A DNA stretch of 57,616 nt from a virus (Duplodnaviria; Caudoviricetes): positions 1 through 57,616 of IMG/VR virus record IMGVR_UViG_3300027801_000025. One strand, written 5' to 3'. Both the position numbers and the translations under genes were made by a program. Under the pieces are notes generated by a model. It had not been told where the DNA came from. It saw only the letters and a program-made list of their open reading frames with translations, and searched no databases. Positions 1-57,616 of the stretch are shown here, one piece after another (within the stretch, counting starts at the first letter, position 1; every line of letters starts with the position of its first letter).

Positions 1-78
1 GACTAGTTTATATATTTTGTGTAGTACTTGTGGAGTTATTTTATTTATTAACTCGTTTATTTCTTTTTTATTTGACAT
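1..78 (-). CDS. Partial small hypothetical protein (MSNKKEINELINK...), runs off the window start
   Basis: Manual translation: ATG at 78 and an open frame to position 1; A-rich leader. Confidence 0.5.
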   Translation of the reverse strand, partial: MSNKKEINELINKITPQVLHKIYKLV

Positions 79-214
79 GGTTAGTTATTATAGTTATTAT
101 TTTATCGTGAGTGTCAGATAGTTCTTGTTCACTCATGTTACTTGTATCGTAATCTTGACACAGATCGTTATACATTCTGTCTCTTAATATTTGAGTTTTC
201 ATTTTTAAGTTCAT
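68..214 (-). CDS. Small hypothetical early protein, 48 aa (MNLKMKTQILRDRMYNDLCQ...)
   Basis: Manual translation; tightly packed with neighbours; below the ORF-track size cutoff. Confidence 0.55.
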   Translation of the reverse strand: MNLKMKTQILRDRMYNDLCQDYDTSNMSEQELSDTHDKIITIITNHVK

Positions 215-215
215 A

Positions 216-350
216 TTATAGTTTTGATATTATTTCTTCATGTAGTATATCTTGAATGAATTCATTATACTTGTCTCGACATATATCGTTAGAATATGGA
301 AACTCATATTTTAATTGATTGATTATAGTTTTATACATAGTTTTATACAT
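216..350 (-). CDS. Small hypothetical early protein, 44 aa (MYKTMYKTIINQLKYEFPY...)
   Basis: Manual translation; AATAATAACT-ATG start context; in-frame 12-bp tandem duplication at the start. Confidence 0.6.
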   Translation of the reverse strand: MYKTMYKTIINQLKYEFPYSNDICRDKYNEFIQDILHEEIISKL

Positions 351-554
351 AGTTATTATTATTTAGTTAGTTATTTTATAGATTATATTATTAAAGTTTA
401 ATAGTTTAATTATTTTATTAGTTTGGTATTGAGATAGAATAATTATTTTATTATTTAAAGATTTAATATTATAATGGTTATTAGTTAGAATATTAATAGT
501 TTTTTTGATTTGGAATTTGTTTGTAGTTAGTTTAATAATATATAGTTTTTATTG

Positions 555-597
555 GTTACAGTTATATTATCCAACTACTATCGTATTTAGTATGTAA
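555..597 (-). promoter_or_regulatory. Putative phage early promoter, copy 1 (TTACATAC-N2-AATACGATA-N5-TGGATAATATA-N2-TGTAAC)
   Basis: 36/43 identical to 1693-1735; both copies are intergenic and upstream of minus-strand small-ORF runs. Confidence 0.65.
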
Positions 598-711
598 TTA
601 AACATAACCACCTAACAATTCAAGTAATGTCTCAAGTGTAATTTCACCTGATTTATACATAATTATAAAATCTTGATTATCCGTATATTCCGAAACTTGT
701 TGGTGTACCAT
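598..711 (-). CDS. Small hypothetical protein, 37 aa (or 20 aa from ATG 660)
   Basis: Manual translation MVHQQVSEYTDNQDFIIMYKSGEITLETLLELLGGYV. Confidence 0.4.
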   Translation of the reverse strand: MVHQQVSEYTDNQDFIIMYKSGEITLETLLELLGGYV

Positions 712-826
712 TTTGTATCATATTTATTATTAGAGAAATAGAACCAAAGATTACTAATCCTACATTAGTATATACCCACACTCCTATTACTATATTCATT
801 ATTTTATTGTGATGAAACTTTCTCAT
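677..826 (-). CDS. Small membrane protein, 49 aa
   Basis: MRKFHHNKIMNIVIGVWVYTNVGLVIFGSISLIINM...; one long hydrophobic segment; AATAATAAT-ATG context. Confidence 0.6.
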   Translation of the reverse strand: MRKFHHNKIMNIVIGVWVYTNVGLVIFGSISLIINMIQNGTPTSFGIYG

Positions 827-853
827 ATTATTATTATTTAGTTTATTAGTTTA

Positions 854-997
854 TTAGTTTAGATTTTCCATAAAGTTTTCGTGTAGACTTTGAAGATATA
901 CTTTATCATTTACTTCTTCTTCATTTAATTCATGAAGTGATAAGAATTTATTCCATTTTTCATAATTCACAAAACATTCTTTGATTAATTCTTTCAT
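854..997 (-). CDS. Small acidic hypothetical protein, 47 aa (MKELIKECFVNYEKWNKF...)
   Basis: Manual translation; abuts the upstream ORF stop. Confidence 0.6.
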   Translation of the reverse strand: MKELIKECFVNYEKWNKFLSLHELNEEEVNDKVYLQSLHENFMENLN

Positions 998-998
998 A

Positions 999-1118
999 TT
1001 AGTTATATTCATTATAGATTGATAGAACTTGTGATTGTTCTTGTTTAGTTAAGTTAAAGACATTCTTGTCTGGAAATAATCTCTTTGAGATCATTATCAA
1101 TTGAGTTTGATTGTACAT
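999..1118 (-). CDS. Small hypothetical protein, 39 aa (MYNQTQLIMISKRLFPDK...)
   Basis: Manual translation; AATAATACT-ATG context. Confidence 0.6.
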   Translation of the reverse strand: MYNQTQLIMISKRLFPDKNVFNLTKQEQSQVLSIYNEYN

Positions 1119-1122
1119 AGTA

Positions 1123-1257
1123 TTATTGATTAGTTGATTTATAAAATTCTATTCTATCTAAGACATCTTGTCTAGTTAGTTTATCTTCCATTTGAAGATT
1201 TATGTAAGAAGTCATATCGATTTCTTTACCGTTATTACATTTTAAAGTGTATATCAT
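1123..1257 (-). CDS. Small hypothetical protein, 44 aa (MIYTLKCNNGKEIDMTSY...)
   Basis: Manual translation; AATAATAAT-ATG context. Confidence 0.6.
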   Translation of the reverse strand: MIYTLKCNNGKEIDMTSYINLQMEDKLTRQDVLDRIEFYKSTNQ

Positions 1258-1280
1258 ATTATTATTATTAAAGTTATTAT

Positions 1281-1323
1281 TAGTTGTAGTGTGAGAATCG
1301 AACTCACATAAACCATTACTACA
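1281..1323 (-). ncRNA. tRNA-like mini-element: acceptor-like stem plus T-arm, no anticodon arm
   Basis: Minus strand reads TGTAGT-AATGGTTTAT-GTGAG-TTCGATT-CTCAC-ACTACA-ACTA: 6-bp stem, D-loop-like AATGGT linker, 5-bp T-stem with canonical TTCGATT loop. Confidence 0.5.
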
Positions 1324-1427
1324 TAGATCTCACCAGTTTGTGTACTATTCTGGTTCGGTGAGTCACCATTACTTGTTAACATTTTTATACTTATAGAGAC
1401 AAGTGGAACATAAAGTTGATTGATAGT

Positions 1428-1658
1428 TTACTGTACTTCGACTATCTCTCTTACGATTACTGGAACACTAGTTGAAGAAGTGTAAGATTTGTACTTAAGA
1501 AAACAGTTCATGTTACTTAGTTTATCTTTCATTACTTCATATACTTTATCATGATTGTAAGTGACTGACTTACCTGATTTGAAGTTTACTGTAATGTTTT
1601 GGTTCTTACCGATTAGTGATTGTCTGATGACGAATCTTTTTGAAATTAAATTACTCAT
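1428..1658 (-). CDS. Hypothetical early protein, 76 aa
   Basis: ORF track; first gene after promoter copy 2; AATAATAACT-ATG context. Confidence 0.75.
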   Translation of the reverse strand: MSNLISKRFVIRQSLIGKNQNITVNFKSGKSVTYNHDKVYEVMKDKLSNMNCFLKYKSYTSSTSVPVIVREIVEVQ

Positions 1659-1692
1659 AGTTATTATTATTTATTATTATTATTATTTATTT

Positions 1693-1735
1693 GTTACATA
1701 TATATTATCCATTTAGTATCGTATTACGTATGTAA
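1693..1735 (-). promoter_or_regulatory. Putative phage early promoter, copy 2
   Basis: Same four conserved blocks and spacing as 555-597; about 35 nt upstream of the ATG at 1658. Confidence 0.65.
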
Positions 1736-1753
1736 AAGTATATGAATTGTTTA

Positions 1754-1902
1754 GTGAATGAATATGTCATGATGTCATACTACTCTATGTCATGTTGTCA
1801 TACTTCATTATTATATTGTCATGTGTCAGTGTGTCATGTCAATGTGTCATACATATGTGAGTGAATATGTGAATCATTTATACAAAGTGAATACGAGTGA
1901 GC
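1754..1902. repeat. Short-repeat cluster: 9x TGTCA (1765-1849) plus several GTGAAT/GTGAG
   Basis: Direct count; non-coding region at the strand-divergence point. Confidence 0.7.
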
Positions 1903-2135
1903 AAGTTAGTCATCGCATGGTAGATCGAGGTCGAGGGCCTGGACGGGGGAAAACAGGTGGGGCCCGGTAAATTAAAACGCGTTTCGTAATCGGCTGAAAA
2001 CCAGGGAGATAGGGGGTAGCGCTATGGCTCTAAATTTGTTACAATTTTTTTTGTGACACTAGCCCTTAATAGTATATAAGTAACTACCTATTGTCACACT
2101 TTAAAACTTCTTAAAACTATGTGATTATAGCTACT

Positions 2136-2360
2136 ATGGGAGCAAATTCACAAGGACTATCACCTGAAGCGTTAAAAGCTAAGAGAGAAAGAGATTTAGC
2201 AATGGCCAAGACGTCAAGAAGAACAGCCATGCGCTCTGAAAACCAATCAATAGGCCAGAACAGTAAAAGAGATATACACCATCCAAACGGTGTAGCAGGA
2301 CATACCATATTTCAGTCAATATCTGAGAATAGAGACACTAGTAACGAAAGAAACGCTTAA
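2136..2360 (+). CDS. Small basic protein with a degenerate HNH-like motif
   Basis: RDIHH...SENR pattern; likely ATG start at 2136 rather than GTG at 2121. Confidence 0.45.
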   Translation: MGANSQGLSPEALKAKRERDLAMAKTSRRTAMRSENQSIGQNSKRDIHHPNGVAGHTIFQSISENRDTSNERNA

Positions 2361-2404
2361 TACAGCGTACCCGGCAATATTGCCACAACCTAAATACCTT
2401 AATA

Positions 2405-2698
2405 ATGACGTATTTTTATTACAAGACTAACACGTGGAATAGTCAACCACAAGTAACCGAAGACCAAATAGAACTTTGGAAACACCTCGCAGCCAAAAAG
2501 AACTGGAGGATTGTACAACTACCAAATGGTTATTACCAGACGGAACATTTAGACATGCAGAAAGAAGATGTATGGTTAGATGTAACCAGACGAGAAACCC
2601 TAGAGTCTGCAGAAGCAGCTATTGATGGAAGCATTGATCATTATGCTAAAAAGATAGAATTCTTAAAAGGACCTAAAGTAGTAAAGACATTTAAATAA
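2405..2698 (+). CDS. Hypothetical phage protein, 97 aa
   Basis: ORF track; A-rich start context. Confidence 0.75.
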   Translation: MTYFYYKTNTWNSQPQVTEDQIELWKHLAAKKNWRIVQLPNGYYQTEHLDMQKEDVWLDVTRRETLESAEAAIDGSIDHYAKKIEFLKGPKVVKTFK

Positions 2699-2724
2699 TA
2701 ACTAATTTAATCTAATCTAATTTA

Positions 2725-4290
2725 ATGGAATACAATAACCCTAGCGAGCTAGTGAAGGATTTATCCTTTGGTAGTGATGCTAAAAGTAAAATAATGGCTG
2801 GTGTTGATAAGCTGTCACAAGCAGTTAAGTCAACACTAGGAGCTTCTGGTAAATGCGTAATTTACGAGGATGCTAGAGGTAAACCGGTGATCACAAAAGA
2901 TGGTGTAACCGTTGCGGACAGCGTAGTCTTAATTGACCCGGTTGAGAATATTGGAGCCACCTTAATAAAGGAAGCTGCCAAAAACACAGTGAGAGAAGCA
3001 GGTGACGGTACTACTACAGCTACCGTCCTTGCTCAATCACTTTTAATAGAAGCATCGAAAGCTGAGGAATCAGTGAGAGACATCAAATTAGGCATCTCTT
3101 CGTACGCTAAAAAGATTAACAAGTATTTAGATGATATTGCTATAGAAGTTGAAGGAGACATGTTAGATAACGTAGCTTCAATATCATGTAACAACGATAA
3201 AGATTTAGGCACACTAATTTCTAGCGCTTATACTAAAGTGGGGAAATCAGGTGTGGTATTGATGGAAGAGTCTGAGACTGAACAAACGTACGTTGAAATC
3301 GTAGATGGAGTACAATTGGAATCAGGGTTAAAATCGCCACACCTTATTACTGATAAAGAAAAACAAAAGTGTGAATTAGAAAAACCATTAGTTCTTATAG
3401 TGTCCTCACCGATACCAAATATAAGAAAAATACAACCTATACTAGAGTTTGTTATAAAAAACAAGAGAGCTCTACTTATAGTTGCTGATGTAGAAGCACA
3501 AGTGTCTGCTACATTACTGATGAATAAGGTAAAAGGTAATATAAAAGTAAATTACATCGATCCTCCTGGTTTTGGTCCAACAAAAGCTGATACTATAGAA
3601 GATTTAGCTTTACTAACAGGAGCTCAAGTTATAAACGAAGAGCTAGGAGATGATTTAGATCTTATACAGCCTGATGTTTTGGGTGAAGCTGCTAAAGCGG
3701 TGACTGAAGATAAGGTTACAGTACTTACTATTGAAGATATGAATGATAAAATATCAGAAAGAGTTAAGGATGTAAAGAAAAGAATCAAAGAAGAGACTAA
3801 CCAATATATAAAACGTAGACTAGAACAAAGATTAGCTATGTTAAACGGCTCTGTAGCTGTTGTTAAAGTTGGTGCTGACTCTAAGATTGAGTTAAAGGAA
3901 AAGAAAGACAGAATAGAAGACTCTATATATGCTGTTAAAGCTGCTTTAAAAGAAGGAATTGTTCCAGGTGGAGGAATTGCTTTAGTAGATGCGGCAAGAA
4001 ATGTTAAACCAAAAGGCAAAGGTGAAGAAATATTAGCAAAAGCTATACTTTCACCGTTTTACACTATACTAGATAATGGCGGTATGCAAGGTGTATCACA
4101 CGAAGACCTTGAGGATGGCATCGGAATTGACGTAACGTGTGGTTGTAAAAGAAATATGATAGAAACTGGTATAATAGATCCGGTTTTGGTTACAAAATCG
4201 GCGCTAAAGAACGCTATTTCTGTAGTTTCAACCATTATTTCAGCTGATTGTGTAATAAGTAACGTAAGAATAAGCAATGCAAGCAGTTAA
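2725..4290 (+). CDS. groEL: Phage-encoded chaperonin GroEL (Cpn60)
   Basis: ITKDGVTVA, AGDGTTTATVLA, GIVPGGG and GIIDP motifs; no GGM tail. Confidence 0.97.
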   Translation: MEYNNPSELVKDLSFGSDAKSKIMAGVDKLSQAVKSTLGASGKCVIYEDARGKPVITKDGVTVADSVVLIDPVENIGATLIKEAAKNTVREAGDGTTTATVLAQSLLIEASKAEESVRDIKLGISSYAKKINKYLDDIAIEVEGDMLDNVASISCNNDKDLGTLISSAYTKVGKSGVVLMEESETEQTYVEIVDGVQLESGLKSPHLITDKEKQKCELEKPLVLIVSSPIPNIRKIQPILEFVIKNKRALLIVADVEAQVSATLLMNKVKGNIKVNYIDPPGFGPTKADTIEDLALLTGAQVINEELGDDLDLIQPDVLGEAAKAVTEDKVTVLTIEDMNDKISERVKDVKKRIKEETNQYIKRRLEQRLAMLNGSVAVVKVGADSKIELKEKKDRIEDSIYAVKAALKEGIVPGGGIALVDAARNVKPKGKGEEILAKAILSPFYTILDNGGMQGVSHEDLEDGIGIDVTCGCKRNMIETGIIDPVLVTKSALKNAISVVSTIISADCVISNVRISNASS

Positions 4291-4534
4291 TTACTACATA
4301 GTAGTCGAAAAGCACAAAGTAGAGCCGAAGAAAGTAGGTGGACTTTTGATAACAGATAATGTAGATGACCAAAACAGGTATATTAAGGCCAATATAGTTT
4401 CTACTGGTAATTTAGTAGAAGGTTTAAAAGAAAATGACATAGTTTTCTTTGATAGACATGCTGGTCATGGTATTCGTTGGAAAGAAAAGCTGTATCATGT
4501 GATACAAATGCAAGATGTTGTATTAGTAGAATGA
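4277..4534 (+). CDS. groES: Co-chaperonin GroES (Cpn10)
   Basis: 85 aa; KKVGGLLI mobile loop, VSTG and DVVLV; overlaps the groEL stop. Confidence 0.85.
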   Translation: MQAVNYYIVVEKHKVEPKKVGGLLITDNVDDQNRYIKANIVSTGNLVEGLKENDIVFFDRHAGHGIRWKEKLYHVIQMQDVVLVE

Positions 4535-4971
4535 AGCTATCACCAACAGATCTAAAAAACATAAATTTATTCAAGTATTACAGGCTCGTTAGAAAATGGG
4601 CCTGTAAAACTTATAGCCTTAAAGATGCAGATTTAGAATTACTTATATATTTAGATTGCAAATCGCGATTTACACGTAATGATTTTATAGAAGGTGTGTA
4701 CACCTATTCATGGGATAAAAACCGATGGGAAAGGTTAAGAAAACAAGGTTGGATAGAAGCTTGGCGTCATAGAAATAGGACTACAATTAAATATACTATA
4801 TATAAGACTTCGTTCAAGTGCAGTCAACTGATAACTAGGATATATAGAATATTACTAGCTGAAGAAGATTTGCCTACATCTGAAAGAAGTAAGTTTTTTA
4901 AAAATAAGTCATATACTGATAAGGTTTATAATAAATCTATAGATGATATGATAAAAGATAAAGATAGATAG
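4531..4971 (+). CDS. Hypothetical protein, possible winged-helix DNA-binding protein
   Basis: Likely ATG at 4531 (ATGA overlap with groES); LKDADLELLIYL...RLRKQGWI resembles a MarR-type wHTH pattern. Confidence 0.5.
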   Translation: MKLSPTDLKNINLFKYYRLVRKWACKTYSLKDADLELLIYLDCKSRFTRNDFIEGVYTYSWDKNRWERLRKQGWIEAWRHRNRTTIKYTIYKTSFKCSQLITRIYRILLAEEDLPTSERSKFFKNKSYTDKVYNKSIDDMIKDKDR

Positions 4972-4973
4972 TT

Positions 4974-5156
4974 ATGAGAACAAAAGGATTAGGACCTCAA
5001 GGATTAGGTATGGCAAATAACACTGATGGCTGTGGTTGCATGGAAAATTGCAGCTGTGGATCACCAAATAAAATTATTGGTGTTGTAGCTCCAATTATAG
5101 CTAAAGCAGTTGCTAGCAAAGTAGCTGGTAAGGCTGTAGATAAAGCAATGGGTTAA
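4974..5156 (+). CDS. Small protein with Cys cluster, SPNK motif and amphipathic C-terminal helix
   Basis: ORF track, 60 aa. Confidence 0.65.
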   Translation: MRTKGLGPQGLGMANNTDGCGCMENCSCGSPNKIIGVVAPIIAKAVASKVAGKAVDKAMG

Positions 5157-5527
5157 TGGGATTTAAACTACCTAAGAATAAAAGCGTGCTATTTGGTATA
5201 GATGAAGAAATGTCTACACATAGTAGACCCGTTATATATAAAGAATTAGAAGGTGGTATAAAAGCCGAAGCTAATAGAGATGGTACTATATTTTTAGATC
5301 CATCTGTTCCTGATGAAAAGAAAGAAGAAATTATAGCGCACGAAGACGAGCATTTATTCCAAATGGGATCAGGAAGACTAGGTTATAATAAAAACGAAGT
5401 AACTTGGAAACCAACAACAAGATCTCATATGCAAACATTTAGTAGAGAAACTATGTCAGAAGGCCTAGAATCTCTTGCTTGGGAAAAAGAAGCATATGAC
5501 ATTAGTAATAAAATAAAAAACACATGA
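5156..5527 (+). CDS. Small zincin-like metallopeptidase
   Basis: IIAHEDEH (HExxH) plus downstream WEKEAY glutamate helix. Confidence 0.65.
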   Translation: MGFKLPKNKSVLFGIDEEMSTHSRPVIYKELEGGIKAEANRDGTIFLDPSVPDEKKEEIIAHEDEHLFQMGSGRLGYNKNEVTWKPTTRSHMQTFSRETMSEGLESLAWEKEAYDISNKIKNT

Positions 5528-5838
5528 GTAGAGTAAAATCAATAATCGAAAAACAAAGAGCTTCTAATAGTGGAGCACCTTTTAAGTACTACGTAGACGA
5601 GAGAGCTGGTGATACATCTCAAATGATGTCACAAGGAATTGAAGGAGCTGTAGCTGACGGAATACAAGCAGCTGAAGATCAAGGAGTAGCTAAAGGACCC
5701 GCTGATAAAAAGTGTCCACCAGGATACACTAAAGATCCAGTAAGTAAAATTTGTAAAAAATCTTCAGATACTGATCCAACAACTAGTAATGATTTAAGTA
5801 TTAACGAAGAAGATCTTTCGGGTAACGAAGAAGAATAA
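5524..5838 (+). CDS. Hypothetical low-complexity protein (APFK motif)
   Basis: ORF track, 104 aa. Confidence 0.65.
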   Translation: MSRVKSIIEKQRASNSGAPFKYYVDERAGDTSQMMSQGIEGAVADGIQAAEDQGVAKGPADKKCPPGYTKDPVSKICKKSSDTDPTTSNDLSINEEDLSGNEEE

Positions 5839-5853
5839 AAAATATAAAAAATT

Positions 5854-6918
5854 ATGAGAACACCGTTTAAATTAAGAAGCGCATCGCCATTCAAAGCAGA
5901 CGACAACACTGAAAGAATGGTCCACAGCGAAGGTGGTAAAAACCTTCTAAAAGATGTAAACGTTAAGAAAGGTAAAAAATCTATCTACACTTACAAGAAA
6001 ATGCATGCAGACTTACTTGCAAAAGGTATGTCCCAAGGAGATGCTAATAAAGAAGTACAAAAAGCTAGAGGGTTTAACCAAGAAGAGTATGGAACTCAAA
6101 ATCCTACTAAAGAAGGTAAGACTGAGAACTATAAAGAAGAAAAAGGCTCTATGACAATGAATGACGTTGCTTCTCCTGGAACAGAAGCTACAGAAGGTCA
6201 AGATGGAGCTATGATGGATTCTTTTAGCCCGTCAGAAACTAGATCGCTTATAAGAGAGCGTAAGATCAACAAGAACAGAAAAGATAAATACGAGAACAAG
6301 AATAGAAGACAAACTGGTAGATATGATAAAGCTTTAGAGAAAAGTGGTTTATCAAAAGAAGAGTTTGATCTTACTAAGAAAGGTAAAAGAATGAGCATGA
6401 GAACAGCTCAGTCTCAAGAGAACATTGATGACTACACAACTGGTTATAAAAGATCTCAAATGGCTAATCAGCAAGGTGTTAATCATAGGGACGGAACTCA
6501 AGTTCAAAACGATCCAGATAATGTAGGTCTTCAAAAAAGAACTGCATCTACAGAAGCAACACCAGGAAGTGCTACAACTGAAGCTACTGCTGCTGATCTT
6601 GAAAACCTTCAAAACACTGCTAATATTGACTTAGGTCAAGATACTAGCGATTCAAGTTATACTGAAAGTTTATCAGGTGGCAGTAATAAGCCAATTGGAG
6701 GTGCTGGACCTGCTGATAATGGACCTGCTGAAACTACAGAGACTACGGTTACTGGTAATAGTGGTTTGTTAGACACAGCTAAAAAACTAGGACAAAGAAT
6801 ATATGATGCCGATGGAGATGGTGATACTATATTTAATGATTCAAACAAAGATGGTAATATGCTATCTAGATTTATGGCTAAAATTAATCCAGATTCAGAC
6901 AAAAAAAAACTGAAGTAG
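5854..6918 (+). CDS. Hydrophilic low-complexity protein (TPFK/SPFK N-terminus); possibly fused to the next ORF by frameshift
   Basis: ORF track; A9 run at 6901-6909 just before the stop. Confidence 0.7.
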   Translation: MRTPFKLRSASPFKADDNTERMVHSEGGKNLLKDVNVKKGKKSIYTYKKMHADLLAKGMSQGDANKEVQKARGFNQEEYGTQNPTKEGKTENYKEEKGSMTMNDVASPGTEATEGQDGAMMDSFSPSETRSLIRERKINKNRKDKYENKNRRQTGRYDKALEKSGLSKEEFDLTKKGKRMSMRTAQSQENIDDYTTGYKRSQMANQQGVNHRDGTQVQNDPDNVGLQKRTASTEATPGSATTEATAADLENLQNTANIDLGQDTSDSSYTESLSGGSNKPIGGAGPADNGPAETTETTVTGNSGLLDTAKKLGQRIYDADGDGDTIFNDSNKDGNMLSRFMAKINPDSDKKKLK

Positions 6919-6935
6919 ATCCTAAAGCTGAAGCG

Positions 6936-7226
6936 ATGAAGCAAAGGCTAACAGACTTAGGTATGGATCCGAACTTGAAGGTTTCTGGTTCTACACTTGA
7001 CGAAAACCATGCTTGGATAAAAGACCTCCCAAATTACAAAGATAATAACCGGAAAGGTGCACACGTGTTTTCTGGTTTGGAAGCTTTAACAGACAAGGGG
7101 ATTGATTGGTTAATGGACAATGTATCACTTGGAGATGGTAAAGGAGCTAGAACACCTGGCTTATATAAATCAAAAGAAACTAGACAAAAAAGCGCTACTC
7201 CCTTTAAACTAAATAGAAATAAATAA
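6936..7226 (+). CDS. Hypothetical protein, probable -1 frame continuation of the 5854 ORF
   Basis: Frame open from the A9 run to ATG 6936; weak start context; ends TPFKLNRNK. Confidence 0.55.
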   Translation: MKQRLTDLGMDPNLKVSGSTLDENHAWIKDLPNYKDNNRKGAHVFSGLEALTDKGIDWLMDNVSLGDGKGARTPGLYKSKETRQKSATPFKLNRNK

Positions 7227-7250
7227 ATAAAACAATACAAATACAAAATC

Positions 7251-8171
7251 ATGGCATATTCAAAAAGACCTAATGGAAATTTATTCCACAACATTAAAGG
7301 CTCACAGTCGAGTCAAGCCCCAACACAACCTGGAATAGGTGGTATGGGAGAAGTAGAATCACCAGCTAAAAACATCTTGCTAAAACTTGCTCAAAAAGGA
7401 GTTACAAGACTACTACAAAAAGGTGGTAACAAAGTTAAGTTTCTTCCTAAACCAAAAGTACCAGTAGCAAACCCTGGAATTACAGGTGGAGCAAAGACTA
7501 GTTTTGGATCAAAAGTTGGAAACTTTGTTAAAGAATCAATAAAATACACTATTGGTGGTGGTGTTGCAAATTTGTTATTAGGATCAAGTGATGATAGTGG
7601 TGCAGCTGCAACTACAACTAGTGGTGGTGGTGGAGACAAGAAGAAGCCAGGTAGTTATGTTAAACCAGGTGGTAAAGCAACTGGTAATATGAAAGACTAT
7701 GCTTTAAACAGTCAAGGTAGACGTGATGAGTATACAGCTAGAGGTTGGAAACAAGATGATACTACTAGTGTTAAAGGTGGTAACAAACCTGTTTCTGAAA
7801 TAAAACCTAGTTCTGTCGTTGAATCAAATGTAACTCCTGATGCTGAACCATTAACAGTAACACCACCTGCATCTACTACTAAGCCAACTGCTGTTCAAAC
7901 TCAAAAGGCTCAGAACACTATGGATAGAAAAAATAGATCTATAGATAAAAAGCAAGGTAAAATTGATGATGCTAACGCTCTTGGTAATACTAAGAAAGCT
8001 ACTAGAAAACAAAGAAGCTTAGATAATAAAAAAGCTAGACTTGCTGATAAAAATAAGTTAGATCAAAAGTACATGTCTGATTTATCTGGTGCTGAAAAAC
8101 CAAAAGACGAAAGTCCTGTACCTTATACATCAAGAATTCAAGCTTCTGCACAATACAATAAGCATAAGTAA
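7251..8171 (+). CDS. Gly/Lys-rich hypothetical protein (SPAK motif)
   Basis: ORF track, 306 aa. Confidence 0.7.
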   Translation: MAYSKRPNGNLFHNIKGSQSSQAPTQPGIGGMGEVESPAKNILLKLAQKGVTRLLQKGGNKVKFLPKPKVPVANPGITGGAKTSFGSKVGNFVKESIKYTIGGGVANLLLGSSDDSGAAATTTSGGGGDKKKPGSYVKPGGKATGNMKDYALNSQGRRDEYTARGWKQDDTTSVKGGNKPVSEIKPSSVVESNVTPDAEPLTVTPPASTTKPTAVQTQKAQNTMDRKNRSIDKKQGKIDDANALGNTKKATRKQRSLDNKKARLADKNKLDQKYMSDLSGAEKPKDESPVPYTSRIQASAQYNKHK

Positions 8172-8620
8172 TGTCAAAGAAAAAGTTTTCAGAAACTAAA
8201 GTTGGTAAATTTCTATCAAAAGCCGCGCCTGGTATACTAGGTATGGCTGGAGATGTTTTACCAGACGCTGGAGTATTTGGTTTAATTAAAAACTTAATAC
8301 AAAAAGACCCTGCACTTCCACCTGAAGACAAAGAGAAAGCTCTAAAACTATTAGAGCAAGATATGGTAGAAATGCAAGAAATATCAAAACGTTGGTCGAG
8401 CGATATGAAAAGCGATTCTTGGCTCAGTAAAAATACGCGCCCCATGACGCTAATATTTTTAACTGCTTCATTGGTTGTTATTATGTTGCTCGACAGCTTT
8501 GAGATACCTTTTGCTGTAGATGCAGGATGGGTTGATTTATTAAAGTCTTTACTTATTACAGTATATGTGGCTTATTTTGGTTCACGTGGTGTAGAGAAGT
8601 TTAAGAAAATATCTAAATAA
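8171..8620 (+). CDS. Holin-like protein (GTA 3TM holin family)
   Basis: RWSSDMKSDSWLSKNTRP followed by two TM segments and YFGSRGVEK. Confidence 0.75.
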   Translation: MSKKKFSETKVGKFLSKAAPGILGMAGDVLPDAGVFGLIKNLIQKDPALPPEDKEKALKLLEQDMVEMQEISKRWSSDMKSDSWLSKNTRPMTLIFLTASLVVIMLLDSFEIPFAVDAGWVDLLKSLLITVYVAYFGSRGVEKFKKISK

Positions 8621-8621
8621 A

Positions 8622-9329
8622 ATGAGTAGAATTAGTGAATACAGTTTAGACACCAAGCTAGAATCAAGTGATAAGTTATTAGGCTCTAACGCTGATGGTT
8701 CTACTAAAAACTTTAAGGTAGACGATTTATCTATTTTTCTTTCTGAAACAAATACATCAGGAACTAGTAGTAGTTTTACTTTTAGGTATCAACAAAACAA
8801 CCTAGGTAATGGTGATATGAAATTTACTTTATCTAGTGGTAGCACTTTAGCTAACGTTACTAGTTTGAAAGTTAATAAATTTAACTACGATAATTATGAC
8901 AATGCCATAAATAATGCTTTAACCTTATTAGCTAGTAAAAATATAGTTGTTTACGAAATAAACAATAGAAATAATTTTGGTGTTTATAAGGTTGAAACCT
9001 TAAATGTAGATAGTGTAGACTCAAATTTCTACAATATAACTTTAACATTTAAAACCTCTAATGGTTCTATTGTTAATGACAAAATATATGGTATAGATAT
9101 ATTCCCTGAAAGTGGTGATATAACATTTGCTCACCATCAAAACAACGCAAGCACTTCATGGGTGATAAACCATAACCTAGGTAAATTCCCTAGTGTTAGT
9201 ATAAAATTTTCAAGTTCTGATAATGTCTATACTAATGTTGGTGCGTTTGCTGGAATTGTATATACTAACGAAAATAACTTAACAATAAACTTAGCAGCTG
9301 CTGAAAGTGGCTATGCATACTTAAACTAA
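8622..9329 (+). CDS. Virion structural / tail-fibre base protein
   Basis: N-terminal MSRISEY; C-terminal WVINHNLGKFPSV...GYAYLN domain; at the start of the fibre cluster. Confidence 0.55.
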   Translation: MSRISEYSLDTKLESSDKLLGSNADGSTKNFKVDDLSIFLSETNTSGTSSSFTFRYQQNNLGNGDMKFTLSSGSTLANVTSLKVNKFNYDNYDNAINNALTLLASKNIVVYEINNRNNFGVYKVETLNVDSVDSNFYNITLTFKTSNGSIVNDKIYGIDIFPESGDITFAHHQNNASTSWVINHNLGKFPSVSIKFSSSDNVYTNVGAFAGIVYTNENNLTINLAAAESGYAYLN

Positions 9330-9335
9330 AAAACA

Positions 9336-10748
9336 ATGGCAATACCTATTTTAAATCACTTAGACTTACGAAGTGTATCAGAGTTGCAAAACGCAATACT
9401 CCACAAAACAACAACAGCTTCTGCTTCTGACGTAGAAGGTAAAATAATATATGATACTGGAACAGATTCAGCTAAAGTATACAACGGATCCGCTTGGGTT
9501 GATCTAGGTGGTGATATATCTAGGGTCAACATTACAGCTGGAAACGGTTTAACTGGTACTGTAGATACAACACTTGGAGAACACACGCAAACGCTAACAG
9601 TTGTTGGTGGTGATGGTATTACGGCTAATGCAGATGAAATTGAAGTAACTGTTGATGGTTCAACAATCGAACTAAGTGCTACAACTGGTGCTGGTGCTGT
9701 TAGAATAAAAGATAACGGTGTTACGTTAGCTAAGTTAGCACATCAAACAAATAACACTGTTTTCAAAGTAAGCGCATCTGGTGTACCTGTTGCTGGAACA
9801 ATAGATACAGCTAACATTACAGCTGACGCGGTAACTGGAGCTAAAATTGCTGATAACGCTGTTGATAGTGAACATGTTGCTGCTGATAGTCTTGATACGG
9901 AACATTACGCTGCTGGTTCAGTAGATAACGATGCTCTAAAAGCTGATGCAGTTGATGGGGCTAAGATTGCTGATAATGCTATTGATTCAGAACATTATAC
10001 TGACGGAAGTATAGATAGAGTTCATTTAGCTGCTGATATAGTAGACGGAAATAAAATAGCAGATGATTCTATTAACTCCGAGCACATTGTAGATGGATCT
10101 GTAGATAACGTTCATTTAGCAAACGATGGTATCACAATTGGTTCAACTGACACTTCTCTAGGTGGTACAATAACCGCTATTGTTGGATTAACTGATTTAG
10201 ATTTAACAGCGGGTAATAAAACAATATTCGATACTGTTGGTGCTAACACTCTTACAATGGGTGCTTCTGGAACTACAATTACTATTCCAGGTAACTTAAT
10301 AGTAACAGGTACACAAACAATATCCAACGAAACAGTAAAAGTTGTTTCAGACAATACCTTACAATTTGAAGGTGCTGCTGGTACAGATGCGGCTCATGAA
10401 TTAGATTTAACAACAGCTGTATTATCTGCTGATAGAACTATAACTTTACCAGATAACTCAGGTATTATAGCTTTAACAACTGATATAACAGCTAGACAAT
10501 TTTCAACATTAATAGGTAATGCGTCAGCTGCAACAATAAACATATTAAACTCAGGAGCTTCTGCTCCACACAAAAACCATGGATTAGGTGCAAACAGCAC
10601 TCAGTTTATGGTTCAATTAGTTGAAGTAGATACTGGAGCAACAGTTATGGCTGATGTAGTAAGAGGAGCTAGTGGAGCTATAGCAATAACATTTGCTACT
10701 GCACCAGCTGCTAATAAAATGAGAGTTCTTATCAACAAGATAGGATAA
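9336..10748 (+). CDS. Tail fibre-like protein with internal repeats
   Basis: Repeats of AD(A/I)V(T/D)G(A/N)KIADxx(V/I)xSEH; HGLG-type C-terminal domain. Confidence 0.7.
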   Translation: MAIPILNHLDLRSVSELQNAILHKTTTASASDVEGKIIYDTGTDSAKVYNGSAWVDLGGDISRVNITAGNGLTGTVDTTLGEHTQTLTVVGGDGITANADEIEVTVDGSTIELSATTGAGAVRIKDNGVTLAKLAHQTNNTVFKVSASGVPVAGTIDTANITADAVTGAKIADNAVDSEHVAADSLDTEHYAAGSVDNDALKADAVDGAKIADNAIDSEHYTDGSIDRVHLAADIVDGNKIADDSINSEHIVDGSVDNVHLANDGITIGSTDTSLGGTITAIVGLTDLDLTAGNKTIFDTVGANTLTMGASGTTITIPGNLIVTGTQTISNETVKVVSDNTLQFEGAAGTDAAHELDLTTAVLSADRTITLPDNSGIIALTTDITARQFSTLIGNASAATINILNSGASAPHKNHGLGANSTQFMVQLVEVDTGATVMADVVRGASGAIAITFATAPAANKMRVLINKIG

Positions 10749-10768
10749 TAATAAAATAAAATCTTAAC

Positions 10769-13700
10769 ATGGCTCAAAAGTTTTTAAATGGAATTGATAT
10801 TTCAGGAAATATTGTTGTCGACAGTAATAGTGCTGTTGGTGCCACTGTCTTAGACATCCAAGGAACTCAAGGCCAACTCTTCTCAATCACAAACTCCCTT
10901 TCCGGAGATTTATTCTCAGTTTCAGACATTTCTGGTATACCTATACTTAACGTTAATTCTAGCGGTTTAGTTACTATAGACGGCACTCTAGCGGTTGATG
11001 GTAAATTAGGCGTAGGTTTAACACCTACAACTGTAAATCTAGAAGTTAAATCAATACAAGACTCAAGCTTTGATGAAGGAATTGGTATTGTAAGAAGTAA
11101 TACATCACAAACTGGTTATATTAACATGGTAGGTGGTGCAATGAATATAAATGCTCCAAATGCAGTACCTATAAAGTTTAGAGATGGTGGAAACACGAAT
11201 TTAACAATTGGTGGAGACGGCAATGCGACTTTTGCAGGTGAGCTAGAGGCTACTAGCCTAGACATAAACGGCAGTGCTGATATATCTGGAAACCTAACAG
11301 GAGTTGATACTTTAACGGCATCAAATTTTGTTGGCGCTGGTAGTTATCATGAGTTTGGTAACGGTACTGGTAGTGTAAGTAATGATGGTTCTTGGCATGC
11401 TAGAGTAAATATTGCAGGAACACAACACGCAAGATTAGATGTAAAAGATTTAAGTGATGGTATTATTACTTCAATGTTTGCTCACACTGGTCATGGAGCT
11501 GGTAAAGTTGGTACTTATTCTAACCACCCACTTCACTTAATGATTAATGGTACTAGTAAAGCCACTTTAGATAGTAGTTCTAATTTTGCTGTTACAGGTG
11601 AAATTGAAGGAGGTAGCTTAGATATAAATGGTAACGCTGATATATCGGGAACCATAACAACTGCAACTTGGGGTGGCGGTATAATCCCTGAAGCTAAGCT
11701 TCAAAACCAAAGTGGCACAAATACAGGTGATCAAAATTTAAGTACTTATCTAAAAGGAAGCAATAGCAGTGGTACTTACGAAGGAACTGTTACTGACTGG
11801 AATAGTCCAACTGTAACTGGATTTTATTCCGCCTCCAACGCTTCTAATAGATGGGGTGGGCAGTCAAATTGGTCCTCTATAATGCACGTTAAGTTGTATG
11901 ATGACAACAACAACTATGCATCACAAATAGGTTTCAATACCTATGACTCTGGCCTACACACAAGAACTAATAATGGCGGAACTTGGACTGGTTGGGCTGA
12001 AATATACACGTCAGATACTTTTACAAATAACTCTGGAAACTGGAATACGGCTTACGGTTGGGGAGATCATGAACTATCCGCACAAGACAAGACGGATATA
12101 GGTAACCTGTCAGGCACAAACACCGGTGACCAAACATTAGCTTCACTAGGAGCCCAAGCTTCTGGAAATTATATAACTGGAACAGGAAGTTTGTCAGCAC
12201 AAGATCTTACCGATATAGGTAATCTATCAGGAACAAATACAGGTGATCAAACCCTACCTACCACACTACCAGCCACAACTTCTGATACGCTTGATTTTTT
12301 TCAGGACAGCTCAGGAGTGTCCTTACATCAATTCAACAACAGCTTAGATGATGTTGGTGGTAATTACGCTGCAACTTCTACTGGAGCATCCTATGGAACA
12401 GGATTAGACACTAGGTTTGGAAGTCACGGTATAAACACTCAGGGTGATGGTGTGTATGTTGACATCGCAGGGTTACCTACAATACAGGCTGTAAGTCTTT
12501 GGTACAAGGCTATAGGAAACGACAATGGGTATATTGTTGATTTTAGGCATGACACCCCTGGTAATAGTAGGTCGTATCTTTATACGCTTGCGGGTAGTGA
12601 CCAGTATATCAACATGGGTAATGACACAACAACCACCAACCAAACAGGAGATATTTGGATTAACGGTGTTGCATTCACCTCAGGGCAATACAACTTCACG
12701 TCCGGCAATTGGTATCATATAGTAATAACTACAGATGCTGTTAGTACAAAACAAAACTGGAATCAAGGTATTCGTATCGGTAATAGGTCTGATGGAACAA
12801 GTAACGGTAATGCCGGTTATTTTGACCAAGTAAGAACTTTTAATAGACGTTTAACATCTTCGGATGTTGCATTATTATATGCGGAAGTAGAAACAGGTGC
12901 TACTGCTGACCAAACGGCAGGAGAGATATTATCATTAATTAAAACTGTTGATGGAGCAAGTTCCGGATTAGACGCAGATTTATTAGATGGTAATGAAGCT
13001 TCTGCATTTGCTCTTTCTTCAATAGTAAATCAAACAGACTTTGTATCAGCAGCAAATGGTGGTACTTTTAGCGGTAATATAGATCTTAATGCTTCTTTCA
13101 AGTGGGCTAAAAATCAAAGTAATTCATATACTTATTCAGCAGCAGATTCTACTGGAATGTATATTGAAAGATTTAGCACAGCAGGTGCGGGTAGTCAGTT
13201 GGCTGACATGAGGTTTCAAGCAAGAGATAATAACACAGGTACTTATAATTCTATAAGTATAAAAGGTTCTGATAATACTGTTGTTATTACATCACCAAAC
13301 ACTATAATATCGGGTAACCTAACTGTAGGTGGAACGCGAACTATATTAAACACGGCAACTGTTGAAGTAGAGGATAATATACTACAACTTAATACAACAC
13401 AAGCTTCACCAGACACAGCAACAGCTGCTACGTCTGGTATATCTATTTATAGAGGTGATGGTGTTACACAGGCTAGTCTGATATTTGACGATGCTGACGA
13501 TACATGGGATTTAACAAATAATTTATTAGTTGCAGGTAACTTACAATCCTCTGGAGACTTTACCTCTGTAGGGTATGTACAAGCCACTAGTTTTCTTTAC
13601 CTAAGAAATAACATGCGATTGTTAAATAAAGCTGCTAATGGTTGGTTATCGTTTGCTATTAGAAACACAACGGCTTCAGAAGCGGTATATGATCTAGCAA

Positions 13701-16240
13701 ACATAGGAACATTAACAGCCGCTGGAGAAATTGAAGGTGGTAGTCTAGATATAAACGGTAATGCTGATATTTCAGGTAACCTGAGCGGGGTCGATACATA
13801 CACGGGTCAGAATATTGCTCTAACCATAGGAGCATCAGGTTCAGGACGTAGAGATCCTTTCACTGCTCTACACGCTTCTAATAACACTATCACTATAAGT
13901 CAATTTGGTCAAAGTCATGCGGCTTCACCAGCAGCCAACCAAATAGGTGTTTCAAACGCGGAGCAACATCTTCATTTAATTACAGACAGTCAAGCCAACA
14001 TGCAGGCTGGAACTTCTACGAAAGGTATATTTTTAAGAAGTGGAGGTGATGTTGGAATTGGAATAAAATCTCCGAGTGCTAAACTTGACGTTGCAGGTGA
14101 AGTCCAAGCTACTTCACTAGACATAAACGGCGATGCCGATATATCAGGTACATTAACAGTCGGAACTATAAGCGCAACAAACTATGGTTTAGCTTCTGCT
14201 GATATACCAAACAACGCCGCTAATACAACTGGCGACGCTGGTTCTGTTGACGGTAGGCATTATCAAGATCACTATGGGGTAGGTTATAAGTATGATATAT
14301 CTGTTGGAGGTGACGCTGACACTTATTACCCAGTAACCATAGATGGTGTGTGGGCTTATGCTTCTACAGTTTCAATACATAGAGGCTACAGTGAAACAGC
14401 ACCTTCTACTTGGAATACTTCAACACATAAAGGTGGTTTAACGTTTCAATACCAAATAATAGGAGCTAATGGCTGGGGTGGTTATCCATTAAGCATTAAA
14501 GTCCTTCAAGCAGCTGAAGTGTACTCACAAATACTAGGTGGTTTAGCTTTTACAGCACACGGAATGAAACACGTTGTTTGGTTAAGAGGTGGAACTGCCA
14601 CATATCACGTTTACTCTCACTCTGCTTTATCCATAGAAGTTAACGATTCTACATCTGCCTCAAATTACGTAGCTAGCTCATCACCAAACGCTTGGTATAC
14701 TTATGACAACTCTAATAACGCCTATGACACAACAGTAGCTCAAAGAACTTCTACACAAGTTATAGCAGCTTACGAATCTGAGATATTCAATTACATGGAC
14801 GTTAGTTACGGAAGTGCTAAAACAAATGAAATACTAGGAGGTGGTTCTGCTTCGAAGACTTTTTGGAATAGTGGCAATGATGGCGCTGCCTCAGGCTTAG
14901 ATGCAGATTTATTAGATGCCCAGCAAGGGTCGCATTATCTAGCAAGAGCAAATCACACTGGAACACAGTTGTATGCCACTATATCTAATCCACCCACAAT
15001 ACCATCAGGTAACGCAATTATAGATTGGACGGCGTCGGGGGCTGGAACAATACACACTGATAACTATATTGAAAATGTCGTACAGACAACGGTATCTGGT
15101 TCTTCTGGTTCTACAACAGGTAACGCAGCCACAGTAACAACTAATGCTAATTTAACTGGTCACGTTACATCTGTAGGGAATGCAGCTTCATTAGGTTCTT
15201 TTACAGTAGCTCAATTAAGCACAGCACTTTCAGACGCTACTATATCTGGCAATAACACTGGTGATCAAGATTTAAGTACTTATGGGCTAAAAACCTTCGA
15301 TTCTACAGCTGATTTAACTAGCCCATCCGCTAGTACGGGAACATGGACAAACGCTACAGCAACAGATTGGGGAAAACCTAAAATAGGTACTTCGTTAGCG
15401 AGATATAATGACGGTACAGGTACTTTGTCATTTGCTGTTCCGACAGGCATGAAAACAGCATATATCTCTCAACTTACGTGGAGTTCAGGTGGTTATATGG
15501 ACGTGTATGGTGTACAAGCGGATGGGGACGAGGTTTTTCTTAGAAGAGTAAATACTAAGCAAACAGTAGAAAACGATAATGAGGGTGATCCAAACCTCCA
15601 TGATGGTACTGCAATTTCATTCGCAGGTCACATAGGTGACTTTCCAACTATATTGTTACATAACAAAGTAGGTAGATTGCACTTAACAGGTTTAGGTTTT
15701 AGCAAAAGCGAATTAGCCGCCTCTGATGGAACTGGTATTGTTAATTATAGTCAACTAACCGGGACTGTTCCAACTTGGAATCAAAATACAACAGGTTCTT
15801 CTGGTTCTACAACAGGTAACGCAGCCACAGCCACAAATGTTGCTTACACAGGTTTGACTGGAACGGTTCCAACTTGGAACCAAAATACAACTGGTAGTGC
15901 AGGCTCTGTTGCTTGGGGTAATATAACAAGTAGACCTTATATAGAAACCAATGCTACAACATCAGCAACAGCTACTACAGCAATAGCTAGTGTAGCTCAT
16001 GCTACTTACACAGCTGCTTTCTTTGATTTTGTTATTAAAAATGGAACTAATGTTAGAGCAGGTACAGTATATGCTTGCCACGACGGAACAAACGTAGAAT
16101 TTACAGAAACGTCAACAGTAGACTTAGGTGACACATCAGATGTTACGCTAAACGTAGTAATATCAACAAGCTATCTGCAGTTACAAGCAACAACAACATC
16201 CAGCACTTGGACAATTAAATCTTTAATAAGAGCAATATAA
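10769..16240 (+). CDS. Long mosaic tail fibre / receptor-binding protein (1823 aa) with a LamG-like domain
   Basis: G/S/T/N-rich; repeats of GExExxSLDINGxADISG (4x), SGxNTGDQ (4x), SGLDADLLD (2x); WYHIV...FDQVRTFNRRLT LamG signature. Confidence 0.85.
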   Translation: MAQKFLNGIDISGNIVVDSNSAVGATVLDIQGTQGQLFSITNSLSGDLFSVSDISGIPILNVNSSGLVTIDGTLAVDGKLGVGLTPTTVNLEVKSIQDSSFDEGIGIVRSNTSQTGYINMVGGAMNINAPNAVPIKFRDGGNTNLTIGGDGNATFAGELEATSLDINGSADISGNLTGVDTLTASNFVGAGSYHEFGNGTGSVSNDGSWHARVNIAGTQHARLDVKDLSDGIITSMFAHTGHGAGKVGTYSNHPLHLMINGTSKATLDSSSNFAVTGEIEGGSLDINGNADISGTITTATWGGGIIPEAKLQNQSGTNTGDQNLSTYLKGSNSSGTYEGTVTDWNSPTVTGFYSASNASNRWGGQSNWSSIMHVKLYDDNNNYASQIGFNTYDSGLHTRTNNGGTWTGWAEIYTSDTFTNNSGNWNTAYGWGDHELSAQDKTDIGNLSGTNTGDQTLASLGAQASGNYITGTGSLSAQDLTDIGNLSGTNTGDQTLPTTLPATTSDTLDFFQDSSGVSLHQFNNSLDDVGGNYAATSTGASYGTGLDTRFGSHGINTQGDGVYVDIAGLPTIQAVSLWYKAIGNDNGYIVDFRHDTPGNSRSYLYTLAGSDQYINMGNDTTTTNQTGDIWINGVAFTSGQYNFTSGNWYHIVITTDAVSTKQNWNQGIRIGNRSDGTSNGNAGYFDQVRTFNRRLTSSDVALLYAEVETGATADQTAGEILSLIKTVDGASSGLDADLLDGNEASAFALSSIVNQTDFVSAANGGTFSGNIDLNASFKWAKNQSNSYTYSAADSTGMYIERFSTAGAGSQLADMRFQARDNNTGTYNSISIKGSDNTVVITSPNTIISGNLTVGGTRTILNTATVEVEDNILQLNTTQASPDTATAATSGISIYRGDGVTQASLIFDDADDTWDLTNNLLVAGNLQSSGDFTSVGYVQATSFLYLRNNMRLLNKAANGWLSFAIRNTTASEAVYDLANIGTLTAAGEIEGGSLDINGNADISGNLSGVDTYTGQNIALTIGASGSGRRDPFTALHASNNTITISQFGQSHAASPAANQIGVSNAEQHLHLITDSQANMQAGTSTKGIFLRSGGDVGIGIKSPSAKLDVAGEVQATSLDINGDADISGTLTVGTISATNYGLASADIPNNAANTTGDAGSVDGRHYQDHYGVGYKYDISVGGDADTYYPVTIDGVWAYASTVSIHRGYSETAPSTWNTSTHKGGLTFQYQIIGANGWGGYPLSIKVLQAAEVYSQILGGLAFTAHGMKHVVWLRGGTATYHVYSHSALSIEVNDSTSASNYVASSSPNAWYTYDNSNNAYDTTVAQRTSTQVIAAYESEIFNYMDVSYGSAKTNEILGGGSASKTFWNSGNDGAASGLDADLLDAQQGSHYLARANHTGTQLYATISNPPTIPSGNAIIDWTASGAGTIHTDNYIENVVQTTVSGSSGSTTGNAATVTTNANLTGHVTSVGNAASLGSFTVAQLSTALSDATISGNNTGDQDLSTYGLKTFDSTADLTSPSASTGTWTNATATDWGKPKIGTSLARYNDGTGTLSFAVPTGMKTAYISQLTWSSGGYMDVYGVQADGDEVFLRRVNTKQTVENDNEGDPNLHDGTAISFAGHIGDFPTILLHNKVGRLHLTGLGFSKSELAASDGTGIVNYSQLTGTVPTWNQNTTGSSGSTTGNAATATNVAYTGLTGTVPTWNQNTTGSAGSVAWGNITSRPYIETNATTSATATTAIASVAHATYTAAFFDFVIKNGTNVRAGTVYACHDGTNVEFTETSTVDLGDTSDVTLNVVISTSYLQLQATTTSSTWTIKSLIRAI
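15098..15830 (+). repeat. Exact 37-bp direct repeat (15098-15134 and 15794-15830)
   Basis: ggttcttctggttctacaacaggtaacgcagccacag occurs twice. Confidence 0.9.
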
Positions 16241-17472
16241 TGGGAATATATAGAGGACCTGGAGTAATAAATGATGGATTAGTGTTCGGTTATGATACCG
16301 GATATGGTATTGCTGATAATACCACCGCAACTAGATTTTACCCAGGAGAACAAACTGTTAATTATACCACCGACACACCCTCACAAGGCGGATGGACAGG
16401 TTCGTATAGCGTTATTGATTCTTCATTAAAAACATTTAGATTAAATGTAAGTAACTTTTCTGCTAATCCAGGAGCTGGTTGGAGGTCGTTTACTTGGGAT
16501 TTACGTGCGTACACGGGCCAATCTGTTACTATATCAGCTACAGTAGAAGTGCCCAGCGCAAGCCCAGGAACGTTCGCTTGGGTGATGATGGGGCAGGGAA
16601 ACACACATACAAATAGCAGTGGTGCTGGTGGGTATATGGGTTATTCGGCTGCTAGTGAGAGAGTATATAAATCTACTACAACTAAAGAACGTATTACTTG
16701 GAGCGGGACATTGGGGAACTCAGGCACAGCCAGCCAACCTTCAGGGCATGTTGGATTCACAGTGTGGTATAACAATGGGGTTCCTGGCACTAACTCTTAC
16801 GTAGAAGTTTCGGATGTACAAATAGAATTAAAGTCTCATGAAACTCCTTTTATCAACGGCACTAGGTCCTCCACGGCTTCGTTAATAGATTTAAAAAGAA
16901 CAGCTAGCATAGACGTGTCTAATGTGTCATTTGATTCAACAGGGCAACCTACGTTTGATGGTACTGATGATTACATAACAATGGCAAATAACCCTCAAGT
17001 TGGAGATCCACAAGCGAGTTGGGAGTTTGTTGTAAAGTTTGATATTACTCACAACGATGATACTGGTGAGTATAGACAACTGTATATACAAGAAAATTCT
17101 ATATGGATCGCTCAATATTATGATAAAATAGGTATTGATATTAGAAAAGATAATAATGCTTGGTTTGATAGTAATGGTGGCGTTGTCACGGGTTCACAAA
17201 CAGCAGTTGTTGACGCTAACATTTGGTACCATGTAGTGTTTACGTTTAATAACGGTGTAATAAAAGGATATTTAAATAACGTGCTTCAATTTACAACAAC
17301 CGTGTCTGGAATGACTGGTATTATAAATGGACAAACCCCAAGAAGAATAGGTCGTAGAACTAATCAACCTTTAGATGGTAGCATGCCTGTGGTTAGGCTT
17401 TACGATACAGATCTAACAGCAATACAAGTAGCGCAAAATTACAACGCATATAAAAACAGATTTAATATATAA
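16240..17472 (+). CDS. LamG/concanavalin A-like lectin domain virion protein with inserted beta-sandwich domain
   Basis: FDGTDDY, WYHVVFTF and RLYDTDLTAIQVAQNY motifs. Confidence 0.8.
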   Translation: MGIYRGPGVINDGLVFGYDTGYGIADNTTATRFYPGEQTVNYTTDTPSQGGWTGSYSVIDSSLKTFRLNVSNFSANPGAGWRSFTWDLRAYTGQSVTISATVEVPSASPGTFAWVMMGQGNTHTNSSGAGGYMGYSAASERVYKSTTTKERITWSGTLGNSGTASQPSGHVGFTVWYNNGVPGTNSYVEVSDVQIELKSHETPFINGTRSSTASLIDLKRTASIDVSNVSFDSTGQPTFDGTDDYITMANNPQVGDPQASWEFVVKFDITHNDDTGEYRQLYIQENSIWIAQYYDKIGIDIRKDNNAWFDSNGGVVTGSQTAVVDANIWYHVVFTFNNGVIKGYLNNVLQFTTTVSGMTGIINGQTPRRIGRRTNQPLDGSMPVVRLYDTDLTAIQVAQNYNAYKNRFNI

Positions 17473-17476
17473 AATT

Positions 17477-17809
17477 ATGGCATTCAAAAACAGAAGATGG
17501 TTGGTAATACCAACAAGCATTATAGATGATATCGATTTCAATCAGGTTCACGAACCTAATGCAGAGTCGTTAAGAAAATCTATAGACGAGTCTAAAACCT
17601 TCATTAAGTATGAGGTTAATGTGGTTGAAGAAACACACACAGAAACTTTTCAAGATATAGAAACAGGTGAGAATATTACTACCACGGTAGAGGCTGGAAC
17701 TTACGGCAGACCTTCTATTTACGGTGAAGCATATACGGAATATAATCATGCTGATATTTTAGCTTTGCTAGCAACATCGGAGTGGAGTTCAACAGAAACG
17801 CCAGAATAA
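17477..17809 (+). CDS. Small acidic hypothetical protein in the LamG cassette
   Basis: ORF track, 110 aa. Confidence 0.7.
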   Translation: MAFKNRRWLVIPTSIIDDIDFNQVHEPNAESLRKSIDESKTFIKYEVNVVEETHTETFQDIETGENITTTVEAGTYGRPSIYGEAYTEYNHADILALLATSEWSSTETPE

Positions 17810-17810
17810 C

Positions 17811-18503
17811 ATGGCAACGTCAATAGGCCCAGAAATAGTTACAGACGGATTAGTGTTGCATTTAGATGCGGCTAATGGAAGTAGCTATTCCGGAACAGGG
17901 ACCACGTGGAGCGACCTAAGCGGTAACGGAAACGCTGCTATGGTAAGCTCACCGGTCTTTAATTCTGCAACGCCATCAAATTTTACATTTGACGCAACCG
18001 ATGAGTATTTCTCGTTATCAAGTAATAGTGAAATGTCGATGACCGGGGATGTTACTTTAATATCGTGGTTTAAACAATCCACTACTGGCTGGGCACACCA
18101 AACAACCCTATGCACTGCGGTAAACTACAGGGCGGGACTAAAACTAATGTCCCATTACCACGGGCCAGTTTCAGCATGGTTGGCTAATAGTGACGGTACA
18201 GATTCTTATGTACTTAGCTCAGGACTGAATGTGGAAGGGGATAACACGTGGCACCAAGCGGTTACTACAAGAAACTCAACAACTGGACTTTTAACTATTT
18301 ACGTGGACGGAGTGTTAAAAAACAGTGTTACATCCTACACTGGAACAACCTACTTAGCAGGTGTCGCTGCTGTAGGAGTGGACTACCACTCTTCTGGATA
18401 TTACTATTATGGTAATATAGCGATGTGCACGGCGTATAATAGAGTATTAACAGCTATAGAAATAGCACAGAACTATAGCACATTTAAATCTAGATTTATA
18501 TAA
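17811..18503 (+). CDS. LamG/concanavalin A-like lectin domain protein
   Basis: GLVLHLDAAN..SY.G.GTTWSDLSGNGN, IYVDGVL and YNRVLTAIEIAQNY motifs. Confidence 0.85.
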   Translation: MATSIGPEIVTDGLVLHLDAANGSSYSGTGTTWSDLSGNGNAAMVSSPVFNSATPSNFTFDATDEYFSLSSNSEMSMTGDVTLISWFKQSTTGWAHQTTLCTAVNYRAGLKLMSHYHGPVSAWLANSDGTDSYVLSSGLNVEGDNTWHQAVTTRNSTTGLLTIYVDGVLKNSVTSYTGTTYLAGVAAVGVDYHSSGYYYYGNIAMCTAYNRVLTAIEIAQNYSTFKSRFI

Positions 18504-20062
18504 TGTATACAGGGCCAAAATTAACAAATAAAGATTTAGTGTTTGGATATGACACAGGGTATGGGGTGGCTGATAATGGCACTGCTACTAGATCTTATGC
18601 TGGTGAACCAACAACAAACCTTCTACCAAGCCCAGCGCTGAACGGTAGGTTTGCGGTCGGTAATGGCTGGCAGACTTATAACACAAATCAATACAACGGT
18701 AACAATGATTTCTCTATAGGTGTTGTGGGAAGTGTAACTAACAATATAGTTACATTATCAAGCGTTGGCACGACTATTAGAAGTTTTGATGTTTTAAACC
18801 CAGCTACAACTGGGGGTGGCGTAACTGCAGGTACTAATTATGTTATTAAAAAAATAAGTTCAACCACATTTTCGTTACATGCTTATAATAGTTCTCAAGA
18901 TGGTTCTCAAGGATACACAAACTCATCCACTGGGTTTTTTAAAGTACATGATGCTTATGCCAACGACACTAGGGTAAGTATTACCGCATCTTCTTTCCCC
19001 ACAATGTGGCACGGATCTCCTCACTTACCTAATTCTGGTTTGATAAAAGAAATAGTACCTAATGGGGGAAAAGTAGAAGGCACAAACTCAATGAGGTTTC
19101 ATATTTATAGAGGAGATGGGGTTGCAGACGGTATGGCTTATGGTGTTTATACACCAGTGACGGCTGGTAATATTATAACCGTGTCCTATTGGGTGAGACC
19201 AGTTGGAACACCTGGGTATGGAAAATACCTTGGATATTCAACATATTTTGGCGCTGGTAATTCAGCACCAGGTTTTGGCACAAATCTCAATAGTGATGGG
19301 GAATGGCAATTAATAACCCATACTTGGACAGCGTCTACAACGGTTAATTTCTATTCATATTTTTGGCCCGGAGGATCTACAGGCAAATATGCAATTGATG
19401 TTGCTGATATGCAGGTAGAAGTCAACAACGGTCACGCTACTCCTTTTACTTTATCAACTAGATCTGATACGCAGAGTTTAATAGACTTGGTAAAAACTAC
19501 TGATATAGACGTATCTAACGTATCTTTTGATTCGACTGGTCAGCCTGAGTTTGACGGTACGGATGATAAGGGTGTTATAACAAACTTTCCCCATATATGG
19601 AACAGTTCTTTAAGTGTGGAATCAGTTGTTAGCTGGGATGATGATACTAGATCTGTTATTCTTGGTAACTACGACCAAGGATCTGGTGGCCATGATATTA
19701 ATTTTGAAAAACTAACCTCAGGTACTCTTCGTTTTTATTGGGATAGGGGATCAAGAGATGTAACAACAACAGGTAATCCAGTAGTAACAACAGCTGGTGC
19801 ATATCATCACGTTGTCTTTATCAGGGATGTGAGCACTAATAATTTTAGGTTTTACGTAGACGGTGAGCTTGTTACAACTGTAGCAAATGCAGGGTCAAAT
19901 ATTCCCACCACCGGTTCGACTTTTAGGTTTGGGGCAGATACTAGAAACGGTAGCACAGTGCACAATGGATCAATACCAGTAATAAAAGCCTATAGTAGGG
20001 TTTTAACAGCAGCGGAGATAACAAGCAATTACAACGCGTACAAAAATAGATTTAATATATAA
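18503..20062 (+). CDS. LamG/concanavalin A-like lectin domain protein with large insertion
   Basis: Paralogous ends with the 16240 ORF; FYVDGEL and YSRVLTAAEITSNY motifs. Confidence 0.8.
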   Translation: MYTGPKLTNKDLVFGYDTGYGVADNGTATRSYAGEPTTNLLPSPALNGRFAVGNGWQTYNTNQYNGNNDFSIGVVGSVTNNIVTLSSVGTTIRSFDVLNPATTGGGVTAGTNYVIKKISSTTFSLHAYNSSQDGSQGYTNSSTGFFKVHDAYANDTRVSITASSFPTMWHGSPHLPNSGLIKEIVPNGGKVEGTNSMRFHIYRGDGVADGMAYGVYTPVTAGNIITVSYWVRPVGTPGYGKYLGYSTYFGAGNSAPGFGTNLNSDGEWQLITHTWTASTTVNFYSYFWPGGSTGKYAIDVADMQVEVNNGHATPFTLSTRSDTQSLIDLVKTTDIDVSNVSFDSTGQPEFDGTDDKGVITNFPHIWNSSLSVESVVSWDDDTRSVILGNYDQGSGGHDINFEKLTSGTLRFYWDRGSRDVTTTGNPVVTTAGAYHHVVFIRDVSTNNFRFYVDGELVTTVANAGSNIPTTGSTFRFGADTRNGSTVHNGSIPVIKAYSRVLTAAEITSNYNAYKNRFNI

Positions 20063-20086
20063 CCTGGAAAATGAAAGGTAACAATT

Positions 20087-20569
20087 ATGGCAAACGAATT
20101 TAAAGTAAAAAAAGGCCTCATAGTAGATGGCACAAACACAGTCCTTGATATTCAAGGTACGCAAGGGCAATTGTTTTCAGTAACAGACAGCTTAACTGGT
20201 GATCTGTTTTCAGTATCAGATATATCAGGTGTTCCAATATTAAATGTAAACTCTAGTGGAGCAGTAGACGTAGATGGAACATTTACAGCAACTGGAGATG
20301 TTGTAGCTTATTCAGACGAAAGATTAAAAACAAACATAGAAACTTTAGATGGCTCTAAGGTTTATGATATGAGAGGCGTTAGCTTTACTAAGGATAACAA
20401 AAAAAGTAGTGGTGTTATAGCTCAAGAGCTAGAAAAAATAGCACCTGAGTTAGTAAATAACGATAGTCAATTCAAGGCTGTGGCATACGGTAATATAACT
20501 GGTTATTTAATAGAAGCTATAAAAGAATTAAAATCAGAAATAGAACAACTTAAAAAACAAATAAAATAA
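20087..20569 (+). CDS. Short protein with tail-fibre intramolecular chaperone (peptidase S74) domain
   Basis: YSDERLKTNI, GVIAQELEKIAPELV and LIEAIKEL coiled coil. Confidence 0.85.
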   Translation: MANEFKVKKGLIVDGTNTVLDIQGTQGQLFSVTDSLTGDLFSVSDISGVPILNVNSSGAVDVDGTFTATGDVVAYSDERLKTNIETLDGSKVYDMRGVSFTKDNKKSSGVIAQELEKIAPELVNNDSQFKAVAYGNITGYLIEAIKELKSEIEQLKKQIK

Positions 20570-20883
20570 TGGCAATTACTTATACTACAAACATAAAGCA
20601 CTTAAGAGGTGCTCCTAATTTAGATGATTTAGAAAAAGTTATAACAGCGGTTGAGTTTGAGATAATTGGAGTTGACGGCGAACATACACATAATGCCCTT
20701 GGTGATCTATCTCTTACATTAGATAAAGATAACTTTACTGATTTTAAAGATATAACAGAGGCTAATGTTAAAGCTTGGGTCGAAGCTAGTGGTGTGTATA
20801 GCAACTTATGTAGTGCTTTAGAAGATTTTATTGGTGAAATGAAAGTACCTACTAATGTAGGTATGGAAAAACCTTGGGCTTAA
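20569..20883 (+). CDS. Tail-associated hypothetical protein
   Basis: 104 aa; FTDFKDITEANVKAWV...PW pattern typical of small genes next to S74 fibres. Confidence 0.6.
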   Translation: MAITYTTNIKHLRGAPNLDDLEKVITAVEFEIIGVDGEHTHNALGDLSLTLDKDNFTDFKDITEANVKAWVEASGVYSNLCSALEDFIGEMKVPTNVGMEKPWA

Positions 20884-22635
20884 ATGGCAGTTCCAGCAAG
20901 TGGAAGCATAAGTTTAGGGGGTTTAGCTTTCGAGAAGTTAGAAGACGAGTATAATGATGGGTTACCAAGCGCTATAGATACATCTTATGGCCCATTTAGT
21001 TTAAAAGATATAACCATAGGTGGAAATTCTTCTGGTGTTGGTGGTGAAACATATGATTCTACAAATGGTTTTAGCCCATATAAGCCAGACAACGTTGTTA
21101 GTTATGGTATGTCTGAATTTTACAGTTATGATCATGATCACGCTGGGCCTGGTTGCAACTTAACCTACCACTTAGGTGGTCAAGGAACGTTTAGTTATCC
21201 TGTAAATCTAGGCAGTTCAACCGGTACTGTAACTATAGAATATCAATCCTATAGTGTGCCAGATAAGTTTGTTTTTGTTTGGAATGGAAACACATACACA
21301 AGTGGTTCTGGAAATGGTACAGGAGCAGGATATGTAGGAAGTAATAGTTATTTATCTCAATTACAAGCAACAGAGGGTAACTCAAGTGCAACAATAACGC
21401 AAGTAACAGGTAGTTACGGTAGTTTGGCACACAACGCTCAAAGCGGTGGTAGAGGTACTATAACATTTAATAAAAACACTTCGTCAAATATCGGCACAAT
21501 GTCTGTTACAGCGCCTATATCTGGCACTGGCTGGTGGTTTTCAGTTAGCTGCCCAGGCCAAACAATAATAGGTGGCGGTGGAAGTGGTGTAGCTCCTAGT
21601 ATAACAGCTGTAACTTCAAATGTAGCTGTGCATCAGGTCACGATGGAAGGCAATGTGACAAATAAAGGTTTTGCTTCTAACCTCACTACAGCGGGAACGG
21701 TGTCAGCTAAAGGTTTTGCTTGGATGCAAGGCGTTACAGCTACTTCAGATTTTTTTATAGGTGACAGCGGGGTACAAGATGTTCCTGAAGATGACAGCAC
21801 TATAAATGCAACTGGTACGTTTAATGAAACTATTGCTGGATTAGCAGCGACAAACGGAACGGTAACAACAACTGATGCTTCTAGTATAACAGAAACTAGT
21901 TTTGTTGGTGGTTTAGCAAAAACATCAATGGGAACTAGACCTAATTCATTCAGAGCTTATGCAACAAATGCCGCTGGTACTACATACAGTTCAATAGTAA
22001 ATGTAAATAACACAGGATCTAGTGATCAGTCAGGTATAGTATATTGCAACCAAAGTTATAGTTCTACTCCATCAGTAAATAACAACTCAGGTTCTATAGC
22101 CGCAAGCACAGGTAATCAATGGAATCAATTACAAGGTTCTTCGCAGCAAACTGGAACTGTTTCATCTACAATAAACGAAAGTCAAGTGTCTTTAATCGCT
22201 AGTAACACTTATAGATATAGAGCCGTAATGAGACAAGGTTCTACTTTACAATACGGTGTTGTTAAAGGTTTCACCGTAGCAGCATCATACTCATTTACAT
22301 CAACCGTAACAGTTGGATCTGATCAATATTACACAACCTTAGCGTATGGTTTCGCTGATTTAAATTGGCCAGATATGGGTAGTATCAGTAATAGCAGTTT
22401 TAACTCTAGTACTTTACTGGGTGTATATTGGCAAAATAATGCCTCAGGAACTGATTATGTATATCTTGTATTTATGGGGTCTAAGCCTAGCTTTACAGAG
22501 TTAATAATAGGATCAACAAACCTAGGCGCATCAAGTAGTTGGAGTTCTCAAAGCACTACAATGTGGAGAAAAGCACAATCATCCAACCCTTTTGCCGGAA
22601 CTGGAGGGACAACAACAGTACAAGCTAACTACTAA
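20884..22635 (+). CDS. Virion structural / fibre-tip protein
   Basis: MAVPASGSISL...MSEFYSY N-terminus; S/G/T-rich; RAYATNAAGTTY Fn3-like strands. Confidence 0.65.
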   Translation: MAVPASGSISLGGLAFEKLEDEYNDGLPSAIDTSYGPFSLKDITIGGNSSGVGGETYDSTNGFSPYKPDNVVSYGMSEFYSYDHDHAGPGCNLTYHLGGQGTFSYPVNLGSSTGTVTIEYQSYSVPDKFVFVWNGNTYTSGSGNGTGAGYVGSNSYLSQLQATEGNSSATITQVTGSYGSLAHNAQSGGRGTITFNKNTSSNIGTMSVTAPISGTGWWFSVSCPGQTIIGGGGSGVAPSITAVTSNVAVHQVTMEGNVTNKGFASNLTTAGTVSAKGFAWMQGVTATSDFFIGDSGVQDVPEDDSTINATGTFNETIAGLAATNGTVTTTDASSITETSFVGGLAKTSMGTRPNSFRAYATNAAGTTYSSIVNVNNTGSSDQSGIVYCNQSYSSTPSVNNNSGSIAASTGNQWNQLQGSSQQTGTVSSTINESQVSLIASNTYRYRAVMRQGSTLQYGVVKGFTVAASYSFTSTVTVGSDQYYTTLAYGFADLNWPDMGSISNSSFNSSTLLGVYWQNNASGTDYVYLVFMGSKPSFTELIIGSTNLGASSSWSSQSTTMWRKAQSSNPFAGTGGTTTVQANY

Positions 22636-22737
22636 TAGTGATACTTACACTTAAAAACTGTGAAAATAGAGTAATAATATAAACATAGAATAACGATTTA
22701 AAAAAATAAACAATTAACAATTAAATTAAATTAAATT

Positions 22738-23016
22738 ATGGCAGAGAAAACAATTGATTTAACTCCAAAGGTGGAGCAAATCACAGAGGACCAATTAAAA
22801 AACCTCCAAAATCTAATAAACGAGATTAACAAGATCCAATTATCTATAGGTCAACTTGAGGTTCAAAAAGCAAAACTACTAGGTGGTGTAAATCAACTAG
22901 AAGGTAAGCTAAAAGAAATGCAAGACGAGCTAGAAAAAGAGTACGGTAAAGTTACTGTTAATATTCAAGATGGATCTATCAAGCCTATAGAAGATGAAGC
23001 TGATAAGAAAAATTAG
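22738..23016 (+). CDS. Small coiled-coil protein
   Basis: Heptad pattern over about 55 aa. Confidence 0.7.
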   Translation: MAEKTIDLTPKVEQITEDQLKNLQNLINEINKIQLSIGQLEVQKAKLLGGVNQLEGKLKEMQDELEKEYGKVTVNIQDGSIKPIEDEADKKN

Positions 23017-23212
23017 TATTGGTAAAGATTATAAAAATGAAGCTATGCATTATGCCGTGGGCCAAGAGGTCTACGGCGGGCATACCATTTGTCATATAAC
23101 AGAGGAGGATAAAAAGTTTAGTATATTTATCAAAAAAAATAATGATGTACTACCTTGGAAAGACTTTAATAAAAATATGGCGGTTGCTATTGAGTATAAT
23201 CTAGAATACTAA
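22994..23212 (+). CDS. Hypothetical phage protein, 72 aa
   Basis: ORF track; operon packing. Confidence 0.75.
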   Translation: MKLIRKISIGKDYKNEAMHYAVGQEVYGGHTICHITEEDKKFSIFIKKNNDVLPWKDFNKNMAVAIEYNLEY

Positions 23213-23797
23213 ATGAGAAGCGTTTTCAACTATGTAGTTGAGCCTGTTGGTTCAAGGTACAATAATACAAAAAAGATAGACGGAAACGATCTGATATTAA
23301 ATACTCAGATTTTTACTCATCAAAGTGTTAATAGGTTAGCTGTTGTTAAACATGTACCTATCATCGGTAATCATAAAATACAAGTAGGTGATCACGTTAT
23401 AGTACACCACAACGTGTTTAGAAGGTTTCACGATATAAAAGGAAGAGAAAAAAACAGTAAAAGCTATATAGATGAAGATAACTACCTATGTGGTATTGAT
23501 CAAGTCTATGCTTACAAAAAAACAAAATGGATGCCTACTGAAGGATATGCTTTTGTAAAACCAATTCAATCTAATTATATATTTAGTACTAGCAAGGAAC
23601 AACCATTAAAAGGTATTTTGAAAATAGTTCAAGATAATCCACACTTAAAAGAAGGAGACTTAGTTGGCTTCACACCAAATAGTGAATATGAGTTTGTTAT
23701 TGATGGAGAAAGACTTTATAGAGTTAGATCAAAAAACTTAACAATAAAGTATGAACATCAAGGAAACGAAATTGAGTATAATCCAAGCTGGGCATAA
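23213..23797 (+). CDS. Tandem GroES-like (Cpn10-fold) protein
   Basis: Two units, each with V(E/K)P...G(D)xV(I/G): IQVGDHVIVHHN and LKEGDLVGF...EYEFVIDGERLYRV. Confidence 0.6.
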   Translation: MRSVFNYVVEPVGSRYNNTKKIDGNDLILNTQIFTHQSVNRLAVVKHVPIIGNHKIQVGDHVIVHHNVFRRFHDIKGREKNSKSYIDEDNYLCGIDQVYAYKKTKWMPTEGYAFVKPIQSNYIFSTSKEQPLKGILKIVQDNPHLKEGDLVGFTPNSEYEFVIDGERLYRVRSKNLTIKYEHQGNEIEYNPSWA

Positions 23798-24026
23798 AGC
23801 AGTTGAAGAATTAATTAAAGTTGCTAAAGAAGCTATCGTTGATTCAGGAGATGATATAACGGCAGATAGATTAAAAAATGCTGCTGCTACAAAAAAGTTA
23901 GCTATCTTCGATGCTTTTGAAATACTTGCTAGGATACAAGAAGAAGAAGATATGATTAATAATAAACCTAAAGAACAAGTTGCTGAAACTTCTTTTGGTG
24001 GTTTTGCAGAAAGAAGATCTAAGTAA
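23751..24026 (+). CDS. Putative terminase small subunit
   Basis: Helical 91-aa ORF immediately upstream of TerL; positional inference. Confidence 0.45.
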   Translation: MNIKETKLSIIQAGHKAVEELIKVAKEAIVDSGDDITADRLKNAAATKKLAIFDAFEILARIQEEEDMINNKPKEQVAETSFGGFAERRSK

Positions 24027-26242
24027 TGTATAATCAAAGTTTATTTAAGGTTGTAGAACCTATAAAAATAAATACCATAAAAAGACTTAACAAGTCTAAA
24101 AAATGGGAATACGGTTATAACAAAGAACATGATATAGTTGTTATAAGTAAGACTGGTCAGATTGGCGAGATATATGATATACAAAACTTTAAAGTAGCTT
24201 TACCAAAAGCTGTTAATGTTACTAAGTTTGAGAATGATAAATGGGAGGTGGCAGAATACCCTAAAGAGTTAAAAAGAATAAAAACTATATTTGACTGGAA
24301 AAATTATCCTGATGATTTTAAAGGTAAGTATATAGATTACATAGAAGATGAGTTTCAAAAAAGAGAGGAAGGTTTTTGGTATTACAACAAAGGCGTTCAA
24401 ACTTATATTACTGGCTCTCATTATATGTACCTGCAGTGGTCCAAAATTGATGTTGGTAAACCAGATTTTAGAGAAGCAAACAGATTATTCTATATATTTT
24501 GGGAAGCTTGTAAAGCAGATAAAAGATCATACGGAATGTGCTACCTTAAGAACAGGCGTTCAGGTTTCTCATTTATGTCATCAGCAGTATGTGTTGATAT
24601 GGCAACCATCTCTTCAGATTCTAGATTCGGTATTTTATCTAAATCAGGACCAGATGCTAAAAAGATGTTTACTGATAAAGTTGTACCAATATCCGTTAAC
24701 TACCCGTTCTTTTTTAAACCAATACAAGACGGTATGGACCGTCCAAAAACAGAACTTGCATATAGAGTACCCGCTAGTAAACTTACTAGAAGAAGTATTG
24801 TTAAAGCAAGTGATACCACCGGGGTATTAACTGGGTTAGATACAACAATAGATTGGAAAAACACAGGTGATAACAGTTACGATGGTGAAAAATTAAAACT
24901 ATTAGTCCACGATGAAAGTGGTAAATGGGAAAGGCCAAACAATATATTAAATAACTGGCGTGTAACTAAAACAACACTTAGGTTAGGTAGTAGAATAATT
25001 GGTAAATGTATAATGGGGTCAACCTCTAATGCTTTAGATAAAGGTGGAGACAATTTTAAAAGATTATATAAAGACTCAGACGTTACTAAAAGAAACAGGA
25101 ATGGACAGACTAAGTCAGGACTCTATTCTTTGTTCATTCCTATGGAGTGGAATTACGAAGGATTCATCGATTCTAATGGAGTACCTGTTTTTGACACTCC
25201 AAATGAAGAAGTGGAAGGCCCGTACGGGGAATTTATAGAAACTGGAGTAATTGATAACTGGAACAATGAAGTAGAGGGTCTTAAGAACGATCCTGATGCA
25301 CTTAATGAGTTCTATAGACAGTTTCCACGTACTGAAGAACACGCTTTCAGAGATGAGACAAAAAACAGTATATTTAATTTAGCTAAAATATACGAACAAA
25401 TAGATTTTAACGAAGAATTAAACGTTGCGAACTACGTTACTAAAGGTAATTTTCAATGGGTCAATGGTGTTAAAGATACAAAAGTTATATTTTACCCTGA
25501 CAACAACGGTAGATTTAGAGTTAGCTGGACACCACCAGCAAATTTACAAAACAACGTTATAATAAAAAATGGTGTTAAATACCCAGGTAATGAGCACATG
25601 GGTGCTTTTGGGTGTGACAGTTACGATATATCGGGTACTGTAGACGGTGAAGGATCTAAAGGTGCTTTGCACGGATTAACAAAATTTAGTATGGAAGATG
25701 CACCACCAAACCAATTCTTTTTAGAATATGTATCAAGACCAGCAACTGCAGAAATATTCTTTGAGGATATGCTAATGGCTTTAGTTTTTTATGGAATGCC
25801 AATACTTGCAGAGAACAACAAACCACGTTTACTATACTACTTAAGAAGAAGAGGTTACAGAGGTTTCAGTATGAATAGACCAGATAAAGTCTGGAACAAA
25901 CTTTCTGTAGCTGAAAAAGAAGTAGGTGGAATACCTAATTCAAGTGAGGATATAAAACAAGCTCACGCTGCTGCTATTGAAATGTACATACAAGATCACG
26001 TAGGTAAAAAACAAGATGGTAGTTATGGTAGAATAAATTTTAATAGAACGCTAGAAGATTGGGCTAAGTTTGATATAAACAATAGAACAAAATTTGATGC
26101 GTCAATATCTTCAGGTCTAGCTATCATGGCTTGTAATAGACATCTATATAAACCAAATGCCAATATAAAGAAAGAAAAAATCAATTTAAAATTTGCTAGA
26201 TACAAGCAGTCTGGTAACAGATCAAAACTAATAGAAAATTAA
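24026..26242 (+). CDS. terL: Terminase large subunit
   Basis: KNRRSGFS Walker A-like, LLVHDESGK Walker B, GSTSN motif C, FGCDSYD RNase H-like nuclease. Confidence 0.92.
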   Translation: MYNQSLFKVVEPIKINTIKRLNKSKKWEYGYNKEHDIVVISKTGQIGEIYDIQNFKVALPKAVNVTKFENDKWEVAEYPKELKRIKTIFDWKNYPDDFKGKYIDYIEDEFQKREEGFWYYNKGVQTYITGSHYMYLQWSKIDVGKPDFREANRLFYIFWEACKADKRSYGMCYLKNRRSGFSFMSSAVCVDMATISSDSRFGILSKSGPDAKKMFTDKVVPISVNYPFFFKPIQDGMDRPKTELAYRVPASKLTRRSIVKASDTTGVLTGLDTTIDWKNTGDNSYDGEKLKLLVHDESGKWERPNNILNNWRVTKTTLRLGSRIIGKCIMGSTSNALDKGGDNFKRLYKDSDVTKRNRNGQTKSGLYSLFIPMEWNYEGFIDSNGVPVFDTPNEEVEGPYGEFIETGVIDNWNNEVEGLKNDPDALNEFYRQFPRTEEHAFRDETKNSIFNLAKIYEQIDFNEELNVANYVTKGNFQWVNGVKDTKVIFYPDNNGRFRVSWTPPANLQNNVIIKNGVKYPGNEHMGAFGCDSYDISGTVDGEGSKGALHGLTKFSMEDAPPNQFFLEYVSRPATAEIFFEDMLMALVFYGMPILAENNKPRLLYYLRRRGYRGFSMNRPDKVWNKLSVAEKEVGGIPNSSEDIKQAHAAAIEMYIQDHVGKKQDGSYGRINFNRTLEDWAKFDINNRTKFDASISSGLAIMACNRHLYKPNANIKKEKINLKFARYKQSGNRSKLIEN

Positions 26243-26243
26243 T

Positions 26244-28673
26244 ATGGCTGAGTCAGTTGTAAAAAGTTATTTTCCAAGTCAAGTCGCAAGTGACTCTGAG
26301 AAGATGGGCACCGAGTACGGGCTCAAAGTTGCTAAAGCGATAGAGAGCGAGTGGTTTAAACGCGACTCTGGTACAAATAGGTTTTACGGAAATCAAACAG
26401 AATTTCATAAATTACGTTTATACGCTCGTGGTGAGCAGTCTATACAGAAATACAAAGATGAGTTGTCCATAAATGGTGACTTGTCTTATCTTAATTTAGA
26501 CTGGAAACCAGTACCTATAATACCTAAGTTTGTGGATATAGTAGTAAATGGTATATCAGAAAGAGTATTTGATATAAAAGCTTACTCACAAGATCCTTAC
26601 GGTATAAGTAAAAGAACAGCTTACATGGAATCTTTATTAAGAGACATGGAAACTGAAGATCTTGCTGAATTTGCACAAACAGCATTTGGTGTAGATATTA
26701 GAGAGAATAAAAAAGAAGAACTACCTGATTCTGTAGAAGAGTTAGAACTACACATGCAGTTAAGTTATAAACAAGCTGTTGAGTTAGCAGAAGAGCAAGC
26801 TATAAATACTGTGTTAAACGGTAATAATTATGATTTAATAAGAAGAAGAGTTAATTATGATTTAGTAACCTTAGGTATAGGTGCATCGAAAACTACGTTC
26901 TCTAAATCAGAAGGTATTAAAATTGACTACGTAGATCCTGCTAATTTAGTTTACTCTTACACAGACTCTCCTTACTTTGAAGATGTGTACTATGTTGGTG
27001 AAGTTAAAAATGTAACTGTAAATGAGTTAAAGAAACAATTTCCTAATTTAGAAGAAAAAGATTTAATGGATATTATTGGCCAAGGTTTTCAAAACTCTGG
27101 TTTTTATAATAGAAGTTTAACAGAAGCTAATCAAGTAGATAAAAATCAAGTACAAGTTCTTTATTTTAATTATAAGACTTATGCTAATGAAGTTTATAAA
27201 GTAAAAGAAACTGCAACTGGAGCTAGTAAAATAATAGTTAAAGACGATAGTTTCAACCCATTAATGGAAATAGCCATGGAAATGAAGTATGGTAAAGTTT
27301 CTAGATCTATAGAAGTTTTATACGAAGGAGCTATTATACTAGGTACTAAAAAGCTACTTAAATGGGAGTTAGCTAAAAACATGATGAGACCTAAGAGTGA
27401 TTATACTAAAGTTAAAATGAACTATAGTATGGTTGCGCCTAGAATGTACAAAGGTAGAATAGAATCTTTAGTAAGCAGAATAACAGGCTTTGCTGATATG
27501 ATTCAACTTACACACCTTAAGCTACAACAGGTTATGTCTAGATTAGTACCAGATGGTATATATTTAGATGCTGATGGTTTAGCTGAGATAGACTTAGGTA
27601 ACGGAACTAACTATAACCCACAAGAAGCATTAAACATGTTCTTTCAAACTGGTTCGATAATTGGTAGATCAATGACTAGTGATGGAGATAATAATCCAGG
27701 TAAGGTTCCTATACAAGAAATATCTAGTGGAAGTGGTGGTCAAAAAATGCAATCACTTATAGGTACTTATAATTATTACCTACAAATGATAAGAGATGTA
27801 ACGGGTTTAAACGAAGCTACAGATGCATCTTCACCTTCTAAAGATGCTTTAGTTGGTGTTCAAAAAATAGCGGCAGCTAATTCAAACACAGCTACTAGAC
27901 ATATACTACAAAGTAGTTTGTTCTTAAGCTCTGAAGTAGCTGAATTAATAAGTTTAAGAATATCAGATGTTTTAGAATACTCTCCGACTAAAGATGCTTT
28001 TATACAAAGTATCGGTACACACAATGTAGCTACATTAGAAGAAATGAGCAATCTACATTTATATGATTTTGGTATATTTATAGAACTTGCGCCTGATGAT
28101 GAAGAAAAACAAATGCTGGAGAACAATATACAAATGGCTTTACAGCAGCAAAGTATAGATCTTGAAGATGCGATAGATCTTAGGGATATAAAAAATATCA
28201 AACTAGCTAATCAACTTCTCAAAATACGTAGAAAGAAAAAGCAAGTTAAAGATATGGAGATGCAACAGCAGAACATACAAGCACAGGCACAAGCTAATTC
28301 ACAAACGCAACAAGCAGCTGCTCAAGCAGAGGTACAAAAACAACAAGCTTTAACTAATCAAAAAATGGAGTTAATGAAAATGGAATCAGAGTTTGATTCT
28401 AAAAAACTTCAACAAGAGGCTTTACTTAAGAAAGAACTTATGAATCATGAGTTTATGATTAACCAAGAGCTTAAGAAAATGGACTTACAATCCATTGAAA
28501 CTAAAGATAAATACAAAGAAGATCGTAAAGACGATAGAACAAAAATACAAGCCTCACAACAAAGTGAGTTAATAGACCAAAGAAATAACAAAAAACCACC
28601 TAAAAACTTTGAGTCTTCAAGTAATGATATACTTGGTGGTGGATTTGGATTGAATTCATTTGATCCAAGATAA
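26244..28673 (+). CDS. Portal protein
   Basis: 809 aa directly after TerL; PIIPKFVDIVVNG; Q-rich C-terminal coiled coil (crAss-like/podovirus portal). Confidence 0.85.
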   Translation: MAESVVKSYFPSQVASDSEKMGTEYGLKVAKAIESEWFKRDSGTNRFYGNQTEFHKLRLYARGEQSIQKYKDELSINGDLSYLNLDWKPVPIIPKFVDIVVNGISERVFDIKAYSQDPYGISKRTAYMESLLRDMETEDLAEFAQTAFGVDIRENKKEELPDSVEELELHMQLSYKQAVELAEEQAINTVLNGNNYDLIRRRVNYDLVTLGIGASKTTFSKSEGIKIDYVDPANLVYSYTDSPYFEDVYYVGEVKNVTVNELKKQFPNLEEKDLMDIIGQGFQNSGFYNRSLTEANQVDKNQVQVLYFNYKTYANEVYKVKETATGASKIIVKDDSFNPLMEIAMEMKYGKVSRSIEVLYEGAIILGTKKLLKWELAKNMMRPKSDYTKVKMNYSMVAPRMYKGRIESLVSRITGFADMIQLTHLKLQQVMSRLVPDGIYLDADGLAEIDLGNGTNYNPQEALNMFFQTGSIIGRSMTSDGDNNPGKVPIQEISSGSGGQKMQSLIGTYNYYLQMIRDVTGLNEATDASSPSKDALVGVQKIAAANSNTATRHILQSSLFLSSEVAELISLRISDVLEYSPTKDAFIQSIGTHNVATLEEMSNLHLYDFGIFIELAPDDEEKQMLENNIQMALQQQSIDLEDAIDLRDIKNIKLANQLLKIRRKKKQVKDMEMQQQNIQAQAQANSQTQQAAAQAEVQKQQALTNQKMELMKMESEFDSKKLQQEALLKKELMNHEFMINQELKKMDLQSIETKDKYKEDRKDDRTKIQASQQSELIDQRNNKKPPKNFESSSNDILGGGFGLNSFDPR

Positions 28674-28698
28674 TTTTTTAATTTTATAATATTATATT

Positions 28699-29877
28699 AT
28701 GGCTGAAAATCAAGAAAATGATGTTCAAGAAGAAGTTGTAGAAGCAACTAACGTTGAACAAGACTTAGTAGATCAACAAGAAGTTGAACCTAAGGTAGAA
28801 GCAGAAGTAACTGCTCCAAAAAACGAAGTTCTAGAAGATGGTACTGTTAAGTTAGATTTGACAAGCGTAGAGGAGAAAGCTCCAACTAGCGCTACAAATG
28901 AATTTAAAACACCAGAAACTGTAGCTGAAGTACCTCAAGAACAACCGGTTGAAGAACAACCTGTATTAGAGGAAATTACTGAAGAAGAGGTTGTCGAACA
29001 AACTCAAGAACTACAGGAAGACATTGTCGATGCAATACAAGAACAGAAAGAGTCTGGTGTTGAGTTACCAGAGAATATACAAAAGGTTGTGGATTTCATC
29101 AGTGATACTGGTGGTAGTTTAGAAGACTATGTTAAGTTAAATCAAGACTACTCTAAATATGAAGACGATACTTTACTTAGAGAGTTCTACGCACAAACAA
29201 AACCTCATTTAAACAGAGATGAAATTGACTTCTTAATGGAAGATAATTTTAAATATGACGAAGAATCTGATGAGGAAAGAGATATAAAAAGAAAAAAATT
29301 AGCATTAAAGGAGCAAGTTGCAAATGCTAAAAGCCACCTAGACGGGCAAAAGTCTAAATACTATGAAGAGATCAAAGCTGGAAGCAGGCTAGCGCCTGAA
29401 CAAAAGAAAGCAATTGATTTTTTCGATCGTTATGAAAAAGAAGCAAAAGATAACGAGAAGCACCAATCTATATTCTTAAAGAAAACTGAAAATGTTTTTA
29501 CTGAAAATTTCAAAGGTTTTGATTACAAAGTAGGTGAAAAGAAATATAGATTTAATGTAAAGGATGCTGAAAAGATTAAGAACACCCAAAGCGACATCAA
29601 CAATTTCACCAAGAAGTTCTTGAATGAAAAAAACGAAATGTCAGATGCAACGGGTTATCACAAGTCTTTATTTACAGCAATGAATCCTGATCTGGTTGCT
29701 AATCACTTTTACGAACAAGGCAAAGCTGACGCTATCAAGGATAGTGTTGCAAGATCCAAAAACATTGACATGGCACCTCGTGGTACTCACGAAAAAGTTG
29801 CTAATGCTAGTGGTTTTCAAGTAAAAGCTATATCTGGAGAATCTTCTAATGACTTTAAAATAAAACTTAGAAAATAA
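28699..29877 (+). CDS. Putative capsid scaffolding protein
   Basis: Very acidic N-terminal half and helical C-terminal half; lies between portal and MCP. Confidence 0.6.
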   Translation: MAENQENDVQEEVVEATNVEQDLVDQQEVEPKVEAEVTAPKNEVLEDGTVKLDLTSVEEKAPTSATNEFKTPETVAEVPQEQPVEEQPVLEEITEEEVVEQTQELQEDIVDAIQEQKESGVELPENIQKVVDFISDTGGSLEDYVKLNQDYSKYEDDTLLREFYAQTKPHLNRDEIDFLMEDNFKYDEESDEERDIKRKKLALKEQVANAKSHLDGQKSKYYEEIKAGSRLAPEQKKAIDFFDRYEKEAKDNEKHQSIFLKKTENVFTENFKGFDYKVGEKKYRFNVKDAEKIKNTQSDINNFTKKFLNEKNEMSDATGYHKSLFTAMNPDLVANHFYEQGKADAIKDSVARSKNIDMAPRGTHEKVANASGFQVKAISGESSNDFKIKLRK

Positions 29878-29900
29878 TCATTTAAAAAAAATTAAAAATT

Positions 29901-31370
29901 ATGGCTTTTAATTCAACAGGTGCTGCATTAGCACACCTAACGCCAAGACCAGACAAATCTTTGTTTGCTGGCAATTACCTGTCTATCACAGGAAACGATT
30001 TCAATTTCACAAAACAATTCTTACCAGAAGTTTATGAAAAAGAAGTTGAAAGATACGGAAATAGAACTGTAGGAGGTTTCTTACGTATGGTAGGAGCAGA
30101 AATGCCTATGGCATCTGACCAAGTAGTTTGGGCAGAGCAAGGTAGAATTCACGTAGCATTTGACGATTGTTCATTAGCTGCAGGTGGTGACGCTGCTTTA
30201 AACAAAATTACATTTTCAAGTACTGCTAACGCTGCTTACATTAACATTGGAGACACTGTTGTAATAAGCAAAGGTGGTAAAACTGCTAAATGTTATGTTA
30301 CTGCTAAACCATCTACAACTACTATTACAGCTGTACCTTACAAAGCTACTGCTTTAAACGGTGCTGCTGCTGGAGCTTTCAGTAACAGTGGTGCAACAAC
30401 AGCATTAAGTTTGTTTGTATACGGTTCTGAATATGGAAAAGGATCTATAAACGTTGGTAATACTTTAAATGCTCAAAGTGAGTACTTTAATAACTCACCA
30501 ATAATTATAAGAGACAAATATTCTGTAAACGGATCTGACACTGCTCAAATTGGGTGGGTCGAAGTTACAACTGAAGTTGGAACATCTGGATACTTATGGT
30601 ACTTAAAATCTGAGCACGAAGCTAGATTAAGATTCGAAGATCAATTAGAAATGACTATGATTGAAGCTGAAAAAGCTGCACATTCATTCTCTGCTGATCC
30701 AGGAGTTGGATCTAACTCTTTCACTGTTAAAGGTACTGAAGGTATGTTTGCTGCAATCGAATCAAGAGGATTAGTTTACTCTGATGCTGATTTCGGTGGC
30801 GCAGCTGCTGATGACGGTTTAGCTGATTTTGACCTTATCTTACAAGAACTAGACAAGCAAGGTGCTATCGAAGAAAACATGATGTTCCTTAATAGAGGAG
30901 TATCTCTTGCTATCGATAACATGTTAGCTGCTCAAAATTCTTACGGAGCTGGAGGTACATCTTACGGTGTATTTGACAACTCTGAAGATATGGCGCTTAA
31001 CCTAGGATTCTCAGGATTTAGAAGAGGTTCTTACGATTTTTACAAGACTGATTGGAAATACCTTAACGACTCTACAACTAGAGGTTTAGTTAAAGATATT
31101 GAAGGAGTTATTGTTCCTGCTGGAACTTCAACTGTTTACGATCAACAACTTGGTAAAAACATTGCAAGACCATTCTTACACATTAGATACAGAGCTTCTG
31201 AAGCTGATGATAGAAGAATGAAATCTTGGATTACTGGTTCAGTTGGTGGAAACTTTACTTCTGATGAAGACGCGATGAACGTTCATTTCTTATCTGAGAG
31301 ATGTTTATGTGTTCAAGGAGCAAACAACTTTGTTCTACTTAAGTCTGCTGATGGTGTAATTGGTGACTAA
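29901..31370 (+). CDS. Major capsid protein
   Basis: 489 aa; position; strongly biased codon usage; followed by a terminator. Confidence 0.85.
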   Translation: MAFNSTGAALAHLTPRPDKSLFAGNYLSITGNDFNFTKQFLPEVYEKEVERYGNRTVGGFLRMVGAEMPMASDQVVWAEQGRIHVAFDDCSLAAGGDAALNKITFSSTANAAYINIGDTVVISKGGKTAKCYVTAKPSTTTITAVPYKATALNGAAAGAFSNSGATTALSLFVYGSEYGKGSINVGNTLNAQSEYFNNSPIIIRDKYSVNGSDTAQIGWVEVTTEVGTSGYLWYLKSEHEARLRFEDQLEMTMIEAEKAAHSFSADPGVGSNSFTVKGTEGMFAAIESRGLVYSDADFGGAAADDGLADFDLILQELDKQGAIEENMMFLNRGVSLAIDNMLAAQNSYGAGGTSYGVFDNSEDMALNLGFSGFRRGSYDFYKTDWKYLNDSTTRGLVKDIEGVIVPAGTSTVYDQQLGKNIARPFLHIRYRASEADDRRMKSWITGSVGGNFTSDEDAMNVHFLSERCLCVQGANNFVLLKSADGVIGD

Positions 31371-31393
31371 TTACTATTAACCTAATGTAATTT

Positions 31394-31431
31394 TTACCCT
31401 CGTTGTATAGACGGGGGTAATTATTACTTTT
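31394..31431 (+). terminator. Rho-independent terminator after MCP
   Basis: ttaccctcgt-tgtatag-acgggggtaa hairpin followed by a T-rich tract. Confidence 0.7.
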
Positions 31432-31449
31432 ATTAAATTATATTATATT

Positions 31450-32217
31450 ATGAAAACAAAAAATGAAGTATCCAAGGCACAGTCTTGGGAAGTTAAAGAT
31501 AGGATATATCACTTAATGGGTGATGGAAATCCTTTATTGTATGTTATACCTAGTAGACATACACGTAGAAAACCTTTGTTATATTTTGACGAAGCAACTG
31601 GAGTGCAAGAAGAAATAAAGTACGCTACAAACCAAACCTCACCATTAGTTGCTGGGCAAAAGGGAGAAGCTACATTAGGCCACATTGCATTTAGAAATGG
31701 AACAATAGTAGTTCCTAAAAGAAAACAAAATCTACAAAAATTATTAAGCCTATACCACCCTCTAAAAAATATCATATACAAAGAGCATGATGAAGTAAAA
31801 AATGCTAGTATAGATTTAGAATATATGGAAGCAGAAGTTGATGCTTTAGTTGCCGCGAAGCAAATAGAGATTGATTTAGCGGAAGCTATATTAAGAGTTG
31901 AAGTAGGTAGTGCAGTAAGTAAGATGTCATCTAAAGAAGTTAGAAGAGATGTTATGCTTATGGCACGTCAAAACCCATATTTATTCTTAGAGCTTTTAGC
32001 TGATGACTCTGTACCACTAAGAGACTTAGGTGTTAAAGCGGTAGAAGCAAGTATAATTTCATTATCTCCTGACAACAGAGTATTTAGCTGGGCGAGTAAC
32101 GGTAGAAAGCTATTCTCAGTACCTTTTGAAGAACATCCTTATTCAGCTTTAGCCTCTTGGTTTAAAACTGATGAAGGTATGGAAGTTTTGATAACAATAC
32201 AAAAGAAACTTAAATAG
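31450..32217 (+). CDS. Hypothetical virion-associated protein, 255 aa
   Basis: ORF track; downstream of MCP. Confidence 0.7.
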   Translation: MKTKNEVSKAQSWEVKDRIYHLMGDGNPLLYVIPSRHTRRKPLLYFDEATGVQEEIKYATNQTSPLVAGQKGEATLGHIAFRNGTIVVPKRKQNLQKLLSLYHPLKNIIYKEHDEVKNASIDLEYMEAEVDALVAAKQIEIDLAEAILRVEVGSAVSKMSSKEVRRDVMLMARQNPYLFLELLADDSVPLRDLGVKAVEASIISLSPDNRVFSWASNGRKLFSVPFEEHPYSALASWFKTDEGMEVLITIQKKLK

Positions 32218-32226
32218 TACCCATTG

Positions 32227-32257
32227 TAGTGAAGCCACTGTAATGGTGGCTTTATTA
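32227..32257 (+). terminator. Intergenic hairpin, probable terminator
   Basis: aagccact-gtaat-ggtggctt followed by tatta. Confidence 0.55.
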
Positions 32258-32273
32258 TAAAAAACAAATAAAC

Positions 32274-33008
32274 ATGGCAGTAAGTATAGACACAGTATAT
32301 CAAAGAGTTTTAGCTATAGCTAATAAAGAACAAAGAGGTTATGTAACACCTCAAGAGTTTAATATATTAGCCAACCAAGCTCAGATGAGTATATTTGAAC
32401 AATATTTTTATGACCTGAGTCAGTTCGAAGAGGTGATGCAGAGAAAAAATGATACTACTTATGCTGATATGCTAGATATTATAAATGAAAAGATAGATAT
32501 ATTTGAAAAATATAGACAGACAGTAACAGTGTCTGGATCTGGAGTAGGCATACTACCAGACCATTACAGAATGGGTGAATTATATACAAACAAATGTGGT
32601 TATGATGCTGAAATTGAAAAGATAAATCAGAATAACATACATCATATATTAAACTCACCATTAACTAATCCGACAGAAACTTATCCAGTTTATGTTAGAA
32701 ATTCAGGTTCTACAGAATCACATAGACATAATAGAATACAGATATACCCAATCACAATAACAAGTGGTGACAACGTAGTTTGTAACTACATAGCAAAACC
32801 AGCTACAGTTTCTTGGGGTTATACTATTGTTAATGAAAAAGCTTTATACAATAGTGGATCAACAATTAATTTTGAGCTACACCCTGCTGAAGAAAAAAAC
32901 CTGGTGATTAAGATACTAGAATTATCTGGTATAATACTTAAAGATCCAAACTTATATCAAACAGCTGCTACAGAAGAGTCTCAACAGATAACACAAGAAA
33001 AACAATAA
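32274..33008 (+). CDS. Tail ring / head-tail adaptor protein
   Basis: NKEQRGYVTPQEFN N-terminus; position as in crAss-like tail ring genes. Confidence 0.6.
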   Translation: MAVSIDTVYQRVLAIANKEQRGYVTPQEFNILANQAQMSIFEQYFYDLSQFEEVMQRKNDTTYADMLDIINEKIDIFEKYRQTVTVSGSGVGILPDHYRMGELYTNKCGYDAEIEKINQNNIHHILNSPLTNPTETYPVYVRNSGSTESHRHNRIQIYPITITSGDNVVCNYIAKPATVSWGYTIVNEKALYNSGSTINFELHPAEEKNLVIKILELSGIILKDPNLYQTAATEESQQITQEKQ

Positions 33009-33011
33009 TAG

Positions 33012-33911
33012 ATGGCATTACTAACAGGAACAAATTCGACTTATTACCAAGGTGCTGATGGTACTTTTAATAACGGTGATGAGAATTATGGTAACTACCA
33101 GTTTATAACTTTAAAAGATATTGTAGGAAACTTCTTGATTAGTTATGTTGGAGAAGGTAAAATAATACCTAGAGTAAGAAGACAAGATGTTTTGTTTCAT
33201 GCTCAAAGAGCAATACAAGAATTAAGTTATGATACTTTTAAATCAACTAAATCACAAGAGGTTGAAGTTCACCCATCTCTTACTTTGCCTTTGCCTCATG
33301 ATTACGTTAACTATGTTAAAGTAACACACAAAGATGATGCAGGTTTAGAGCATGTTATATATCCTGCTAGAAAAACAAGTAATCCAACAGCTTTACTACA
33401 AGATGGAACTTTTGCTTACACTTATGATAGTGATGGAAAATTACAAACAGCAAGTGACTCAGATACTTGGGCGTCATTCAGTAGCAACTCTACGTCAACG
33501 TCTCAAAACTCTGATCAAAACCTATACGAGTATCATACTGATACAGGTAAAAGATTTGGTTTAAACCCTGAAAATGCTCAATCAAATGGAGTATTTTTTA
33601 TAGATGAAGTTAAGGGTAGAATACATTTTAGCTCTGATCTTTGTAATAAGACTATAACATTAAAATACATTAGTGATAGTCTAGGATTAGATGGAGAAAG
33701 AATAGTTCATAAGTTTGCTGAAGAGGCAATGTACAAATGGATAGCTCACGCTATACTATCTACTAGAGAAAACATACAAGAATATATAGTACAGAGATTT
33801 AAAAAAGAAAGATTCGCTGCAGTTAGACAAGCTAAATTAAGATTATCAAATATAAAGATAGAAGAACTTACTCAAGTTATGAGAGGTAAATCTAAACAAA
33901 TAAAACACTAA
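33012..33911 (+). CDS. Tail ring / tubular protein
   Basis: LPLPHDYVNYVKV and ITLKYISD motifs; position. Confidence 0.6.
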   Translation: MALLTGTNSTYYQGADGTFNNGDENYGNYQFITLKDIVGNFLISYVGEGKIIPRVRRQDVLFHAQRAIQELSYDTFKSTKSQEVEVHPSLTLPLPHDYVNYVKVTHKDDAGLEHVIYPARKTSNPTALLQDGTFAYTYDSDGKLQTASDSDTWASFSSNSTSTSQNSDQNLYEYHTDTGKRFGLNPENAQSNGVFFIDEVKGRIHFSSDLCNKTITLKYISDSLGLDGERIVHKFAEEAMYKWIAHAILSTRENIQEYIVQRFKKERFAAVRQAKLRLSNIKIEELTQVMRGKSKQIKH

Positions 33912-33914
33912 AGC

Positions 33915-36900
33915 ATGCCAGAAATAAAACGAGATTTTCGTGCGGGTCGAATGAACAAAGACCTAGACGAAAGGTTAGTTCCTAGTGGTGAATATAGAGA
34001 CGCTTTAAATATACAAGTAGCTAGTTCAGAAGGAGATGACGTTGGATCTATTCAAAATGTTCTTGGAAACAAATTAGCTTACCCGTCTCTTATAAATATA
34101 GCTGGAGGTAAATGTATAGGGTCATGTAGAGACTCTGCTAACGATAAGATATATTGGTTTATAGCTGGTACATCTGTTGACGTAATAGCAGAATATGATC
34201 AATACACAAAAACAGTATCACCAGTATTAGTAGATACTAGCAACGTTTTAGATTTAAACGCAAGCAACTTAATAACAGGTGTCAATATAATTGAAGGCTT
34301 GTTATTCTTCACAGACAACAGATCTGAACCTAAGACTGTTGATATAAAAAAATTTAAAGCTGGGTCTTCAAACTACACTACACACACTTTATTAACAACA
34401 GCACACTCAACAGCAACTTATAACTTTACATTAGATGATGTAACTGTTATAAAGAAATCACCAATCGAGGCGCCAACGATAGCTATGTCAGCATCCGTTA
34501 GAGGCGGTATAGTCGAGAGTGTATGTATAGCAAAAAGTTTTGTTGATGGTAGCGGAGATGCTTTAGCACCAGGAGCTCATCCTGATTCTAATAGTAACTT
34601 TACTTTTCAACACAACATGAACTTGTTAGTGGGTGATAGATTAAAGTTTACAATACTAGATGAAACCGAAGACGATGAAGTTATAGCTACGGTTATAGAT
34701 ATACTTTCTTTTTCGCCAAATAGCTTTAAGTTAAACTTAGATTCTGTATCTGATGGTATAGTTACTGGTACTCAAGACTGGAGAGTTATATTAATGGAAG
34801 ACAAATCCTTGTTTGAGTTTAAGTTTCCTAGATTTGCGTATAGATACAAGTACGATGATGGTCAATATTCTGCTATTGGTCCGTTTAGTCAAGTGGCTTT
34901 TTTGCCAGATGAGTTTGATTATAATCCTAAAAAAGGTTTTAATAAAGGTATGGTTAATACTTTAAAAAAGTTAACCGTATCTAATTTTATAACTAGTTAC
35001 ATACCTAAAGATGTAGTTGAGCTTGATGTATTATACAAGGAAGACGGTAGTACTAATATATACACGGTAAAAAGTTTAAAAGGTAAACCAGAGAATCAAG
35101 ACGAAGAGTGGACTAACAACTCTATGTTAATAGAGTCTGAAATAATATACAAAATACTACCATCTAATCAACTACTTAGACCTTGGGATAACGTTCCTAA
35201 AAAAGCTAAAGCTCAAGAGTTTACAGCTAATAGATTGCTTTATGGTAATTATACACAGCAATATGACATTAAAGATGTAAATAACGCAGAGATAACTCCA
35301 AAGTTTAGTGTGTCAATAATACAGTCAAGTGATTCTACTTATGGTGTTAGAACTCCAGGTAAGTCTATAAAATCTATGAGAACATACCAATTAGGTGTTG
35401 TTTATAGAGACGAATTTGGTAGAGAAACACCTGTGTTAACTGATACCACTGGTTCAATACAGCTACCTAAGTCGCAGGCTGTTAATTGGAATGTTCTACA
35501 AGTAAAACTTCTTAGTAACCCTCCGTCTTGGGCAACACATTATAAATACTTTTTAAAAGAAACATCTGCTGAGTACTACAATTTAGCTATGGATAGACAC
35601 TATCCAGCTGAAGATGGTAATGTTTGGTTAGCTTTTCCGTCCGCAGAAAGGAATAAAGTTACAGACGAAACTTTCTTGATACTTAAAAAGAGACACGACA
35701 GCGATGCTTTTGTGGAAGATGAAGCTAGATATAAAATAATAGCAATAGAGAACGATGCACCTGATTTCTTAACAATATCAAAAGTGTCTAAAGGTATAGC
35801 TACAGCAGATACTAATGGTAATTTATTTATAGATGGTGGTTACCCAGAGAAAGGTACTGCACAAATAAGAATACCTAGAAGCTTATGGAAACCTCATTTT
35901 GGTGGGACAACAGGTAGTAGTGATGACGTAGACTTATCAACAGCATCGATACATACTTTATCAGATTTAATGGTTAGAGTAAAAAAAGGTAACAACGTTA
36001 CTAAGTATTATGATATAGCTAATATAATATATGAGCCAACCTCAACAGGTTTAGAATTTGTTAATACAACTACAGATTGCCCAGATAATAAATACTGGCA
36101 AATCAATATAGAAAAAACATTTGACGAGTCAGATGTTAATTGGCTAGGAACTGTTGGAGATGGTAACACAATACAAAGCGTTTCAATGACTGTTGAAATT
36201 GCTCAGAAAGTAAGAAAACTAAAACCAGAATTTCAAGGTAGATTTTTTGCTAAAATATACAGAGACTCTTCATTAGAACAAAACATACTACAGTTTAATA
36301 ACATTGATGAAATGAAGGTAGTTGCTCAGAATAACTTCTGGCAAGTTGGTAATGATGCTGGTACATCTTTAGGTTACAACACTGGTGGTGGTCAAAATCA
36401 AAGGTATAACTATTGGAGAAACAAAGATAAAGGAACTGGAACAGATCACACAGCTAACTGGTTTATACCTAGGTTTAAGAAATTTAATTGGTGGAAAGAT
36501 CTAGGTGGAGAAGGAGATGTTCAAGTTAATAGAGGCTTAGGAGAAGTGTCTGACTCAGTTGTAGTTAATACTCAAGCTTACGGAATAAGACAAGGTGAAG
36601 ATGTTGTTGAAATAGCGTTTCATAATTTTGGTAAGAAAGGTAAAAACACTTCCAACGGGCAAGATGATGTTGTTTGGGGTGAGTGGATTAAATTTGGCAA
36701 CACGGTTGCTGGTGAACATAAGGATTTTGTTAACGCACTACAAACAATAGGTAACTATATTAAGTTTTCAGGTGATCCTGACGAAACCGCTTATGAAATA
36801 AAAGGATATAGAAGAGGTGGTGCTGTCATGTATAAAGGTAGAAAAAGTGGTGGTGGTGGAAGAACTGGTACGTTTGCATCTTCAAGAGTTGTGATATTTA

Positions 36901-38327
36901 CATTAAAACTAGATAAACCAGTACAATGGGCTCCAGAAGATAACGTGTTAAATATAATAAATGGTTACCATTATAACACTCCAATACAAATAGGTACAAC
37001 ATATGTTGATGAAGATGATTTAGATGGGTTTACAACAGATAACCCAGGTATATGGGAGACAGAGCCTAAAGAAGTTGCTGAGCTAGACATATATTACGAA
37101 GCTAGTAACGCTTACGCTATAAGTACACATGGCAATGATCAGGCTTTAGATTATCACAATTGTTTTTCATTTGCTAATGGTGTTGAATCTAACAGAATAA
37201 GAGATGATTTTAATGCTAAAACTATAAACAAAGGTGTTAAAGCAAGTAGCACTGTAGCTGAGCAGTATAACGAAGAGGTTAAAACTAACGGTTTAATATT
37301 CTCTGGAATATTTAACTCTACAGCCAGTGTGAATAGATTGAATCAATTTATAATGGCCGAAGCTATAACTAAAGATCTTAACCCAGAATACGGTAGTATT
37401 CAAAAACTAAACACTAGAGATACTGATGTTACTGTATTTTGTGAAGATAAAGTTCTTAGAGTTTTAACAAATAAAGATGCTTTATTTAACGCTGATGGTA
37501 ATGCTAACATAACAGCTAATAAAAGTGTGTTAGGTCAATCTATGCCTTACGTTGGAGACTTTGGAATTAGCTTAAACCCTGAGAGCTTTGCTAAGTACGG
37601 TTTTAGAAGTTACTTCACCGATAGAGCAAGAGGAACTGTTTTAAGGTTGTCTAGAGATGGTTTAGAACCTTTATCACCTAAAGGTATGGCTGATTACTTT
37701 ACTGACAAGTTAGCTGTGACTCAAATAGCTGTTGGTTCGTATGATGACAAGAAAGGATCTTACAACATATCTTTACAAAGTAATACAGTAAGAGGCGCCG
37801 ATGAAACAGCTACGTTTAAAGAGAACGTAGGTGGTTGGCCAAGTAGAAAGTCTTTTATACCTGAAAGCGGTATATCACTAAACAACATGTACTACACGTT
37901 TAAAGGTGGTGAAATGTACTCTCATGATAACGAGACTAGAAATAACTTTTATGGTGTTCAATATAATTCTAGTTTAAAATTAATATTCAATGATAATCCT
38001 GACGTTGTTAAAAGCTTTTTAACTCTTAACTACGAAGGTACCCAACCATATTGGAAAGCTGATTTAAATGACGGAGAATATTATAACAACGCCACTAAGT
38101 ATGGTTGGTGGAATACAGCTGTTGAAACGGATCTACAATCAGGTAAAGCAAATGAGTTCAAAGGCAAAGAAGGTAAGTGGTTTAACTACATACACGGTAC
38201 AGCTACAACGTTAAGTAATATTGATACTGAAGAATTTTCAGTACAAGGTATTGGTAGTTTAGCTAGCATATCAGGTGATGTTGCTCCAGCTAATGTAACT
38301 ATAACGGTAAAAGAAAACAACGACTAA
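33915..38327 (+). CDS. Tail muzzle / stabilization protein (P22 gp10-like)
   Basis: GRMNKDLDERLVP.GEYRDALN N-terminus, KEGKWFNYI C-terminus, 1470 aa. Confidence 0.75.
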   Translation: MPEIKRDFRAGRMNKDLDERLVPSGEYRDALNIQVASSEGDDVGSIQNVLGNKLAYPSLINIAGGKCIGSCRDSANDKIYWFIAGTSVDVIAEYDQYTKTVSPVLVDTSNVLDLNASNLITGVNIIEGLLFFTDNRSEPKTVDIKKFKAGSSNYTTHTLLTTAHSTATYNFTLDDVTVIKKSPIEAPTIAMSASVRGGIVESVCIAKSFVDGSGDALAPGAHPDSNSNFTFQHNMNLLVGDRLKFTILDETEDDEVIATVIDILSFSPNSFKLNLDSVSDGIVTGTQDWRVILMEDKSLFEFKFPRFAYRYKYDDGQYSAIGPFSQVAFLPDEFDYNPKKGFNKGMVNTLKKLTVSNFITSYIPKDVVELDVLYKEDGSTNIYTVKSLKGKPENQDEEWTNNSMLIESEIIYKILPSNQLLRPWDNVPKKAKAQEFTANRLLYGNYTQQYDIKDVNNAEITPKFSVSIIQSSDSTYGVRTPGKSIKSMRTYQLGVVYRDEFGRETPVLTDTTGSIQLPKSQAVNWNVLQVKLLSNPPSWATHYKYFLKETSAEYYNLAMDRHYPAEDGNVWLAFPSAERNKVTDETFLILKKRHDSDAFVEDEARYKIIAIENDAPDFLTISKVSKGIATADTNGNLFIDGGYPEKGTAQIRIPRSLWKPHFGGTTGSSDDVDLSTASIHTLSDLMVRVKKGNNVTKYYDIANIIYEPTSTGLEFVNTTTDCPDNKYWQINIEKTFDESDVNWLGTVGDGNTIQSVSMTVEIAQKVRKLKPEFQGRFFAKIYRDSSLEQNILQFNNIDEMKVVAQNNFWQVGNDAGTSLGYNTGGGQNQRYNYWRNKDKGTGTDHTANWFIPRFKKFNWWKDLGGEGDVQVNRGLGEVSDSVVVNTQAYGIRQGEDVVEIAFHNFGKKGKNTSNGQDDVVWGEWIKFGNTVAGEHKDFVNALQTIGNYIKFSGDPDETAYEIKGYRRGGAVMYKGRKSGGGGRTGTFASSRVVIFTLKLDKPVQWAPEDNVLNIINGYHYNTPIQIGTTYVDEDDLDGFTTDNPGIWETEPKEVAELDIYYEASNAYAISTHGNDQALDYHNCFSFANGVESNRIRDDFNAKTINKGVKASSTVAEQYNEEVKTNGLIFSGIFNSTASVNRLNQFIMAEAITKDLNPEYGSIQKLNTRDTDVTVFCEDKVLRVLTNKDALFNADGNANITANKSVLGQSMPYVGDFGISLNPESFAKYGFRSYFTDRARGTVLRLSRDGLEPLSPKGMADYFTDKLAVTQIAVGSYDDKKGSYNISLQSNTVRGADETATFKENVGGWPSRKSFIPESGISLNNMYYTFKGGEMYSHDNETRNNFYGVQYNSSLKLIFNDNPDVVKSFLTLNYEGTQPYWKADLNDGEYYNNATKYGWWNTAVETDLQSGKANEFKGKEGKWFNYIHGTATTLSNIDTEEFSVQGIGSLASISGDVAPANVTITVKENND

Positions 38328-38328
38328 T

Positions 38329-40128
38329 ATGGCACTAACTAATTGTATTATAAATTCACAAACAACAGACACGCCAGGTGGGCAGGCTATAGGTTCGTTA
38401 GCTAATGTAATATTAAGAATAAAGCCAAATCACGGTTATGTTTTACAGGCTTTAGATTTCTCTAACAACACTGGTTCTATTACTGGTGTTACTAGTATAG
38501 CGTTATCTAACTCTGGAACAGCTTATGCTGATGACAACGAGGTTTTGGTTACTGTAGATTTAGATAATACATTTTCACCTAGTGCTGATGTAGATATAAC
38601 TATAGATATAGATGGAGCAGCTATATTAAAAAAGCTTGTTCCGCAAACAATAAATGGTACATATGATACGGTTGCCACTAACGCAACGCCAGCTAGTCAA
38701 ACAGCTGTTCAGTACAGTGTGTTTGGAACACCAGGTAGTATAGTTAGTTTGTTTAGTAAAACTTTCACAGCTTCGTCTGGTAAGTTTTTTGAAACACCTC
38801 CTTCTTATGTTATCTCTACTGGATTACAAGATACATATACTATCACTGTGACAGATACATATACTAGTGATATTTATTTAACCGCTAGAGCATTCACTGT
38901 TAAAGGCAAGATACCTAGTCAAACTATTAATGGTGACAATATTGACTTCACAGCCAACGCTGGTGGCACTATAGCAGCTGTATCAACGGGTAAGATAACA
39001 GCGTTTAGATTAAATACCAGTACTATGACTCATGATAGAGGTAGTAGAAAACTAGCAATATACGGTGATGTTGGTGCTCAATTTACAATAAGCATGACTA
39101 ATGAAGATAGTTTAGCTTACAACTTTACTAATAGTAACTTTGTTAGTGGAGCTACGTTTACAGGTACTATACCTTCTGTTGGTTCGATTTTGTTTGATAT
39201 AAATATACCCGCTGTAACTGACGATGATTTATATAGCTTTATATTAAGCACCGCAACTCTTAGTGGATCTCAACTAGCAGCTAACATAGATTCCAACGGA
39301 GATCAAGTTGCTAACTTTTCTATATCACAAATAGGTGATGTAACATACACTGTAACAACAGATGCGTCTACAGATTCTAGGACATACACAAGTAACCCGT
39401 CAGCAGTACATATTGGCCAACCATTTGTGGAGTATGATTTTGTAAAAACCGTAACATCTGTTTTAACTTTAACCGACAACGTAGACATAGTTTTAACTAG
39501 ACTACCATTACCTGAGGATTTTATAGCTTTAAACACTAACTCTGCCTCTGGAACTGATTCTTCTATAGACATAACAAGTGTAACTGCAAACCCAGCTACG
39601 TTAGGAGCTTCTGGAAACCAAAGTATAGCTTTTACTATTGTGTCTACAGTAGACTTTTTTGGGTCAACAGCATCTTCACATACTTTAGATTTAGGTAATT
39701 TTATGACAGCGGAAGGCACGAGTGGAGCTTCTGGATTTAGATTATACACACCTACTACATCTGGTGTTTCTGGTCTTATATTAGGGCCAGCTAGAGCTGA
39801 TTATAACATCTCTGGTGGTATGTCAGCTATTGGAGCTAAAAGCGTTCCATATGGAGCTCCAAATGGACAAAACTTAACTAATGGAACTGGAATACTATAT
39901 GGTAACTTCTACGGTAATAGCTTACAGCAAATAACGCTAACGATAAGCGCAACTGCTAATTCTGCGTTTGATCAAACAACTAATTTAACAATAGCTAAAA
40001 GCACTTTGGTTGGTCAAGCGCCATCACAAGACTTGCATTACACTTGGACTGCTCAAACCGATGAGATAATAGACGCTAGCTCTGATATGACATTCAATAT
40101 AGCTGTCTCTTTAACTAACTCCCCATAA
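38329..40128 (+). CDS. Beta-rich virion structural protein
   Basis: T/S-rich 599 aa in the tail module. Confidence 0.6.
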   Translation: MALTNCIINSQTTDTPGGQAIGSLANVILRIKPNHGYVLQALDFSNNTGSITGVTSIALSNSGTAYADDNEVLVTVDLDNTFSPSADVDITIDIDGAAILKKLVPQTINGTYDTVATNATPASQTAVQYSVFGTPGSIVSLFSKTFTASSGKFFETPPSYVISTGLQDTYTITVTDTYTSDIYLTARAFTVKGKIPSQTINGDNIDFTANAGGTIAAVSTGKITAFRLNTSTMTHDRGSRKLAIYGDVGAQFTISMTNEDSLAYNFTNSNFVSGATFTGTIPSVGSILFDINIPAVTDDDLYSFILSTATLSGSQLAANIDSNGDQVANFSISQIGDVTYTVTTDASTDSRTYTSNPSAVHIGQPFVEYDFVKTVTSVLTLTDNVDIVLTRLPLPEDFIALNTNSASGTDSSIDITSVTANPATLGASGNQSIAFTIVSTVDFFGSTASSHTLDLGNFMTAEGTSGASGFRLYTPTTSGVSGLILGPARADYNISGGMSAIGAKSVPYGAPNGQNLTNGTGILYGNFYGNSLQQITLTISATANSAFDQTTNLTIAKSTLVGQAPSQDLHYTWTAQTDEIIDASSDMTFNIAVSLTNSP

Positions 40129-40138
40129 ATAAAACAGT

Positions 40139-40483
40139 ATGGCCAACATAACATTAACATTTACATACGCAGTACAAGACTCGGTACAGATAGGTGATAC
40201 AGCTTATTTTGCATCTACTTCTACGGTTGGTGGTTTTAATACTGCTGGAACTATAAAAGAGATAGGGGCTATAACTGCTGTCACTGAATTTAGTATATCT
40301 TGTGATATAGCTGCTTTTGCGCCCAGGCCACAAGCTACTGATTTCATATTGTTTAGCAAGGATAACCAAGCTAACATGGCTAGTATAGCGGGTTACTATG
40401 CTGAAATAGATTTACAAAACAATAGCACAACAGCTGCTGAAATATTTCACGTTAGCTCCGAAGTAGTTGAAAGTAGTAGATAA
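40139..40483 (+). CDS. Small tail-associated protein
   Basis: ORF track, 114 aa. Confidence 0.6.
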   Translation: MANITLTFTYAVQDSVQIGDTAYFASTSTVGGFNTAGTIKEIGAITAVTEFSISCDIAAFAPRPQATDFILFSKDNQANMASIAGYYAEIDLQNNSTTAAEIFHVSSEVVESSR

Positions 40484-40517
40484 CGTGTAATTATATAACT
40501 ATAAAAATTTAACAAAG

Positions 40518-41198
40518 ATGATAATAGAATTATTTGAAACAATAACATTAGTAGAACCTAGTATGGATTACGGTATAGCTCCTTTAGCTTTAGCCGCTGG
40601 TTTAAAAATAGGATCTAAAATAGCTGGTGGAATAATTGGAAGTGGTGCTAGAAAAAGAGAAATGAGAGAGGCAAAAGCTGGTTATGATAAACAACTATCC
40701 GCTTTAGAGAGTCAGGATATATCCAACCCATATGCTAACGAACAGAATGTCTATGAAGACCTAACTGTTAACACGCAGGAAGCTGATATGCTAGCTGGGC
40801 AACAACAACAAGCTTTAGGTAACACTATGCAAAACCTTCAAGGTGCGGCTGGTGGATCTGGTATAGCTGCGCTAGCTCAGTCAATGGCTAATCAACAATC
40901 ACAAAACTTACAACAAGCAACGGTTAGTATAGGTCAACAAGAATCTGCTAATCAATTAACTACAATGCAAGAGCAAGGTGCTATGAACAGCAGACAGGTT
41001 GAAGGAGAAATGTATACTAGAAGAGCTCAAGCAGCTAGAACCAGTGGTATGTTAAGTAGGGCTGGTCAAAGATACGAAGGTGCTATTAAAGAAAAACAAA
41101 GAGCTACAGGTCAATTGATGGGTGGCATTGGTGAAGCAGTCGGACTTGGCTCTACGTACTTACCAGGTGGAGTAAACCATAGAGATGAACAAGATTGA
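40518..41198 (+). CDS. Putative internal virion (ejection) protein
   Basis: Gly/Ala hydrophobic helix plus Q/A-rich helical body; position before the giant protein. Confidence 0.6.
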   Translation: MIIELFETITLVEPSMDYGIAPLALAAGLKIGSKIAGGIIGSGARKREMREAKAGYDKQLSALESQDISNPYANEQNVYEDLTVNTQEADMLAGQQQQALGNTMQNLQGAAGGSGIAALAQSMANQQSQNLQQATVSIGQQESANQLTTMQEQGAMNSRQVEGEMYTRRAQAARTSGMLSRAGQRYEGAIKEKQRATGQLMGGIGEAVGLGSTYLPGGVNHRDEQD

Positions 41199-41214
41199 TA
41201 ATTAAATTAAAGAA

Positions 41215-42393
41215 ATGGCATTAGAGACAAAACAATACTTACAAGATTTAGCAGGTCCACAAAACCCAAACGTAGCACCACCTAGCGAAACAAACCCTAA
41301 CATTGCAGCTAGAGAAAAAGCTATAAAGCAAGCTAACAACGATAGGGTGAATGCTTATTTAGATAAGTTGCCAGATGGTGTTGAGCTAGCTAAAATACCA
41401 CCTAAGTATAAAGCAGACGTACAAAATTGGGCATTTAGTAAGAAATCAGAAATAGCTAAATTAAAGCTCGGAATAAAAAACTCTGAAGCAGGTAGTCCTC
41501 AAAATATGCAACTTAGGCAAGAGGTACAAAAACATGAAGCAGCTTTTGAAAACTTAAACAATCAACTTACTAATTACCATGGTTATAAGGACGAGTATTT
41601 AAAAACTACATATGAAGGTAATCTTAGTGACGCTAATAATCCTGATAAAGTAAATGTGCTTAGTGGTGTTTATACTGATCAAATGGGTATGATAATAAGT
41701 GACAGTGGTGATTTAATGTTTGAAAATGATGGTGGAGCGATAAAATTCAACGATCTACCTGATTACACTGTTAAAGATAACGCAGCCGCGGGTGAAGTGT
41801 TAAACATGAACGAACAAGCTTTTAAATCAAAAGCACCATTATCTAAAGGTCAAGAGCAGATATACAGATTAAAACTAAATAAGATGATGAACAACAGGGA
41901 TACTGTTAAATCTTTAGCTATGGACGACTTCATAATGGAAGGTGGTTTAGGCTTAGATAGAAACCTTATTTTTGATGACTCTAGATCAGAAGAGCTTAGA
42001 GAGACGGTAGTTAACAGTTATCTAGACATGTTTAAAAACACCGCGTTAGATTCTTATAACACTAATCAAAGTAAAGGAGCTTTCAAAGGTGGCACAGCGT
42101 CTTCAAGAAAATATAGCGCTAGGTTAGATAACATCAATACTGGTTGGGAAGCTTTAGGTCAAGGAGATCCATCGGTTTTAAACAGAACGCTTAGTGGTAA
42201 TGACGAGTTAGTACCATTAGAAGAAGAAGAAGGATTATATACTTATTATAACGGAAGTAAACAAACAGTTATAGATCCAAACGATCCAAACGATATACAA
42301 TTTATACTATCAGGTCAAAACATACCAGATGATATGTGGCCTAAAACAAACAAACCAACTTATAATGAGCTAATAGATAAATACAAAGAATAA
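41215..42393 (+). CDS. Putative internal virion (ejection) protein
   Basis: Helical 392 aa; position. Confidence 0.55.
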   Translation: MALETKQYLQDLAGPQNPNVAPPSETNPNIAAREKAIKQANNDRVNAYLDKLPDGVELAKIPPKYKADVQNWAFSKKSEIAKLKLGIKNSEAGSPQNMQLRQEVQKHEAAFENLNNQLTNYHGYKDEYLKTTYEGNLSDANNPDKVNVLSGVYTDQMGMIISDSGDLMFENDGGAIKFNDLPDYTVKDNAAAGEVLNMNEQAFKSKAPLSKGQEQIYRLKLNKMMNNRDTVKSLAMDDFIMEGGLGLDRNLIFDDSRSEELRETVVNSYLDMFKNTALDSYNTNQSKGAFKGGTASSRKYSARLDNINTGWEALGQGDPSVLNRTLSGNDELVPLEEEEGLYTYYNGSKQTVIDPNDPNDIQFILSGQNIPDDMWPKTNKPTYNELIDKYKE

Positions 42394-45300
42394 ATGAACG
42401 AACTAGAAAAAATCGTACAGCGCATGATCGAGGCTGGTGAGCCTGAAGAGAATATAGCAACTGTTATACAATCTTACAACTCGCCGGGAAAGACATCGGA
42501 TCCTGTACAAGTGGAGTCAAACACGGGATCAGAAGATACGGACTCCAATTCGGTAAATACTTTGTCGGAATCACAAGAGGAGAATAACGATTTTGAAGAT
42601 TTTCTTGGACAAGATTACGTAGATGCTAAAAACAAAGAGGCTAAAGGTAAAGGAGACATGGGTTTTCTTTATGGAGCTATTGACTGGGTATCTGATATAG
42701 GTAGATCAGGAAGCGCTGGTTGGGATTTGGGTGGAACACTAGATTCTTCGTTAAACCTACATAACAAAGGTATGTCTGGAATGAGTGAATCTGAAAAGGA
42801 AGAGCTAGTTAAAGACATGAATACATCTTTGAATATAGGTAGAACAGATGAGATGAAAGCTTTTGACGATGCATATGCTAAAAATGTAGAAAAACACGGT
42901 GGTATTAAAGCTTTTTTCATGGGTTGGTCAGAAAACAAAACCGTGATGACTCAGTACTCTATGCAATCTATGGCTATGATGGCCGCTTCTCTAGGGAACG
43001 GTGAATCAATAAAAACTGCCTTAAAAGGAGGTGCAGCTGGTTTTGGAGTTGGATTTGCAGCAAGTAAGTATGGTAAAATGATTCCTGGTAGAGTTGGAAA
43101 AGCTTTAAGCACTATAACAGCTTTACAAGGAGCTGGTGGTGGACTTATGGGTGGTATATCAAAAACTTTAGAAAAAGGTTTTACTACTATGGATCTTTTA
43201 AATGAAAAAGGAGCTGAAGTGTATGGTGATAAATGGACTTCAAGCTCAAGTGAAGGTAAATTATCAATGCTTGAAGAAATGACCTCTAACAAAGATCTTT
43301 ATGATGATATAAAAAGTAAAGCTGTAGCTAGAGGTAATACAATTGGTTTTGTAGACGCTGTAACAGGTATGGTTACGTTAGGAGTTGGTACAAGTATAGG
43401 TAGAGGAGCAGCTAAAAGCTCTTTATCAAGAGGTACAAAGTTACTACAAGCTGGTGGTATGGCTGCTACTGAAACAGCTGGTGGAATAGTTAGTGAAATA
43501 GGTGGTCAAATTGCTGCTGGACAAGATATAGATCCAAAAGAATATTTGTTAGAAGGTGTTGCTGATAAAACATTTACATTAGCTTCAACTGTTAAAAGAG
43601 GAATAAGAAACAATCCTAAGTATAAAATTAACGGTGAAGAGATGAATGGCAAAAGGTTTCAAGAGACCGTAATGTCTTTAGATGATGAAGCTTTTGTTGG
43701 TGGTGATTTTTCAGTAGAAAATAGCCCTGTTATGAATCAAATAATTCAAAACAGACAACAAGACATTAACATAGATATGGATATAAACAGCCAAGTTAAT
43801 GACGTGGCTGATAGAGCTAAAATAATAAAACTTGAAAGAGAAGTTAATTCACTATCTGGTAAGTCAACAGTTTCTTCTAAAAACAAAGCTTCTAGTTTAA
43901 AACAACAAATAAAAGAAATTGAGTTAAAATACGAAAACAATCAAGACGTAGCTACTCAAGATCAAAGAAAGCAAGCTATAGCTCAAGCAAGATCTAATAA
44001 GTTTGACAATGCTTACAATAAAAACTATAAAGCTGTAGAGTCTTTTGCAAAAAAGAAAGGTTTAAATGTTTTAGATTTTGAAAACGAAAATGACTATTTC
44101 AATGCTATTGCAAAAAACCAAGGTATAAGCTTCGAGCAAGCTAAAAAAGCTTCAAAATTATCTGACGGGGCTTTTGTTGGAAAAGGTGAAATATTTATAA
44201 ACAAAACTAGAGCAAGAGAGGTTGGAGCGGTAACAGTAGCTCAGCATGAAGTATTACACCCTATACTTAACTCTTTAATAGGTGGTATAGGTAGTCAAGG
44301 TAAAATAGTAAATGAGTTTAAAAAACAACTAAACTCTAAGCAAAGAAAAATAATAGAAAAAGCTCTAGGTGATCAACCAAGCGACACTGAATATTTAAAT
44401 GTTTTTACTGATAATTTTGATGCTGTAATGGCAGAGCAAAATATAACACAAAAAATTAGTGACTTTTTTAAAGATCAGTTCGTTAAGCTAGGCTTTGAAA
44501 ACATTAATTTTGAAACAGGTGACGGTATATATAACTTTCTTAAAGAATACAATACAAGTATTAAAAAAGGTAAGTTAAGTGAAAGAGCTGAAAAAGCTGT
44601 TGATAAAGCTGAAAGTAAAGCTAAAACAAAGATTAGCGATGTAGATGTTGCTGATAAAGTACAGTACTCACAAACGTCAGCTGAAGCTCAGAAGGTTAAC
44701 GACATATATGAAAACACACCTAATAAAACAGAAGCTGGTTTTGAAATAGCTATGTTATATAGAGGTATGGCTGAAAGTGTATTTAAGTCATTAAGAGACG
44801 GGAGTGGTTATGTTCAGGATCAAGTAGATGTTATCAATGATAACAAAGACGATATGATACCTATGATGCTTTACGATAAAATACCTAGTCAAGCTTCAGA
44901 TTCTAAAGCTAGAAATGTTTTAGGTTTAGTTCAAGATTTTGAAAAGGAAAAGCAGAAATACGGTAACGTTGCTGCGTATATAAATACATTCTTTAAAAAT
45001 AGATCAAAAGAAGTTTTTAAATACTTTGTGCCAGATGCAGTACTAGAAGGTTTAAATAAAGAAGATGGTACTTTAAAGACAGCTGTTAAGAAAAAGAAAA
45101 ACACTGTAGCTAAAGAAGAAACAGGTCCTGTTGCTAGAAAAGCTACTAGCTTTGATAAACTAAAGGATGGAAATAATAAAGATTTTTACAGTGAAACAAT
45201 TAAAAGAGATGTCATAAAAGATGTTGGTATGATACTGATTAGAAACATTGGTAGAAAGAAAATTAGCACTGATAATATAATAGAAAACATAGAGGAAAAC

Positions 45301-48300
45301 GTTGACAAGCATATATCTAGAACTATCAAAGATCAGATGGGTGATATAAGCAATAAAAAAGGTCAACTAGAAGTTAGCTCTAAATATAAAGAATTTATAA
45401 ATGATAGCTACCAAGTGGCTATTAAGTCTTTTCCTTTGAGTTCTATAAAGAAATCATACGGTAAGCTATTTAAGCTTGAGAAGCTAAGTAGAGAGAAAAC
45501 AGCAGTAGGTAAGGGTGTTTTTAAAATGACAGCACCTACAAGAGCTGAGTGGGGTGCGCATCACACTATAGGTCGTTATACAACGCTTAAAGCTAGACAG
45601 TTAGTTTTAGCTAAAGAAATGGCTGCTGATTTTAATAAAACAGAAGTTAGTAAATTATTAACAGACGGGAAATTTATTGAAAAGCTACTTGAGGTTGCTG
45701 ATCTTAGTAATGTTGAGTTACCCGCTATAGTTTTAGATCAAACTATTAAAGATATAAACGTAGGGTTAGATAGAAAGATAGATGAAAGTAGAAGTTTTGA
45801 CACCACTATTCAGTTCAGTCAAACAATGTACGACTCTAAACAAAGCGAAGCTGTTATAAAAGCTTTAAAAACTCCATACGCTAAACATGTATATAGAACT
45901 AACTACATAGAAAGAACCAACGAAAGATGGTTAGTAAAAGCTATATCTCAAGTGCTAAAAGCTTCTGATATAAAAGATGCTAGAAAAATAGCTGAAGAAT
46001 TAGGAAAACCTTGGATGGCGAAAAACACTGTAGCTAAAGAAAAACAAAAAGGTCTAGATTTTGCTATAGATAATTTACATACAAAAATAACTGGAGGTGA
46101 GGTAACTGTAAGAGCTTTAAACGCTAAGCACGGTATTAAAAGTATAGTAGATTTAAATAGTTTAGATGGTGTTAATAGTGCTAGAAAAGCCATAAATTAT
46201 ATATCTAAAAAATTAACCAAAAGTGAGTTTATAAGAGGTATATATCAGGGTGTTACAAATCCAGCTAGAGTAGCAGGTTTTGAAGTTAATGATAATGTTG
46301 GATTAGAAATTAAAAAATCTGAGGCAACAGCTATACCAGAGTTTAAAAGCAATGGTAAAAGAAATAAAGCGTATTACTCGGCATTTAAAAACACTAAAGA
46401 TATAAATAAAAACGTAAATATAGAATCTACGAAAGACAGCTTTAGAGACGGTAATATAACTAAAAAGGATTGGTATTATGGAAATCCATTCAACAAACTT
46501 GATGATAACGGTAAAAAAGCTTTTGTAAAAAAATTATATGATAGCAGTTTAGAAGATAGACGTATATTGTTAAAGCTTGCAGATGTGTTAAGAAAAGGTA
46601 TTGTAGATGGTGATTTAACATACCAACAAGTGCAGTGGGTTTTAGTAACTCAATTTGGTAACATGGTTGGTGTTGGTAAAGCAGCGGCTGGTCCTAAGTT
46701 TTTAATGTTAGATAAGAATGATAATGTATTAACATTTAAAAATTTTTCAGATAAGAAAAAAGATCCAGGTGTACTAGAGCACATGATACCAGCTGATTAC
46801 ATAAAAGGATTAGTTTATGATTATGTTATAACGGGTAATAAAGAAACTTTAGTTGCAGAATTAGAAAATTATGCTACGTTGGTTTTACCAGATGTGATTG
46901 ATAAAAAACTTAGAGAAGATGGTACTCAATCAGCTATGGGTATAGATCACAAAGTAGGATCTAAACCTACTGATAACAGATATTCAGGTACAGGATTAAG
47001 GTTATATGACGTTTCTACAGGTAAGATTATAGACACGGGATTACAATACTCTAAAACAGAATACAATAAATCGGCTAACATAATAAAAGCTGAAAATATA
47101 GTTAATGGTCCACCAAAAGGTATAAGTGTATTTGACTTTGATGACACACTTGCTCAAACTAATAGTAAGATATTAGTGACAATGCTTGGTGGTAAGAAAA
47201 TTAAGATAGATGCTACTGAGTTTGCGCTACAGTCTGCTGATTTAGAAGCTGCTGGTGCAAAGTTTGACTTTAGCGAATTTAATAAAGTTATTGAGGGTAA
47301 GAAAGGTCCTTTGGCTGATCTTGCATTAAAAAGACAAGGTAAGTTCGGAAGCAAAGATATATTTGTATTAACCGCTAGGCCACAACAAGCTGCGTATGCT
47401 ATACATGCATTTTTAAAAGGTATTGGTTTAGATATACCTATAGATAATATCACAGGCTTAGAAGATGGCAAAGCACAAGCTAAAGCTGATTGGATAGCGG
47501 AAAAAGCTGCTGATGGTTATAACGATTTCTACTTTGCAGATGATGCTTATAAAAACGTCAAAGCTGTACAAGATACATTAAACCATTTAAATTTAAATCC
47601 AAACGTAGAACTAGCTAAGATTCAATTTAGTAAAAGTAATTCAGATATATTTAATGATATACTAGAAGGAACTAAAGGTGTTAAGTCAGAAAAAAGATTT
47701 AATCCTGCAGCGGCTAAAGCTAAAGGTGCTACTAGAAAAAACAGTTGGTTTATACCACCTGGTGCAGAGGATTTTCAAGGCTTGATATATCAATTTTTAA
47801 CTAAAGGTAAAAGAGGAGAGTTACAAAAGAAGTTTTTTGAATTAAGATTGTTTAAACCTTTCGCTAAAGCTAACGCAGCTATGAATAGAGCTAAGCAAGC
47901 TTACGTTGACGGTTTTAAAGCTATAAATAAAAGATACCCTGGAGTAAATGAAAAGCTAAATCAAAAGCTTAGTAAAGGTGAATACTTTATGCAAGATGCT
48001 GTTAGAGTTTATATATGGAACAAAACAGGTCAAGTAGTTCCTGGTATGGATCAAAATGAAGTTCAATCTTTAGTTAACTTTGTTGAAAAGTACTCAGACA
48101 TAACGGCTTACGCTAATGACATAATCAATATGTCTAGAGATACAAACTACATAAAACCTAGTGAACATTGGTTAGATGGTAGCGTTGCTAGTGATATACA
48201 AGATCTAACGTCTAAAGAAAACAGAAAGAAGTTTCTTGGTGAATGGATAAAGAATAAGAATGAGATATTCTCTAAAGAAAATCTAAATAAAATAGAGGCT

Positions 48301-49680
48301 ATATATGGTGAAGACTATAGATCTGCTCTTGAAGATATTCTATGGAGAATGGAAAATGGAACAAATAGATCAATTGGCACCAACAAATTAGTTAATAACT
48401 TCATGAATTGGGTGAATAACTCTGTAGGAGCTATTATGTTTTTCAACATGAGATCCGCTGTTCTTCAGACCATATCTATGGTTAACTTTATAAACTGGTC
48501 AGACAACAACCCTGTTAAAGCAGCAGGCGCATTAGCTAACTTTGATCAATACATAGAGGATTTTAGCACTATATTTAATTCAGACATGTTAAAACAGAGA
48601 AGATCTGGATTACAAACAGATGTTAGTCACGCTGAATTAGCTAAATCAATAAGAGGTAGAGGTAATACACCAAGTGCTTTATTGAAAGAGTTATTAAGAT
48701 TAGGTTTCACACCAACGCAAATGGCAGATAGTTTTGCTATTGCTTCAGGTGGTGCTACTTTTTATAGAAACAGAATTAAAACATACGTTGGACAAGGTTT
48801 AACAAAACAACAAGCTGAAGCACAAGCTTTTGAAGATTTTGCTGAAATATCAGAACAATCACAGCAATCATCTAGACCAGATTTAATATCACAACAACAA
48901 GCTGGTCCATTAGGTAGATTGATATTAGCTTTCCAGAATACACCGATGCAGTATACTAGATTAATTAAAAAATCTATACTAGACCTATACAACGGTAGAG
49001 GAGATGCTAAGACACACATATCAAAAATAGCTTACTATGGTCTTGTACAAAATTTAGTTTTTACAGCTTTACAAAACGCTATATTTGCATTAGCATTTGA
49101 AGATGATGAAGAGGACAATAAAATACTAGATGCTAAAGGAGCTAGAATGGCTAACAGTATGGTTGATACTATACTTAGAGGTACCGGTGTTTATGGTGCT
49201 GCTGTATCTACTATAAAAAATGTATTGCTTAAATTCAAACAACAAGAAGATAAAGGTTGGAACGCGGATCATACTTATACAGTTATTGAGTTTGCTAATC
49301 TCTCTCCTCCGATAGGAAGTAAAGCTAGAAAGTTGTACTCAGGTATACAAACCTGGAAATTTAATAAAGAAGCTATTGCTGATTACGGACCAGGTATAGG
49401 TAATCCTATATATCAAGCCTTTGGTAATGTTGTAGCTGCAGGAACAAATATTCCGCTAGATAGATTGTTTAATAAGATCAATAACCTTAAAGCAACTCTA
49501 AATAGTCAAAATCAAGCATGGCAGAGATTTGCTAACTTCTTAGGTTGGAACACTTGGGATGTAGGATCTGTTGCTAACCCTAAGTTAGAGAAATTAAAAA
49601 ACAAGAAACGTAAGAAAAAAAGATCTTCAAGTAAAACTAAAGATGCTTACGAAGCTTACAAAAAACGTAAAAAAAATTAA
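42394..49680 (+). CDS. Giant polyvalent internal virion protein (zincin, sigma region 2-like, EHxxP nuclease-like and HAD phosphatase segments)
   Basis: HEVLH at 44245; FDFDDTL at about 47131 with VLTAR and FADD HAD motifs; EHMIP at 46777; four Q[YF]S[QK][TS] linkers. Confidence 0.75.
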   Translation: MNELEKIVQRMIEAGEPEENIATVIQSYNSPGKTSDPVQVESNTGSEDTDSNSVNTLSESQEENNDFEDFLGQDYVDAKNKEAKGKGDMGFLYGAIDWVSDIGRSGSAGWDLGGTLDSSLNLHNKGMSGMSESEKEELVKDMNTSLNIGRTDEMKAFDDAYAKNVEKHGGIKAFFMGWSENKTVMTQYSMQSMAMMAASLGNGESIKTALKGGAAGFGVGFAASKYGKMIPGRVGKALSTITALQGAGGGLMGGISKTLEKGFTTMDLLNEKGAEVYGDKWTSSSSEGKLSMLEEMTSNKDLYDDIKSKAVARGNTIGFVDAVTGMVTLGVGTSIGRGAAKSSLSRGTKLLQAGGMAATETAGGIVSEIGGQIAAGQDIDPKEYLLEGVADKTFTLASTVKRGIRNNPKYKINGEEMNGKRFQETVMSLDDEAFVGGDFSVENSPVMNQIIQNRQQDINIDMDINSQVNDVADRAKIIKLEREVNSLSGKSTVSSKNKASSLKQQIKEIELKYENNQDVATQDQRKQAIAQARSNKFDNAYNKNYKAVESFAKKKGLNVLDFENENDYFNAIAKNQGISFEQAKKASKLSDGAFVGKGEIFINKTRAREVGAVTVAQHEVLHPILNSLIGGIGSQGKIVNEFKKQLNSKQRKIIEKALGDQPSDTEYLNVFTDNFDAVMAEQNITQKISDFFKDQFVKLGFENINFETGDGIYNFLKEYNTSIKKGKLSERAEKAVDKAESKAKTKISDVDVADKVQYSQTSAEAQKVNDIYENTPNKTEAGFEIAMLYRGMAESVFKSLRDGSGYVQDQVDVINDNKDDMIPMMLYDKIPSQASDSKARNVLGLVQDFEKEKQKYGNVAAYINTFFKNRSKEVFKYFVPDAVLEGLNKEDGTLKTAVKKKKNTVAKEETGPVARKATSFDKLKDGNNKDFYSETIKRDVIKDVGMILIRNIGRKKISTDNIIENIEENVDKHISRTIKDQMGDISNKKGQLEVSSKYKEFINDSYQVAIKSFPLSSIKKSYGKLFKLEKLSREKTAVGKGVFKMTAPTRAEWGAHHTIGRYTTLKARQLVLAKEMAADFNKTEVSKLLTDGKFIEKLLEVADLSNVELPAIVLDQTIKDINVGLDRKIDESRSFDTTIQFSQTMYDSKQSEAVIKALKTPYAKHVYRTNYIERTNERWLVKAISQVLKASDIKDARKIAEELGKPWMAKNTVAKEKQKGLDFAIDNLHTKITGGEVTVRALNAKHGIKSIVDLNSLDGVNSARKAINYISKKLTKSEFIRGIYQGVTNPARVAGFEVNDNVGLEIKKSEATAIPEFKSNGKRNKAYYSAFKNTKDINKNVNIESTKDSFRDGNITKKDWYYGNPFNKLDDNGKKAFVKKLYDSSLEDRRILLKLADVLRKGIVDGDLTYQQVQWVLVTQFGNMVGVGKAAAGPKFLMLDKNDNVLTFKNFSDKKKDPGVLEHMIPADYIKGLVYDYVITGNKETLVAELENYATLVLPDVIDKKLREDGTQSAMGIDHKVGSKPTDNRYSGTGLRLYDVSTGKIIDTGLQYSKTEYNKSANIIKAENIVNGPPKGISVFDFDDTLAQTNSKILVTMLGGKKIKIDATEFALQSADLEAAGAKFDFSEFNKVIEGKKGPLADLALKRQGKFGSKDIFVLTARPQQAAYAIHAFLKGIGLDIPIDNITGLEDGKAQAKADWIAEKAADGYNDFYFADDAYKNVKAVQDTLNHLNLNPNVELAKIQFSKSNSDIFNDILEGTKGVKSEKRFNPAAAKAKGATRKNSWFIPPGAEDFQGLIYQFLTKGKRGELQKKFFELRLFKPFAKANAAMNRAKQAYVDGFKAINKRYPGVNEKLNQKLSKGEYFMQDAVRVYIWNKTGQVVPGMDQNEVQSLVNFVEKYSDITAYANDIINMSRDTNYIKPSEHWLDGSVASDIQDLTSKENRKKFLGEWIKNKNEIFSKENLNKIEAIYGEDYRSALEDILWRMENGTNRSIGTNKLVNNFMNWVNNSVGAIMFFNMRSAVLQTISMVNFINWSDNNPVKAAGALANFDQYIEDFSTIFNSDMLKQRRSGLQTDVSHAELAKSIRGRGNTPSALLKELLRLGFTPTQMADSFAIASGGATFYRNRIKTYVGQGLTKQQAEAQAFEDFAEISEQSQQSSRPDLISQQQAGPLGRLILAFQNTPMQYTRLIKKSILDLYNGRGDAKTHISKIAYYGLVQNLVFTALQNAIFALAFEDDEEDNKILDAKGARMANSMVDTILRGTGVYGAAVSTIKNVLLKFKQQEDKGWNADHTYTVIEFANLSPPIGSKARKLYSGIQTWKFNKEAIADYGPGIGNPIYQAFGNVVAAGTNIPLDRLFNKINNLKATLNSQNQAWQRFANFLGWNTWDVGSVANPKLEKLKNKKRKKKRSSSKTKDAYEAYKKRKKN

Positions 49681-49681
49681 T

Positions 49682-50887
49682 ATGAAAAAACTACTATTTG
49701 TCTTGATGCTTTTAATAAGCACAAACTCTAATGCTCAGTTCTTTGAAAACCTATATAAAGATTTTCTAAAATACAGTACCATATATGGTGCTGGTGATAT
49801 TAGTAATTCTATTGAGGCAAAAGAAAATGTATACTTTGTAAGAACTGGAGAAAGTGGAAGTTTATATGACATACCTATAGTAGTAGATGATACTCCTGAT
49901 TATCCATTTGATTATAGATACGGGTTTGGTATTAGAAAACTAGCTAGGTTTGATTACGAAAGAAAACCTAAAAACTTTTATGATGGTACAGAGAATCAAT
50001 TAGCTTTCTCAGCACCAACATCTGCTTTTAAAGGTTTAGAATATCAATTTCATTATGAGAAAGAACGTTGGAGAGGCGATATGTTTAAAAATCATAGATT
50101 TTTTGTTAAGCATACTGGTATATACCATATAGTTAAAGTAGAGAGTAGAGAGGTTGGTAAAATAAACTTAGATTATCAATCGGCAGAGGTTAGAGCTAGA
50201 TTACCTATTGGTAAAAACTTTAGCATATCAGCTGGTGCAATATATAGAACACACGACAGACCATATGGATATAATCCAATAGAGATATGGTTAAATGAAA
50301 CAGAAATATATGTAAATCCAACAACGTTAGAAGAGTTTGAATACCCTAAAAACGCTTGGTATACATTAGGATATGAGTATGGTTATTCTGATCACTTCAC
50401 AACATACACGGATGCTACGACGGGAGAAGAAGTATCTGATTGGATATGGAAAGATGAAAACGGAGAAATAGTAGCTCACACTGATCTTGAGTTTAGAGAG
50501 GAAGTATTTACTGAGCTAATGAATAGATATAATCAAGAAAGATGGAATGGTTTAGAATCATTCGCGGAAATTGCGCCTATCGTCGGTTTTGATTATTATT
50601 ACTATAAAAATGATTTTTGGTTGCATGCTTATGGAAACTACATATTACCATATCACAAGTACATAAAAGGTGATAAAGATATTTCTTACTTAAATAGAAA
50701 TAACTGGGGTAAAGGTGGTTTAACAAGAAATGCTGAACCAGAGCAGTGGGAGGATTACTCAGCTGGTATAAATCTAGGTTGGAAAATAAATAAAAGACTA
50801 GGTGTATTCATCGAAGGAGAATACAGTAAAATGTGGGCTAGTGAATTATACAACACGTCAATAGGATTAAACTACACTTTAAAATAA
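49682..50887 (+). CDS. Secreted protein, putative outer-membrane beta-barrel
   Basis: Signal peptide MKKLLFVLMLLISTNSNA/Q from ATG 49682; aromatic alternating strands; C-terminal SIGLNYTLK. Confidence 0.65.
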   Translation: MKKLLFVLMLLISTNSNAQFFENLYKDFLKYSTIYGAGDISNSIEAKENVYFVRTGESGSLYDIPIVVDDTPDYPFDYRYGFGIRKLARFDYERKPKNFYDGTENQLAFSAPTSAFKGLEYQFHYEKERWRGDMFKNHRFFVKHTGIYHIVKVESREVGKINLDYQSAEVRARLPIGKNFSISAGAIYRTHDRPYGYNPIEIWLNETEIYVNPTTLEEFEYPKNAWYTLGYEYGYSDHFTTYTDATTGEEVSDWIWKDENGEIVAHTDLEFREEVFTELMNRYNQERWNGLESFAEIAPIVGFDYYYYKNDFWLHAYGNYILPYHKYIKGDKDISYLNRNNWGKGGLTRNAEPEQWEDYSAGINLGWKINKRLGVFIEGEYSKMWASELYNTSIGLNYTLK

Positions 50888-50893
50888 AAAACA

Positions 50894-51178
50894 ATGGCGC
50901 AAGAAATTGGAGAACAAACTAAGGTAACACTTGACTTAAAAACACTAGGTATTATCATTGGAGGGGTTGTATCATTATCAAGTATGTATTTTATTTTACA
51001 ATCTGATATAGCATTGGCTATGGAACTTCCTAAGCCTTCTATAGAGAGAATAGAATATGATCTTAAAGATGAGCTCATTCGACAAACAATAATGGACACT
51101 CAAGAAGACGTAGACGATATACTGGATGCGCTGGAGAAGCTAGACGAAAGACTATACGAAATCTCTAAAAACAGGTAA
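50894..51178 (+). CDS. Single-TM protein with coiled coil
   Basis: LGIIIGGVVSLSSMYFIL TM segment and heptad C-terminus. Confidence 0.65.
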   Translation: MAQEIGEQTKVTLDLKTLGIIIGGVVSLSSMYFILQSDIALAMELPKPSIERIEYDLKDELIRQTIMDTQEDVDDILDALEKLDERLYEISKNR

Positions 51179-51180
51179 CT

Positions 51181-51585
51181 ATGAAACTAATCAAATTTAT
51201 TTTAATATTTTTAAGTTTAAGCGTTTATGCACAGTCTGATGTTCCTGGTGTAAATTGGATTGATGACGCTAGTTTTGATGAAGCTATAAAAGGAAATGCT
51301 TTTGAAGAAAAAGATATTGTTGTTGTAGAATTTTGGGCTGAGTTCAATAAAGAAAACTGCTTTGCAGAGTGGGCTGATTTAGACGTGCCTTATTATAGGG
51401 TGGATATAGCTAAAGCTCCATTAGCAAAAAAGAAATATAGAGTTAGAATGGCTCCAACAATAATAATATTTAAGGAGGGTTTGAAAGAAGTAGTATTCAA
51501 AGCAAGTTTAGACTTGTTACTACCTACTGATCTAGCTGAAATAAAAGAAGCTATAGAAGAGGTTAAGAAAGCTGCCGCGTTTTGA
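51181..51585 (+). CDS. Exported thioredoxin-fold protein lacking CxxC
   Basis: Signal peptide; VVVEFWAEFN in place of WCxxC; YRVRMAPTIIIFKEG cis-Pro region. Confidence 0.7.
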   Translation: MKLIKFILIFLSLSVYAQSDVPGVNWIDDASFDEAIKGNAFEEKDIVVVEFWAEFNKENCFAEWADLDVPYYRVDIAKAPLAKKKYRVRMAPTIIIFKEGLKEVVFKASLDLLLPTDLAEIKEAIEEVKKAAAF

Positions 51586-51893
51586 TGAGGCTTATAATAT
51601 TCATGCTAATGTCTAATGTGTGTTTTTCTCAAATAGCACATGACAAAAAACAGCATTATGCAGCTGGGGTATTAACAAGTAGTGTTACTTACGCTTATGT
51701 TTATACTAAAACAAATAACAAAAAGAAAGCAGCTATATACAGTATAGCTTCAGCTGTGGTAATTGGTACTTTAAAAGAAGTTTCTGATTCAAGACAACCT
51801 AACAACAGGTTTGATCCTAACGATCTGTTGGCAACCACGCTAGGTGGTATATCTGTTGGGGTAACTATTCAATTATTTAATAAAAAAAAATGA
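51585..51893 (+). CDS. Small membrane protein (YfiM/DUF2279-like)
   Basis: DKKQH...KE..D...DLLATTLGG pattern with TM segments. Confidence 0.6.
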   Translation: MRLIIFMLMSNVCFSQIAHDKKQHYAAGVLTSSVTYAYVYTKTNNKKKAAIYSIASAVVIGTLKEVSDSRQPNNRFDPNDLLATTLGGISVGVTIQLFNKKK

Positions 51894-52117
51894 AAAAACT
51901 ATTGAAAAAATTTTGGGACTGGGTTTTTAGTCAAACTACTATTGATGAAAAAGTAGTAGCTGCAGCTAAAGAAGTAAAACGTAGAGCTGACTTAGTTAAC
52001 CAAGAGGTTAAAGATGTTAAGAAAGCTATTAAAGAAGTAGGTAAACAAATTGGTGACGTAGCTGATGCTGCTGAAGGTAAGCCAAGAAAAGGTAGAAAAA
52101 AGAAAAGTGTTAAGTAA
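51890..52117 (+). CDS. Basic helical hypothetical protein
   Basis: ORF track, 75 aa. Confidence 0.6.
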   Translation: MKKLLKKFWDWVFSQTTIDEKVVAAAKEVKRRADLVNQEVKDVKKAIKEVGKQIGDVADAAEGKPRKGRKKKSVK

Positions 52118-52568
52118 ACATATAAGTTACAAGGAAGGCGTGTATAGCATAACAGCGAAACGACTTGGCCTTAAAAATGACCCTACAGAGGAGCATTTAA
52201 TAAATATGATAGAACTAGCAGAAAAAGTGTTTGAACCTCTTAGGAAGCACGTAGGTGGTCCTGTGAAGATCAATTCCTTTTATCGTGGACCAGAATTGAA
52301 TAAAGCTATTGGTGGAAGTTCTAGTTCTCAACACTGTGACGGTATGGCTATGGATATAGACGATAAGTATGGTCACATGTCAAATGCTAATATGTATAAA
52401 TACATAAAAGAAAACCTAGACTTTGATCAAATGATATGGGAGTTTGGTGACGATGATAACCCTGATTGGGTTCATGTAAGTTATGTAGATGAAGAATCTA
52501 ATAGAAATAGATGTTTAAAAGCTTATAGAACACCAGGTTCTAGAGGCACAAAATATATGGTAATATGA
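52107..52568 (+). CDS. Peptidase M15A family endolysin
   Basis: SFYR...N.AIGGS..SQH..G.AMD and WVHVSY Zn ligands; start is GTG 52107 or ATG 52065. Confidence 0.85.
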   Translation: MLSKHISYKEGVYSITAKRLGLKNDPTEEHLINMIELAEKVFEPLRKHVGGPVKINSFYRGPELNKAIGGSSSSQHCDGMAMDIDDKYGHMSNANMYKYIKENLDFDQMIWEFGDDDNPDWVHVSYVDEESNRNRCLKAYRTPGSRGTKYMVI

Positions 52569-52620
52569 GTAAATGTTAAATAATATTAGATATAAGTAAT
52601 TATATTATAAACAAGACAAT

Positions 52621-53007
52621 ATGAAAAAATCAATTTTAATTTTATTATTAGCAACCGTGTTTAGTTGCGGAGTTCAAAATCAACAACCTAAGATATTAAT
52701 AACACATGTATTAGCTGTAACCGAACATGGAGATACATTGAGGTTACCTATAAGTGCTATAAAACCTAATGTTTATAATATTATAAACTACAGTAATGGT
52801 TACAATAGGTATCCTTACTATAACAGTTACAATAACTATAATAATTTTCCAAGGTATAAGCCTAGCGGAAATGTTTATGTTAAACCTAGCAACAATGCAG
52901 ACAACAATACCCCTGCAACAACACCCGCGATCAAGCCTAGAGTTACTCCACCAAACCCAGTATCACCAAGCGGTAATGCTGCTATAAATAAAAGAGGGGG
53001 AAATTAA
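52621..53007 (+). CDS. Lipoprotein with Y/N- and P-rich tail
   Basis: MKKSILILLLATVFS/C lipobox. Confidence 0.7.
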   Translation: MKKSILILLLATVFSCGVQNQQPKILITHVLAVTEHGDTLRLPISAIKPNVYNIINYSNGYNRYPYYNSYNNYNNFPRYKPSGNVYVKPSNNADNNTPATTPAIKPRVTPPNPVSPSGNAAINKRGGN

Positions 53008-53021
53008 TCCCCCTTTTTTTA
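52990..53021. terminator. Bidirectional terminator between convergent modules
   Basis: aaaagaggggga-aattaa-tcccccttttttt. Confidence 0.8.
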
Positions 53022-54740
53022 TTATCCGTCACAAGCTAAACAATCTTCATTCATAGCTTGACTAGCAATGTCTCCACGTAATACAGACTCAGTACGAGTA
53101 TAGTATAAAGTTTTAACACCCTTTTTCCAAGCTTCAAAATGAACTTTGTTTATCCATTTAGGTGTAGCTACACTAGGAAAAGCTAAATTCAAACTAACCG
53201 ATTGATCTACATATTGCTGTCTCAATCCAGCCTGATTAACTAATTCTAGTTGATTAATCTCCTTAAAAGTTTTAAATACCTCCTTTGCGGTGACGCCGTG
53301 CGCCATAACAATATCATCAAGCTCAGCAATATCTTGTATGCTACCACCGTCAGCAAGGATCTTGTTCCATGTCTCTTCATTGTTTATTTTCAGTTTCTTT
53401 AACAACTTAACTAAAGTAGGGTTTTTTCTTATGAAAGTGCCTTTAGCAGTTTGCTCCGTGAACACGTTAGCAGCCCAAGGTTCTATCCCCGGCGAAACAT
53501 TCCCACTAAGCTTACTGTTAGAAACAGTGGGAGCCACAGCGCGTAGATGAGTATTACGCATACCAGTTCCAGAACACCATAAAGGTTCTCCGTAAGTTTC
53601 AGCCAATGCCATTGAAGCTCTTTCACTTTCAATTTTGATCTGACTAAATATTTTCCTAGTCTCAAACTGAGCAAGTAAACCTTCGAAGCTGATCCCTTTC
53701 TCTTGTAGGTACGTATGCCAGCCCAATACTCCAAGGCCAAGCGCTCTGCCTTTGGTAGCTGAACGGATTGCATTTTCAAATCCTCGTAAACCTTTAGCTC
53801 TTTGTATAAACTCCTCCATGACTCCATCGAGAAACCATATACTATCGTAAATAAGGTTTGTACCTTTCCATTCTTCATACTTTGCTAAATTTAATGATGA
53901 CAAGCAACATACAAAACTGTGATTTTCATCAGTATGTAGTGTTATCTCAGAACATATGTTTGTCATGTGAACTTTGAGACCGTTATCTTTATATGCTGTT
54001 GGGTTATTTTTGTTTGTATTGCCCTTAAATAAAATATAAGGTTCTCCAGTTGCTTTACGCTTTTGAAGTAACTTACTCCATCTCTTTCTAGCATCTTTAT
54101 CTCCTCCTTCAACCCTTCGCATAAACTTGTCGCCGACCACAGCACACTGGTGTAGGTTGAGGGATTGACGATTAACGTCTCCTTTAGGTTCTCTAATTTC
54201 GAGCCAATCTTCAAAATCGGCATGTTCAATATTGATGTTAACTGAAGCAGCTCCTCGTCTGACAGATCCTTGATTAGTTGCGAGTATTGTTGAATCGTAT
54301 ATTTTACAAAAAGGCACAACGCCGTCACTTGTTCCATTACCTGTTATATTAGCGCCAGCGGGTCTGATTTGATTAATACCGATACCAACTCCACCGCCGT
54401 GCTTAGCGAGTAGCATCATCTCTAGATTTTTTTGGCCTATGTCTTGTATGCTATCAGCCACGTCGATACCAAAACAGCTAATAGGTAGACCACGATCAGT
54501 ACCGGTATTACTAAGTACCGGACTAGCCAAGCATAACCATCCGTTCCAAATATACTCGAAGAAAGTTTCTGCCATTTCTGGTTTATATAATCTACGAGCA
54601 ACCGTCTTTGCAACTCTTTGATAAGCTTCCTTTGGTGTTTCTCCGTGATATAAATACCCTCCAGAGATCGTTTTTTTGTATACTTCGGTGTCTCCCCACT
54701 TTGGGTAGTCTTCACCTTTTTTCCATTCATTGTTCCACAT
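53022..54740 (-). CDS. nrdA: Ribonucleotide reductase class I alpha subunit, no ATP cone
   Basis: PISCF, TNICSE (NxCxE), APT, TLYY and C-terminal CLAC. Confidence 0.95.
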   Translation of the reverse strand: MWNNEWKKGEDYPKWGDTEVYKKTISGGYLYHGETPKEAYQRVAKTVARRLYKPEMAETFFEYIWNGWLCLASPVLSNTGTDRGLPISCFGIDVADSIQDIGQKNLEMMLLAKHGGGVGIGINQIRPAGANITGNGTSDGVVPFCKIYDSTILATNQGSVRRGAASVNINIEHADFEDWLEIREPKGDVNRQSLNLHQCAVVGDKFMRRVEGGDKDARKRWSKLLQKRKATGEPYILFKGNTNKNNPTAYKDNGLKVHMTNICSEITLHTDENHSFVCCLSSLNLAKYEEWKGTNLIYDSIWFLDGVMEEFIQRAKGLRGFENAIRSATKGRALGLGVLGWHTYLQEKGISFEGLLAQFETRKIFSQIKIESERASMALAETYGEPLWCSGTGMRNTHLRAVAPTVSNSKLSGNVSPGIEPWAANVFTEQTAKGTFIRKNPTLVKLLKKLKINNEETWNKILADGGSIQDIAELDDIVMAHGVTAKEVFKTFKEINQLELVNQAGLRQQYVDQSVSLNLAFPSVATPKWINKVHFEAWKKGVKTLYYTRTESVLRGDIASQAMNEDCLACDG

Positions 54741-55009
54741 TATTTTATAAAATGAGTTAACCAGGCTATAAGCCCATTAATATTTAACGCAACAAGGTTC
54801 CATTGTTTTCTTGAAGACGTTTGCATAATAACACATAAAAAACCTACTATAAATAATCTAGGTTCTAGTGTCCATTGTCCTGCTATCAGAAAACCCGCAC
54901 CCATATAACCTATACGGGATGCGAACTTTTGATATGACGTTAGTTTGTTAGTATATCTTAAAAACTTTAATAATCTATACTTCCAACGTCTTTTTCTATT
55001 CATTACCAT
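54740..55009 (-). CDS. Small membrane protein between nrdB and nrdA
   Basis: Basic N-terminus plus about 3 short hydrophobic segments. Confidence 0.6.
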   Translation of the reverse strand: MVMNRKRRWKYRLLKFLRYTNKLTSYQKFASRIGYMGAGFLIAGQWTLEPRLFIVGFLCVIMQTSSRKQWNLVALNINGLIAWLTHFIK

Positions 55010-55971
55010 ATGTCTTCGAAGTCTTCTCCTTCGTTAGCTTTCGAGTAATCCGTTGGCCTAATACTGAAAAAATCAGTATGAGTGACGCCCCCGGTAAGAT
55101 GGTAAAACCAATCAAGGCTAGCTGCTGCTTTAGAGTCATATGCAAAATACGACCCCAAGTCAACATAACCGAGTTCCACAAGTTTTTCATTTGTTCTTTT
55201 TCTAATAAATTGTTTTAAATCATTTGCTTTAATACCTTCAATGTCACCCATTTCAAACATTTTGTCAATATAGTTTTCTTCTAGCTTAACCATAGTGACT
55301 GCTGCTTCAGTTGTGTCTTTACGACAGGCTTCTAATAAAGTACTATCTTCTTGGCACATCTGTCTAAACAACTGACAACCCATTTTACTGTGTAAGCTTT
55401 CGTCTCTTACAGACCATTTCATTTGCTGTCCAATCCCTTTAAGTAGGTTGCGTAGCTGAAAGCTATAAAGTACAGCAAAGGCACTATAAAGGCTAACGCC
55501 TTCAGCAAAAGCGGAGAAAATTGCCAAGGAAGTTCCAATGCCAACATGGCTAGTGCCACTGTAAGCAACCAGATTATCAAAACGATCGGCTGTCGCAGGT
55601 TCGTGTAAAAACGCTTCATAGTCTTCTAGTTTTAGTGATTCATTTAAGTAGCTGTAAGCTACAGCATGTACAGTTTCTTGAGAACCGAACATCATTGCCA
55701 TTTGTTGTATTTCGTGTTTAGGAAACCAACCAACAACTTTTTGTGTCCAGTAATCTGATACAGCACATTCAGTTTGTGCAAAGCCTAATAGTATATTACC
55801 TACTAAGTTTTTTTCTTCATCTGTTAATTTTTCATTCCAATCTTTAATATCACTTTGCATTGAGATTTCAGTATGTAACCAAAATGCTTGTGCTTGTTTT
55901 AACCAACCCTCAGTGTAATACTCAGGGTATTCAAACGGTTTGTACGCTATGCGCTCGTCAAACAAACCCAT
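55003..55971 (-). CDS. nrdB: Ribonucleotide reductase class I beta subunit
   Basis: QETVHAVAY, AEGVSLYSAF, RDESLH and C-terminal DFF...Y. Confidence 0.95.
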   Translation of the reverse strand: MGLFDERIAYKPFEYPEYYTEGWLKQAQAFWLHTEISMQSDIKDWNEKLTDEEKNLVGNILLGFAQTECAVSDYWTQKVVGWFPKHEIQQMAMMFGSQETVHAVAYSYLNESLKLEDYEAFLHEPATADRFDNLVAYSGTSHVGIGTSLAIFSAFAEGVSLYSAFAVLYSFQLRNLLKGIGQQMKWSVRDESLHSKMGCQLFRQMCQEDSTLLEACRKDTTEAAVTMVKLEENYIDKMFEMGDIEGIKANDLKQFIRKRTNEKLVELGYVDLGSYFAYDSKAAASLDWFYHLTGGVTHTDFFSIRPTDYSKANEGEDFEDIW

Positions 55972-56117
55972 TACTGCTTGAATATTTCTAGTGCAACATC
56001 TATAAAAGGTATGTATAGCACATGAGTGGTTTGTGTTTCTTCTTCGTAAGACCTACACCCTAGTAGTATACCAGGGTAGAAGCCTAATGACAGGCTCCAA
56101 TTCTTTTTTTCTTTCAT
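55971..56117 (-). CDS. Small hypothetical protein, 48 aa (MKEKKNWSLSLGFYPGILLG...)
   Basis: Manual translation; stop overlaps the nrdB ATG. Confidence 0.65.
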   Translation of the reverse strand: MKEKKNWSLSLGFYPGILLGCRSYEEETQTTHVLYIPFIDVALEIFKQ

Positions 56118-56275
56118 ATATTGTAATCTTTACATTGTTTTAATAAGTCTTTATATCTAATTACTCCGAACTGCTCCCATCTCCATTTGATCCACGTGTT
56201 TAATTTCCGTTCGCCGTACTTTTGCCTGGATATTCTTTTTCCTTCTCCAGGATTAATCTTACTGTCTCGTCGCAT
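56114..56275 (-). CDS. Small basic hypothetical protein, 53 aa (MRRDSKINPGEGKR...)
   Basis: Manual translation; ATGA overlap with the downstream ORF; overlaps the endonuclease 3' end. Confidence 0.45.
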   Translation of the reverse strand: MRRDSKINPGEGKRISRQKYGERKLNTWIKWRWEQFGVIRYKDLLKQCKDYNI

Positions 56276-56682
56276 TCTTTATGATTTTGAGGTTTATATA
56301 ATGTAAGTGGTCCTAATCTTCTTTCGGTTATAAGCTTTTTGAAAAGCTTCCACCTAAGTGGAAACGATTCATTAGCTCTACCTTTAGTTTCAATTATAAA
56401 ACCCTTACCCACGAAGTCTGGCGTATATTTAATGTTTAGTATTTTCTTACTACCTCTGTTTTTGTATTCCCCTTTACCATTACCACATCTTTCGTATGAT
56501 TGGAACGGAAAATCAAAAGCTTCAGATAGCTCAAACGTTTGGCCTTCATACAAAGATGTTATCTTTGCTTTACGTAAGGCCATATACATATATCGCTCTA
56601 GCCCAGAAGCAAAGTTGATACCATCATATGTTATCTTCTTTGATTGTACTGGGCCTTTTTTTCGTTTATAAAGCTTCTTCAT
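56200..56682 (-). CDS. T7 endonuclease I-like Holliday junction resolvase
   Basis: FASGLE, YTPDF and IIETKG (PD-(D/E)xK). Confidence 0.85.
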   Translation of the reverse strand: MKKLYKRKKGPVQSKKITYDGINFASGLERYMYMALRKAKITSLYEGQTFELSEAFDFPFQSYERCGNGKGEYKNRGSKKILNIKYTPDFVGKGFIIETKGRANESFPLRWKLFKKLITERRLGPLTLYKPQNHKECDETVRLILEKEKEYPGKSTANGN

Positions 56683-56950
56683 CGACGTCTATATTAGTTA
56701 CATCTGCGGTAAACCTTTTATAAGCAACCTCTTCAATCTCCTCTTGCAAACAGTGTCTAGCTGATTCAAGGTATAATATTGCATCCATTAATTCCTCTTG
56801 TACATCAACAATAAATCTACCTAGATCTTTCTTCTGACCTTCAATCTCTTGCATCATTGTAGCTCCATATTTCTTTTGACCTATTAAGCTACGTTCGTCC
56901 ATCTTCCTTAGTACGTTCTGTACTATCTTATCTTGTGTTTTAATCTGCAT
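56666..56950 (-). CDS. All-alpha NTP pyrophosphatase-like small protein
   Basis: G.KKYG...QEELMDAILYL. Confidence 0.55.
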   Translation of the reverse strand: MQIKTQDKIVQNVLRKMDERSLIGQKKYGATMMQEIEGQKKDLGRFIVDVQEELMDAILYLESARHCLQEEIEEVAYKRFTADVTNIDVDEEAL

Positions 56951-57614
56951 CTTTCACGAATGTTCCGTTAATCATTTTACCAGTTCTCTTGTTAATTACA
57001 TCATAAGCTGACTCAATACATTGTTCAATCTTTATGTCTTCAAACTTAGCTATGCTTGTTAATACTACTATCATATCGCCAATAGCATCTTGTATTTCAG
57101 GCTTATCATTGTTTATTAAAGCCTGAGCAAGCTCACCAGCTTCTTCCATAAGTTTTAAATACTGTGTTTTTGCGTCTCCATGAGCATAAATACCTTTAGT
57201 AGTAGCCCATTCTCTTATTTTATCAAACATCAAGTATTTTATATGAACTTGAGGTGTGTGAACCGGGTTGTAAAAAGCCTCATAAAAAGCTTTGTTGTAT
57301 ATATAACTTCTTTCGTTGTCAAACATAGAAGTTTTAACATTTGCCATTATCCAAGGTATGTTATCTTTCGTTATTTCAAATGTGCCATACTCTGTATGTT
57401 GCCATTTTAAACCAATGTTATCCTGTAACCGTCCTTTTAATTTATTGACGGGCATGGGGAATGTTGAGGTCTGTTCTGTTACGTTTATCTTCATTTTATT
57501 AAATAGGTTTTTATATAATTTTAAATCCTTCTTATAGCCATAAGACGTTTGAAGTTCTATTTCACGGTCTGATATATAATCTATATCGTCTGACTGTTCA
57601 AGAACCTCATACTC
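56940..57614 (-). CDS. MazG-like nucleotide pyrophosphohydrolase with N-terminal extension (5' partial)
   Basis: KLMEEAGELA...EIQDAIGD; frame stays open upstream of ATG 57494 to the window end. Confidence 0.8.
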   Translation of the reverse strand, partial: EYEVLEQSDDIDYISDREIELQTSYGYKKDLKLYKNLFNKMKINVTEQTSTFPMPVNKLKGRLQDNIGLKWQHTEYGTFEITKDNIPWIMANVKTSMFDNERSYIYNKAFYEAFYNPVHTPQVHIKYLMFDKIREWATTKGIYAHGDAKTQYLKLMEEAGELAQALINNDKPEIQDAIGDMIVVLTSIAKFEDIKIEQCIESAYDVINKRTGKMINGTFVKDAD

Positions 57615-57616
57615 TC

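Follow-up and report, generated by a model that had tools for sequence, protein, structure and literature searches.

Does a giant protein of an uncultured marine phage carry into the host, together with the phage DNA, a module that targets the host RNA polymerase? The window, i.e., the whole stretch of 57,616 nucleotides that was analysed (IMG/VR record IMGVR_UViG_3300027801_000025), is an 84% complete contig of a marine phage. An earlier note had suggested that P0001, the 2428-aa product of one of its reading frames, holds a sigma70 region-2-like domain that is ejected in place of an RNA polymerase and directs the host enzyme to a repeated 43-bp early promoter. P0001 is laid out as follows:

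42394..49680, plus strand: giant ORF P0001, 2428 aa, open throughout; cargo-type polyvalent protein with 0 cysteines
42394..44133, plus strand: N-terminal module, aa 1-580, Gly/Ala-rich, from the conservation map of the 54-sequence alignment A1
44161..44613, plus strand: zincin-like metallopeptidase module, aa 590-740, with HEVLH at aa 618-622 and E666
44659..44676, plus strand: junction motif 1, VQYSQT, aa 756-761; Q[FYM]S at the border in 28 of 54 homologues, a relaxed pattern in 44 of 54
44677..45048, plus strand: domain A, aa 762-885, acidic (pI 4.9), seven helices, sigma2-like predicted fold
45049..45147, plus strand: basic linker, aa 886-918, pI 10.0, predicted disordered (pLDDT <50, model residues 152-174)
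45148..45798, plus strand: domain B, aa 919-1135, basic (pI 9.4), helices and beta-hairpins
45808..45825, plus strand: junction motif 2, IQFSQT, aa 1139-1144; Q[FYM]S at the border in 43 of 54 homologues
45826..47040, plus strand: variable module, aa 1145-1549, poorly conserved with many indels (conservation map)
47041..47058, plus strand: junction motif 3, LQYSKT, aa 1550-1555, in 32 of 54 homologues
47059..47619, plus strand: HAD-like module, aa 1556-1742, with DFDDT (DxDxT motif) at aa 1581-1585
47620..47637, plus strand: junction motif 4, IQFSKS, aa 1743-1748, in 39 of 54 homologues
47638..49677, plus strand: C-terminal module, aa 1749-2428, conserved more strongly than any other part, with more than 100 invariant columns

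P0001 has 74 full-length homologues and relatives encoded in more than 582 IMG/VR stretches. The whole protein found no match in PHROGs or, by tblastn, in 50,697 phage records; sequence searches of the PDB with P0001 and profile A3 returned chance-level rows only (ribosomal L7a, E 0.62; V-ATPase A, E 0.018), and the whole window contains no Rfam family. The N-terminal module, which has no family match in Pfam or PHROGs, includes one moderately hydrophobic segment (aa 316-336, hydropathy scan), and the entire chain of 2428 aa has only two weakly hydrophobic segments. The HAD-like module stays below the Pfam HAD cut-off (E 0.23, 12.3 bits, cut-off 27), while the C-terminal module matches only viral hypothetical proteins in the protein atlas. 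We read aa 590-740, for which Pfam gives no match, as zincin-like by the definition of an HExxH with a downstream Glu that is found in the accessible text of PMC5512222; H618, E619, H622 and E666 are invariant in the 54 sequences of alignment A1. Four conserved junctions with the consensus (I/V)Q(F/Y)S(K/Q)(T/S) lie between the modules; the extended motif occurs four times in P0001 against 0.0019 expected, and F1141 of junction motif 2 is invariant in alignment A1. With its length, at least six modules and an HExxH with downstream Glu, P0001 has the features of a polyvalent protein, the zincin assignment being drawn from sequence.

The position of the gene is the one that the earlier note had assigned to it. 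P0001 lies four small ORFs downstream of the muzzle protein gene (33915-38327; Pfam PF25729 match), where crAss-type phages encode virion cargo according to the gene order in the available part of PMC10172136. The neighbouring ORFs encode virion structural proteins, and the positional counterpart of P0001 in elemovirus, gp21, carries the annotation 'structural protein'. As far as the accessible portions of the sources go, genes at this position in crAss-like phages give virion proteins (PMC10172136; preprint 10.1101/2020.03.07.982082), virions were found to contain the cargo proteins, whose ejection is part of a model (PMC10172136), and injected polyvalent proteins processed by a zincin are a known design (PMC5512222). 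Judged by gene order alone, P0001 would be packed in the particle and ejected.

P0001 does not contain the DxDxD polymerase motif, and no conserved DxDxD site was seen in 170 family proteins, a scan that did find the positive control, phi14:2 gp66 (DFDID, residue 1361). Neither a crAss-type nor a T7-type RNA polymerase was found in five of five complete relatives, by searches that both ran without a positive control. That a polymerase is missing, as the earlier note had assumed when it placed a sigma-like module in its stead, is thus borne out for P0001 and, with that limit, for its complete relatives. We rejected the possibility that P0001 is a divergent crAss virion polymerase, as both the catalytic motif and similarity to gp66 are absent. 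Profiles of six P0001 segments gave nothing usable against phi14:2 gp65, gp66 and gp67 and elemovirus gp21 and gp22, the best comparison being that of the zincin with gp21 residues 1517-1665 (9.8 bits).

The peptide strings from which the sigma domain had been read, placed by the earlier note at 44700-45030, are found there (aa 784-800, 843-851 and 866-875; nt 44743-45018). They are part of domain A, a conserved acidic helical domain of about 125 aa, and not of a linker; domain A follows the zincin-like HExxH module and the first of the four junction motifs. Its family comprises 281 clusters (50% identity) in a library of 1.84 billion proteins at E <= 0.001, and 101 of the 150 matches listed are proteins of at least 1500 aa. 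Comparing a 194-sequence alignment of domain A with 27 Flavobacteriaceae sigma2 sequences by HHalign yielded 76 colinear columns (P 0.011, score 19.5), in the same register with sigma regions 2.1-2.4 that had been proposed by eye. With P 0.75 for the reversed control and scores of 7.5-16.1 for 30 decoy comparisons, which makes the domain A-sigma2 score the highest of 31, the resemblance in sequence appears to exceed chance at a modest level. Smaller domain A alignments (77, 43, 22, 7 and 8 sequences, and A5 versus A7) gave P values of 0.047-0.5, which do not improve on their reversed controls. Since five of these runs against the 27 sigma2 sequences were null (P 0.46; 0.5, 0.4 and 0.35; 0.5) and a sixth, with the 8-sequence L112-type subfamily, reached P 0.047 over 16 columns only, P 0.011 is to be taken as the best of about seven tries; for scale, the genuine sigma factor of this phage group reaches only P 2.6e-4 in the same set-up.

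Profile searches did not place domain A in the sigma70 family. Sigma70_r2 (PF04542), whose gathering score is 24 bits, had no match at E <= 10 in whole P0001, in eight pieces of it or in the six-frame translated genome, and the Pfam rows for P0001 were unrelated sub-threshold families only (best E 0.018, RPM2). In the same slot, 2 of 27 relatives showed a sub-threshold Sigma70_r2 match (E 0.052 and 0.14; best 13.8 bits), and none of 53 further family members did (0 of 23 at E <= 0.01; 0 of 30 at E <= 2), so that no match reached 24 bits. A PDB profile search brought up no sigma factor, and a sigma2 HMM did not separate 195 real domain A segments from reversed and shuffled ones. A language-model search returned clusters bearing LPD39 as its largest set (16 of 30 matches, score 0.95) with low recognition (1749); an LPD39 identity was dropped, as Pfam LPD39 matched neither the window nor 80 family members.

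In sigma factors, conserved aromatic and basic residues of regions 2.3 and 2.4 melt and read the -10 element. Conservation within domain A peaks at Y862, N864, R870 and E873 (90-99% in 194 sequences), which fall on the helix equivalent to these regions. In the HHalign register Y862 and F866 stand opposite a Tyr and a Trp of real sigmas, and the first Trp opposite a Thr; the tryptophan pair of region 2.3 is hence not kept in this alignment. No Sigma70_r3 or Sigma70_r4 match was found in P0001 by Pfam at E <= 10, and HHalign of domain B with the full sigma of the phage group gave P 0.16. The fold-search rows for domain B are helical-repeat proteins, which is weak evidence for the absence of a sigma4-like part.

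It is the predicted structure that brings domain A closest to sigma factors. The domain-only AF2 model has a pLDDT of 85.6 and a pTM of 0.78. Among the best 50 rows of its VIA fold search over 48,161 chains, 28 were sigma or sigma-holoenzyme and the first 11 were sigma; with a 411-aa model, 19 of the 21 listed rows covering domain A were sigma entries. For 11 of the fold-search rows the molecule name confirmed that the chain is a sigma, and Z values stayed <8 for this helical domain. Foldseek against the PDB returned nothing significant for either model (best E 0.23 and 1.5), nor did Foldseek against BFVD (best E 0.67), where 7 of the best 50 rows were named phage sigma factors (E 1.6-4.6). 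Together, the models predict a fold nearest to that of sigma domain 2.

When domain A was co-folded with 150 aa of beta' taken from a Flavobacteriaceae MAG, the score was 0.70 (0.66-0.71 in three runs), the best of three controls being 0.09; the pass mark is reached by 58 of 80 solved complexes and by 2 of 110 mismatched pairs. The runs, for which our own alignment was used, share at least 65% of their contacts with a partner pLDDT of at least 79, the beta' fragment itself being poorly folded (pLDDT about 50). The predicted contacts join aa 779-787 and 816-831 of domain A to fragment residues 47-78, i.e., to the coiled-coil clamp helices. The model thus has domain A binding the beta' clamp helices, the site of sigma binding, through its helices equivalent to regions 2.1 and 2.2. 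It is conceivable that this pass stems from the predictor's memory of solved sigma-beta' complexes. The predicted contacts are not preferentially conserved: group conservation is 0.43 for these residues versus 0.62 for the remaining domain A, and several of them fall in an insertion present in only ~30% of the family. Of the sigma70 region-2-like domain put forward by the earlier note, then, the fold and the docking on the beta' clamp find support in the models, and membership in the sigma70 family at the level of sequence finds none.

The repeated motif on which an injected sigma was supposed to act is present in two copies:

553..597, minus strand: conserved early-region motif, copy 1, upstream of a minus-strand ORF; probably acts leftwards
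1691..1735, minus strand: conserved early-region motif, copy 2, with the start codon of a leftward ORF 36 nt away

Its core is GTTACANNTATATTATCCA with flanks, for which a family-wide consensus and orientation were derived, and it includes a -7-like box, TATATATG. Exact copies occur in 109 IMG/VR stretches, and with at most two mismatches allowed, 42 of 49 near-complete relatives have the motif. Each of these genomes carries 1-7 copies, almost all of them on a single strand, and the motif faces leftward genes; a backwards control pattern had four matches in all. By our reading, it does not have the two-box spacing of what we take to be the Bacteroidota promoter consensus. Presence and absence of motif and domain were scored, leaving out 7 of 57 chosen loci (L053, L055, L056, L084, L107, L115 and L119). 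Of 20 relatives picked solely because they encode the giant protein, six have an A5-type domain A, and four of these carry the motif, as do nine of the 14 lacking this domain type; conversely, such a domain is absent from 15 of 29 genomes selected for the motif. The motif is therefore real and widespread, and the proposal that it serves as promoter of the injected sigma finds no support in co-variation with domain A. A first look hints that motif variants, ending in ...TCCA or ...TCGA, may track the slot variant, the two further variants of the slot being an L112/L120 type and an L099 type.

The phage group also has a conventional sigma factor of 252-257 aa, encoded by all five complete relatives (L347-L351) in the part absent from the 84% complete contig. 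It matches PF04542 in five of five, four of them over the cut-off, and we recognise in its sequence the text of regions 2, 3 and 4. It is a free protein whose gene, by coordinate mapping to the complete relative G018, lies downstream of the motif in the same leftward block, and for this reason it would not be present at time zero. Domain A has no specific kinship with it (HHalign P 0.24; reversed control 0.22). The conventional sigma is the simpler candidate for serving phage-specific promoters.

We propose that P0001 is a cargo polyprotein that carries an RNA-polymerase-binding, sigma2-like module, domain A, and is delivered with the phage DNA; structure models and gene order give this reading, in our judgement, about an even chance of being right. 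On this reading an uncultured flavobacterial podophage whose particle is of the crAss type would encode P0001 as a multi-module ('polyvalent') cargo protein, and the (I/V)Q(F/Y)S(K/Q)(T/S) junctions of P0001 are probably the cutting sites of the built-in HExxH zincin. The second module (aa ~760-1140) would start with domain A, which by its predicted sigma70-family domain-2-like fold may dock on the clamp helices of the host beta' subunit, where sigma binds. If P0001 is packed and ejected as are its positional counterparts in crAss-like phages, a ready-made RNA-polymerase-binding module would enter with the DNA, and its binding could result in promoter-specific initiation, in competition with the host sigma or in tethering of the polymerase to the entering DNA.

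It is quite possible, though we hold it to be the less probable view, that the likeness to sigma is mere analogy and that domain A is a bundle of helices serving another function, such as that of a cargo packing or chaperone domain, a partner of domain B or a 'large polyvalent protein domain' enzyme, making no contact with RNA polymerase. Every sequence test against sigma was null or marginal, the low Z values and the Foldseek search of the PDB agree with this, and the same may be said of the LPD39-bearing clusters in the language-model search and of the lack of preferential conservation at the predicted beta' contacts; in addition, the invariant polar residues R840, Y862, N864, R870 and E873 might constitute an active site or one for binding. 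However, the nearest folds of domain A are almost exclusively sigma2, an independent predictor with clean controls places it at the canonical site of sigma binding, the whole domain aligns colinearly in the profile comparison, in the register seen by eye, and LPD39 itself is missing by Pfam. A polymerase-binding domain would never meet its target if P0001 were not ejected and were instead a fixed structural, tail or cell-envelope-acting component, which we consider rather unlikely. Gene order is what the ejection claim is built on, the neighbouring ORFs encode virion structural proteins, and the phi14:2 preprint (10.1101/2020.03.07.982082), in the part available, also leaves room for peptidoglycan digestion by the zincin protein; yet the position is that of crAss-like cargo genes whose products are virion-detected and modelled as ejected (PMC10172136, accessible text), the lack of cysteines and the two weakly hydrophobic segments would fit an unfolded, threaded chain, and the modules are enzyme-like (zincin, HAD-like) and not fibre-like.

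One may also go further and regard the module as a true injected sigma that, with the host core polymerase, reads the early motif and starts the first transcripts before phage genes are expressed, an idea that we find doubtful. All that speaks for a polymerase-binding module (fold, co-fold, profile and context) applies here too, and so do the wide distribution of the motif, its orientation towards leftward genes, its spacing, which by our reading differs from that of Bacteroidota promoters, the expected absence of the conventional sigma at time zero and the location of the most conserved residues on the helix equivalent to regions 2.3-2.4. Against these stand the absence of co-variation between motif and domain, the lack of a sigma4 or other recognised DNA-reading part by Pfam and fold search, and the loss of the region 2.3 tryptophan pair; moreover, with a -7-like box in the motif, the host sigmaA or the 252-257-aa phage sigma would be simpler readers. 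In its boldest form, for which we see only a slim chance, this group of marine flavobacterial phages would have swapped the injected RNA polymerase of crAss-like phages for an injected sigma-like factor, a ~380-aa piece cut out at the QFS junctions that grips the beta' clamp helices and, with basic domain B, starts transcription at the early motif before any phage gene, including that of its own sigma.

Phages are known to take over transcription by injecting a whole polymerase (N4, crAss-like phages), by injecting host-polymerase-modifying enzymes (T4 Alt) or by making sigma factors after infection. A particle-borne, polymerase-binding sigma-like module, if true, would be a fourth route and would explain how the programme starts in crAss-related phages that have no virion polymerase. 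Since a protein that is probably part of the particle contains a sigma-like domain by structure prediction, a module ready to target the polymerase may enter the host together with the phage DNA. The family of domain A is large and resides in abundant uncultured phages of marine Flavobacteriia; since it is dark to Pfam, a fold and a testable partner open many giant 'hypothetical' phage proteins to experiment, and the conserved QFS junctions offer a testable rule for the cutting of such polyproteins. In the listed literature on crAss-like virion RNA polymerase, polyvalent proteins and virion-packaged sigma we came across no account of a sigma-like domain, be it within virion cargo or within polyvalent proteins, and the titles and abstract openings of the elemovirus literature hold nothing on the giant protein.

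Compared with sigma70 domain 2 (PF04542; ECF ShbA 9m84_F, SigB 8x6g_H, sigma32 8hkc_E), domain A is likewise acidic, has a colinear profile (P 0.011) and is predicted to use the 2.1/2.2-equivalent helices on the beta' clamp in the same manner, but it is not a member by Pfam or HMM, carries additional helices as well as an insertion that separates its 2.1-like helix from the 2.2-like one, and lacks a sigma3/sigma4 partner domain by Pfam and fold search. Sigma70 factors are free proteins of 20-70 kDa, whereas domain A is embedded in 2428 aa. The fold-search entry 7d7d chain F is presumably a minimal sigma of the phage T4 gp55 type. T4 gp55 is essentially one sigma2-like domain that binds the host polymerase, a free late-gene product in need of helper proteins, whereas domain A sits in a probable virion cargo protein. 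The conventional sigma of the phage group (L347-L351) shares with domain A its lineage and presumed target, the host core polymerase, but is a genuine PF04542 member and a free protein.

Like the cargo and virion-RNA-polymerase block of crAss-like phages (phi14:2 gp67-gp66-gp65; crAss001 gp45-gp50), P0001 follows the muzzle gene and is giant, mostly helical and equipped with a zincin-like module. Unlike phi14:2 gp66 it has no DFDxD/DxDxD catalytic motif, it shows no detectable sequence similarity to the crAss-like cargo proteins, and the genomes of its phages measure about 60-69 kb versus about 100 kb in crAss-like phages. In some crAss-like phages the cargo is fused into one polyprotein that is probably cut, according to the accessible portion of the preprint 10.1101/2020.03.07.982082. 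No LPD model of Pfam reached its cut-off in P0001 or in the family members scanned, the only rows being sub-threshold (LPD18 in 1 of 27 relatives, E 0.001; LPD14 in 1 of 23, E 0.0032). For transcription, the available text of Iyer et al. 2017 (PMC5512222) describes N4-type polymerases and ADP-ribosyltransferases as modules and no sigma-like domain that binds polymerase, and the word 'sigma' is absent from its main text. P0001 nevertheless resembles the polyvalent proteins described there in being giant and multi-module with a zincin-like HExxH hub, and the role proposed for them in that text is to be delivered with the DNA and to jump-start transcription or counter host systems.

Domain A, the acidic helical domain at aa 762-885 of the 2428-aa giant ORF P0001 (42394-49680, + strand), probably has a fold like that of sigma2, domain 2 of the sigma70 family (Pfam PF04542, Sigma70_r2). 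Modelled with AlphaFold2 from 77 rows (mean pLDDT 75.5), aa 740-1150 of the putative cargo polyprotein divide into the following parts; aa 757-900, modelled separately from 52 rows as the domain by itself, reached pLDDT 85.6 and pTM 0.78.

aa 762-883, + strand: domain A
between the two domains, + strand: disordered basic linker
aa 919-1132, + strand: basic domain B

When the models were searched with Foldseek, as the earlier note had advised, no significant match was returned from PDB or BFVD; named phage sigma factors made up 7 of the 50 BFVD rows listed (E 1.6-4.6). In the fold search with the large model, 19 of the 21 listed rows covering domain A were sigma or sigma-complex entries, eleven of these chains being confirmed as sigma by molecule name; for a few chains (7d7d_F, 9n9q_C, 7lq4_A, 7vpd_F) the identity comes from entry titles only. 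As sigma entries predominate in these rows, sigma2 is the nearest known fold of domain A, a likeness of the predicted fold that does not imply homology.

The peptide in which the earlier note had read sigma70 region 2 is present at aa 784-875 (nt 44743-45018), inside the interval 44700-45030 it gave. No Sigma70 Pfam family matched at E <= 10 in whole P0001, in eight pieces of it or in the six-frame genome, using a search that detected the family in 11 of 14 control genomes, and PHROGs, PDB sequence and PDB profile searches yielded nothing relevant. Five MAGs of Flavobacteriaceae or Bacteroidota supplied 27 genuine sigma2 segments; HHalign comparisons of these with domain A alignments (77, 43, 22, 7 and 8 sequences) gave P 0.047-0.5, similar to reversed controls, the domain A profile A5 against A7, an alignment of real sigma2, gave P 0.5, and a sigma2 HMM could not tell 195 real domain A segments apart from reversed or shuffled controls. 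Of 27 relatives, two, members of a single other subfamily, gave Sigma70_r2 matches below threshold (E 0.052 and 0.14), and none of 53 further family members gave any. With a 194-sequence alignment of domain A, HHalign found 76 columns colinear with sigma2 (P 0.011, score 19.5) compared to P 0.75 for the reversed control and scores of 7.5-16.1 over at most 32 columns for thirty decoy comparisons, and the resulting register is the one that had been drawn by eye. About seven comparisons were made and P 0.011 is the lowest of them, so we regard it as modest support for a sigma likeness of the domain A sequence; for comparison, a true sigma, that of the phage group itself, scored no better than P 2.6e-4 in the same set-up.

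A domain A profile search of 1.84 billion proteins retrieved 281 clusters at E <= 0.001; 101 of the 150 matches listed are at least 1500 aa long, the shorter ones seeming to be pieces of the same giant ORFs. In one subfamily (L112, L113, L117, L122, L125, L138, L139 and P0041) the slot corresponding to aa 760-900 of the window is ~60 aa longer and contains a spacer rich in Ala, Glu, Pro and Lys plus another stretch resembling sigma region 2; it is the sole place with even a weak Pfam Sigma70_r2 match (13.8 bits).

The proposed co-fold with beta' clamp helices gave a passing score. A 150-aa fragment carrying these helices, located in a Flavobacteriaceae MAG, was co-folded with domain A (aa 760-892, 69-row alignment) and scored 0.70 (runs 0.70, 0.71 and 0.66) vs 0.09 for the best of three controls. 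Of 80 solved complexes 58 reached this mark, as did 2 of 110 mismatched pairs. At least 65% of contacts agreed between runs, with partner pLDDT of at least 79, and folding of the beta' fragment was poor (pLDDT about 50). Contacts fall on fragment residues 47-78, the coiled coil, and on aa 779-787 and 816-831 of domain A, which correspond to the region 2.1 and 2.2 helices in the HHalign alignment. The co-fold supports a predicted binding to the clamp helices, and its passing score may stem from resemblance to solved sigma-beta' complexes, of which there are many. Speaking against a conserved interface, the predicted contact residues are less conserved than the remainder of domain A (0.43 vs 0.62), and some lie in an insertion found in only ~30% of the family. 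The 2.2-like helix keeps its acidic character in 56-69% of sequences. Conservation is highest at R840, Y862, N864, R870 and E873, which lie on the long helix equivalent to regions 2.3-2.4.

The window, an entire IMG/VR contig, is linear, 57,616 bp long and 84% complete (CheckV). Its rightward block encodes GroEL, tail-fibre proteins, large terminase, portal and a capsid-type protein, together with a 1470-aa protein that carries a match to the crassvirus muzzle domain PF25729 at its C-terminus. The closest cultured phages, judged by terminase, are ~60-kb podophages of Flavobacterium (elemoviruses, 44% identity), Cellulophaga, Tenacibaculum and Maribacter. P0001 lies four small ORFs past the muzzle gene, a position that in crAss-like phages holds a block of cargo proteins and virion RNA polymerase, which passages of PMC10172136 and of preprint 10.1101/2020.03.07.982082 describe as detected in virions and thought to be ejected. 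In elemovirus NC_055852 the equivalent position is taken by a 3694-aa 'structural protein'. Genes at 2725-4290 and 23213-23797 encode, respectively, a chaperonin of GroEL type (Pfam Cpn60_TCP1, E 2.7e-50) and a GroES-like protein recognised by PHROG only, and such genes also occur in elemoviruses and phi14:2. The phage's ribonucleotide reductase gene has near-identical copies (80-94%) on short contigs (L165-L202) of MAGs labelled Aliivibrio, Nitrosomonadales, Thiothrix, Chloroflexota and others; these contigs are most likely of phage origin and were assigned to unrelated genomes by binning error.

An alignment of 54 full-length homologues resolves P0001 into modules, with a junction peptide, (I/V)Q(F/Y)S(K/Q)(T/S), exactly at module borders and kept in relatives (4 observed vs 0.0019 expected):

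aa 1-580, + strand: N-terminal part
aa 590-740, + strand: zincin-like module; H618, E619, H622 and E666 invariant
44659-44676, + strand: junction peptide, aa 756; Q[FYM]S at the equivalent border in 28/54 homologues
aa 760-1145, + strand: conserved module containing the quoted peptide
45808-45825, + strand: junction peptide, aa 1139; Q[FYM]S in 43/54
aa 1150-1560, + strand: variable module
47041-47058, + strand: junction peptide, aa 1550; Q[FYM]S in 32/54
aa 1565-1745, + strand: HAD-like module (DFDDT)
47620-47637, + strand: junction peptide, aa 1743; Q[FYM]S in 39/54
aa 1750-2400, + strand: C-terminal module of extreme conservation

The junction motifs are probably cutting sites for the embedded zincin, because the zincin is the usual processing enzyme of polyvalent proteins according to a section of PMC5512222. 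P0001 has no cysteine in its 2428 aa and two weakly hydrophobic segments only (aa 316-336 and 2216-2235).

The earlier note had also proposed that a sigma-like factor may be injected instead of an RNA polymerase. P0001 has no DxDxD motif, and DxDxD strings in 170 family proteins are scattered with no conserved site; phi14:2 gp66 served as positive control (DFDID at residue 1361). Similarity of P0001 to gp65, gp66 or gp67, the cargo/polymerase block of phi14:2, was not detected, and neither a gp66-like nor a T7-like polymerase was found in five complete relatives, by searches that had no positive control. Yet all five (G018, G006, G047, G038 and G054; loci L347-L351) also encode, on the leftward strand, an ordinary sigma70-family protein of 252-257 aa that matches PF04542 (over the cut-off in four) and in whose translation, on our reading, regions 2, 3 and 4 are legible. 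Such a gene was not found in the window, apparently as a result of the contig's incompleteness: coordinate mapping places the sigma gene of the closest complete relative downstream in the leftward block, within ~11 kb that the contig lacks. The lineage therefore relies on the host core polymerase and possesses one ordinary sigma or more.

The injected sigma had been proposed to redirect host polymerase to a repeated early-region motif. Its core, GTTACANNTATATTATCCA, occurs twice in the window vs 0.54 expected, a count reached in 9 of 100 shuffles, so that window-only evidence is weak. The copies lie in two conserved blocks:

553-597: motif block, about 45 nt, upstream of leftward early-region ORFs
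1691-1735: motif block, about 45 nt, upstream of leftward early-region ORFs

The exact core is found in 109 IMG/VR stretches (loci from L238 onward), and when up to 2 mismatches are allowed 42 of 49 near-complete relatives carry it in 1-7 clustered copies, nearly always on one strand; a backwards control pattern gave 4 matches in all. Conservation of the block far exceeds that of these phages' proteins, and in some lineages variants end in ...TCGA or ...TCAA. Between the leftward and rightward blocks, the divergent intergenic region carries about nine closely spaced TGTCAT/GTGTCAT copies (1740-1870), which could be an origin or a repressor-binding array, and a GC-rich island of ~150 nt (1890-2040, in an otherwise 26%-GC region) adjoins the first rightward ORF upstream; no Rfam family reached gathering score in the island.

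Motif and domain did not co-vary: of 20 genomes chosen for the giant protein only, 4 of the 6 that have an A5-type domain A carry the motif, as do 9 of the 14 that lack it, and the domain is present in 14 of 29 motif-selected genomes, the A5 profile missing other variants in the same slot, such as that of the L101 genome. The ...TCGA variants seem to go with non-A5 slot variants. The motif may be read by host sigmaA, by the ordinary sigma of the phage or by the cargo module, in descending order of likelihood.

Taken together, the earlier interpretation is supported in part, by the predicted sigma2-like fold and the predicted docking; motif co-variation is absent and the sequence tests are mostly null. 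For binding of the clamp helices by domain A, as predicted, the balance is even. That the sigma likeness is an analogy and domain A has another job is an appreciable, minority possibility, set against the same predicted fold and docking. We consider it improbable that the module is a true injected sigma reading the early motif. Domain A could be listed under an LPD name in the supplementary domain tables of PMC5512222. A virion-borne cargo module with a sigma2-like, polymerase-binding domain would be new with respect to published injected polymerases, injected modifying enzymes, post-infection sigma factors and zincin-processed polyvalent proteins.
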